From NCBI RefSeq assembly GCF_009914755.1, contig NC_060925.1: a stretch of DNA of 64,000 bases; one strand, 5' to 3'. This DNA is from the human T2T-CHM13v2.0 reference genome, Homo sapiens. A program made the translations under genes and the position numbers. This document shows, in pieces, positions 1-64,000 of this stretch. The notes beneath the pieces are model-generated. The model was given only the letters and a program-made list of their open reading frames with translations, searched no databases and was not told where the DNA came from. The number at the start of each line of letters is the position of its first letter. The stretch's first letter is position 1.

Positions 1-59
1 CCAGCAAGACTTTATCAAGGCTTTGAATTATTGATTATTACTTATAGCTCTGATGGGGT

Positions 60-303
60 GATTTCCTTTTATTTGTTTTCACATTGGGTGTCCTTCATAA
101 GTGTCCCTGAGAGTGGGAGGCACCCAGATGCAGAGCTTCTTACCAGAGGAGCAGAGGAGAGAAGTCTAAGTCCAGGGAGGACAGGTCTGGACAGTCCATC
201 CTGACCCAGAGAAATAAATCTGTTATCTGTTAAGCCACGGAGCTTTTTGTTTTGCATTTTTGCTGCTGTTACTGTAGTAAAGCTTAGCCTAATCTGACTA
301 ACA
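60..303 (+). mobile_element. MaLR LTR fragment (MLT1-type 3' end)
   Basis: AATAAA followed by ...gttaagccac...gctgttactgtag...cctaatctgactaaca, typical of an MLT1 LTR 3' end; 5' boundary approximate. Confidence 0.6.
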
Positions 304-964
304 GGGACTCCGGAGGCCAGGTCCTTTCTGATGCCCCATCATGCCAAGCTTATAGGGTGTGAATGTGGCTGTGCTCCCTGCCCTGCCATTCAAACTCTAT
401 CTGTAAGGATGCTTACTCGATGCCTACTGCAATTCCTTCAGATACAGGGATTCTTCCACAATATCCAAACCAAATGGCGTTCTGGACTCTGCTTGCATAT
501 TCCTGGGATGAGAGTACATGCTGTCCTGAGGCAGTAAAAGTGCTCAGCACCCACCGTCCCCTTGGCATCATCCATGTAACTTCTACTGGTTTGGGCTCTG
601 TCCCATGGAGCCCCACAGAGTAATTTCTTTCTTTTTTTTTTTTGGTCCCATGACAGCCTTACAAGAATCTGGAAAAAAAAAAAAAAGAATCTGAAATTAG
701 ATATCCAAGGCCTCCTCTCTTCCAGGAAACATCATTTCAACTCTTCACAACACTAAATTTCAAGTCCCATCCCTAACTTGGTCTCTTCTTGTATTGGGAA
801 TCCAATATGTCTAGGAGCCTCTGGAAATACAATATCTAGAACTGGATTTAACACTCCAGGTATGGCCTGAGAGTGATAGAGCCTAACAGACCCATCACCT
901 TCTTCAGATTGGGCATTAGACCTTTAATGATGCAGCCTGACTGGGATGAATAGCTTTGTTCTAT

Positions 965-1682
<718 letters not shown>

Positions 1683-1769
1683 GGCCCAGCACACTCCTCA
1701 CTCACATTGGGAATTGATTCTATTTCATCATCTGTGTAGTGCCCCATGTTAAGCCCTGTCCCTCCCCAG

Positions 1770-2140
1770 CTAGACTTTGCTGTGATTCTTATTTATTGGC
1801 TTTGAGCTCCATAAAGTTAGTGACCATGTCTTACTCTTTGTATCTCTCCCAGGGCCTAGTCTGCTGCACAGAGGATGTTCACATTTGTAGAGGAAGGGAG
1901 TAAGAAAAGGAAATTCTGAGTCCATCAAGATAGAAGCAGAAAATATTCCCTAGGATATTTCTCTGGAATGAGGCAATATGGACTCAAATCTCTAGTTCCA
2001 TCACTGAACAGCTGCATGTCCCTTAGCCAGTTACTTATTCTCTCTGCGTTTCTGTCAAATAGTGGTAACAGTCCCAGTTTCTCAGAAGTTGAGGATGTAA
2101 TCATATATTTTATAAAGACTGGCTGGCACATTGTGTTGTA
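1770..2140 (+). mobile_element. L2 3' tail fragment followed by MIR
   Basis: tgagctccataaagttagtgaccatgtcttactctttgtatctctcccagggcctag (L2 tail); tcaaatctctagttccatcactgaacagctgcatgtcccttagccagttacttattctctctg (MIR core). Confidence 0.6.
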
Positions 2141-2754
2141 AAAAAATGTCAGATGTTGTCATCACCATCACCATCGTAGTTATCACTGTCATCATCAGCG
2201 GGAACAGGGGATATTGTTGCCCATTACATCTAGGAGGGAAGCAGAGAAGAGAGTCATCCAGGAAGGGTCTCAGCCCCAAGGCAGTCCCAGACGGAGGACT
2301 TGGCAGATGCAAGATCACGTAGATGCTCTCTGGCTCACGGTCAGATATCCTGGGCCCAGCCCTGCAGCACTGTCCTCCAGAGGATGCACACCTACCCAGG
2401 CCTCCTTACCCTTCCTCACTGGACTTTCTCTCAACACATGTGTTTGGCTTGAGATGCAGCTTGTCACATGTGTCTGGCTGATTCCACTAGGACAACTCTG
2501 CTTGCTTCTGGCAGAAACCTGGACAAGGCAATGGAATATATGGGAGTCATGTCTCTCTGCTAACAGGCATTCTGTGTGTAGAGGAGGGAGGATGGCCTCT
2601 TCGAGGTGGACTGCACACATGGGCAGATGTCATCTGAAGATTTTGAAAAATTTTTGTTTGTGTACCCTACACAGTCCACCACAGACACATGTCACTGTGC
2701 AAGTGCACACCATTTTGGATGCCCAATGTCATTGTGGAAGAGAGGGAGCCTACA

Positions 2755-3416
<662 letters not shown>

Positions 3417-3431
3417 CCTGCCCCCTTTTAA

Positions 3432-3977
<546 letters not shown>

Positions 3978-4205
3978 TAATAATTCCTGTTTCTGCAAGA
4001 AACGAATCTGGAGCCATGGTCCTGCAGAAACTTGATAATGTCTTTCTTGGGCGGTAGCTCACTGTGCAGCTGCTCCACGGCCCATGTCCACTGTGGAATG
4101 GCCGCTGCCATCTGCCCCCGCTGCCTCTTCCTGTCTTCTTTTTAATACACTGCCTACTCCCAAGACTTGTCCTCTGGCCCGATCTTCCACTGCCCTCCAC
4201 CTTGA

Positions 4206-4605
<400 letters not shown>

Positions 4606-4925
4606 TAATATTTTATAATCACCAGGCACTGTGGTATGTTCTGAGCCTTGGCTTTCTTCCCTGAAAATGGTACCTGTCTCTTGGGACTGTTGTGAGGACT
4701 GATTAATATCCACAGAATACTTAGCACACTGCCTGGCACAAAATTAGCATTGAGTGTTTGTTATTAATATAATAATGGCTGACATATATTGAGTACTGTG
4801 TTTGTCATATTCCATGGTGCTAGGTGCTTTATGCAGGATATCTAAATGCTCAAAACAATCCTTGCAGTAAGTGTTAGTACCCTCATTTTCAGTTGGGGAG
4901 ATTGAGGCTTAAGAGAAGTTAAGTA

Positions 4926-5152
<227 letters not shown>

Positions 5153-5328
5153 CTAGAGGCTGTGCTGTGGCTGCTCAGAACCAAGAACTAATAATAATTA
5201 ATAATCTAGAATAATCACTTCCATATATTGAGCAGTTATTATGTGTGAGGGCACAGCTCTTATCTATACCTGTATTTATATCTATGCCTCAATTTTTAAA
5301 ACTGTCCTCTCTGAGGCAGATTCTATAA

Positions 5329-5654
<326 letters not shown>

Positions 5655-6013
5655 AATTAGCTGAATTTTTTACACATGAGACTGAGAGTAAGAAGGATTA
5701 GGTAACTTATGCAAGACCTCAAGCTAGGGAAATGCAGTGTGGGGACGGGAACCCAGGCTGTTGACATGGATGTGACCACTGCAGTATATCACCTTCATAG
5801 CAGGGAAGATATATGTATTATATATCATTTGAATGTGGTGTAGAGCTTGGATTAAACCATTGTTTATGCAATACATACTGAAAACAAAAGGATTCACGAT
5901 GTTATAAGAGAAAGGGACACATAAAGATATACTAGGCAAAGGCTAACACTAAATAAATAGAGGTCAAAATTGGTGGCCTTCCAATGACTCCAGATGACAT
6001 GAGCAGGCCACAA

Positions 6014-6167
6014 CCAGTTTGATTCAGCTTGATCCCATCTTGGCCAGCCCCACACATTGTGAGCTGGCCCCAACAGGTCTGGTTTGATTGGTGCCAGCTT
6101 GAATCAGTTAGTTAGATCTAGTTGCAGCCAGTTGGGACCAGCCTGAACTGGATTGACCTAGTTTAAG
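6014..6167. repeat. Decayed ~10-bp tandem repeat (ccagtttgat-like)
   Basis: ccagtttgat tcagcttgat ... ctggtttgat ... ccagcttgaa ... ccagcctgaa ctggattgac ctagtttaag. Confidence 0.5.
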
Positions 6168-7504
6168 TCCTTTTGTGTCTTCAGGCTGACTTGCCTTTCA
6201 GTCTTAGAGTTTTGGGGCTCCCTGTGGAAACTCTTCTCTTGGAATCCTGGCTGGATGGCTTTGCTTCAGACACTAGCGAGGGGGAGAGTGTAAGTAAATT
6301 ATTAACCTGACAGGATCCAGCCCTTGGACCCTTGGGGGTGTAACAGCTGGAAGGCCCCATCCTGTGAACCCTGGCTTGGCTCACTCTGCAAAGTCCCTCC
6401 TACTCAAATTCCCCTCCAAAGGTCCCTGTGGAATCCCCTCGCTGCTTGCCTTCCCCGCACCCTGTCCAGCCCCAGAAGTAGATTTTTCCTTCATTTTCTT
6501 TTTGAAGGTGCAAACATAGGGGGTCCATGTGAGCAGACCTAGAGCTATCCCTGAGCAGTGTGGCTTGTCTGGGATGTTAGGGCTGATGTGTGGGTGGTGC
6601 CCCCTGTGTTGGGTGATGGTTGGTGTTGCTCACTTCATTTCTAGACCCCGACAAAGATGTGACTTGTACTGCTACACTGACAATGTAACGAAGCATTGAT
6701 GTGCATGGAGACTGGGAGAGGAAGGTGGGCAGAAAGGGCAGGTGCTGGCTAATGGGATGCCACATCACATTATCATTGTGCAGGAACCATGCCCCCTGCA
6801 GAGGATAACAAGGGCTGGAGGTAATGAGTACCAAACAGGCCTGAGGAACGCCCCCCGCCCTGCTGTGCAGGCTGGACTCCTACCCTGGGGCTTGCTGCTC
6901 CATTCCCAGCTGGACTGGGTTGCAGGGAGCGGTGGGACTGATCAGACTCAGGAAGCGTTAGAAATCCAGCACCAGCTGTCTCCTGGAGGCTGAAAATCCC
7001 CTGGGACTGGCCACCTCCTCCTTTCTCATTCGTGCCATGCCTAAGGTTATGCGGATGTTGGTTAGAGGCCTGGGGATGGCCACCCAATTGGAAGAAACCT
7101 GTCTAATGCACTTACCCACGGCCACAGGGAGATCAGTAGCTGGCCAGCCCATGCTCCTTTGAAATGCCTGTGGATATGTGCTGCATAGACAGAGGGTAGT
7201 GCAGAGAGAGAGGCTCCTTTCTAGTGTGGGGTACAGCCCCCCCCACCCCCCCACTGTGGAAGGCAGACTGCTCCAGAGGACACCTGGTGGGGGCCAGGCC
7301 TAGTTCTCTCCCTTCCAGTTCTGGAGCAGAATGCCTGCCCCCTCTACCTGCCGTGAAGCAGGCCATGCCAGGGCTCCTGGCACTTCAGAGGATGCTTCCT
7401 ATCCCTTCTGTGGGTCTCAGCTCTCCAGGTCCTGTGGAGGGACTGGGGCCACAAGAGAGTTGGCGATGGGCCTATGTGTGTTAATTAACCTGGGGTAGTC
7501 TTTG

Positions 7505-8125
7505 TGGACTGTGCCCTGAGGTCAAGGATGGACTCTTCCCCAGGGACTGACTGCCTTGGGGACCAACTGAGCCCAGAAACAACTGTGCCCAGGGACTGAC
7601 TGCTGACTGTGCCCTGTGCCCTGGGGGACCAATGATGCCCAGGAATCAGCTACATCCAGTCACTAACTGTGTCCATGGAATGACTATGCCCAGGAACAAC
7701 TGTTCTCAGAGACCCTTTGAGGGCTCACTGTGTCTGGGGCTCATCTGCACCTAGGACTGACTTTGCCCACTGTCACTATACCTGAGAGCCAACTGGACCC
7801 AGACTCTACCTGTGCCCAAGGATAGATTATGCCCAGAGAGTATCTGTGACCAGGGACCATAGAGAGTGTCTATGTGCCCAGAGACAGACTGTACACAGGA
7901 CTGACTTTGCTTAAACACTGTTTCTAGGGACCAACTGTGTCCTGGTACTAGCATTTTCCAACAATCAACTATGTTCAAGGACAGCTGTACCTGGCAAACA
8001 GCTGAGCCCAGGCACTGGCCCTGCCGAGGGCTGGCCTAGGCCCAAGGATAGATTCTATCCAGGGACCTGAGGCCTGCTGTGCCCAGGGACCAGCTGTGTC
8101 AGGAAACAAGCTGTGCCCAGGGACT
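7505..8125. repeat. Degenerate minisatellite, ~17-18 bp unit (actgtgcccagggacca-like)
   Basis: Many variants: aactgtgcccagggactg, actatgcccaggaacaa, cctgtgcccaaggatag, ctgtgcccagggaccag, gctgtgcccagggactc. Confidence 0.75.
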
Positions 8126-8354
8126 CTGGATAGGGGGAAGCTGGGGACAGAGACTCTCCCATGTGGGCATAGACTTGTGTGCCTGGCATACAGGCTGCCC
8201 AGCTGCATGCCACATGCCTGGTGTGAGTGCCTCTGGCAGCAGCTCTTATTCTGGGACAGTGGGAGGAGGGCCCCTTGCCCTTTGTGGAGGTACTCTCAGG
8301 CTCCTTTCCCATTTTGGCACCTAGTGAATAGGGAAGGAGAAAGAGCACACAGAG

Positions 8355-8689
<335 letters not shown>

Positions 8690-9659
8690 TCATGTGTCAG
8701 CACATGCCTGGTCCTTTCTTCCCCATATGTCATTTTGTCCCCAGGACTACCCCATGAGGCAGCAGTTATCATCTTCATTTACAGATGGAAAAACTGAGGT
8801 TCACAAAGATGAAAGTTCTTTCCTGGTCTTTCTGACTCCAAAGCTCTTACCTGTAGTGAGGTCTGCCTATTTCCACACTGCACGTGGGTCTCCCTGAGTG
8901 GAGGGAGAGGCAGGGGCCTCCCAGCATCTTACAGAAGAGGAAGCTGAGGAAGGACCAGATCCCAGGCATCTGGTCTGCAACTGGCACACTAAACCTGTTC
9001 ATGCCAGTGGCCCTGACTTCTCAGGAGAAGGGCACTTGGCTGGCCTGGTAGGAAGGGCTTCCTGGAGGCTGCATTCCTGGTTGCTGTCTTGGAGGCAGGA
9101 AGGCCAGGGTGTGGAGGCCGTCTGTCCCATCACAAGCCCCCTTTCATGATGCTCAACAAGGCTCCTTCAGAGGCCGGACTCGGCTGTGCAAACACGCACA
9201 TCTGGGCTGCTGGCTGGGGCGGGGTGGCGGAACTCCCCCACAGCTGGCCAGCTGCTCCTGACCTTCTGGACAAAGGGAGCTTTGGCCCTGTGGGGGTTCC
9301 CGGGAACTTGGAGCTCTGGAGGGTATAGCCTCTACCCAGCCCTCCACGGGGGGCAGTCCTCTCTGGCTGCCGCCTGTCATTTTCATCATAACTGGAACTC
9401 TGCCTCTGACAGCATTTCCTGCTGAGGGCATGCCCTTTCCCTCCCTCGAGGGCCTGCACCCAGCCAGAACTGAGGAAAATAGAACAAAGGCTGCAGGCAG
9501 AAAGAAACTCAAGCGGCAGGCAAAGAAGCATCTAAGCAGCCATCCCAGTCTAATCCCCATCCTCTTGGAGCTTTTAATTTCGTGGAGGAGAAAGACACAA
9601 GCCAGATAATCGCGCACGCACACACACACACACAACTGTAAATAACAACAGACTATGTA

Positions 9660-10161
<502 letters not shown>

Positions 10162-11164
10162 ACGGAAACATGCATTCTTAATGATGCACATTTGCAAACC
10201 ACCGTGAGGTCCATCTCAGGAGGAGCTTGGATGGGGAGTGGGGAAGCCACTGGGGAGGGCAATGGGATTCAAGCTTCGAGAAGATCACTCTGGCTGCTGG
10301 GTGGAGGGCAGATGGGGGTCCAGACTGCAGGCTGTCAAAAGAGACCTGGTGAGAGATGACAGCGATGCGGCCTGGATTAGGGCAGGGGCAGTGGGCACCA
10401 GGAGAAGAGGGCAAGTTTGGGAGAGACGTAGGGCCTAGAATGGTGGCACCTGGTAGGTGAGTGGGTGTGGGAGGGTGCCTTAAGGTGGGGTTGAGGACTC
10501 TACCCTGTGTTTGGGAAGTGAGCCAACCAGCTGTGTCTCAGGTGCTCTCTCCACCTGCCCGGCAAGCCCACCTCGACTCTCCTGCTTCCTGGGGGAAGAG
10601 GTGGCCTGGGAGGCATGTGGGAGCCTTTCCATGACTGCTGAGCCCTAGCTTCCTGGAGCATCCCTCAGGGTTCGGGGAGAGTAGGTCACTGGTAAGTGGA
10701 GGAAGCCCCGAACCTGGCCTCAGACACAGATTTAAATCCTGACTCCTCTGATGAGCTGTGAGACGTTAGGGGAGTCACATATATCTCTGGACCTTAATTT
10801 CTTACGAAATTTGGGAAATGATGCCTGCCTCACTGGGCCTGCATACGACAATTAATATGGAAGTGGACTATGAAGGTGAGGGTGGAGGAGCTGTTTTGTT
10901 GTTGCTGTTCAATTGTATCATTTGAGGCTTCTTTCCACGTGGCAGGAGAGGTGGGCTGGTGGGAGGCTCGGGAGGCCTGGACGCCAGCCTCTAAGAGGTC
11001 ACGGGATGGTGGACATGATCCCATGATGGGCCTCAGTCTCCGGATCTGGGATGTGAGCCCCCGATGGGAGGCAGAACAGCCAGGGTGGTCCTGCCAGGCA
11101 GGTGGAGAGAGTGCTGCTGCAAGAGTTAGGCGCTGAGACAGAGCTGGCCAGAAACAGCATCCCT

Positions 11165-11780
11165 CGTTCATTCCAAGTTCATTCACTCCTTTAACAGACA
11201 TGCCACTGAACACCTGCACAGTGTCAGGCCCCATCCTAGGGGCTGCGATATGATGAGGAAACAAGGTCATTCAGGTTCTGGCTTTCTAAAGCTCATCGTA
11301 CAGTGGGGGCAACAGATAGTAAAAAAATCAACAAGGAGGGTTGAAACAGCAAAATGTTCTATGAAGACAAAAAAACCAAAACCCAAACCCTGGTGATGTA
11401 AAAGAGGGTGAGGGGGAGAAGGGCTCCTTCAGATAGGGCGGTCAGGGGCAGTCAGGGGAGGTCTCCCGAGGTGGTGACAGGTGAGCTGAGGCTAGGCTGA
11501 TGAGAAGTTTAGGGGAAGAGCGGGCAAGCTCAGGTGACTAGTGAGGAAGGAGGAGTGTGACAGGAGAGGCATGGAGAGATGGGAGAGAAGCCAGGTCAGG
11601 TGAGGCAGGAGAGAACGCGGTCATGCCAGGCTTTGCAGGCCCTTCTAAGGAGTGTGAACTTTGTTCTGAGAGCAATAGGAAGCCTTTGAAAGGTTTGAAG
11701 CAGGGCGTGACATAGTCTGATCCACTGTCTGGATGACTCCAGCTGCTGTGCAGCGAATGGATTGAATGGTGGGAGGGACT
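11165..11780 (-). mobile_element. L2 (LINE2) 3' region
   Basis: cattcattc-type start and ...ggagtgtgaactttgttctgagagcaataggaagcctttgaaaggtttgaagcagggcgtgacatagtctga, characteristic of antisense L2. Confidence 0.75.
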
Positions 11781-12089
11781 GTGATGCTTAGCGACCTCTG
11801 GCTGTGACGCCTGCCCCAGCCCTGCTGTGAGGATGCTCCACTCTGTCTGCTTAGGACTTACTTGCCTTCCACACTCTCCCCAGCCCTCTTCTGGGCCAGC
11901 AGCTCCAGGCTGTGCCAGAGTTCCCAGAAAGCACCAAGAATCTTGAGGCAGAGGACTGACTGGCTGGCCTGGGGAAGGCTTGGCAACCCAAGTGCAGGTA
12001 CAGTGGGCATGGGTGTGGCTGCCCTGCCTGCCTCCACCCTCCATGCAGGACAGGTACCCCACGCCCACCCCCACCCCTCATGGGGCTTT

Positions 12090-12240
12090 TGAATTAAAAA
12101 GTCTTAACTTTTTCTTTTAAATGGCAGCTCTGTGTACTGTACATGGTAATTAATACATTAGCATTTATGCAAAATACCATCACAGCCGGGCTGGTATGTC
12201 AGCTGCCTTCCTGAGCTGCAAAAATGTGAGCGCCCCGAGG
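12090..12240. promoter_or_regulatory. Candidate enhancer block with POU/homeodomain motifs
   Basis: Repeat-free AT-rich island: taattaat 12147-12154, attagcat (ATGCTAAT on -) 12157-12164, ttatgcaaaa 12165-12174. Confidence 0.45.
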
Positions 12241-12428
12241 TACCTCAGACAGGCCCCCGCCCCTAGCAGACAGCTCTGTTTGACCTGCATCATTCACTAA
12301 CCTGTCTCGGGGAGCCTGTCTACATGCACACATCTGTGTATGTTGGCCAATGTAAATGCTGCTTCTTGTGAGTGTCTGTGGTATGCATATGTGTCCTTGT
12401 GTGTGGATGCACACGTGCTGCTTGTGTC

Positions 12429-12527
12429 TCTACAAGCAGATACAAGGATGCCCTTGTACACAACACACGTGCTGCTTGTATAGACATGAGTGTTGTCTAC
12501 GAGGGCATCCTTGTGTCTGTGTGTGTG
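12429..12527 (+). ncRNA. MIR3659: pre-miRNA hsa-mir-3659 (mature 3p at 12487-12507)
   Basis: tgagtgttgtctacgagggca matches the miR-3659 mature sequence as I recall it; 12437-12466 pairs with 12490-12519 (27 Watson-Crick, 2 G:U, 1 mismatch). Confidence 0.9.
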
Positions 12528-12608
12528 CCTGTGTTGGTCTGGGCATGAGTGCATATGAGTCTATGGTTTTATATGTGTACATCTCAGAATGTGTGTGTAT
12601 GTACATTT

Positions 12609-12830
12609 TGTTTTTTTTTCTTCCAGGTTGAAGCGATTCTCTTGCCTCAGTCTCCCCAGTAGCTGGGATTACAAGCACCTGCCAACACGCCTGGCTAATT
12701 TTTTAATTTTTAGTAGAGATGGGGTTTCACCATGTTGGCCAGTCTGGTCTCGAACTCCTGACCTCAAATGATCCGCCCACCTTGGCCTCCCAAATTGTTG
12801 GGATTACAGGCGTGAGTCACTGTACCTGGC
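12609..12830 (-). mobile_element. Alu lacking the distal right arm but keeping tail and TSD
   Basis: Poly(T) joined directly to ccaggttgaagcgattct; TSD tgtgtatgtacattt at 12594-12608 and 12831-12845. Confidence 0.9.
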
Positions 12831-13179
12831 TGTGTATGTACATTTCTGTGTGCCTGTTGTGCTTGTCTGCCGGTCTATGTATTTGTGACTGGGTGTGTCT
12901 GTGTGTTTCTGTGCATCCATGTGGGCTGTGCATGCATGTGCATATGTGCATGGATATGGATGTTCATGTTCATATGTGTATATCAGTGGCTGCCCACGCT
13001 TGAATGCCTCTGTGTGGGTCACTAGGTATGTCTGTGGGATCTGCTATTTGTGTCTGTGCATCTGTGTGTCAGTATGACTATGTGTGTGTCTCTGTATGTG
13101 CATTCCTATGCATGTCTCAATTTGTGTGTGTGTGTGCGCATGTGCGTGTGAAATGCTTGCTAGACTGACTGTGAAATGA

Positions 13180-14960
13180 AGTTGCAGCACAGTGGAAAGA
13201 ACAACTCACTGGAGACAGTGACATGCGTATTCTCTGGACCCTGGGCACCCTGCCGCTGATGGGCTCACAGGGCAGTGGGAGAGATGAGCCCTTCAGTGGG
13301 CAGTGAGGACCCGGGTTACTGGTTGATGGCAGAGGCCAGCGCAGGGTGCTCCTCGGAAGCTCAGTTGGCCCTGAGTAGGAGTAGGGGTGAGGTGGGGTTG
13401 GGGAGAGTTTCTGAGGCGGCGGCTGTTGAGTGGGATCCTGGAGGGTGACTAGGAGTTAGCCAGATGAGAAGTAGAGTCTGAGGAGCACGGATGTGGCACT
13501 GTGACAGCACCTGGCCTGTTCAGAGAGGCTGGAGACCAGGAAGGAGCTCATTGTCAGGAGTCGGGGTAGCTGGACTAGACCACCCAGGGCGCATATCCTG
13601 AGGGAAGCGGGACTCACTGGAGGCCTTCAAGAAGGACAGGGTCATGGTCAGGGTAGAAATATCACTCTGCTTTCACAGTGAGGAAGGACTCAGAGGGATA
13701 TGCCAGGAGACAGAGATTGGAGCCACGGCAGCAGGGGGAAAGGAAAGGGGATGGAATCAGAGGGTATTCCCGAGGTAAAACGATTAGTATCCAGAGATTG
13801 ATTAGACAACAAAGTGAGGGGAGGGAGAGGGAGGAGCAGGAGTTGGGGGACATCCAGTTTGTGGCTGCAGAGATTGGATGGTTGATGAGGATGTTCACGG
13901 AGACAGTGAACACAGAAGGGTGAAGGGAAGAGTTTTCTTTGGAGGGAAGGTGATGAGTTTTAGACATCTTGAGTTTCAGATACCTATGAAATGTAATTTG
14001 TTCATTCATTCTTCATTCACTCATACATATACCATGTATCAGGCATTTGAGAAACCAAGATGAACGAGACAGAGAGACAGTGGAGTTTAGAAAGAATTAC
14101 AAAGGCTCCGGAAGCTGGGACCACTGTAGGAGAAGGGAGAGAGGAGAGACCTGTCATGCAGAGGCCTGTGGGTGGGGTAAATAGGTTAACCTTTTAGGGA
14201 AGACAGTGGGAAGGCATGGAAGGATTGTGCAAGTGTGGGGGCTGCCATGTCAGGTGTGTACTTTAGAAAACCTTTCCTCTTCTTGCACATGTCCATTGTC
14301 AAGGGGTCCCTGGTTTTCTAATCTGTAAAATGGAGCTGATGATCTGGGCCGTTGCCACACAGTTGCACAATTGTGAAGTAGATTAATGCTGGGTCCTGGT
14401 AATGTGTCCCTGCCCTCAAGGAGCTTACTGTCCAGTGTAGAAGCAAGCACAGAAACAGACACTACAATGTGGTAGATGCTGTGATGTGGCCAGCACATAG
14501 TAGGTGCTCAATAAATATTTGTTAAATAAATGATTGATTGAATGGATAACAGCACAAGGATCCGTAGGAGCTGAAGGAGGTTTCTCACTCACCAGGAGGT
14601 AGAGGGGTTAAAAAAGACTTCCTTGGTGAGGTGCTGCACAAGCTGGGTCCTAAAGAATGATTAGGAATTAGCCAGGGGAAGAGGGGAGGGAGCAGCACAA
14701 AGGCTGGAGGTGGAGGAGGTGCGACAGGACATCATTTAGTGTGGCTGGAGCAGAAGCTGCACAGTGAGGAGAGGAGGGGTGCAGTGGGATATGACAGAGG
14801 CCATATCACAAAAGATCCTGAGTGCCAGGCCAAGGAGCTTAAGTCCTCCACTCCCCCAATAAAGAACGTGGAGCCACTGAAGGCTTTTAAGCAGAGGAGT
14901 GGCTGATTAGTTTTGTGTTTTCTAGAAAGCACTCTGGCCTCTTGGCAGGGAGGTTGGTGA
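13180..14960 (-). mobile_element. Cluster of fragmented L2 and MIR elements
   Basis: L2 motifs (gatgagttttagacatcttgagtttcaga; ggagccactgaaggcttttaagcagaggagtg); a sense L2 tail cagcacatagtaggtgctcaataaatatttgtt near 14490-14540; MIR near 14300-14400. Confidence 0.6.
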
Positions 14961-15041
14961 TGGAGTCTTTTGTGGCTTAGTTGGGGTAATGATCGTGCTG
15001 CTGTACGTCTTGGATTTATCTTAAGGGATAGGGCACCAAAC

Positions 15042-15378
<337 letters not shown>

Positions 15379-16119
15379 TAAAACATAGATTGAAGCATCT
15401 ACAGACCAGGCAGTGGGAACCCTGGCTTCTACACTTTACCCTGCTGTTCTCTGGCTCTGTGACCTTGGATTGGTCACTTAGCTTCTTAGGGCTTTAGATG
15501 GTTCTTGGGTAAGGAGACACAGTTAGAAAAGGGAAGGACATTGGGAAGGGCTTTGCGTGGCTTCCTGGGATATAGGGTCCCCTCAGGGCACAGGAGGCAC
15601 ACTGGGATAGGGGGCAGCTGCCTTCCTTCTTCCTTCTCCTTGACAGGAAGAGGAGGAGAAGAGTGAGGACAAGGATGAGCTCATGTATTTTCATGCTGTG
15701 GCCTCGACACCCAGCCCCTTAGTCCCAGCTCACAGAGGCTGGGAGGCTGCTCTGGAGTGGGCTGACCCCTCCCGCAAGCAGGCACTCTGCTATTGTTCAA
15801 AATGGAATTGGTCCCAGGAAGCTTGGAGCTTGTGAAAGCCGCTATGAATTTTGCAAAACAGCTCTGAGGCGGTAAAGCATGTCAGGAAAATCAAATGCGG
15901 AAATCCCTATTTAGAAACCCCACTCTGGACAGGCATGGTGCGCCGGGAGGAAGGACTGGGTAGGGGAGGGGTATGGCCTAGATGCCCCTCCCCTGTAGCC
16001 TGGGAGGGTGCCCAGCACAGCTAGGAGGGGAGACCCCTTGGCCCCACCTTCTTTCCAACTTACCTGGTTTCCCAGATTTGAGGCCCTCACAAAGCACCCC
16101 CAACCTTTTCCAATGCACC

Positions 16120-17400
16120 TATACTTTTTTTTTCTTTTGAAAGCAGCTTTATCATTTTGCAAAAAAGGATACATATGCTCATTGCAAAAAATTCAGACAA
16201 TATGGAAAAGTTCAAAGAAAAATGTAAAAACCACCTCAGATTTTACCAGCCAGAGATAACCACATAACATTTTGGTGAACGTCCTTCCAGACTTCTCTCC
16301 TTGCATAAATATACACAAATAGATTTCACGTATGCAACTCCACCCTGAGTGAAATCAGACGACACATGCTGTTCTGTCACCTGTTTTTTTCCTCCCCACT
16401 CAGCAATATGTCATGGACATCCTTCATGTCAATTCATACAGATCCACCTCATGGTTTTAATGCCTGTATTATGTGTATGGATATACCAGTATCTGGATAT
16501 ACCTCACTTTACTTACTCAGTCCCCAGCTGATGGAGATATATGTTTTTCCAATTGTCTTGATCCCTGCAATGAACATCTAGGTGCATATATCTTTGCATG
16601 TTTCATTGATTCATTCATGCTACAGATGTTTTTTGAGTGTGTTCTGTGTACCAGCCCAATGCCAGGTACATAGGAAATGTACCAGCCCAATGCCAGGCAT
16701 AGAAATCATGAATAAAACAGACATGGTCAGTCCTGGCTGTGGTGGAGTTTATGATGTAGTGGGGAGACACGGTGTCTGGCCCCTGCCATCAGGAAAGACA
16801 GCAGTTTTTTGCAATGAGCGTGTGTATTAAGCAGTTACACAGATACTTATCCAATTAGCAGTTGATCTGTAGTACGAAGGAGAAGTACACATAGTACGAA
16901 GGAAACGTACAGGCTATGAGAGAATAAAACAAGAGAAGCTAACCTGAGCTTGGGAGTCAGGGAGGGCTTCTCTGAGGAGGTGACATTCAGCTTGAAAGAT
17001 GAGTGGGCAAAAGGCAGAGTCAGGATGAAGAGGAAAGCACTGGTGAGCATGGGAGGGGAACAGCAAGAGGGTTTCACTCAGAAGGAACAGTGTTTTTAAT
17101 TATTAACACACGGGAAATTCCTCAAAATGAAATTGCTGGGTCGGAGGGTAAGCAGATTTTGCATTTTGTCACATATTGTAAACTGCTTCTCACCAAGGTT
17201 TTACATGTGTTCCATCCCGTAAAGGGTATGCCACGAGGTTGTTGTGAAGGTTCAGTAAGAGAGTGAGCGTGGAGGGTTAAGCATAGCGCTGTCACATAGG
17301 CAGTGAGCTGGCCACTGCTGTTGCCATTATTATTATAATTATCTTTGCCAATCTAATCGGTGAAAAATGATATCTCATCTTTGTTTTTAACCAATGTGTC
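16120..17400 (-). mobile_element. Old L1M 3' fragments with nested L2 (about 16600-17050) and MIR
   Basis: taaccacataacattttggtgaacgtccttccagac...catggacatccttcatgtcaat; aaatgaaattgctgggtc...ttgccaatctaatcggtgaaaaatgatatctcat. Confidence 0.6.
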
Positions 17401-17759
17401 TTTTTTTCGACTCCACAGGAAATTGAGCCCTTGAGGGGGAAATGAACCATCTTTCTTTCTTAAGCCACCTTTGTCAGGAACCTTCCTGTGCCCCTTGGGG
17501 AGGCAGGAAATGTCTAGGATCCCTGGCCTGCAGTCCCATCCTCACAGCAAAGCCCCTAGGACTTAGAAATGACTCCAAGTCCCACGTGGCTCTGGGCTTC
17601 CAAAAGCAAGCGCCAATCAGAGAAGGTGGAGAGGAGATGGGAGAATGGTTTGGAACCTGTGTGGGACGGTCGTCCCGTGGAGAGGGGCAGGCAGAGAGGT
17701 GGGGGCCCTGGAGGCAGAGTCCCATGCCATTAGGAGTGCTTGGAGATCCCAGGTGCTCC

Positions 17760-18960
17760 TGAATGATATTAATGCATCTATATGAATATTAATAGCATGG
17801 CCATTAATATTAATGACAATAATAAACAAGTGTGAGGATTATTTTTAAAGAGGGCTGCTGCTCCAGCTGTTGCCTCCCTTCATTAATAAGCTGCTGAGAT
17901 TCTCAGCCATCCTTTCCCCAGACCTCTGGCAAGACTCAGTGGCATCCTCAGGACCTCTGTCTGGGTAGGGGTGAGCCGAAAGAGCATTTTCCCAACATTT
18001 TGGATGGAAGGAGAATCAATGCAGGAAACCCTGAGTTTCCGTCCAAGGAGGTCCGGGCCATGTGAGTGGGCATGGGGCAAAGGAGGGATGAATCGGCTTG
18101 TGTATGGGAGCCAGCTGTGAGGACCCTACTTCCTTCTCTCGCAGGCCTGCGGCCCCAGCCGTCTGCATCCCCAGAGGAGGCTGGGCCAGGAGGGGGTTTG
18201 CAAGGGACCAATCTCTTGCAAAGGTGGTGAGAGGAATTACCCTGCTAAAGTGATCATGAATTATAGAAAGGAAGAGGGGGGAGGAAGGCCCAGAATATCA
18301 TATGTGTAAATAAAACGGAGTGGCGGCCAGACATGAAAGCCAGCCACCAAGCTCTTGCACCCACAGAGCCTCTTCTCCTGTGGACCCACCTCCTGCCAAG
18401 TTCCACCGCAAGTCACTTCCAGCCTCCTTCTTCAAAGGATTTGTTAATAAGTCAATGACGGAACATCTAAAGGGGAAAAATATTTCTCTTTATAGTTGAA
18501 GATAATTGTCCCAGGAAAAAAAGAAAACAACAAACCTTTAATTACAACTCACATGGAGAAAGCTTGATTTGTGGGCAGAGCCCAAATGCTGAGGAGCTGG
18601 ATGTAAAATATTTGTAATATTTAGGGAACCTAGAGTTTTACATAAAAGTAAACAGCATTGCCTGAAGGCACAATTTCCAGCAACACAATAAAATGTGCAG
18701 TGAATTTATGGCGGCCATCCATTAGCTCTTACCAAGGCAACGTCGCCCCTATCTGTCGTCCATCATTATAATAGAGGGTTAATGCACCGAATTTACATAA
18801 AAAAGTCATATTGTCTGCATGAATTATTTACACTTGAAGCTGTTTTTACAGCTTGGTTTCAAGCTGGATTCTGGGAGAGATTCTGCCAGTAAATTACTCT
18901 GTGGAGACCTGGTTCTATAACTGTGCGCAGAGCCGGCAATGAAAAGAAAGGAAAATGGGC
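17760..18960. promoter_or_regulatory. Large repeat-free conserved-element-like enhancer block (probably includes an ultraconserved element of the POU3F1 desert)
   Basis: About 1.2 kb without transposons; AT-rich core 18400-18900 with HOX/CDX motifs (tttacataaaa twice, gaatttatggc, caataaaa) and POU motifs at 17766-17815; position agrees with my recollection of uc.15 about 6 kb downstream of MIR3659. Confidence 0.6.
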
Positions 18961-19658
18961 AGGCCCTGGCGGGTCGTTGGTGCTGACGCCTCTCGGGTGG
19001 GGGCTGGAAGCAGTGGTGGAGGCTTCTGGAGGTGGTTGGATGTTGCTGCAGATGGGACTCTGCCTCTGGGCCTGTGGCTTCCTGGTTGCCACTCAGCTGC
19101 CCGTGTGGCCAAAGTGAGTTCAGGCCCAGAGAACCATAGCAGTCCTCCAGAGGTGTCTGAGGGCTCTTGGTGGCCAAAGTCTAAGGCCTTTTAAGGATCA
19201 GGGGGATCCCTGCAGAGGGAGAGAAGCTGCTGCAAGAGTTGGAGCAGGAACCCAACTCAGCAGTGTGAGCAAGACCCATCATCCCCATTGTACAGATGGG
19301 AAGATGGAGGCCTCAAGAGGCACCTACTCAAGAGGTGGGAAGTCTATTCATCCCAGGTGGGCCTGGGGACTGTGGGAGGTACATGCACTTCAGACCTGGG
19401 GGGTGGGGGGGCTGGCACGGAGCATCTTTGGGACACACAGAGAAAGAGAGTCTCCATGCCACGCATCTCAGCCCTTATTGTTTTCCGGGACCTTTCCTTA
19501 ACTGATGGCAGTTTTAGTGGTTGGGCTGGCGTGGGATGCACTGATGTGTGCCACTGGGTTCTTAAATCTCTCGAGGTATGGGGTACTGGGGAGAACTGCT
19601 CATGTTTCCAGGTGATGTGGAGTTATGGGGAGCTGGTCATGCAGTGGAAAGACCTGGA

Positions 19659-19661
19659 TTT

Positions 19662-19708
<47 letters not shown>

Positions 19709-19987
19709 TTTTTGAGATGGAGTCTTGCTCTGTCGCCCAGGCTGGGGTGCAGTGATGCCATCTCGGCACACCACAACCTCTGCCTCCTGGGTTCAAGTGA
19801 TTCTCCTGCCTCAGCCTCCTGAGTACCTGGGATTACAGGTGTGCACCATCATGCCTGGCTAATTTTTGTATTTTTAGTAGAGATGGGGTTTCGCCATGTT
19901 GGCCAGGCTGGTCTCAAACTCCTGGCCTCAAATGATCTGTCCACCTCGGCCTCCCAAAGTGCTGGGATTACAGGTGTGAGCCACTGC
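19659..19987 (-). mobile_element. Alu (AluS) with (TTTA)n tail, inserted in a MIR
   Basis: TSD cct(g/a)gattttta; MIR core resumes at 20000-20110. Confidence 0.95.
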
Positions 19988-20939
19988 CTAGATTTTTAAT
20001 CAAGTGTCAGCTGTGTGGCCCTGGGTACGCTTTGGGCCCTCAGTTTCCTCATCTGTAAAATGGGATTTCTAATCTTAACCCTCCTAGACTGTCCCAAAGG
20101 AATGGTGAGAGGCACCAATGGGATACAATACTCGGAAGGTGTCTGGTGTGTTAGAAGCAAGGCCACAGGTGACAGGGTTGGCAGAGGGAAGTGCTGAGGC
20201 CTGGGCTGATAGAGGAACTTGAAAAGAAGAGAGTGAAATGGACACAGAGAGACAAGGCTAGATAATCAGACACAGAGAGGTGAAAGAATCATAGAGACAG
20301 AGAGAGAGCGAGAGACAAAGAGCAAACCCACAGAAACAGAGAGAGAGAGAGAGAGAGAGATGGGGGTGGTGTGGGGAAGAGGCTGTGTTCCAGGAGAAAG
20401 AAGTCAGAGGCAAGGTCAAGCTGCTTAAGGCTCCAACTGCCTGGAGTCCTGTGGATGCCTTTCTGGCCAGTGAAGAGGTTGGCAGGGCAGGGCCCACCGT
20501 GGGGCCCGTGCCACCCCTTGCCTGGACCCTCTCCCTCCTTCCAGGCCAAGAAGTGCCTGGGCTCCTCTCTGGCCTGGGGGTTCCTGCCTCTTCTCCCTTT
20601 GCTTTCCTTACAGCACAAGGAGGCCAGAGCCGGATGCCAGCGCCCTTCCTCCCCCATCCCGCAGCACCTGGGATGGGCGTGTGCTCGTCGCTGTCGCCGT
20701 GCTCTCGTCTCCCACTCCTGGAGCAGCCACAGCAGGTCCCAGGGGCCTGGAGACAACAAATGGCTCCCTGCTGATGGGCTGCTTGCCGCCTCCTGTCTGC
20801 CAGCCAGTCCTGCTGCACACCGGCAGATAATCAAGTAGGGCAGGGGAACCTCTCCTGCCCACGGTGGTGTGATTTAAACCTGAACTTTGCTTTCTTTCAT
20901 TCCCTGGAGAAACAGGATTTAGATTGTAAATCTCTTTCT

Positions 20940-21870
20940 TCCTGAGAACATGCGCATACACCCAGGTGCACACACACTTGCATAAACACATAAAGGTGTT
21001 CACACACTGCAAACTTGAATACTTACACGCAAACATGTCCACCCGTTTCCACACCACACATGTAAGCAATCACGCACGATGCATCTGCATGTGCAAACAG
21101 CTCACGGCCACAGGTAAGGGCAGGAGGAAAATTTGTCAGTGGCTGGAACGGCTGTGATGTGTGGGGTGGGTGGAAGCTGGTGAAGTGGACAAGGGATGCT
21201 GAAATTGCAAGAAACTCTCTAGACCTCACCCCGCCTTGTTACATGGGAGAGGAATGAGGTTTGTGCTGTTGCATGAACATGTGTGCCTCTGTGTGTGTCC
21301 CTGTGTGCAAGCGTGTGTGTGTGTTTCTGTGAGTGTTTTGCAAGCGTAAGTGTCTTTGTTGAGTGCTGAGGTTGACAGTCTATGGATGGGGTAGTGTGTG
21401 CTGCATCGTGCTGGCCTTGGGACTGGACTCAGGACCAGACTGGTGTCCATAGTGCCATGGCCATGCTGTAGGCCTCGGGCAGGCTGTCGCTTTTCTCCGG
21501 GCTCCAGCTTCTGCTGGTTCCCCAGGGTTCTGCCAGTTCTGACTGTCTAGTTTCTCTGTGTGACCTTGAGGGTGTGTTTCTCCAAGGCTTGAATGAGCCG
21601 GGCTTGGGGTGTGCGTGTGTGTTTGGTGAGCATTTGCGTGTTTATGCTGGGTATGTTTGTGTGCATGTTCATGTGTCGATGTGTTGTAGGTGTTTGTGCA
21701 TGTGTTTTTGCCTGCATGTGGGCGTATTTGTATGTTCAGGTGAGTGTACTTACAGCAGCGAGGATGCCATGCACCTGTGTTTGTATTGTGAGTCTGTGTA
21801 GAGTCTGGCGTGAGCGTGTGTGACAGTGAGCTTGGGAGGTGATCTGTGGGTGTGTGTTTGCCTAGTGGGA
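20940..21870. repeat. CA-rich (20940-21110) and TG-rich (21270-21870) low-complexity tracts
   Basis: Degenerate alternating purine-pyrimidine sequence. Confidence 0.75.
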
Positions 21871-21959
21871 GGATTTGTGAGGGTGGATATGGGAGGCTCC
21901 CCGTTCTTACTCCTCTGCTTTCATCTTCTCCGTAACATTGATCACCATTGGACACACTG

Positions 21960-22135
21960 GGTATTAGTAGTTACTTCTTTGTTTATGGTTTCTCTCCTGA
22001 AAGCTAGAATGCAAACCCCATGAGGGTAGGAGTTTTACCTGTTTTGTTCATGGCTGTATCCCCACTATTACAACAGTCCCTGGCACATGATGGTGTAGCT
22101 GATGTCCAAGAACATTCACTGAATGAATGAATGAA
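21960..22135 (+). mobile_element. L2 3' end
   Basis: ctagaatgcaaaccccatgagggtagg...gttcatggctgtatcccc...aacagtccctggcacat...tgaatgaatgaatgaat. Confidence 0.85.
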
Positions 22136-22220
22136 TAACTTAATCATCTCCTTCAAGAGTTCCCTTAAGTGTCACTCTTAATTAGTGTTGACCTCCACTT
22201 AAAATTTCTGCCTGCCCCAG

Positions 22221-22866
<646 letters not shown>

Positions 22867-23145
22867 TTTGTTTATTTATTATGTACTATCCTAAGTTTTT
22901 AAAATTGTTAGTATCCCTGTTAGAATGAAAGCCCTCACAAAGAGTGGAACCTTTGTTCAGTTTGTCCACTGATGTCTTTCGGGTGCCTGGAACAGTGCCT
23001 GGCAGCTGGCAGGTGCTTAATTGATATTTACTGAGTGGATGGATGGGCTTCTGTGTGTCATGCGGGCATGAGTGGGCTTTTGAAGTGTTTTCTGTGAATG
23101 TGTTTATAAAGTGTGTTTGTGGGTGTGTGATAGTCAAGGACTGCA

Positions 23146-23470
<325 letters not shown>

Positions 23471-24799
23471 TAATGATGTGGGTGACTGTGTTTGATGATG
23501 TGGGTAACTGTGTACTTTGAGGCCCGAGGGCAAGTCTCTGATAGAGCTTTCAGGTTTGGGGCATCCTGCTTGGGTATTGTCAAAGATTTGCAAACAGACC
23601 CATGAATGGCTTCCCTAGGAATGTCTAGGAATCTTTTCCTTGGTGGGCTGCAAACCTGGTGGCCACAGGCCTGAGCCCTGTCCCTGGCAGCCTCCTGGGT
23701 CCACCCCTTCCTTTGCCTGTGGGCACATCTGGGCCTCATGCTTAGGGAATTCCCTCACCCTATAGCACAGTCTGAGCCCTGGGCTGGGAGGCATCAGGAG
23801 AAGGGCAAAGGCTGTAGTCAGTGCTGGAGGACAGCCACATGAGCAGCAGCTGGCCTCAGCACCTGGACAGTCTGGGAAGAGGGGCCTTGGGGTGCCACTT
23901 GGACAGGGGGTAATCCTGGCACCAGGGATTCAGGAGGCAGTGGTCAGTTCAGAGGCATCAGGGTTTGGTGGCAGGTGGCTAAGCCCTGATGAGGGGTTGG
24001 GAAAGAGGGTCCAAGCTGGCCCTATGCTTGGGCTGTGGGGGCATCGGGGGCCCAGGCATCAAAGAGTTTATGGTGTGATGTGGGCTTGGGGGCCAACATG
24101 AAAAGCCCACTGTTTCAGTCTTCAGGGAGTGGTGGGGTCTGTGCCTCAGTCCAGTCCCATTTAATATGAAGGTGGTGGGCACAGAGCGGCTGGGAGGTGG
24201 GGTGAGGGGAGGCCACCCTGTGGATGACAGTGTCAGGACCTAGAAGGCACTCAACCAAGTGAAACTTTGGGCTGAGGCTGAAAGACACATGCAGCAAGGC
24301 CAGAGACAATATGCCCCCTTAGGCCAGCATTTAGGAAATATTCTCTAATGCGTGAGTGTGGTGGTCAGGGTCAGACAGCTGCACTCAGCTTTCACAATCT
24401 CCAGCTGTGTGACCTTGGGAGGGTTATGTAACCTCTCTGAACCTCAGTTTCCTGACAGGCACAATGCAGATACTTTAAAAAAAATTTCATAGTGAGATTG
24501 GAAGGATCAAGCTGTCATTACTACTGTTATTCTTGTTATTTAAAAAGCTGTACAGGTCCAGGAAGGAAGGACTGTCTTGACAGGAATTCAGACAAAAAAA
24601 GATCCAGGGTTTTGGCCGATCTCAAATTAGTATGAGGGTCTAATATGGATGGTGAGATCTGTGACATACAAAAGAAGGCAGTGATCCCTGAAGCCAACAT
24701 GGGTTCACCAAGACCGGGCACAGCTCTTAGGTTCTTGACAGCTTAATGACTCGTGGGTAAAGAAAACGAGCCAGCATGGGTGGAGAGGAATCTGTGATT

Positions 24800-25000
24800 T
24801 ATTGAGCACCAACTGTGTGCTGGATACTTCACACGCATGGTTTTATTTAATCCTCACAAGCTTGTGGATTAAACAAGACGTGACAATCTCCATTTTACTG
24901 ATGAGAAACTGAGTCTCCGGGAAGTGACTTGCCCAAGGTGGGTGGAGCTGGGATTCAAACCTGGGTCTGTCTGACCCTTTCTGCCATATCACACTGTCTC
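24800..25000 (-). mobile_element. MIR
   Basis: tttattgagcacc...tttaatcctcacaa...ccattttactgatgagaaactgag...gtgacttgcccaagg...gagctgggattcaaacctgggtctgtctgac. Confidence 0.85.
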
Positions 25001-26519
25001 CTAAGATGTTGGGTAGAGTCTCTCGTGACTTTTGAGGACATGAAGGATGTCTGAGAGGGCGCAAAGAGGGCTCCCATTGGGCCAAACAACAGCCATGAAA
25101 TGTTCACGTAAGTGTAACCAGGTCAGTCTACAGAAGGCCTCTAGACACTGCCATGGGGCTGTCCACCCTGCTTTGATCAGTCTATGCCAAGGACCTATAA
25201 GAAGACATGGAGGATACAGACTTATAAAAGGTGGAGTGGTAGAAAGCTCCAAGGGACAGAGAAAACCTCAGCAGAATCAGGATTTAGAAAGATCTCGACA
25301 GACTGGCGTGGCAAGGTGAATTTAGCTGAGGAAATATCACAGGGAAAAAGGCTGAGGCCCATCTTGACTACAGGAAAAATTGTAGAAGGGATGGGCAGCT
25401 CATGAGAAAGATTTAGAAGCTCAAGTGCCAGTAAGTTCAGCATGAGTCAGTAGGCTACATTAATAGAAGTATGGTGTTTGGGACAAGGGAGGGGGGCCTC
25501 TCTCTAGCCTCAGTTTACTCTCTGCCCTGGGGCAGTTTGTACTGCAGGTATTTGAAGGTCATGTGCTATTTTCTGTTTTTCCAGTTCTCTCCCTTTCTTT
25601 TCAAGTTATTAGGGGAGGCAGAGTCCTTCTGGAGTTTGACCCTTGGATTCCATCCAGAGCAGCCTCCAAAATGACACCTTTGAAGGTGGGAAAGACACTG
25701 CATATTCTCTGGGTTTTTGTTTGAGGTCTGTCTTGGATTTGTTCTTTATGCCCAATTACCCTAAGTCAAGGGAGAAGAAAGTGCTGGTCTCTGAATGTTC
25801 TGGAACGGGGAGAGCTCCTGGTTCCCTAGTTCCTACTGGCCAGGTGTATCCATTCCTTTTCCAGCTGTCTCCTTCCCTTCTTAGAGCCCTTTTTCTGGTG
25901 GTCAGTGGCTTGCCAGGGCCTGGCCAGGCTGGTTCTCCTATGCTGGAGGAGGGGCAACAGGAGGGAGCCTTGCAGCTGCTCACATTGGGGCTGGATCTCT
26001 GCTTAAGCTGGGATGTCACCTGCCAAGCTGAATTCGGCACAGGAAGCTCCTGGCTGGAAGACGCGCTGTTTAATTTGGAGATTCTGTTCCACTCTGAAAT
26101 GTGCTTCTCCTGGCAGCTGCAATGAAGTGAAGCTGTTGAGCTTCCCTCTCTTATGCCAGAATCACAGCCACTTTTTCCTGAGAAAGAAACAGAGCTACAG
26201 ACAGTTTTACTCATTAAATACTTTTTTTCCCCTTAAATCTGTTTTTGTAATTTTTTTTTTTTTGCGTGAACGGAAAAGTAAAACGGGTGATATTGAAATA
26301 AACAAGGCATTTGTGATGGGAAGGTTAAAGCAGATTGTTGGGGGTGGGGAAGGGGGTTGGAAATGCCCCATGTGTCTGTATGCAGGCTGCTCGTAGCCTG
26401 TTGAGGATGAGAGTGAGAGAAAGTATTCATGAGGCTGCCCCTCTCCCAGCCCAGAGGAGTCAATTTCTCCAAGTGTCCTGGGCTTCAGTGAGAAAGGCAG
26501 TGGAGAAGGGAGCTCTCGT

Positions 26520-26712
26520 TTATTAAGGGCCCACCAAGTGCTACGCCTGTAATATGGGTGAGCTCATTCAGTCCTTATGGCAACCCTGGGTGGTAGGAGC
26601 TATTTTACAGATAAGGAAGGTTGAGGCTCAGATGACTTAAGGTCAACCCTGCAGGGCATACAGAGCTGGGATTTGAACCTCCATCTGTCTGACCTCTGAT
26701 GCCGTGCTGTTT
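26520..26712 (-). mobile_element. MIR
   Basis: attttacagataaggaaggttgaggctcaga...cagagctgggatttgaacctccatctgtctgactc. Confidence 0.85.
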
Positions 26713-27439
26713 TTGGCTATACTTTGCTACCCTGAGCAGTTGTGTATCGAGCTGGGGGATGTAAAGGGAGGAGAAGAAAGAAGATGAAGAGATACCAGCC
26801 AGCCTTAAGGAGTGGACATCCTGCCTGGTGAAACTGAACAAGACACCTACCGCATGTGAGTGAACCAAGCCCTAGTTGCTGGGCTCCGACAAACATGGCT
26901 GGTTTGGGGAAGGGTATGTAAGAGTGGGTGTGGAGGGTTTTGGCCTGATAATGAAGGTAGGCTTCTTGGAGGTAGAGGACCCTGGAAGTTGAGTGGAGTT
27001 GAGGGAACAGCCTGGCAACATCCTGGGCCAAGGCAGGCAAGGTGTGAGTATGGCTCTGGTGAGAGGAGGTAAGTCTGAGTCGGGTAGTGATGGTTGTGGT
27101 GAGAATATCCATGTTGGCAGAGGAGGATCAGGTTGGAAGATGTAGTGCAAAGAAAGAGCCCTGAGCTGGGAAGCAGGTGCCCAGTTCTTGTCCTGGCTCT
27201 GCCATTGAGTTGCTGTGTGATCTTGGGCTAGTCCTCTTCCCTCTTTGGGTGTCCAATTTTCTGTCTGTAAAATGGTAGAGTTGGATTACAGGATCCCTAG
27301 AGACCTTTGCAGGGTCCTAAGGAGAAAGAAGGTGACTATAATATCCAGAGGACCTTGAATATCAAGACTTGGCATTAGAATCATGAAATGTTAGGACTAA
27401 AAAGATCTCCAGGAATCATCTACTTAAACTATCTTCCTT

Positions 27440-28500
<1,061 letters not shown>

Positions 28501-28796
28501 GGATACTGCTTTTCCGTAGCTGTCAGCCTAGAGGGGCATTCAGAAAGTTCTTCTATACACTGAATATTGAGCAGCTGAACTTTTACCCATTGGCCTTCTT
28601 CTGCCCTTCAGGACTTCACTGGCGTCTACCCTCCTTCAGAGATTAGAGATCAGTGATTGTGGTTCCTTGCATCATCTTTGTTTCTGGGAACATGGAGCTG
28701 TGGAGGGAATGTGGACTTTAGAAAATTATAAAGGCATGGATTTTAGCCCAAGCACCTTTTGTATGATCTCATTTGTTAAGTGGGTTTAACGACAAC

Positions 28797-29109
28797 TTTT
28801 GTTTTTGTTTTTGTTTTTTTTTCAGATGGAGTTTCGCTCTGTCGCCCAGGCTGGAGTGCAGTGGTGCCATCTCGGCTCACCGCAACCTCCACCTCCAGGT
28901 TCAAGTGATTCTCCTGCCTCAGCCTCTCAAGTAGCTGGGATTACAGGTGTGTGCCAGCATACCCAGCTATTTTTTTTTTTTTTGTATTTTTAAAGAGACA
29001 GGATTTCATCATATTGGCCAGGCTGGTCTCAAACTCCTGGCCTCACTGATCTGCCCATCTCGGCCTCCCAAAGTGCTGGGATTACAGGCATGAGCCACCA
29101 CACCTGGCC
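28797..29109 (-). mobile_element. Alu (AluS)
   Basis: Full antisense Alu. Confidence 0.95.
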
Positions 29110-29130
29110 TAACAACACCTCTGTTACTGA

Positions 29131-29360
29131 CAGTAGAGTGCTGGAGTGGGTTCCTACTGGCTAACAGAACCCACTGGAGTGGGTTCCTACTGGCAAACGT
29201 TTGGGCATCTCTTCCCAATTCTGCATGCATTGACATCCCATTGGTAGCTTGAAATTGACCATCGTGGGAGTATTTACACCACAGAAATTGGCAAATGCTA
29301 CAAATCAGGACTCCTTTTTTCTTTCAAAAAGCTGGTTGGTAAGTATTTACCAGCTAACAG
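29131..29360. mobile_element. MER63-like hAT MITE with a local duplication of ctggagtgggttcctactggc
   Basis: ttggtagcttgaaattgaccatcgtgggagtatttacaccacagaaattggcaaatgctacaaatcagg...gtaagtatttaccagc. Confidence 0.7.
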
Positions 29361-30729
29361 TAAATATTTATGGCATATAGAGTTGTGGTTTGGATGATGG
29401 ACGTAGAGCACCTGGCACATGGTACCCAGATATACACATATTGCTTAGCACAGTGGGTACCTAAGTGTGACTACCTTTTCCTTTGATGTTTCCTCTCTAT
29501 GGGAATACTGTTGCTTCATTTGCTCACAATAACAACCTCCCTTCCACCAGGGCCTGCTCCTCTCTTTTCTCAAACAACATGGTCCCAAGTGAAGCTGCCA
29601 TCTTCTTACTCCTCTTGGCCTCCATAATGGGGTAGAGTTAAAAGGATGGGGATTTTGGAGTCTCATGAGACTAAATTTGAATCTTGGCTTTGCCTCCTAC
29701 TAGCTGTGTAATGACCCTGGGCAAGAAATTTAATCACTCTGAGCCTCAATTAAGTCACCTGTAAACTGGGGATGGGCATGCCTCCCTCATTAAGTTGTTG
29801 TAAAGATGAAATGAGGTAATGGGTACATGAGGGCCTGGCATTGAGGCGGCAGTTTCAGTGAGAGCTTGACCCATGCTGGTCTCCTTCCCCTGAAAAGTCC
29901 AGTGTGGACTTGGGAAACAGCTCTGATGATGGGGTGGGGGGTGGGAGAGGGAGGAACTGGGGCTGCAGCCTTGGGAAGGATGGTTTCTGGTGGAACATGT
30001 AGGTCGAGAGAGGCTGTGGGCCATAGGACCTTCCAAATGTATTCTGAGTGCAGTGGAGGGGAACTCCCCTGGCCACAGTTCATGCTTCCAGGGCCCTCAC
30101 CTGCAGATCTGCAGATAAACTCCTATCATCAGCTTGGCTCGTGCGTTTCTGGGGCGGCTGTGGCAGCCTGGGCTGCCCTGATTTACCACCCCAGCCCCAA
30201 GCAGATTAAATCACCCAGAGTCATTTGAATTTTACTTGGCCTTGTCACACAAATCTTAGAAACTGCTGTCTGGCAAGAAAACTTTCCCTGTACTTTTTGG
30301 AGGAAAACTAAGAGCTCTAGAAATTGAGGTGAAGTGGAAAAAGGAGGTGGTTCCAGGGGGGTTTCTGCATCTTCAGATCAGACCAATGTTGCAGGTTAGA
30401 GGAGGGATTGTGGTGTGTGTGTGTGTTTGTGTGTGTGTGTATGCAATTGCTGCAGAGGCCTCTGGGACAATGTTGTTTCTGGCTGTGTGACATAGGGCAA
30501 ATCACTTAACCCCTCTGAGTCTCACAGGACTGTGGTGAAGGTCAAAGGGGCTAGCTTGTGGAAAGCATTTTGTAGGCTTCAATCAGTTCTGTGACTACTA
30601 ATTGGAAAGATGAGACAAATGACTACATAAATAAATTATATATGGCAGTGGTTACTATGCGTCAAGCAGAGTAAGAGCTCTAGGAGCCAAATGGAGGGGC
30701 ACATTGCCAGAGGTCTGGGGCTTGACTTG

Positions 30730-31240
30730 GGCCTTAAAGGAAGCCTAAGTCCCAGGGAAGAGAAGTGGAAGAGGCTGTAGTGCAAGTGAGGTTGTCGACG
30801 CCACCTCTGTCTCCATCAGTGTGTGTGGCTCTGAGGTGGATCCTGATTGGTTTAGCCAATTCAGATAATGCCCCCTTCTCTGACCTTGGCACATTGGCTG
30901 GTTCCAAACCAACCATACATACATTCTCCTAGTCACTGGAATTGATTCAGATTGGCCCCATCAGACAGAAACTCGGGGTTTTGGTGAGATGGCTGGGGAA
31001 GCACGTCTAATCTCTTTGTATCTGGATTTGAATGAGGAAACATGTGGGCCTAGTTTCTGGCAGGCATCTGGTGACTAGGAACACTAACCTGAGAATGTAG
31101 CCAACATATGGAGGTGGGAAGAACCTGGAAAATCACAGAAAAATGGAGTCCCAGCCCCAGTCAAACTATGCCTGATGTTTGTTGCATCTGGAGTATTACA
31201 TGAACTAATCAATCTGCTTTATTAGGCCAGTTTGGATACA
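30730..31240 (+). mobile_element. ERVL-type solo LTR (LTR33/LTR16-like)
   Basis: cctgattggtttagccaattc, attggctgg, aacctgagaatgtagccaac, tacatgaactaatcaatc...ttaggccagtttgg. Confidence 0.55.
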
Positions 31241-31563
31241 GGGGCTGATACGGGGGCTGATGGAGGGATCTGAGTAGGGAGCCGAGAGTCTACTTGGTGT
31301 TAGGCAGCCATGAATGAGGAGACCCTGTAGGCGGGAGTAAAGGGTGGGTGAGGGTGCGTAGTGGGGTGAGGGTGGCTGAGGTCTATAGGAAATGAGACTA
31401 GAAGAAAGTCTGGGATTGAATAATGGAATGACTCAAATGCAAGGTTAAGAATTTGGGCTTGATTTTGTAGGCAATGGGGTGTAGCTTCAGATTTGTGAGC
31501 AGAGGAAGGGAAAGGATAAGTGATGTGAACACAGTGATATTTTGGGAAGATCAACGTAAGAGT

Positions 31564-31597
<34 letters not shown>

Positions 31598-31959
31598 ATT
31601 GGAAAGAGAAATTGGGGGCTGAGACTTTAAAAATTATCATTTATGGATGCTACACATAGTTCATGTATTATCTCACTTAATCCTTAAAAGAGCCTCCCCC
31701 ATCCCTCTTTTTTTTTTTTTTTTTTTAAGCTGACTTTCCAAAATCTTGCGTAACTTGACTAGACCACATAATTAGCAAATGGTGGAGTCAGGATTTGAAC
31801 ACAGGTCATCTGACTTCAAACCCTGTATCCTTATTCACCATATTTATGGTAACACAGTTGACAAATTAGGATGGGCTAGATAAGATAGTGGCTACAGAGG
31901 TGGAGAGAATGGAACGAGAGATATTAGGTTGGTGAAGTTCTAGATGTTTTGTCATTAAA

Positions 31960-33321
31960 ATCAGAAACCAGATCAGGATAACCATTGTTATCAACATTTA
32001 AAAAACTCTTTTCCAAAAGTGCTAGGCATTGCAATTAGATAAGAAGATGAAACAGAAAGTATAAATGTTGGGAGAGAGGAGTAAATAATCATAGTTTGCA
32101 GATAAGATGATTATTTATCTGGAAAACTCAAGACAATATTCTGTAAAACAATCAGAAAAAATAGAGTTTAGTAAAATGGCCAGTAACAAAAAAATTTACA
32201 CAAACTAACAGTCTTTCTATTTATAAAATGACTATCTAGAAGGTAAAATAAAAGCTCCATCCATACTGTAAAACACAAACACAAAATACTCAGAAATAAA
32301 CTTTACAAAAAAGTGTGTAGCATTACATGAAGAAAACTCTTCTGAGTTTGAATAAATATGGTATATACCTAGTTCTTGAGTAGAAAGATTTAATGCTTTA
32401 AGGATGTCAATTCTCCTAAACAAATGTGTGAAATTAAGATAATCCAATCAAGATCCCAACAGGATTAGAATTTTTTTTGACAAAATAATTATGAAGCTAA
32501 TCTGGAAGAATACCAAATGAGAATAAGGAAAATTCCAAAAAAGAAAAATGATGAATATTTACTCTATCAGATATTAAAATGTTTTATAAAGGCACAATAT
32601 AATTAAAATTCTTGTCTAGGAATAGACAGACAGATCACTGGGACAGACTAGAGTCTAGAAATGGGCCCAGATATTTAAGGGAATTTTTGTTTGTTTTTGG
32701 AACAGAGTATCACTTTGTTGCCCAGGCTGGAGTTCAGTGGTGTGATCTTGGCTCACTGCAGCCTTGGCTTTTCGGGCTCAAGTGATCCTCCCACCTCAGC
32801 CTTCTGATTAGCTGGGACTACAGGTGCAGGCTACCACACCCAGCTAATTTTTTGGATTTTTTTGTAGAGATAGGGTTTTACCATGTTGCCCACATTGGTC
32901 TTGAACTCCTGGGCTCAAGCGATCTGCCACCTTGGCCTCCCAGTGTGCTGGGATTATAGGCATGAGCTATTGCACCCAGCCTTAAGGTATTTTTATATGA
33001 TAAAACAGCATTTTAATTGAGTTGGGAAAATATGGGCTATTTTATAAATGGCGTTGGGATAATGGGCCAGCCATAGCAACACTCCTTATTGGGGTAAGAA
33101 CTCTCTGACTTGGTCTAATAAGCTCAAGCCATGAAGACCACATGGCATAAATATGAGTGAATATTTTGATCATCTTAAGGTGGGGAAGATTCTTCTAAGT
33201 ATGACGTGATATTTGAAATCATAAAAGAAAAGATTGATAAATTTGACTATATGAAAATTAAACATTTAAGTACCTTAAAGAACATTATAAGAAAATTTTA
33301 AAAGAGGGGTATATACATATG

Positions 33322-33374
<53 letters not shown>

Positions 33375-34250
33375 CAACAGTTTAATTTTATTTCTAATGT
33401 ACAAAGAGCTCTTACAAATCATTAAGAAAAAGATAAATATCTCATTAGAAAAATGGGCAAAGGACATGAACAGGCAATTCACAAAGAAAATAACTACAAA
33501 TGCCTGAAAAAACAAAAAGACATTTATTTCCCCCTCCCTATAATCTTAGCAATGCCAATAGAAACAAGCATCATTTGCCTTCTGTTGATCTGGCCAAACA
33601 TTAAGGCTGACAAAACCCAGGCTTGATGAGGGTCTGGACTAATGTGTGGGCACGGTTGATGAGAATTTTGCTGTTGTAAGCTTTCTGAAGGACAGAGTGG
33701 CAAAATAGAAATAGCATACCCTTAATTGCAGCCATCTCATTTATTGGATTTTATTCTAAGGCAATTGTTGCAAAAATGAGCAAAGAGAATATGCACAAGG
33801 ATATTTATCACAACATTGTTTATGAGAACAAAATTCTCACAACATCCTTAAATGATCATCAGTAAAGACCCAGTTAAATAAAGTATGATACATATAATGG
33901 ACTACTATGAAGTAATTAAAATAATTTTGTAGAGCTCTATTTATTGACATAGAAAGATGTCTAGGACATATTGTTGAGAGAGAAAAGCAGGTGTCAGCGA
34001 GAACAGTATGTATAATACAATTCCTCGTCTATAAAATTATATACATAGATCTCTATGTGTATATATGCATAGAGATATGTCTGGAAGGCTGTTCACCAAA
34101 ATGCTTGGAGTGGTTGTATCTGGGAGGTAGGATTTTTACTTTCTTTTTTGTACTTTTAAGTATTGGTTAGATTTTTTTTTATAATGAAGATATATCATGT
34201 TTTTTAATCAGAACAAAGAATAATTCTATTTGTTGTAGCATTTTGGAAAT
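31960..34250 (+). mobile_element. Old L1M (ORF2 3' part and 3'UTR), fragmented
   Basis: A-rich; tttgcagataagatgattatttatctggaaaac, gaaaaatgggcaaaggacatgaacaggcaattcac (EKWAKDMNRQF, L1 ORF2-like); contains (TA)n at 33310-33372. Confidence 0.85.
32684..32981 (-). mobile_element. AluJ nested in L1M
   Basis: gggctcaagtgatcctcccacctcagcc; TSD-like ttaagg(g/t)a. Confidence 0.9.
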
Positions 34251-34914
34251 AAGGCAGATACTAAATAGGAGGAATCAGCATGTGGTGATTTAACAGATGT
34301 GGATAAGGAGTCAAGACATAAGCCAAGAATTTGCCCTTTGGTGCCCGGAAGCTTCATGCATCATGGCAAACCCAGAGCAAGAGTTGATGCTGGAGGAAGA
34401 AGGAGGCCCTGGGTTTTCAGAGCTTTGTTCTGTGGCAGTGGCTGGTGGGCAGTATGGCTGCCTCTTAGAAGGGGAGGGCTGGGGTGGGCTTTTCCCCAAG
34501 GACAGAGCTAGGGATGAAATCTCAGAGGGAGAGAGTGCATCGGCAGGTGCAGGAGAAAGCTGGAAACTGAGCCTGGAACACAGCCATGGTGACAAGACGG
34601 GTGAAGAAACAGGATGCGTGGTCAGGAAGGCGCGGGGCTACAGGAGCATGGAGTGTCTCAGGATTCCATGGGTGTGGGGGCGAATTTCTAGGGAAAGGTC
34701 AACCATATCTAATGATGCAAAGGCACGGAGGCTGGGGAAAGGGCACAGGACTTGACAAATAGGACCTTGTTGATGACCTTGGACCGAGCAGTTTCAGTGG
34801 AGGAATGAGGCTGTGCATTGTCGTGTGTGGGAGTAAGGGAGTTTGTTGTGGGAGAAAGGAGGATTTTAGCTTGGGGGAGCTGATTTAAGGGAAAGGGACT
34901 GAGCCTTGAATAGA

Positions 34915-35095
34915 GATGTCAATAACTGGCTCGTGTGCCTCCCTGCTCACTCCCCAGCCCTGGCAGGCATCACTAGTCATTCTGCCGAGCCCAGATGAAG
35001 CCATAAAATCTTTCTCCTAATAGCCAGCTCAGGGAGCCGCTACCAGGTTCTTGGAGTTGGCTGCTGAGATGAACCTATTTTCCATGCCTGGGCTT
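34915..35095. mobile_element. MER102-like hAT-Charlie element
   Basis: ggcaggcatcactagtca...tgagatgaacctattttccatgcctgg; a related copy in opposite orientation at about 40100-40250. Confidence 0.55.
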
Positions 35096-35439
35096 GAACA
35101 CACGCTTGCAGGATGATGAGAAGAAACACATGGAAGGGGCGACGGAAGGAGCAGGAAAGCCGAGGCCTGGTGGAGCCAGGGCCTCCCATCCATGCAGGCA
35201 TAGACGGTGAGCTCAGTCTGGTGAGACTTCCAGGCCAGAGCCTGGATGAGTGGAGCACTCTGCCAGTGAGTCTGAGCTGACCAAGCACTAGAACAAGAGA
35301 ACAAGTTCGTCCTTTTGGTGATGCTGTGAAAAAGCCCAACTGTGTGTGAACTACCAGTTGGTGTACAGATATTTGAGGACTCACCACGGCCCACCATCTG
35401 GCTGTCCAGAGAAAGCATCGTCAGCACTCTGTTGTCTGG

Positions 35440-36300
35440 AACACTGAGCATGGAGGGGTCTGCCTGTGGGTTCCAACTGCAGTGCCCGAGAACAGAACAA
35501 GGAGTTGTGGCTCAGTAGTGGCTTGTTGGGAAGACTTTTAAGGAATATACTCAGTGTGATTCGGCTGCTGGGCCTCTAATGGTGTTTTGATTGCATCAGT
35601 GGGAGCATGGGGTTCTGGATAGTGGAGATAAATGCTCTTTTGGACTCTCAGTGGCCAGAGCTTCTCTGGAGCAGTGGAGAGAGGCAGACACGCGGGCAGA
35701 GCTCACCCACAGAAAATGACCAGGGTCAGGGGAGGCTGGGCATCATGCCCATCTAGGAGAAATGCTCGAAGGAGCTCAGGCCAAGGAATTAGATGTTTGC
35801 TTTTAACCTGCCGAAGCAGTGCTTTCAAACACATTGTCCTTGGAATTTTAGTTTCTTGCAGTTGTTTCACAGAAAAGGGTTCTATGAGCAGATGTGTTCA
35901 GGAAATGCAGCACCCACAGCTCAGTGCACGTGAGTACAGTAAAGGCTTTGAGAAGTCCTGCAGCGAAGAAACTTGTTTAATGTAGCATTTTCTCAAGCTT
36001 ATTCAACTACAGAAGCTTTTTCAGTTCCATATCGATTTGCCTCCTGCAGGACTAGTGACGGACCTGGGGCAGAGGGAGCAGCGCATCCTGTGTGGTCCCA
36101 GACATACAGAATTGTTTGGGCAAATGTAAGAATGTTGCAAAGAGGCAAATTTTGGCTCAGTTCAAGGAAGAACTTTGAAAGCAATTGCAGATGTTTAACC
36201 CATGAAGGAGGTGGTAAAGGAATTTGAGTTCCCAGAGGCCTCAAGCAGAATGTGGACTTAGCAGGAATCCTGCAGAAGGAACCAGGTTCTAAGGGGTTGT
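35440..36300 (+). mobile_element. Ancient L3/CR1 LINE fragments with a nested hAT MITE (about 35860-36050)
   Basis: tcagtgtgattcggctgct...ttgcatcagtgggagcatgg; gaggcaaattttggctcagttcaaggaagaactttgaaagcaatt. Confidence 0.45.
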
Positions 36301-37559
36301 CATCATAGATTTCTGTGGTTCCATGAGTCCTGGAAGAGGGGCTCCTTGGCTGCCCCATAGTGGTACTCCTCCCTCAGAACCTGTGGCCTAGCTTGTATTG
36401 CTGTGTACGGCAGCCAGGCGGACTTGGAATGCTTGAAATGAGCAGTCTGCGAAGGTAAGATGTGAACACACGAATATCCTCATTAAGTCCCAAATACACA
36501 TCCCAAACTTTACATAACAGGAGCAGCAGCTGGAGACGCCCACAGCCCTAATTGCTTTTCTGTACTAAGAGAACGTCTTCTCTTCAGCTCTGCTTCTCCC
36601 ATTCATTTAGGTAATTACTGGAGGGAGCCAGCTGTGGAAGGCTGGCGGGCAGGCAGGCGCATTTGTGACACCACCTAATGGGTGCCGCCATGAGGATGGG
36701 GTGCCACGGGAGCTGGAGCCTGTCCGTGCTCTTCATGGGGAGTAGGATGCTGAGGATGGGAGGCCAGCTGCTCGGCTTCAGTCCTGATCTCAGTGGGCCC
36801 AAAGTGAGCTGCCGGGATGGAATGCCTCTCCTCCCAGGGACTTGACAAGCACGATTCCAAGAAAGGACAGATCCAGAGCCAGGTACAGGCATGGGGAGGG
36901 GAACGCATGGAAGAATCGACTCTGCTCAACGAATTGCTCAAGGTGCTTTCTCTGAATCTCATGTTGGGCTGGGGCACTGAGGCCGATCAATCAGGAAGAG
37001 CCCACTCTCTAAGCTCACAGGTCAGGGGAGGAAGCAGTCATGGGCCAGAAAGGGCTGGGATCAAAGGAAGCTATCAGGACTGGGGTGTGCAGAGGACACA
37101 GAGACTGACTCTGTCTTGGTGACAGGGAATCTGGGAAGATGTCTTGGAATAAGAGATAGTAGGATTGGGCCTTGGAAGTGTGTATGACCCTGCAGTTGGT
37201 GATCCCTTCTGCAAAATGGGGCCAAGGAAAACTTCCAGGCCCCAAAGTGACATCTGGTTTGTCCCCTTGCTTCCTGGTCCCTAGTAACAACCTGGGACTC
37301 ATGAGGATCCTCTTGAGGTTTCTTTAAGGCAGTCCTGAGCATGGGGCTCGCAGCTGGAGCCAGCCTGGAACCTGGGCCCTTGGTGGTTGGCCAGGGTGGG
37401 TGCCCTGGAAGAGTCAGCTTTGAGCCTGTCTTCAGAGGGGCCCTAGGGAGGGCTGTGGCCTAGGCGCTCTGCCCACCAGGCTTCCTGTGGGTGGCAAGTG
37501 AAACTTTTCCTCTTGGTTCTCTCCCAGAAGCCAGCTTCATTCCCCCAGCCCCAAGTGGC

Positions 37560-37920
37560 GGCTCCTTGGGCCGGAAACAATGTGCTTTCTCCACGCCTTA
37601 GAGTGGAAGTCAGCAGTTTGGCACCGTCTGGCTGGCAGCCTCCACCGGCTTCCTTTGGCACTTTATTGGCAAAGGCGGTGACATTTCTTTCAGTTGGGTG
37701 GGTGGAGCTGTTATGCAAACTCCCGCTCTCCTCATTCGCCAGATGAATATTCATGACTCAGGCAATCTGTACCAGCCAGACTTTCCTGAGGGCGGCAGCT
37801 TTTCTTCTCTTCCTCTCTCTCTTTTTCTTTCTCCTTCTCTCCTTCCCAGCTCTTTGGAAAGCTGAAGTGCAGCTATATTTAATTTACAAATACAGAGCCA
37901 TTTAGCTTGCCTTTTGAGAT
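37560..37920. promoter_or_regulatory. Candidate enhancer with a perfect MORE-type POU palindrome and an AP-1 site
   Basis: ATGAATATTCAT 37743-37754 overlapping TGACTCA 37754-37760; ttatgcaaa and ctttattgg nearby; repeat-free. Confidence 0.5.
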
Positions 37921-38479
37921 GCAGGCACTGGGGAGGAGGTGCTGGGGAATGGGAACAGTGGTTGAGGAGTTTGGTCCTGACCCTGTGCCTCTAAGCTCCA
38001 GTGTCCAGCCCCTGGGCCCTAGATCCTGGGAAGCTTTGGGAGTCTGGAGCTTCTTTGAGCTTGGCCTCTTGGGGCCTTCAGGGATGAAGGTACAGCAGCT
38101 CACGCCACCCCATTCCACACTGGCCTCTGAGGTCAACATGGAAATTCTCAGGCAATGATGCTTTCCTGCAATTCATGGCCTGGGACCCACCAATACATCT
38201 TCTCCCGCTCTGCTCTCCCGTTTGTCAAGGCCCACCCAGATCCTGCTCCAAGCTCTAGGTGGAAGCCCAGAAGGCACTGGAGCATTTGCTAGTCATTGGC
38301 TTTCCGGGGAAAGAAATAATCCTTGTTTGGGGTCCAATTCCTTGGGGATACATTACTCCCTTTCTAGGAAGGACAGGTCCCTAGTTTCCTTTGTCTCTTC
38401 CCAAAGAGGCACCAAGAACTCTGGCAGAGGGGTCAGAATTACCAGAATTTGCCAGGAAATGTGGTCTTAGCAAGGATGT

Positions 38480-38850
38480 GCTTGCGTGAGCACGTCTTGT
38501 GTGTGTGTATGTAAATATTTACGCACAGCTTAAGTGAGTCTGTGTGCCTACATCTATGTTCAAGTGTCTGAGTGTGTGTCTGTATGTGTAAGGGCGTGAA
38601 TGTGTGTGTCGCGGGAAGTCTGGGAATGCTTGCATATGTGCGAATGTGCCTCTCCAGTTCGCGTTGCGTGTGTACCTTTGGGGGGACTGGGGATATCGTG
38701 TGTAAATACGGGTGTTCCTGGGGGGCCCAGACGTGTATGCGAGTGTGTACGTCTATTAAGTGAATTGTAGGTGTGTGTAAAATGAGAGTCTGGAGGAGAG
38801 AAAGAGAGAGTGTGCATGTGTGTGTGTGTGAGTGTGTGTGTTAGGGTGTG
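38480..38850. repeat. TG-rich low-complexity tract
   Basis: Degenerate (TG)n. Confidence 0.75.
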
Positions 38851-39259
38851 TTTCCCTGACCTCCATTTCCTCCCAAACCTTTTCCTCTCCAGGAAGGTGG
38901 AGGGGGACGTTTCCCCCTTTGCAAGTGTTACAGATTCTATCCGAGGACGTGAACAGAAGGTTTCCCAGCACAGAGCGTCCTGAAATTACTTTATATTCCC
39001 CCCCTCCTTGTTTCATCTAATCAAAATAGCAGCATTAGGCTCACCCATTCTCCCTGCCCACCCCTCAGCCCTGGGGGAGGGAGCGAGGCGGGCGGGCCAT
39101 CTTGCCTGACCCCCTTTGAGAGCACCTTGCAGGCCTGAGCCAAGGAGCTGTCTTCCAAATCTCCTCTTTCCTCAGCGGCCCATGCTTCAGTGGCAAGAGC
39201 CAGCTGCCTCCCTGCCTGCCAGCAACTGCCAAGCTCTTCCAGAACCCACATCTAGGCCC

Positions 39260-39365
39260 GGCCTCATTTACAAATATGCAAATTTGCATCTTTTCTGGTA
39301 TGCAAATGGAGACATGACAAATAGCTAATTAGGGTCAAAAGAAGCACTCTGAACCAATTAGTTGT
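39260..39365. promoter_or_regulatory. Triple octamer cluster (candidate POU-bound enhancer)
   Basis: ATGCAAATTTGCAT 39276-39289 (two overlapping inverted octamers), ATGCAAAT 39300-39307, ctaattag and agggtca downstream. Confidence 0.55.
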
Positions 39366-39566
39366 AGGGTCTATCCCTTTCTCCTGGGAGAAGACTGGGC
39401 CTTCCTGCTCCCTTCCCAGCACTGACTCCCAAATGCCCACACACTCTGGCATCCTGTCTGGCTGGGGCCCTGACTGTGAAGAGCACTGAAACAGACGTCA
39501 GTGCATGGGCCTCAGTCTTACCTCTGACCTAGCTATGTTACCCTGGACTCATTTGACTGAGCCTCA

Positions 39567-39983
<417 letters not shown>

Positions 39984-40989
39984 GAAAACTGTACTACAAT
40001 TTGTCTGATAGGCACATCACTTGTAATCTTACAAAGTACTTTCTGCCCTTGATCTCATTTAATCGTCCCATCAACCCTCTGAATTAGATGAATTCAATGT
40101 AGGGATAGGATGGCAGTAGGTTTCATTCCACATGCCAACTCTGGCCAAGTATGAATGGTGCTTGGAGTGGTGTGTTGAGAAGGATTCAGAGGCCAAGTCT
40201 AAATTCACCAAAAAAGAGACTGTGAGCTCTTAGTGACATTTCCCATGGGCAAGTGTTTGGATTCTGGGAGGTCATGTGCTGCATACTTACCTACCTGAAA
40301 GATATGGAATTTGGAGCAGGAACCTGGGTTCCAGTCCTGTCTGCTCCCTTGATTAAGTTACTTATCCTTCCTTGGCTCAGCTTCCTAGTATAAAGCAGGG
40401 AAAATAAAACCTATGTCTTTGGGTTATTGTAAAGATTAGGCAAGGGAAACTTAGGCAAAATCTCTTTGTCATCTGAGAGGGGATGTCCATTTAATTGGCA
40501 TGTCAGTAGGGCAGGCATATTGTCCATTTCACAGGTGAGGAGCTTGAGGCCTGGAGAGGGTGGATGACCTGAAGAAGAAGCTGGCAGCATCACCAGGCAG
40601 GGCTGCATGGCAACTGGGGCTGCTTCTCTCTCTGCCACTACAGGATCCTGGCTCCCTCACACCACCCCCATGCTGATGCCCCACACGGGCTGCAACAAGC
40701 CCTGCTGGCCTGGCTCCATTTCTGGGTGTGAAATTTGGCTGAGTCGGCACCTGGTAGAATGGAGCAATTGCTATCCTGGAGCCTGGGGCCTGGGACAGGG
40801 CCAATGCGCAGACCAAGGGTTGATGGGCGGATCTGACCAAGGGTTGGTGGGTGGGCCTGGCGGGCTTGGCCAGGGAACTCGCCAAAGCTGGGCAGCTGGC
40901 AGGAGTGGGGCAGGAGAGGGCCTGGCTTGAGGACAGCCACTCAGGGAAGCTGAGACCCAGGGCCTAAGCTCAAAACAGAGCCCAGCAGC

Positions 40990-41910
40990 ATGAGTGTCTG
41001 CCTGGTTGCTGGCGTGCCTGAGCATGTCGGCCGGTGTCTCCGAGCTTGTCTTTGTGTGTGTGCACGTGTCTAAGGGTATGCTGGGTGCGTGTGTTCTTAT
41101 AAATGAGTGTGCATGTCTATCAGTGCAAGAGCTGGTGCACCCATGTAGTTGTGCACATCTGTGTACCAAGGTGTGTCTGTGTCAGTGTGAGCCTACACAT
41201 CTGTGTATAAGCAAACTTCTTGCATGCATACATCTGTCAGTATCCGTGTGTGTCTGTGCATTTCTGCCTGTATCTGCAAATGTCTGCTTGTGCACTGTCC
41301 ATGCAGGTAGGTCCACACTGGTGTGTGTCTGATGACCTCTGTCAGTATCTGCAGACATGAGTCTGTGCTTTCTGTTAGCATCTGTGCAAGTGTCATCTAC
41401 GTCTATGAGCATGTTTGTTCTTTCCAGTGCCTCTATGTGTCTTGTACCTGTATGTAAATCTGTCCATGCCTGTCGTGAGTGTCTCTGCAGCTGTGCCTGT
41501 ATGTTGGTGTATTTTGCAGTGTGTACATCTAGTGAGGGTATTGGTATTCACTTCAGGATGCAGGCATGGCTGTCTCAGGGTGAGCAGGATGGAATCTTCC
41601 CTGTGTCTGCAGTGGCTCCCGGTCATCACTTCCATCTTTGCGCTGTGGCTGAGGCCTCCTGGACTCTCATGTTCCTTTCCTCTGCTTGAAGGGAAGCTTT
41701 GCTCAAGGTTTCCCAGGGTGCTGCCTCTGACAGGACCAGGCCCTGGTGTCCCTGAAGGAGGACCCGCTTTGCCCTTTGGACTTGTTTATCCCTCCCCTCA
41801 CTCTTTCCTCCTCTCATCTCCTTTCCTTTTTCTTTTCTTCCTTCCATTCCTCATCCTTGTCCCTTTTTTCTCTCCCTCTTTCTTTCCTTCTCTCCTTCCT
41901 TCCTTTTTTG
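40990..41910. repeat. TG-rich low-complexity tract and pyrimidine-rich (CTTT/CCTT) tract at 41790-41910
   Basis: Direct inspection. Confidence 0.7.
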
Positions 41911-43032
41911 CAACTCGCTTGAAGAGACTGGGTCTTGGGCTGCTGCGGGAGTGACAAATGACGTTTCAGAAGCCACACTTCAACCTCTGGAGAGGGGTCC
42001 CCACTCCCGCCCCCATGCAGATGCAGCTCCAGAGCCACCCAGTCTCCGGGGGCTCTGTAAATTAAAGCCATTGCATGCCCCATTGCATTTTAATCATCAG
42101 CCCCCAGCAGTAGCTCCGAGTGAGAACCCATGACCTTTTCTCCTTCCCTTTTGAGGAGCCCTCTCCCACCGCTCCTACACTGCTGGTAAAAGGCAGCCGC
42201 ACTGCCTGCTGGAAGACCTGCCAGCTTGGGCTTCAGAGCACTTCTGCCTCAGATCCACGACGATCCCTTCTGTCATCGTGGGACCTTTCCTGGGATTTGA
42301 TTTAGGGCGACGCTTCCTCCTGTCTGTGTCCTGAGTCCTGCCTTCCCTGGCTGGTCCTCTTTGCTTAGTCACCCAGATCATTCCCAGACAGCTGCGCCCT
42401 GGATATGGCTCCTCTCATGTGCTGCCTGGAAATGTCTCCTCTCTTCTCACCTGCTGAGAGGTCCTTCTGGGCAGGGACTCGGGCAGATTCATTCCTGCCT
42501 GCCCCACATTTCCCTAGCCCAGGGCCTGGCCTGTTGCAGTGCTGAAGGATGATTCTGGTAAGAAACAAGGTACTCCAGCTCACATCTTGCAATGATTATG
42601 CCTCCCCCACTCTCCCTTCTCCTTGCAGTTCTCTCTCTTCACTGATGATTTTGGATGCAATTTAAAATAAAAATATTGATTAAAAATGGAAACTATATAA
42701 ATAAAAATAAAAACACTTAACATCAATGTGTCATTTGAGCTTTAACATAAAGAGAAAACATGTGAAGGTGACAATTTGTGGACAATTCCAAATTAGCATG
42801 AAGTTCTCAGCTGGTAAGTATCTTGACTTTTTTCCCCTCTCTTGGGGTCTGTGGAATCCTGACCAGGCATGTGGTGCAGTAGAATGGGAGGAACTTGGCT
42901 TCGGCCTTGATAAGCCTGGGTTGAATCTTCCACTTATGGGCTTTCTGAAGCTCAGTTTCCTTATCTGTGTAATGGGGAGAAAGACCCTACTTCATGGCGT
43001 GATTGTGAGGCTGATAGAAAAGGGCACACAGG

Positions 43033-43314
43033 GGCCAGGCCCAGTGGCTCATGCCTGCAATCCCAGCACTTTGGGAGGCCGAGGCAGGAGGAGTTCGAGA
43101 CCAGCCTGGCCAACATGGTGAAACCCTGTCTCTACTAAAAATACAAAAATTAGCTGGGCATGGTGGTGGGTGCCTGTAGTCCCAGCTACTCAGGAGGCCG
43201 AGGCACGAGAATTGCTTGAACACAGGAGGCAGAGGTTGTAGTGAGCCAAGACTGTATCACTGCATTCCAGCCTGGGCAACAGAGTGAGACTCCATCTTAA
43301 AAAAAAAAAAAAAA
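43033..43314 (+). mobile_element. Alu (AluS) with a short left-arm deletion
   Basis: gaggcaggaggagttcgagacc lacks the ggatcacctgaggtc segment; A tail. Confidence 0.95.
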
Positions 43315-44310
<996 letters not shown>

Positions 44311-45129
44311 GCTCATCATTTTGGAGGGTGCCAAAACATAGGAGCAGCTATCTTCCAACTTGGGCAATCAGAGGTGAGAATTCTGCAATTCTGAAAGGGC
44401 ATTATTTCAGCATTACTTTGTTAGGGAGGCAGTGGGGGCCCTTGGGAGGAAACCCCATGGTCCTTCCGCTTGGGGCAACCAGCTCAGGAGGAAGTACCAT
44501 GTGCTGGTTCCCAACTCAGCGGGAGAGTCAACAGTGTGTTCTCGTGGGCCAGCCAGGCATCAGGGATCCTGCTCCCTGGAAGCCTCTCTGTGAGCTCCCT
44601 GCCCCGTGGCTGCAAGCATATCCGAGGCTAAGGCGGGCCTTCCAGGAGGCTCACACTCAGCCAGGCTTCTCTGTGGAGGTAAGGGCACCAGAACCCGGAA
44701 TAAACTTGTACTAAGGTAGGTATTTTAGCTGGTGCTGGAAAGTTGGGGGAGGATTAGCTACCAGAAGAGCACGGGCCGGGCACTGCAGGCCCAGGGAGCA
44801 GCGCGGGCAGAGCCGAGCATGTAGGAGGCTCTTGGTGCACTGGCTGGGGAGGGACAGGCAGCGAGTTGTGGCTGGAACGTGTCTACTTACCTGCGAGAAC
44901 CTCCTGAAGCCAGGATTGAGTCTGCTCCATGTTTGCCTGCCCCTGTAGTGCTTACAATGGTGCCTGGCCCTCGCAGGTGCCCTTGACGTCCGCTGTGTGG
45001 CCTGTTCAGCTCAGGCCAGGAGTCTAGGAATTGGGTGGTCTAGGCACCTCTGATGGTGCAGATCAGACCTCAGAACAGGCCTTGGAGAAGACAGGGGTTG
45101 GGGGGTTTGGCTGGGAAAATGGTCTAATC

Positions 45130-45207
45130 TATTTGGTTGTTGCAAAAATAATTGCAGTCTTGCCATTAACTTTGGTAAAACTGCAATTACTTTTGCACCA
45201 ACCTAAT
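45130..45207. mobile_element. MADE1 (Hsmar1-derived mariner MITE)
   Basis: About 80-bp palindrome tttggttgttgcaaaaataattgcag...ctgcaattacttttgcaccaacctaa. Confidence 0.9.
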
Positions 45208-45460
45208 TCCTTTATTTTATTTTTCTTTCCTTTTCTTTTTTTAAACAATGTTTTGTAATCTACCTTTATTTTAAAAGTAGTTTCTTCCAAGATTGGCACA
45301 AGGGTTTCTCCAGAGCTAGAGATGAACCCAGGTCATAATGATCTCCCTAGTCTGGACACATTCATGGCTAAATATGGCTTTGTCTGGATTTTAGAACAGG
45401 GTTCTTTACTTTTTTTTTTTTTTAAATGCCATGAACTTCTTTAGCAGTCTTCTAGAGTAG

Positions 45461-45782
<322 letters not shown>

Positions 45783-46959
45783 CCCAAATAGTGTTTTTAA
45801 ATGCATAAAATGAGATACATAGGATTACAAAGGAATGGTTACGGTTCTAACCATAGATCCCAGGTTAAAATGGCCAGTTACACTCTTTTCGAGGACAAAT
45901 ATTCCACTCTGTGAAAACAGAGCACAAACCTTGGCTTCTCCTCCTGCACACTGGAGGGTGGGGTTGGGGGAGGTGTTTGTGCATATTTTTGCAGGGCTGT
46001 CCTGGGGGTGGAGATAAATGTCTGAGAGGCAGAGTTTGGAACCCTAGGAGGATGCCACTTGGAGGCAGATGGCTGGGCTGCCTGGGGGAAGGGTTGAGCA
46101 CCCCATCTCTGGAGGTGGTGAGCTGGAGGCCCATCTGTCAGGGATTCTGGGGTCAGGCTGGGGTGGGTGATTTCTGCCCAGGTGGGAGAGGATTTTGATT
46201 TTTCCTGAGCTACTTTTGGTGGTGAATCTAGGAGGTACGCAGGGCTGTAGGAACTTTCTCTTTTGCCAAACCCTGAGCCACGCCGGCAGCCCTGGGAATG
46301 AGAGAATGGTTACTTTGTGCAGGCTTCCACCCGCCAGGCCCATAGCAACAAATTTACCCCAGTGCCATCTCCAATTTGCCTCAGAACCAGTAATTGATCT
46401 TGTTCTTTGGAAGACAATGGCTTCAGGGTAGGGAAACACCTTGCTCCTCTGTCTGTCTTCCAAAACCATTCCTGGGGAAGGGGATGGATTGTAAACCATA
46501 TCACCCATCCTCCCGCAACAGCTGTGCAGGCTTTCAGTTCTGAGCCTAGGAGGGGATCCCTCCTTCTTTCCTCTGTGGCACCGTCACCCTCCCTGGCAGC
46601 TTGAAGGCCTTCGACATCACCCAAGAGCCTTTGAAATTGTCCAGTCCAAATCCCCTGTGTGGGAGCGTGGATGGGGTCACTGAGGCCTAGAGAGGGCAAG
46701 GGCTTTGCCTAAGTCACATAGCCTCAGGGTAGCAGGGCGGGTTCTGGAACCTCAGCACTGACTCATCCTGCTGTGTCTGGAGTAGGGAGAGCTGGCAGTG
46801 GGAAGGCAGCCCCGGGTCTCCTTTGACAAACACATCATGCTTCCCACCTAAACCACCTCTGTGGGTGGGGAGCTGGGGACTGGTCTATTAGCTTTCTCCC
46901 GCTGTCCCCCGAGGGTGCATTTGTCTGTTTTGCATTTTTTCCAGGCTGTAGTTAGACAA

Positions 46960-47130
46960 CTCCTGGTCCTGGGGGGAGCGCTGCAAAGAGAAAATGTCAG
47001 GGCGACATGCCGCCAAGATAACATTAGCGAAATATCAAGTCCTTTATGATGTCAAGAGGGATTCCTTCCCGCTGCCGAAGCTGCCTAATGACATCATAAA
47101 ATAGGCCTGCAGCAGCCGCAGTCCCCCTGA
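46960..47130. promoter_or_regulatory. Candidate enhancer with an inverted TGACATCATAAA pair
   Basis: tttatgatgtca 47043-47054 and its exact reverse complement at 47089-47100; CpGs retained. Confidence 0.45.
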
Positions 47131-47969
47131 GTCATCCATCAGCCCTGTTCATGGAGGGTCCCAGCCCGCACGCGGGGTGGGGGGTGCCGGATTTTAAACC
47201 CAAAGGAGGCTCCAACAGAGCAGTACTGTGATGAACTGAGGGACAGAGGACACCCACAGCTCCCAGAAAGGGGCAGCCTCCTGGCGGCAGTGCCCCTCCA
47301 TGGCTGACCTGGACACTAGGGGACAGGCATGTCTCCAAGGCCCCTCGGAGACCTTGAGGCTGAGTTGGCTGCCATAGGAAACTAACACCTCCCGGGGAGG
47401 ACCGCACCCAGCCTAGAGTACCTCCGTGGTGCTAAATGAGAAAAGAGAGCCAAGCCCAGACTTCTGGTTTCCTGAGGGCTGACCTATCTCTTGAGGGACA
47501 GACAGGACTGCTGGGCCCACGGGCCCCATCATCTGGTGCAATGAGACCAAGAGTCACCCCACTGGAGACAGATGGAGGAGGTCTTTGGCTCCTTTGAGGC
47601 TGGCATGTACTCTTGCATGTTTTGTGTGTACACTTGCGTGTGCCCATCTAGCTGTATAAATCTAAGAGTGTTCACAGCACATTGACAAATGGGTTGGTCC
47701 GCATGTGTACAGCCCGTGTGTACACACTCATGCCTGCATGCCTACTGTCCACCTGCTTTCATTTTTGTGTGTCTGAGTCTACAGCTGCCTAGATACCTTT
47801 CTCTATGTCCATGTGCTTGTGTTTATGCATGTCAAAGTGTCTGCCGATGTGGGGAAGGAGATGTGGAAGCAGATAAGGAAGAGTGAAGGGAGAAGGGGGA
47901 TCCCAGAGGGTGAGTGGGTGCGTGGGGTGTAGGGGTGCCAAGCACGTCCACTCATCACGCTAGGCGGAG

Positions 47970-48515
47970 GACATCAGCTGTGTGTTGGATTCACCTGGGG
48001 AAGCTGTAAAATCTACCCATGCTCCAGTCTCCCCTCAGATCAATGAAATCAGGACCTCTGGAGCCAGGGCCCAGGTACCAGCATTTTTTCAAGGCTCCCC
48101 AGGCGACTGTAAAGTGCCACTGGGGTTGAGAACCAGGGGTGTACTCAAGCCTGGCTATTCTAAGTGTGGTCTGAGGACTCGCAGCATCAGCCCACCTGGG
48201 AGCTTCAGAGAAATGCAGAATGCCAGGCCCTGTGCCAGGCCTCTTGAGTCATAATCTGCATTTTCATCCCACAATCTGTATTTGAATAGGATCCCCAGGT
48301 GATCTGTACATCCATTAAAGCTTGAGAAGAGTAGAGCGGTGCTTCTCCACATAAGCAGGCAACAGAACGTGTTTTAACAAACCCTCTGGGGTGATTCTGT
48401 TGCAGAATTTCTGATTCAGTAGGTCTGGGGTGGTGTCTAAGAATGTGCTTTTCTAACGAGTTCCCAGGTGAGGCTGATGCGGCCAACCTGGGGCCTACAC
48501 TTTGAGAACCACTGG
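47970..48515. mobile_element. Cluster of 3-4 adjacent MER5A/MER5B hAT-Charlie MITEs
   Basis: aatcaggacctctggag...ctccccaggcgactgtaaagtgcc...gttgagaacca; gcagcatcagcccacctgggagctt..agaaatgcagaat; gcagaatttctgattcagtaggtctggg...cacactttgagaaccactgg. Confidence 0.85.
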
Positions 48516-51457
48516 TATGATTGTAGCATATGAAGGAGGCAGACAGGGGGAAAAGGGAGTGGAGGCGGGGGTGTTGGGGAGGGAAGGTGGGATGGAAGGG
48601 GAGAGGACAGCTTAGTCACCTGGGAAGATCATGTCCCTCGAGAGTCTGCCCTGTCATTGTCTTAGGGTCTTGATTTTCCTGACTCTTGGGCTAGGCCAGG
48701 GATGGGGCTAATAAAGGGAACAAGAAACATACAGAACTCTACCGAGAATTGCTGGCATTTATCCTCTCCTTTCTGGTCCCTGCAGAGCCTCTCCCCACCC
48801 CTCATTCTGTTCAGTACAGGGATCCAGGGCTGGATACTTCTCTGGTTCCTGAGAGCCCCAGGCCAAAGACGCGGGCCCTCTCAGAGCCTGAGCTCATCAA
48901 AATGCCCACATGCCTTCTTGGGAGTCCAGCGCTCAGAGGGGGCTCAATAATCAGGGCACCCATGTATCCAGTTTGCCTGTGACAGTCAGTTTCCAAGAAT
49001 CATCCTTTCATTCTCAAAAGTTTGCATGATAAGCCATATGGCTCCCTACTAATAATGGTTACCGAAATGATGAAAGTTCGGTTGAGGTAGAGGTGAGGAG
49101 GCTGAGAGGGTGGAGTGTGGGAGGGGACGGGGTGTCTTCCAAGGGGAAGCCCTTTGGAAACCTGCCTTTCAGGGCCCCTCTGCCTTGCCCGGCTTCCTTG
49201 GGGAGGAATGGGAGGGAGGGTCTTTCCCAGGAGGGGTCAGTACATGGCGGAGGGGGGGGCGGTCTCTCCTATGGGGCGGCCAGCCTTGTCTGTCTGCCGG
49301 TGCGGAGGCAGGAGATGGGGTGGGGATGGCGGTGGGAGCAGAGGACGGGCAGGTAGAGGCTCAGCTGCAGCCCCTCTCTTGGCTGGGGCCAGACCGTAGT
49401 ATCAGTACCTCTTTTGCCTGCATCTCCGCCCCAGGAACCTGAGGGCTGGGGGAGGAGATAGGGATCAGCGGGAATACCAGAGGTGTGAGGCAGGCATGAA
49501 CTCACCCAGGGTGTGCCTGCTCTCTGAGCCCTGCCAGGCCACCCTCCACCCGCTCCCAGGTACCCCCAGGCCGGGTTAGACAACAAGCTTCAGCCAGCCA
49601 CGGCAGGGGCGTCCCAACGCGCTGGCTGGGTCCCAGCCAGGCTGAGGCAGGGAACTGGGTAGCCTAGTGCTACCCAATACTTCTTCTGGAAATAGCCGAT
49701 AGTGAACCAAAGTGGATCTTCTCCGCCCACCCCTGCTGGGTCCCCGGGGGCTGGTGCATTTGGGGGAGCAGCAGGGAAGTAGAGCTGGGGCTGGGGAGAG
49801 CAATTTAGGACTGGAATTTTGCCATAGACTTGTGGTCCAGAAACAAGGGAAGTCAGTACTTTCAAATGACCAGGGGAACTGGGAGACCTGTCTCAGCTTG
49901 GGACAGGGGGTGAAAATCAGGAAGAAGTTGGTCCAGCAGTGTGGGCCAGTAGAAGAATGCCACTGTGTGCCCAGTGGTGTGCTCACAGGCATTAACTTGG
50001 AAATCACGGGCAGAAAAGCCGGAGGAAGCTGTGGGAAGTATTTACCAAGCCAAATACATTAAAGCACCTCTTGGTAACTTCTGATTCTGGATGAAACCAG
50101 AGATTCACATGTGGTAAGGTGGGCTGTTAAAGTCAACTGGTTGACATGGGCTTGGTGGAGTATGGGTGGCCCCCTAGAAGCTGTGGGTGTCCTGAAAATG
50201 TAGGGGGAGGGCTCTAGGAGAAAATACTCCTACCCTTGACTATCTGCTGAGTGGGCCCGAGCCTCCTGGCTAGGGGCCCCTCCCAGCTGCCCTGTCATCA
50301 CTCAGCAGTCCCCATTTATGCCTGAAAGCACACTCAGGCCCTCCCCACACATGCTCTTCTATCCCATCCCACTCGTCTATAAGTGCACCCATGCCACCCC
50401 TGCATACACTGGCACCCACCACCTCCATGCACATCCCACATCCGAAAGCACAGGGAAGCAAGTGGGCCTCACCCAGGAGCTTCGCACAGAGCATGCCGTC
50501 GAGACATCTTTGCATAATGAGTGAACGGATCCATCTGTGAGCCGTGACCTTTTCTGGCCATGCTCCTTTTCTGTGGGCTCAGAGTCCCAAATCCAGCAGG
50601 GAAGTGGGGGCAGACAGCATTTGCCCCAGGGCTAAAGGCCATAACCCTGCTCTCCAGAACATTACCTGGTAGTGGCTTTCCCTGCCTTGTGGATATGAGC
50701 TGCTGTTCAGAGCTCCCTTTCCCCCGTGTGCTTATAAGGGACCCCTGCCAGTATCTCTGCCTATCGTTCTCTGAGTCATTTTTTGTTTAGCAAATGTTTC
50801 CTGGGCTTTCTGTGTGCTTGGCCTTCTACTGAACTCTGGGGCCCAGAGACTAGGAGAACAGTTAGCTCATCCCTTCCAAAGGACACCCAGTGACTCTGGG
50901 GCTTGGCAGAACCCTCAGGCTGGCCACCCCTCCATTCTGGGATTATATCCTTCCTGGACCCTTCCCCACCTTCACTCCCATTTCTGCCCTCACACTCACA
51001 CACTTTTCTCTACCATGTGACAACCACCCTCCTCCTCCTTGCCATTCTGCTCCACCCCTCCTTTTCCTTCTTCACTCTGCTTTGACTGGATGACAACACC
51101 TGGTGGCCTGGTTGTGTTCTCTTGGTTCTGGGACAGTGGCGGGAGTGTTGTGGAGGGTCTCGGATCCCTCTCTGGCAGCTGACACTCCTGTTTTGGCGCT
51201 GGGAGGAGCAGAGCCAGGTGGAACCCAAGTGGGTGGGTGGAGGTTGCCCCTACTGGGTTCTGGTTAGGGGTTTTGGCTTCTTGAGGGCCTGAAGCGTGGC
51301 AGGGAGGGGAGGGAGGACAAGGAGGGGGAGGAAGGAAGAGAGAGAGAGAATGGGAGATAGAAACAAGAGTGAAAGAAAGCCACAGTGACCGAGAAATAGA
51401 ATTGGGACAAACGAACCAACAGACAGAGATTCTGACTCTATTACCAGGCACTTCTTA

Positions 51458-51904
<447 letters not shown>

Positions 51905-52569
51905 CTACCCCTGCTGTGAGGGCCTGAGTGTGCCCTCCAGGAGGAGACCTTGGAGAGTGGCAGTGACGTTTCTCTGAGGGCACTCTGGCCCTGGGATGCT
52001 CTTGTTTTCCCCTCCATGGCCCCCACCTTGTTGAGGTCTTGACACCCCTCAGCTTAAGCCTTCAGGGAGCTTCAGAGATTGGAAATGAGCTTTGTAGAGG
52101 ATTTTGTGCATTCTCAGCACCCTCTGGCCACACCTCACATGGGTGGCCTTTAGCCTTTCCTCAGATCCTCGATCTCGGGTCGCCCTCCTTTGTCCCTGGC
52201 TGTGGGCTTGGACCTGATGAGTCCCGTCCTCTGGTCCCTGTGAGGCTGCCTAGGCAGGGGTGGGACTGGGGGCTCAAGATAAGGAGCCTGACCTCTCCTT
52301 CTTTCCTGCCGAACTGTCAAGAAGCTCCCAGGCAGGTTCTGATCCATCCCAACCTGCTCTGCAGGCCTCCTGGGCTCCTCATTTGCCCTTTGCCTGGGGG
52401 ACCCCTCCCCAGGCCCGGCCAAGGCCCAGGAGCCCTGCTAAGAGCCACGAGCAATCTCCTGAACTTAACAAGGGATCATGGCAGGAGCAGAGAGTCCCTT
52501 TGTGTCCTCACAGCACAGCACGCACCCGCCCCAGGACAGAGGGGCCCTGGCAGCCTCCAGCCTGGTTAT

Positions 52570-52740
52570 CTGATTTAGGGGCTGATGGGGTTTCTAATGG
52601 AAAACAATATGGTAATTTCAGAATGTTCCTGATTAGATGAAAATGATATTGCATCAAAGTTACTTCCTTAATTTATTCAGAAAATAACAAGAGAGAATTC
52701 TCTCCTAAGATCCTTAATTAAACCAGAGCTTCCACCGCAG
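52570..52740. promoter_or_regulatory. AT-rich conserved-element-like block
   Basis: aacaat (SOX), atcaaag (TCF/LEF), ttaattaa, tgattag and palindrome gagagaattctctc in GC-rich surroundings. Confidence 0.4.
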
Positions 52741-52859
52741 GCTAAGCAAGCTCTGAGCTCCAGGTGTGGGGAACAAAGGCCGCTCCTGGCCTGAATCTCT
52801 GAGGGGCTGCCCTTGGCTGTGGGGTCTGGGCAGGTCTTTACCCAGATAGGCTGCCCATT

Positions 52860-52878
52860 CTGCCAGGAGGGGGCGTTG
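52860..52878 (+). promoter_or_regulatory. Candidate CTCF site
   Basis: ctgccaggagggggcgttg matches the core CCASNAGRKGGCR. Confidence 0.45.
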
Positions 52879-54554
52879 GCAGAGACAGGGCCCAGGCTGA
52901 GGCTCCTTCTGCTGCAGGGGCCAGTGGGGTGGTCATCCTAGAATCATTCCAGTCCCGTCCTGCCTTCCTATCTTCTCCAACTTCTTCCTGCTGGGTCCCC
53001 AGTGATCCCGATCCATGGAGACTCAGAAAGCTGGGGTGGCAGAGCTGGGAGCCCAGGGCATCTTCAAGACATGGGCCAGCTGGGTGAGCATGGAAGATGC
53101 TGGTGGGGCCAGTTAGGATCCGCACTGGGTCAGCTTGGGGCAGTCGGCACACCTGAAAAGTCTTCGCCAAACAGGCTCTGATTTGAGAGGGAGAGGTAGG
53201 GCTAAGAGAAAGAATACAAGATGCTGAAGCATCTGGACTTTAGCAACAGGGAGAAGGAAGCTGTGGCCGCTCTTAGGCCTGAAGGGGCAAGGGAAGGAAG
53301 GACAGAGGAGGGGCCGCTGGACAGAGCTGTGGCCATAGAATAGCTCAGCCAGTGCCTGAATGCAGTGAGTCAGAGAGGAGATGGGAGGCACATTCCCAAC
53401 CTCTCTCTTTTCCTGCCCTTGATTCCTTGCTGGTGCCACATATTAGCTGGCCTGGACTGGAAGCCAGAGGGTGGGAGAGCCTGGGAGACACACTTCATAG
53501 GGAAGGCCCCTGGAGGGCCCAGAACAGGGCAGAAAGTGAACCTGGGGACAGAGCAAGCACAGCTTCCAAGGTGATGGTAAACAACCTTTCATCTGACTGA
53601 TGCCTCAGAATTTCTCCAGCACATTTTCATCCATTTTCCTTGTCATTCCCCGCAATAGCCCTGAGTATACACTGTTGTCTCCAGGAGGAAGCAGGCTCAG
53701 AGAGGTCAAGTGATATCCCTGAAATCACACAGTGGGGAGGTAATGGAGTCAAATTCCATTCTGCTTTACTCCACCTCCCTCCCCCTTTCCCCCCAATTAG
53801 ACGCTTGGGTGTATGAAAGTGCTAGTCTGAGCTGGGTGTTACAGTTTCCTGGTGTGCAAGGGCCCTGTCTAGAAGCTTCTGTGAGACCATGAGGGAAGTC
53901 CTGTTTCATGCCCATGGCACGTCAGCAAGCCCTTGGCACTTTGCAGACCAGACTACAGCAAACTCCCCAGGAAACAAAAATGTCTAATTCGTGTGAGAGC
54001 TCCTGCTTTGGGGTCTGCTATAGAGTGGGGTGAGTCTGGGATCTGCTGGAGCAGGAGCCAAAAAAGGAGGCATCATTCCTGAGTTGGAATCATTTTGGAA
54101 GGAACTCCCCATCTTCCCAGGGACCATCTCCATTTGTCCACATGCCTGCTGGTTACACTGCACCAGCCTCAGTCCCCCCCACCAGACACCAGCACCCCAC
54201 CTGCTGAGCAGTGTAGCAGGGGCCAGGAATAGCTGGGGATCCATGTGTCTAATCCTCTGGGTGGCAGGAGGAACCTGGGTGGGGTTCTTGGGAAGCTTTC
54301 GACTTTGAACTCTGATGTGGCAAATGGGTAGAGAGTTAGAAACGTGGGCTCTGAAACTGACTCAGAAGGACCATGAAGTGCGAGAAGAGTTCTGAGGGTG
54401 GGGAGGCTGGCAAGGCACATGCTTGTATGCGTGGGTGTGTGTGTATACATCAGCACATATGTATGTGAGGATGTGTGTGCAAGAGAAAGAGAATTGTTAG
54501 GTCACTGGCGATCAAAGGGTCAAGGTCAAAGGAGGCAGGGCTTGGATGGACTGT

Positions 54555-54760
54555 GATAATAATAGAAGCAGCTAGCATTTATGTAACGCTGTATGACAAG
54601 CCTGTTCCAGGCCCTTTACATAATTAACTATTTTAATCTTCACAACCAATTTAGGAGGTAGATACTATTATTACCCCATTTTACAGGTGAGGAAACTGAG
54701 ACACAGAGGGGTTCAATGATGAGCCCCAATATTGGAGCTAGGATTTGGGCCCAGGTCCAA
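54555..54760 (-). mobile_element. MIR
   Basis: ttaatcttcacaacc...aggtagatactattattaccccattttacaggtgaggaaactgagacacagag. Confidence 0.9.
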
Positions 54761-55786
54761 GTCATGACCACTGAGGGGCACTGCGGCCCCCAGCCTGTCC
54801 TGGAGGGCATGGTCCTGGACCCTGCCTCCTGCACAGGGCTTCTGGACTGCTACTTTGATGCTCTGTGTGTCATGCTCTTTGTCCCCAGCAGGTCTGTTTT
54901 GGGGGATGTGAAGTTGATCCCACAAAGTTCAGGTATCAGGCGGGAGGTCCTAACTGAGCCAAAACAGGGAGGTGTCAAAGAAGCTTGGGTTTGGGGGGAC
55001 CATTCATCCTGGATGGCAGGATGCAGGGGTTGTAGGGGGATGAGGCAGAGAAGTGAGCAGAGGTGATGTGTAAAGGGTCTTTGTCGGCCAGACTAAGTCA
55101 TGACACCTCCATCCTATAGCATGGAGGCAGGAGCCCTTGATAAGGGTTTCACACAGGAGAGTGGCATGGTCATCCTAGAAGGCTCACTCTGGTGCGGTGT
55201 GGACTGGAGAAGGAGAGACTGGAGGCTGAGCAGTTGATGAGCTGAGTAATGCCAAAACCCCCAGGCAAAAGGTGATAAGGCCTGGGCTGGGTCAGGAGGT
55301 GGAACTGGGGAGATGCTCTTAAGAGGTAGAAGCATCAGTGTTTGGGGATAGACTGGACATGGTGGGGTGGGGGAAGGGAGTCACTGAGAAGGACACCTAG
55401 GTTTTTGGTTACCTGGGTGGGTAGAAGTCGTACGAGGAAGAGCAGCTCCTGCTAGTCCCGTAGGTCCCTCAAGGCAGCAGAGAAGTCTGTGGCCCTGGTG
55501 GCTGAGGCTCGGCTACCTGGAGGAGCCTAGGAAAAGTGACCAGGGCATCTTCCCATAGGCCAGGGTATCACATGGCCCTGGAGAGATTTGGAGCCCTGGA
55601 TTCTTTCCTGCTGGACACCAGAGACTGAGGAGGCAGGAGGTCAGAGGCATGGCAGTGGACAAATCAGGAAATGGGGGCAGGGATTTGTTTCCTTTGGAAT
55701 CATTTTCACTTTCCTTAGCCTCCTCTGTTTCTAAAAGACTCAAACAGGAGATGGCAGGAGAAGGAAAACTATATATCATTCATTCA

Positions 55787-56073
55787 TTTTTTTTTTTTGA
55801 GACGGAGTCTCACCCTGTCACCCAGGCTAGAGTGCAGTGGCACGGTCTCATCTCACTACAACCTCCGCATCCTGGGCTCAAGCGATCCCCTTGCCTCAGC
55901 CTCGTGAATAGCTTGGAATACAGGCGCGTACCACCATGCCTTGCTAATTTTTGTATTTTCCTAGAGATGGTGTTTCAACTCCTGACCAGTTTTGAACTCC
56001 TGACCTCAAGTGATCCGCCCACCTCGGCCTCCCAAAGTGCTGGGATTACAGATATGAGCCACTGCACCTGGCC
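55787..56073 (-). mobile_element. Alu
   Basis: Antisense Alu; TSD atcattcatt. Confidence 0.9.
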
Positions 56074-57364
56074 TCATCATTCATTCTTAAGTCTGAAATT
56101 CCAGAGAAGCCCTGTGCTACAGTGGTTAGAACTCTCATTCTGTGGTTAGCTGGGCTTCACATTTCAAAATTATCACTTTGTAACTGGGTGTTCTTGGGCA
56201 AATCACTCTACCTCTCTGAGCCTTAGTTTCCTCATCTGGCAGTTAGGGATCATTCTAATACATACCTCATAGGCTTGTTGTGAAGTTTAAGGTAGTGAAG
56301 GGCCTCCATGGCAGCTCGTAATGATGCTCAGATCTGTGCAGGGTGACAGGGAACAGGGCTGCTATGGCATGTCTCCTAGGAGGCCTCCCCCCTCCACAGG
56401 GAGGGGACACAGCTATTCTTTTGGAACTGGGGATGGGGAAGAAGGGGAGGGGTGCCTGTAGGTCTTTACTGCCTGGCAATTCCAGGCCCTGCCTCTTCCT
56501 CGCAATCCTGGAAAAAAAAAATGGCAACCCCCCATCCCCCCGCCACACCATCTCCCCTGCCTAGGCATGGGCCTCTCCAGATAGGATTTGGACCTGCCAC
56601 GTCTCAGCCTTTCCCCCTGGCTGCAGACAGTGCCCAGCTCAGCCCAGCTTCTCCCCACCAGGGCAGTGCCTCAACTCCAGCTGTCCTGTGCCTGCAGGTC
56701 CCAACCCGAAGCCAGGGCAAGTGGTCCCTGAGCTCTCAGATGACCCAGAGGGAGTTCTGAGGTCGGGGCAGGACCCAGCCTTGCCGCAGACCCATCTACA
56801 TCCTTCCAAGGTCAGAGCCCACAGTCAGAGCCCACAAGGAAGGCAGCAGAGGGTGGTCACTTCCCTCTCTCCCTGGCTCCAGCTCTGGGAGCGAGGAGCC
56901 TGACCCCTGGCCTGAACTCGGCTCTTACCCCAACCCCAACTCAGAGAGTTTGCTGGCAGCAGCCTGGATGACTTTGGTGTAGTTTCTGTGGTTTAATAAG
57001 CTACAAAAACGACATTATTTTAAGCCAATCTGGATATAGCACAAAAACTCTCACCCCGTCTGTTCTGTGAAACTCAGATACCCTGACGAGAACACAGCTC
57101 ACAACCAACTAATACAATATTCTACTGGGCGCGCTGTCAGCGGGCCCCACGCGGGAGCCGGCTCCCCGAGGAGGACGGCCCAGCCGCGCAGCGCAGGCCG
57201 AGGAGGGAGGCGGCGGCCGGGGCGGCGGAGCAGGCGGAGGGCCCAGGGCCGGGGTGGGGGCCTCGCGGGGTTGGGGGGACTGCCTATCTTCTCCCGGAGC
57301 AGCTGGGGCCGGCCACACAGAACCCCCTCTCGGCTCCCCTGCCCCCATGGATGGGGACGCGGGG

Positions 57365-57468
57365 AGGAGAGGAGAGAGGAGAGGAGAGGAGAGGAGAGGA
57401 GAGAGGAGAGGAGAGGAGAGGAGAGAGGAGAGAAGAGAAGAAGAGAAGAGAGGAGAAGAGAGGAGAGG
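57365..57468. repeat. (GAGAG/GGAGA)n polypurine microsatellite
   Basis: gaggagaggagagaggagaggagaggagagg... Confidence 0.95.
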
Positions 57469-57555
57469 CGCGTTCTGGCCTGCTGACAGCAGTTCTACTC
57501 CCACAACTCACATATGTCTGATTCCGAAGCAGGGAAGTGTGTCCAACACACCCAA

Positions 57556-57656
57556 TGCAAAGACAGGTTGTTGAATATTTTTTCTCTCATCACTAAAAAG
57601 GATTCCCTGCTGGGTGCAATCAAGATCCATAAACTCGCGGCTCGAGTCGGTGTGAA
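57556..57656 (+). repeat. Unique-sequence duplication pair 1, copy A
   Basis: Aligns to 59314-59419 with 7 substitutions and one 5-nt indel. Confidence 0.95.
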
Positions 57657-59313
57657 AGCAGCGCTCCAGCCCAGACTCCCTCGCTGGCGCTAAATGCAGG
57701 CTCCGGGCGGGCGGAGATGCGCCGGCATCCGCTAGCAGCCTGGCCTTGCGACCGGCAGTTCCCGGCACATTAGGCAGTGCGCTTATTTTGGGCTCCGCTT
57801 CAGTGGATTAACTTTCAGTGTAAAGTTTTGGAGCTTGGGCACCGTCCCCGTGACACTGCCCCCTCCCCTTTCGGTGGGTACCAAACTTCACAGAGCCAGA
57901 GTCAAGGAGAGCTGGCTGGGTTCTCAGCAGCCCTGGGGTTCAGTGGCTGTTCTCCCTGGCAGCCTGGAGAGCCCCCCAGCTGGCTGACCCAGCCTGCCTT
58001 AGTGGGGACCAGGTGCCAACGCCTCTCTCTGGGGCAGAGACACTGAGCTTGCAGGGTTTTGGTGATTTTGCAAGGTTCCCGTCGGGGGTTGATCTGGGCT
58101 GAACTCGTCTCACTTCTGCTGGTGGTGGCAAGCCTGGTATCACCGCCCTCCACACACTGGCTCCCTCCTGCCTTGGGCATAGGAACCCAGGACGCATCCT
58201 GGAGGCTGGAATCCTGATGTTTATATGAAGATAAGGGTGCCTTCTTTCTTCTGAGATGCCTTCCCCATCCCTCAAGTAGGGAGGCTGAGGCAGAAAGGGA
58301 AGTGGCAGGAGACTTAGTTGGGCCATAGGAGAGCCCCAGGGAAGCCGAGGGGGCAGAGAGAGGGTGTGAGGGAGAGAAGAAAAGGGAACACGGCCAGCCC
58401 CTAGACTCCTTTCTGATGTCTTGGGAAGGAAGAGATTGGGGTTCTTGGAGAAACCTGGGCTCCTCTTTCCCTCCCCCCACCAGATGCTCAGTGACTGTCC
58501 GCTGGGAGGTGCTTTCAGATCCAATGGTTTAAAACTCTAGTTCCCATGAATTATTAAGAAGCAACTGAAAATGTTGTCTTCAGAAAAGTTCCCCTTCTTC
58601 CTCCAGCATCCCATTTTCTGGGGGCCTAGGATGTGTCATTTAAAACCAGAGTGAGCTTCAGAAACAACATGCAGGGTGAAGCAGCCCAGTGAGAGTGCCC
58701 AGACTCTACAGGGTGTGGACTGTGTTACTTACTCACTCATTCATCCCAACACATCATCAGGGCTGACTTTGTTTAGGTTACTGGATGGGGGCTTTGGGAG
58801 GCACGGCCTGGTAAGGGAGAGTAGATGCATACCTGTTCACACATTTGTTCATTTATTAACACCGAGCATGAGCCAGGCACCGTGTTTGGGTGCCGAGTGC
58901 AAGCAGATGCAGTTTAAGTATGAAGCAGAATGTGAAAAGGGCTGTGAAGGAGAGAAGGGCTTGGGGATTGGGCTGCACGGAGCCTCTGCAGGCAGCGCTG
59001 TCCAGGACCTCTCCCAGCTGCGAGGCAATGCTGAGTGAAGGCTGGATGGACTACAGTGCCTTCCGGGCCTGCATCCTTTTAAGCTTTGCATCAGCTTGCA
59101 GAAACCCACAGGGATGCAATCACTGTGCCTCAAAGTTATATCAAGGCAAAACCCAACGATGAGAAAGAGGAAATGTTGAGGCAGTTTGGGGGAGCCCTGG
59201 ATTTTTTTTTAAAAAAGCCTTCTTTCCACTCATAAATCACCCTCCTTTGAAACCCCTCCTCCACTTTCTCTGCTCTCTCTCTCTCTCTCTCTCTCTCCAA
59301 GAGATCAGCACAT

Positions 59314-59419
59314 TGCAAAGACAGGTTGTTGAATATTTTCTCTCTCATCACTAAGAAGGCCTCCCTGCTGGGTGTAATCAAGAACCATAAACTCGCCTTG
59401 CGGCTCGAGTCAGTGTGAA
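59314..59419 (+). repeat. Unique-sequence duplication pair 1, copy B
   Basis: Aligns to 57556-57656; preceded by (CT)n at 59274-59297. Confidence 0.95.
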
Positions 59420-59994
59420 TCGAGCCCCAGTCAGCTTTCCTCGATTCAGACACGCTCTGGCCGGCTGACAGCACGGGCCAGGCCGGCGGGTGACGGCCAG
59501 GCTGCTCTCGCAGATGCATCCGAAGGGGCTGCAGCCAGTGGGGCTGGGTCTCATAGAGTCTCCGCCACTGGCTCTGTAATGACCCGGCATGGAATTCAGG
59601 GCGCCTCTCCTGAAAGGTCAGGAAGGAGAGAAATCAATGCCTGCAGACAAGGAGTCCGTGCATTGACAGGTGCCACAGGCACTCCTTGGCCCTCACCCCA
59701 TGTCCCCAGGTCCCCGGGGAGAGGAGACAGACAGGATGACCTCTCAGACTTGGCAGTTATTTCTGATGAGCAGCCTGACCAGATGGCTTTCTCTCTGGTT
59801 TTTAGAATTGTTCCTTTCAAGGTGGAAGAGGGCATGGACCTAGTGTTGCCCCAGTGGGCTAGGGTTGGGCTGGAGGGTGGTGATATTGGAATAAGAAGGG
59901 AGAGTGAAGGAGAGGCACCTGGGGAGCTGGGCTGGTGGCTGGTTGGCTGCTAAGGGAGCTGTCCTGTTCTTTGCCTATAAAGACAGGAACAGCA

Positions 59995-60096
59995 AGGGTA
60001 AGAAGTCTTCAGAGGGAAAGCTGGGGAGGAGCCTTTCCCGTCTTTCCTTGACTTTCTGTCTCTGACAATGTTACTGCCACTGCCTGGACCCCTGGG
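59995..60096 (+). repeat. Unique-sequence duplication pair 2, copy C
   Basis: 97/102 identical to 62267-62368. Confidence 0.95.
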
Positions 60097-60199
60097 CCAG
60101 ATGGTCCCTCCTTCCTGAAAGAGCTGCTTCCAATATCCCTTTCAAAAGATACCCTCCTCCTGCCAGCCAGCAAACCTTTAGGACACCTGAGTGGTTTCC

Positions 60200-60540
60200 C
60201 AAATATGCCTTGTACATTCCCACCTCCAGGCCTTTGTGTTTGCCATTTTCCCTGCCAGGCAGGCCCTCTCTTCCTTCTTTTTCTGGTAAGCTCCTTCCTA
60301 CCTGTCCTTCCAGGCTCAGCAGAAATGTCTCCTTTTTTGAGGAGCTTTACCCGACCAGGCTGAGGTCACCGGTGGCTCCTGGGGAACTCATGCAATTCAG
60401 CCCTTAACATACTATGTTGTGGGGATCTGTCCATCTGCCCTTTGGGTGAGAGCTTCCCCTCTAGGGTTGGGACTGAGTCTGACTCAGCTTTACGTGCCCA
60501 GGGCCCAGCACTGAGTCTGTTGGGATGAACAGGATAGAAG
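60200..60540 (+). mobile_element. L2 3' fragment
   Basis: ttcccacctccaggcctttgtgtttgccattttccctgcc...cttccaggctcagc...cccagggcccagcac. Confidence 0.6.
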
Positions 60541-62266
60541 TTTTATCACCAAGTTTCAACACTGCTCTCTGTCTGTACCTGCCTACCTGTGTACCTGTCT
60601 ACCTGTGAACCTGTGTACCTGAGTGGGAGAGTGTGCCCTGGTTTCCATGCATCAGTCTTTGCAGGAATGTCTTTCTGCCCACTCTTCCCTTCTCCACCCT
60701 CCAAACCAGATAGGATGCTCCTTGAGGGCAGGGCGAGCTCTGCTTCATCTCTAAAAGCACAAATGCAAAGTGGGAGCTGGTAAAGATGTGTGGAACTGGG
60801 TCTGGATTTTGCTAAAAGGGACCTGTTCAGGCGGGAGCCCTCTAGGCAGGGTTGCTGTTGTGGCTTCCCATGAAGGGCCTGAGCAAGTCCCTGTGCAGGG
60901 TCCAAATGCTCACTCTTCATGGGGTGGGAGGGTCCTTTCCATTCAAGCATGGAGAAGCTGCAGCCCCAGAATCTGCAGGCTCAGCCTCAGGGGCTGGCTG
61001 TCCACGTTGGGTCTTCACATTCCCATTAGCCAGTTGTGGGGCTAGCCCTGGGGCTCTTCTCCCGGGGCTGCCAAATACGATGGCTCTCCAGAACAAAGGG
61101 CAGCGTTGTTTCTGCTGCTGCCTCCATAGCCTCCCTTGGGAGGCCGGGAGCCAGGACTCAGACAAAGTGTGGGTTTCCTCTCAGGTGGACAGCACGCCTG
61201 CCCTCCCGCCTATGCAGAGGCCACAGAGATATTGCCCACCAGATTCAGGGCTCTCATAACTCTTTCAAGACAATCACTTTATTTATATGACTTTGTTTAA
61301 AAAACCCACAGACGATCCACCACGGGGACATCTCCGACTGGCTCAGCTTGGTTCTCTCCTATCCTCTGAGTCCATAACTCTTAGTCTTTTGATTCTCCCA
61401 GTCCACACACTATAAAAATCTTATTTCTATAAGGTCTTTTATGGTTACCAAGATAGTCAATAGTGTCATTTTCATTCATATCATTCTGCAGGGAAGTTAG
61501 AGGAAACGAACCAGACAGAGGAGAGCTATAAATAAGGTTCAGCTACACAAGGCCCCAAGCAGATCCCACTGTGTTCTTTTAAAACTACTCATGCACAGAA
61601 TACACACACACGACATATACCTATGCACATGTATGCCCAGTCATGCTAGAGACAGGTGCACACGAACTCACCCATGCACACAGGATGCTTTGTCCACATG
61701 CTGCTTGCATACACACACGCATGTATGTGCTTGCACAATTTAGCAGTTTTAGAAAAAAGCCCTTTATGGGATTTGCCTGTCTTTGGAGGGCCAAGAGCAG
61801 GCAGCAGTACTTGCTGTGGTGAGATGGGGGTACTGAAGCAGGCCAGCTCAGAGAACGCATTCCAAAGCCATGAACTGCAAGGCTGGGCACCTGGCCATCC
61901 ATGAGCTCATGTGTGGGGAGCTTTGGAATTCCCGCCAACACAGGAGCTTAGCTCCGGCCTGAGTGGCAGAGGCAGCCACCCAGCCAGCACTGAGAATGCC
62001 GGGCCACTCTCAGAGCTTCCTCTGACTGTCTCTTGGTGTCATCTGAGGGCCAAACCCCTCATTCTTTGGAGGAGAGCCAGCTAGCTTCACCATTCTGGTT
62101 TGTGCCTTGCTGCCACACCTGATTGTCCACAGCCCTGCTGCCCACAGCTTTGCCTTCAGGGCAGGACCCCAGAGGAGGAGCATAAGTTGTGGCCCTAGAA
62201 CAGAAAGCAGGAAGCCTTGGGCACTGAGGCCCAAGAGAGGCAGAGAGAGAGCTGGCAGGGGAGGGG

Positions 62267-62368
62267 AGGGTAAGAAGTCTTCCGAGGGAAAGCTGGGGAG
62301 GAGCCTTCCCCATCTTTCCCTGACTTTCTGTCTCTGACAATGTTATTGCCACTGCCTGGACCCCTGGG
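62267..62368 (+). repeat. Unique-sequence duplication pair 2, copy D
   Basis: 97/102 identical to 59995-60096. Confidence 0.95.
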
Positions 62369-62994
62369 AGCAGGTAGGGGAAGGGAGGGGCTGCATGGCT
62401 AGTGCCAGAGAACTGTACTCTCCTTAGAGAATTCCAGGCTCATTGGCCTGGGGTGCAGAGGAAGGAATGGCCGCTAGAGTCAAGAGGTCTGGGTTCTAGC
62501 ACTGACTAGCTGCACACTGCAGCCTTTTGCGATGCTGGGCAGACACCCTCCCCTCTCAGGGCCGCTATACCCCAGTGAACCGTAAGGAGGGATGCGCTCT
62601 CAGGTTCCTCCTAGTTTGGGAACTGCAGGTGGATTAGGCACACTTCAGGGTTCCAGGGCAGGTGTGTCTCCTTAGCTTCCCCATCTGCAAAATGGGGCTG
62701 ATGATTTTTTACTGTTGGCGACATCCCAGGGACACTGTGAGGGAAACTGGGCGAAAGTCCAGGTGTACGGATGAGCTTATTTGGGAACTGGTGGCTTTGG
62801 AACTCATAACGAATGCAACCCATCAGGGTGCCCAAGACCTTGCAAAGGATCCCCTCCTACCCCCAGCTTCTTTCTTCCTCCTTACTACCCAGCACCCCCT
62901 GTACTCCCCCAGCACTGGAGAGCTGAGAATGCAGCCCAGGGCTCTGAGCTCGAGGCCTTGGAATTCCTCTATTCCCCTACTGCCTTCTTCAAGG

Positions 62995-63210
62995 GAACTA
63001 TTAATTGTAATTTAAGCCTCCCAAGTTAAAAGCAGCGTGCAGATTTAAGGATTCTTTCATCCCAATTACACATCGTTTCTGGCTGCACTTTAGTGCCAGG
63101 CTTTTATCTGTTGTTCTGGGGAATCACTTATTGGCCAGAGCAGCGGGCTCCACGCAGATTGCTCCCTGATTATGTTTAATGGCAAATGGAGAGTTAACTC
63201 TCCTCCCTCC
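62995..63210. promoter_or_regulatory. AT-rich conserved-element-like block
   Basis: Multiple TAAT/ATTA cores, tgattatgtttaatgg, 16-bp palindrome ggagagttaactctcc. Confidence 0.4.
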
Positions 63211-64000
63211 CCGGAGCTGTGTCGGCACTTTTCCCAGCCCAGCCGAGAGCAGCCCAGGGGAACAGGAGGGCATGGAATGGGGGAGCTGCAGGGACCTCCA
63301 TGTCCTGGGACTGTTTGTGCAGGGCTCCGAGGGGACCCATGTGGCTCAGGGTGGCTAAGGGGGCAATGCTGCCCCCACCCGCTGGATGACCCAAGTGCTG
63401 TGTTTCAAATGCTGATAGCAGCCCTTTGTTTATTCTACACATTCCACTACCATGGGAGGCTACTGTGCATTCATGCCTTGGGCTGGCCTGTTTCCTCACC
63501 CACACTGGAGTGTGCCCGGCAGTTAGGGCCACTGCATCAGTCTTATACACACTTGCACACTCCGGGTGAGCCCAGCTCCTGAACCTGCACTGCCACACGC
63601 ACACTCACACACACTCACACTCACAATCAACATCTCCATGTGCACGATCACACTCGACTTGCATAGACTCCCTACTCTCACCTGCGAGCACGCTCTCAGC
63701 TCAGTCCCAAACATGCACAGGGCTGGACCCTTCTCCACCATCAAATGGAGACTTTTCTGTCTGTCTTTTTGTCTTTTGCTCACAGAATTAGGCTGCCAGA
63801 GGAGCTTGGAGTGGATCTTGGAATGTCAGGTGATGAGATCATAGACTCAGACCCCTGTGCCATTGAGCCCCCAGGGTCACTCACTTCCACTGGGTTCCTG
63901 AGCCCCAGTAGGATTGTACCTTGACACAGAGTTTGGGCTGGCTCAGTCCTTTGGATGCTACTCTGTAAATCTCAAACTCGACGCTCCAAAGCAGAGCTCC

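What the first reader, a model, noticed from the sequence alone, without database searches (positions are those of the whole stretch)
12410..12527. MIR3659 hairpin appears to have been born in one 54-bp serial template-switch insertion
Seen: cacacgtgctgcttgt occurs twice, 54 bp apart (12410-12425, 12464-12479). The sequence between is built from inverted copies of downstream DNA: 12426-12439 is the reverse complement of 12472-12485 (13/14), and 12437-12466 is the reverse complement of 12490-12519 (27/30). The junctions carry 3-nt microhomologies (cag 12437-39, cac 12464-66). Deleting 12410-12463 restores a seamless TG-rich sequence with no hairpin. Established: replication template switching can create miRNA-like hairpins de novo in primates. 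Inference: this miRNA arose in one step by a double switch, and the three differences between the arms date the event.
Basis: partly seen in the sequence, partly recalled or inferred. Interest (0 to 1): 0.8.

Follow-up and report, generated by a model that had tools for sequence, protein, structure and literature searches.

The report
MIR3659 hairpin from template switching: known

Summary
Every coordinate in the observation checks out. There is a 16/16 direct repeat 54 bp apart, a 13/14 inverted copy and a 27/30 inverted copy. Together they tile the 54-bp block with no base left over, with CAG and CAC shared at two junctions. No shuffle reaches the main repeats (0 of 300). The small second fragment is moderately beyond chance (P 0.0008 to 0.037).

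The core interpretation is already published. hsa-mir-3659 is listed in Table S1, 'TSM-generated miRNA gene loci', of Monttinen, Frilander and Loytynoja 2023 (PMC10710096) with TSM length 28. It is apparently one of the 'partially explained' loci. The paper also says multi-switch cases exist.

The locus is single-copy in the genome, so it is not a MITE.

Two claims are weaker than written. The sequence without the 54 bp still folds moderately: -38.7 against -60.9 kcal/mol. Four differences in 54 sites date the event only to about 10-95 Myr.

One compound event cannot be told from two successive events without outgroup genomes, and no tool here holds any. Verdict: real, ordinary and already known; low interest.

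The parts
12410..12425 (+). Direct repeat copy 1 (16 nt). With its upstream flank it is the older, contiguous sequence.
   Evidence: 16/16 identical to 12464-12479. Tandem Repeats Finder places 12373-12427 in a 25-nt, 2.2-copy, 80% array, so flank and repeat copy 1 belong together.
12426..12439 (+). Inverted fragment 1, a reverse-complement copy of 12472-12485. Its last 3 nt (CAG) are shared with fragment 2.
   Evidence: 13/14, with the single difference at 12430 against 12481. Chance P is 0.0008 to 0.037 depending on whether the shared CAG is counted.
12437..12466 (+). Inverted fragment 2, the new 5' arm of the hairpin: a reverse-complement copy of 12490-12519. Its last 3 nt (CAC) are shared with repeat copy 2.
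   Evidence: 27/30. 0 of 300 shuffles reach this. The published primary TSM length for this locus is 28.
12464..12479 (+). Direct repeat copy 2 (16 nt). It forms the upper stem and apical loop region of the hairpin.
   Evidence: fold (loop at 12475-12480).
12472..12485 (+). Source of inverted fragment 1.
   Evidence: (pair I3).
12490..12519 (+). Source of inverted fragment 2: the pre-existing 3' arm.
   Evidence: (pair I1). It lies outside the block bounded by the direct repeat, so it is the template rather than the copy.
12487..12507 (+). Annotated mature miR-3659 (3p product). It lies in the older source arm, so the seed (12488-12494) predates the hairpin.
   Evidence: Hub annotation (other transcript exon 12487-12507). 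Table S1 gives the product at 59-79 of the precursor. Sequence printed.
12429..12527 (+). Annotated MIR3659 precursor hairpin.
   Evidence: Minimum free energy -60.9 kcal/mol, z -9.85, 0 of 200 shuffles as good.
12373..12427 (+). Decayed 25-nt TG-rich tandem repeat forming the upstream context.
   Evidence: period 25, 2.2 copies, 80% matches, score 66.

Best explanation
The 5' arm of the MIR3659 hairpin is a local, templated, reverse-complement copy of sequence that already lay downstream and is now the 3' arm. It was inserted together with a 16-bp duplication. This is a short-range template-switch mutation (TSM) of the kind described by Loytynoja and Goldman, and it is already catalogued for this locus by Monttinen et al. 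2023.

The whole 54-bp block is accounted for by three jumps:
1. Synthesis leaves the template after the sequence now at 12410-12425 (1-nt overlap).
2. It copies 12485 back to 12472 in reverse complement.
3. It jumps at CAG to copy 12519 back to 12490 in reverse complement.
4. It returns at CAC to 12464, which re-copies 16 nt.

Read on the other strand, both templates lie in DNA the nascent strand had just made, so two snap-backs within one strand would suffice (inference).

The event gave a pre-existing TG-rich intronic sequence a near-perfect partner strand. This turned it into a roughly 40-bp stem that is transcribed with its host lncRNA and processed. The mature 3p product and its seed come from the old arm.

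Shown here: the repeats, the tiling, the microhomologies, the fold and the single-copy status. Taken from print: absence of the hairpin at the inferred parent node. Inferred: that all 54 bp arrived in one event (I put this at about 0.45; two successive TSMs about 0.4).
For: - Exact anatomy.
- 0 of 300 shuffles reach either main repeat.
- The second fragment has P 0.0008-0.037.
- No base of the 54-bp block is left unexplained, and two of three junctions have 3-nt overlaps. A uniform-composition null gives P(3 nt or more) = 0.051 per junction.
- Differences are spread evenly across the three parts: 0/16, 1/11 and 3/27, with Fisher P 0.28-1.0.
- The fold goes from -38.7 to -60.9 kcal/mol for the best 99-nt window.
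- Two of the three arm differences are T opposite G, which still pair as G:U in RNA. One of them is at a CpG, 12500-12501.
- Table S1 of PMC10710096 lists hsa-mir-3659: TSM length 28, same strand as host lncRNA ENSG00000224592 inside a large intron, expression-stack score 0.066 against the paper's processing threshold of d<0.2 (Methods).
- The paper states that cases needing multiple template switches exist and are not captured by its algorithm.
Against: - No outgroup sequence could be examined here, so the ancestral state is taken from the publication. Its per-locus figure (Dataset S2), its SI Appendix (Table S1, Fig. S3) and the branch of the event were not visible to me.
- The 'Used in heatmap' cell is blank for this locus. 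[quoted passage not shown] That is compatible with a second fragment but also with other readings.
- The first junction has only a 1-nt overlap.
- The region is low-complexity TG/CA-rich, which inflates chance matches: background direct repeats of 70-90% are everywhere.
- The sequence minus the block is not unstructured (z -3.3).
Confidence: 0.8

Rival explanations
1. Stepwise origin by two ordinary two-jump TSMs on different branches. In the cleanest version, a first TSM copies 12485-12472 in reverse and returns at 12464. This makes a small 8-bp hairpin plus the 16-nt duplication. A later TSM then inserts fragment 2 exactly between CAG and CAC. The reverse order is also possible.
For: Both orders reproduce the present sequence exactly (junction analysis). 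In the first order, the later event is a textbook TSM with 3-nt overlaps at both ends and a length near the published 28. The paper documents loci hit twice by TSMs, such as hsa-mir-4713 and hsa-mir-5681a.
Against: It needs four jumps rather than three and two independent rare events within the same 60 bp. Divergence of the three parts is homogeneous, though with only 4 differences the test has almost no power.
Confidence: 0.4
2. Same sequence outcome, different enzymology: templated insertion during double-strand-break repair (polymerase-theta end joining with snap-back synthesis, or MMBIR) rather than a switch at a replication fork.
For: The features seen here are short inverted templated stretches taken from within 60 bp, 1-3 nt microhomologies and more than one templated piece. 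By recalled knowledge of that pathway, these are also typical of theta-mediated repair. The MMBIR literature appeared only in the search listing; I did not read it.
Against: Nothing in a single genome sequence separates the two mechanisms. The 30-nt fragment and the 54-bp total are at the long end of what I recall for theta-mediated insertions (recalled, not from a call).
Confidence: 0.15
3. Only the 30-nt fragment is templated. The 13/14 match of 12426-12439 is a chance match in low-complexity DNA, and those 11 nt are filler or later change.
For: P = 0.037 for the 11-mer alone under the local Markov model. The match was found post hoc. Part of it (ACAAGCAG) is also complementary to the direct repeat itself. 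The published solution reports a single TSM of 28.
Against: With the shared CAG the match is 13/14 (16 of 20,000). It abuts both neighbouring pieces with no gap or overlap other than the microhomology. Its source spans the very point where synthesis left the template. Extending the 30-nt fragment instead gives only 3 of 5 matches at 12432-12436 (compare pair I1).
Confidence: 0.12
4. Opposite polarity: the 3' arm is the copy and the 5' arm the source.
For: A weak direct repeat flanks the 3' arm: 12473-12492 against 12532-12551, at 75%, sharing an exact 8-mer (family D5).
Against: That repeat is at the background level of this decayed tandem region (other families are 70-92%). About 24 nt (12520-12543) would stay unexplained.
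Confidence: 0.04
5. The hairpin is a transposon-derived (MITE-type) palindrome.
For: The 16-bp direct repeat superficially resembles a target-site duplication.
Against: A 181-nt query (12380-12560) finds only itself and its own inverted self-match in the 3.1-Gb assembly (2 matches, both at this locus). The tool warns that DNA search skips simple repeats and very common words. The 38 nt between the repeat copies are made of local sequence. No Rfam family reaches gathering score; the best is mir-3149 at 33.9 bits against 100, matched on both strands.
Confidence: 0.02

Closest known systems
TSM-generated primate miRNA genes (Monttinen, Frilander, Loytynoja 2023, PNAS, PMC10710096), which list this very locus
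   Same: This is the same locus. hsa-mir-3659 is a row of their Table S1: TSM length 28, intronic in a lncRNA on the same strand, product at 59-79.
   Different: Their algorithm models one inverted fragment with two reciprocal jumps. The locus is not marked for the heatmap, which was reserved for solutions leaving at most 9 nt unexplained. Whether their Dataset S2 or SI Fig. S3 already shows this I could not see.
Four-point short-range template-switch model (Loytynoja and Goldman 2017; Loytynoja 2022; Walker et al. 2021). Seen only as references 13-15; content recalled.
   Same: Leave the template, copy a nearby stretch in reverse complement, then return. Returning upstream of the leaving point gives a duplication, as with the 16-nt repeat here.
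   Different: Three jumps and two inverted fragments in permuted order, rather than one fragment.
FoSTeS / MMBIR and serial replication slippage. Lee, Carvalho, Lupski 2007 is reference 27 of the paper. Hastings et al. 2009 (PMC2621351) was seen in the listing only.
   Same: Several successive microhomology-guided template switches within one event, joining discontinuous pieces in mixed orientation.
   Different: Those models were framed for kilobase-to-megabase rearrangements in disease. Here every template lies within 60 bp and the product is 54 bp.
Quasi-palindrome correction (Ripley 1982; Dutra and Lovett 2006). References 16-17; content recalled.
   Same: Intra- or inter-strand template switching that increases the complementarity of an inverted repeat.
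   Different: The pre-event sequence had only a weak, different helix. The event created the arm rather than perfecting an existing one.

Membership tests
TSM-generated miRNA locus (criteria of PMC10710096, Methods read) | Inverted fragment of at least 15 nt with at least 80% identity to a nearby source | tested here: met
   27/30 = 90%, 12437-12466 against 12490-12519.
TSM-generated miRNA locus (criteria of PMC10710096) | Parent node lacks the fragment; the switch alignment beats the forward alignment and explains at least 5 mismatches; source and target are conserved in sister and parent nodes | not testable with these tools
   No primate or mammalian genomes are held. The locus passed these filters in the publication, since it is listed in Table S1.
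TSM-generated miRNA locus (criteria of PMC10710096) | No equally long hairpin before the event | tested here: met
   Tested on a proxy (the window minus 12410-12463), not on a real ancestor. The best 99-nt window folds to -38.7 against -60.9 kcal/mol, and the longest helix is 12 bp rich in G:U, against about 40 bp.
TSM-generated miRNA locus (criteria of PMC10710096) | Solution leaves at most 9 nt unexplained ('fully explained' class) | tested here: inconclusive
   With one fragment, 11 nt of new sequence (12426-12436) remain. With the second fragment, 0 remain. The heatmap cell is blank in Table S1.
Canonical Drosha/Dicer miRNA | Stable stem-loop of about 35 bp with the roughly 22-nt product in one arm | tested here: met
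   The stem runs from 12431 to 12525 with 3 single-base interruptions and a 6-nt loop at 12475-12480. The 21-nt product 12487-12507 lies in the 3' arm (and the annotation).
Canonical Drosha/Dicer miRNA | Precise read stacks; Drosha/Dicer dependence; AGO loading | not testable with these tools
   Only second-hand: a stack score of 0.066 (threshold 0.2 from the Methods) and CLIP target counts quoted in Table S1. No CNNC motif occurs in 12508-12540 (the role of that motif is recalled). I did not establish whether the locus is in MirGeneDB.
Transposon-derived (MITE) hairpin miRNA | Multiple dispersed copies of the palindrome in the genome | tested here: not met
   Only the locus itself and its inverted self-match were found in 3.1 Gb.
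Multi-jump template switching in one event (FoSTeS-like / serial slippage) | Two or more templated segments joined at microhomologies | tested here: met
   Two inverted segments plus a 16-nt re-copy, with junction overlaps of 1, 3 and 3 nt.
Multi-jump template switching in one event (FoSTeS-like / serial slippage) | All segments arrived in a single mutational event | not testable with these tools
   This needs outgroup genomes. Homogeneity of divergence has no power with only 4 differences.

The most novel reading that the evidence does not exclude
The whole 54-bp block arose in a single three-jump event whose two templates both lay in the just-synthesised nascent strand (two successive snap-backs). 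That would make MIR3659 a fully resolved example of the multi-switch class that the published two-jump algorithm cannot capture. The guide strand and seed would be older than the gene itself, with the mutation supplying only the passenger arm.
Probability: 0.4. Interest if true: 0.3.

Novelty: already known. Interest (0 to 1): 0.15.

Why it matters
Template switching as a one-stroke source of new miRNA hairpins is an established result, and this locus is already in the published catalogue. The finding therefore adds no new biology.

Its residual value is methodological. A reader working from one genome alone recovered the published event. It also proposed a complete three-jump parse for a locus the two-jump algorithm apparently explained only in part. 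If confirmed on primate alignments, such parses could move some of the 30 'partially explained' loci into the 'fully explained' class, and they would argue for multi-jump models in TSM detectors.

Tried and rejected
- Rfam: no family at gathering score covers the hairpin. There are weak look-alike hits to other TG/CA-rich miRNA models: mir-3149 at 33.9 bits on + and 27.7 on -, mir-999, mir-568 and mir-297. I read these as composition, not homology. The whole-window gathering scan gave only an Alu-type SRP hit at 27730-27877.
- Age of the miRNA from the literature: a search for 'mir-3659' plus 'primate' gave 2 unrelated papers. A looser six-term search did not force the miRNA name and was useless. 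The supplement of PMC4966751 has no '3659'. The supplement of PMC3563971 could not be searched. The 80 papers mentioning miR-3659 (25 listed; listing only) are biomarker or target studies.
- The bioRxiv version of the TSM paper has no '3659' in its main text.
- A single longer TSM (the 40-nt arms 12432-12471 / 12485-12524 at 83%) was rejected. The extra 5 nt on each side match only 3 of 5. The 5' extension is matched 5 of 5 by fragment 1, and the 3' extension belongs to repeat copy 2.
- Dating from arm differences was rejected as uninformative.
- A syntax error was replaced by reading the reference list.

Full report
**Observation.**
- 12410-12425 equals 12464-12479 (16/16). Identity ends at once on both sides.
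- 12426-12439 is the reverse complement of 12472-12485 at 13/14.
- 12437-12466 is the reverse complement of 12490-12519 at 27/30.
- CAG (12437-12439) belongs to both inverted fragments. CAC (12464-12466) belongs to fragment 2 and to the second repeat copy.
- The first junction shares only one base (pair I3).
- The 54 bp are therefore tiled with no base unexplained.

**More than chance?** In 300 dinucleotide-preserving shuffles of the non-Alu part of the region (12300-12583), none reached a 27/30 inverted repeat (mean best 17.1, maximum 21). None reached a 16-nt exact direct repeat (mean 8.4, maximum 12).

Across the whole 64-kb window, the repeat finder lists 20 inverted pairs of 26 nt or more within 80 nt. 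Apart from simple AT repeats, an inverted Alu pair, a poly-T/poly-A pair and one other hairpin at 45131-45207, this is the only one.

The small fragment is the weak point. The 11 nt not otherwise covered match at 10/11. Local Markov-1 random 11-mers achieve this somewhere within +-150 nt in 746 of 20,000 trials (0.037). With the shared CAG (13/14), only 16 of 20,000 do (0.0008). The match also sits exactly between its neighbours, and its source spans the leaving point. I take it as probably real, but it was found post hoc in low-complexity DNA.

**What it is.** The annotated precursor 12429-12527 folds into one long stem at -60.9 kcal/mol, z -9.85, with 0 of 200 shuffles as good. The annotated mature product 12487-12507 lies in the 3' arm, which is the source rather than the copy. 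So the guide and its seed predate the hairpin, and the mutation supplied the partner strand.

Of the three differences between the arms, two are T opposite G and still pair as G:U in RNA. One of those (12455 against 12501) sits at a CpG, 12500-12501. The third is a C:C mismatch, 12459 against 12497.

The upstream flank and repeat copy 1 belong to an older, decayed 25-nt tandem repeat at 12373-12427. This supports the view that flank plus one repeat copy were contiguous before the event.

The locus is single-copy. A 181-nt query finds only itself and its inverted self in 3.1 Gb. No Rfam family reaches threshold. It is not a MITE.

**Before and after.** Removing 12410-12463 in silico lowers the best 99-nt fold from -60.9 to -38.7 kcal/mol. 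The remainder is not structureless. It forms a different helix, 12479-12490 with 12510-12521, which is 12 bp including four G:U pairs. Its z is -3.3, with 0 of 200 shuffles as good. An anchored 109-nt version gives -34.5 kcal/mol, z -1.9, with 10 of 200 as good. 'No hairpin' should read 'no miRNA-like hairpin'.

**Mechanism.** Call the old sequence U-A-B-C-D-E-F:
- A+B is the 16-mer.
- C is 12480-12485.
- D is 12486-12489.
- E is 12490-12519.

The present sequence is U-A-B-C'-B'-E'-A-B-C-D-E-F, where primes mark reverse complements. The two inverted pieces are in permuted order relative to their sources, so a single two-jump switch cannot make them.

Three jumps can: leave after B, copy C then B backwards, jump at CAG to copy E backwards, and return at CAC to A. 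Read on the other strand, the nascent strand has just made E', D', C', B' and A'. Its 3' end snaps back on its own E' (through GTG/CAC), copies E, moves through CTG/CAG to its own B'C', copies B and C, and returns. Every template is then within 60 nt in the nascent strand itself. This is inference from the geometry.

A uniform null gives P = 0.051 for an overlap of 3 nt or more at a junction. Two of the three junctions have one.

**One event or two.** Three histories reproduce the human sequence:
1. One three-jump event.
2. A first switch giving B-C'-B'-A (a small hairpin plus the 16-nt duplication), followed by a clean insertion of E' between CAG and CAC.
3. E' first, then C'B'.

Differences are 0/16, 1/11 and 3/27 in the three parts (Fisher P 0.28-1.0). 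With four differences this test has no power. I put one event at about 0.45 and two events at about 0.4.

**Dating.** Four differences in 54 sites give a Jukes-Cantor distance of 0.078 between copies. The Poisson 95% range for four events is 1.09-10.24. At an assumed 1e-9 per site per year (recalled, not from a call), this gives 39 Myr with a range of 10-95 Myr. One difference is a fast CpG transition. The differences do not date the event usefully.

**What is known.** I read the following parts of Monttinen, Frilander and Loytynoja 2023 (PMC10710096): the abstract, sections 5, 6 and 11, part 1 of the reference list, and all three parts of the one supplementary spreadsheet held.

The 'Used in heatmap' cell is blank. 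The Methods reserve the heatmap for solutions leaving at most nine bases unexplained. So the locus is probably among the 30 'partially explained' ones. That fits an 11-nt remainder, but I cannot be sure it is the reason.

The paper also says cases explained by multiple template switches were seen (SI Fig. S3) and are not captured by the algorithm, citing Lee, Carvalho and Lupski 2007. I could not see Dataset S2, the SI Appendix or the branch assigned to this event. The bioRxiv version has no '3659' in its main text.

I found no other printed statement on the age of mir-3659 (listings and supplement searches only).

**Verdict.** The template-switch interpretation is correct in kind and already known. 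The three-jump parse is a neat and plausible refinement, but it is untestable here and may already be in supplements I could not read. The 'no hairpin' and 'dating' claims are overstated. Interest is low.

Noticed in passing
window 45131-45207: A second strong hairpin: 35-nt arms, 86% complementary, 7-nt spacer (pair I4). By recall its arms resemble the MADE1 / mir-548 type of mariner-derived palindrome. It does not reach any Rfam gathering score and is not in the hub's gene table.
   Followed up: partly
window 12373-12427 and 12500-12560: The MIR3659 neighbourhood is a decayed TG-rich tandem array: period 25, 2.2 copies, 80%. Many 70-92% direct repeats lie around it. This low-complexity background inflates chance matches and gives the pre-event sequence a moderate G:U-rich fold.
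   Followed up: yes
window 12584-12832, with hit at 12646-12697 (- strand): The masked repeat just downstream of the hairpin gives a sub-threshold mir-1268 hit (42.9 bits against a gathering score of 83). By recall it looks like an antisense, 5'-truncated Alu. This agrees with 'SINE/Alu' within 1 kb in Table S1.
   Followed up: no
window 27730-27877 (+) and 43332-43497: There is a Metazoa_SRP hit at 74.7 bits, which is an Alu-type match rather than an SRP RNA gene. There is also an inverted pair of Alu-like arms: 57 nt, 75%, 52-nt spacer (pair I1).
   Followed up: no
window 12436-12520, both strands: The hairpin scores weakly against Rfam mir-3149 on both strands (33.9 and 27.7 bits, gathering score 100). 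This shows that near-palindromic TG/CA-rich miRNA models cross-match by composition.
   Followed up: no
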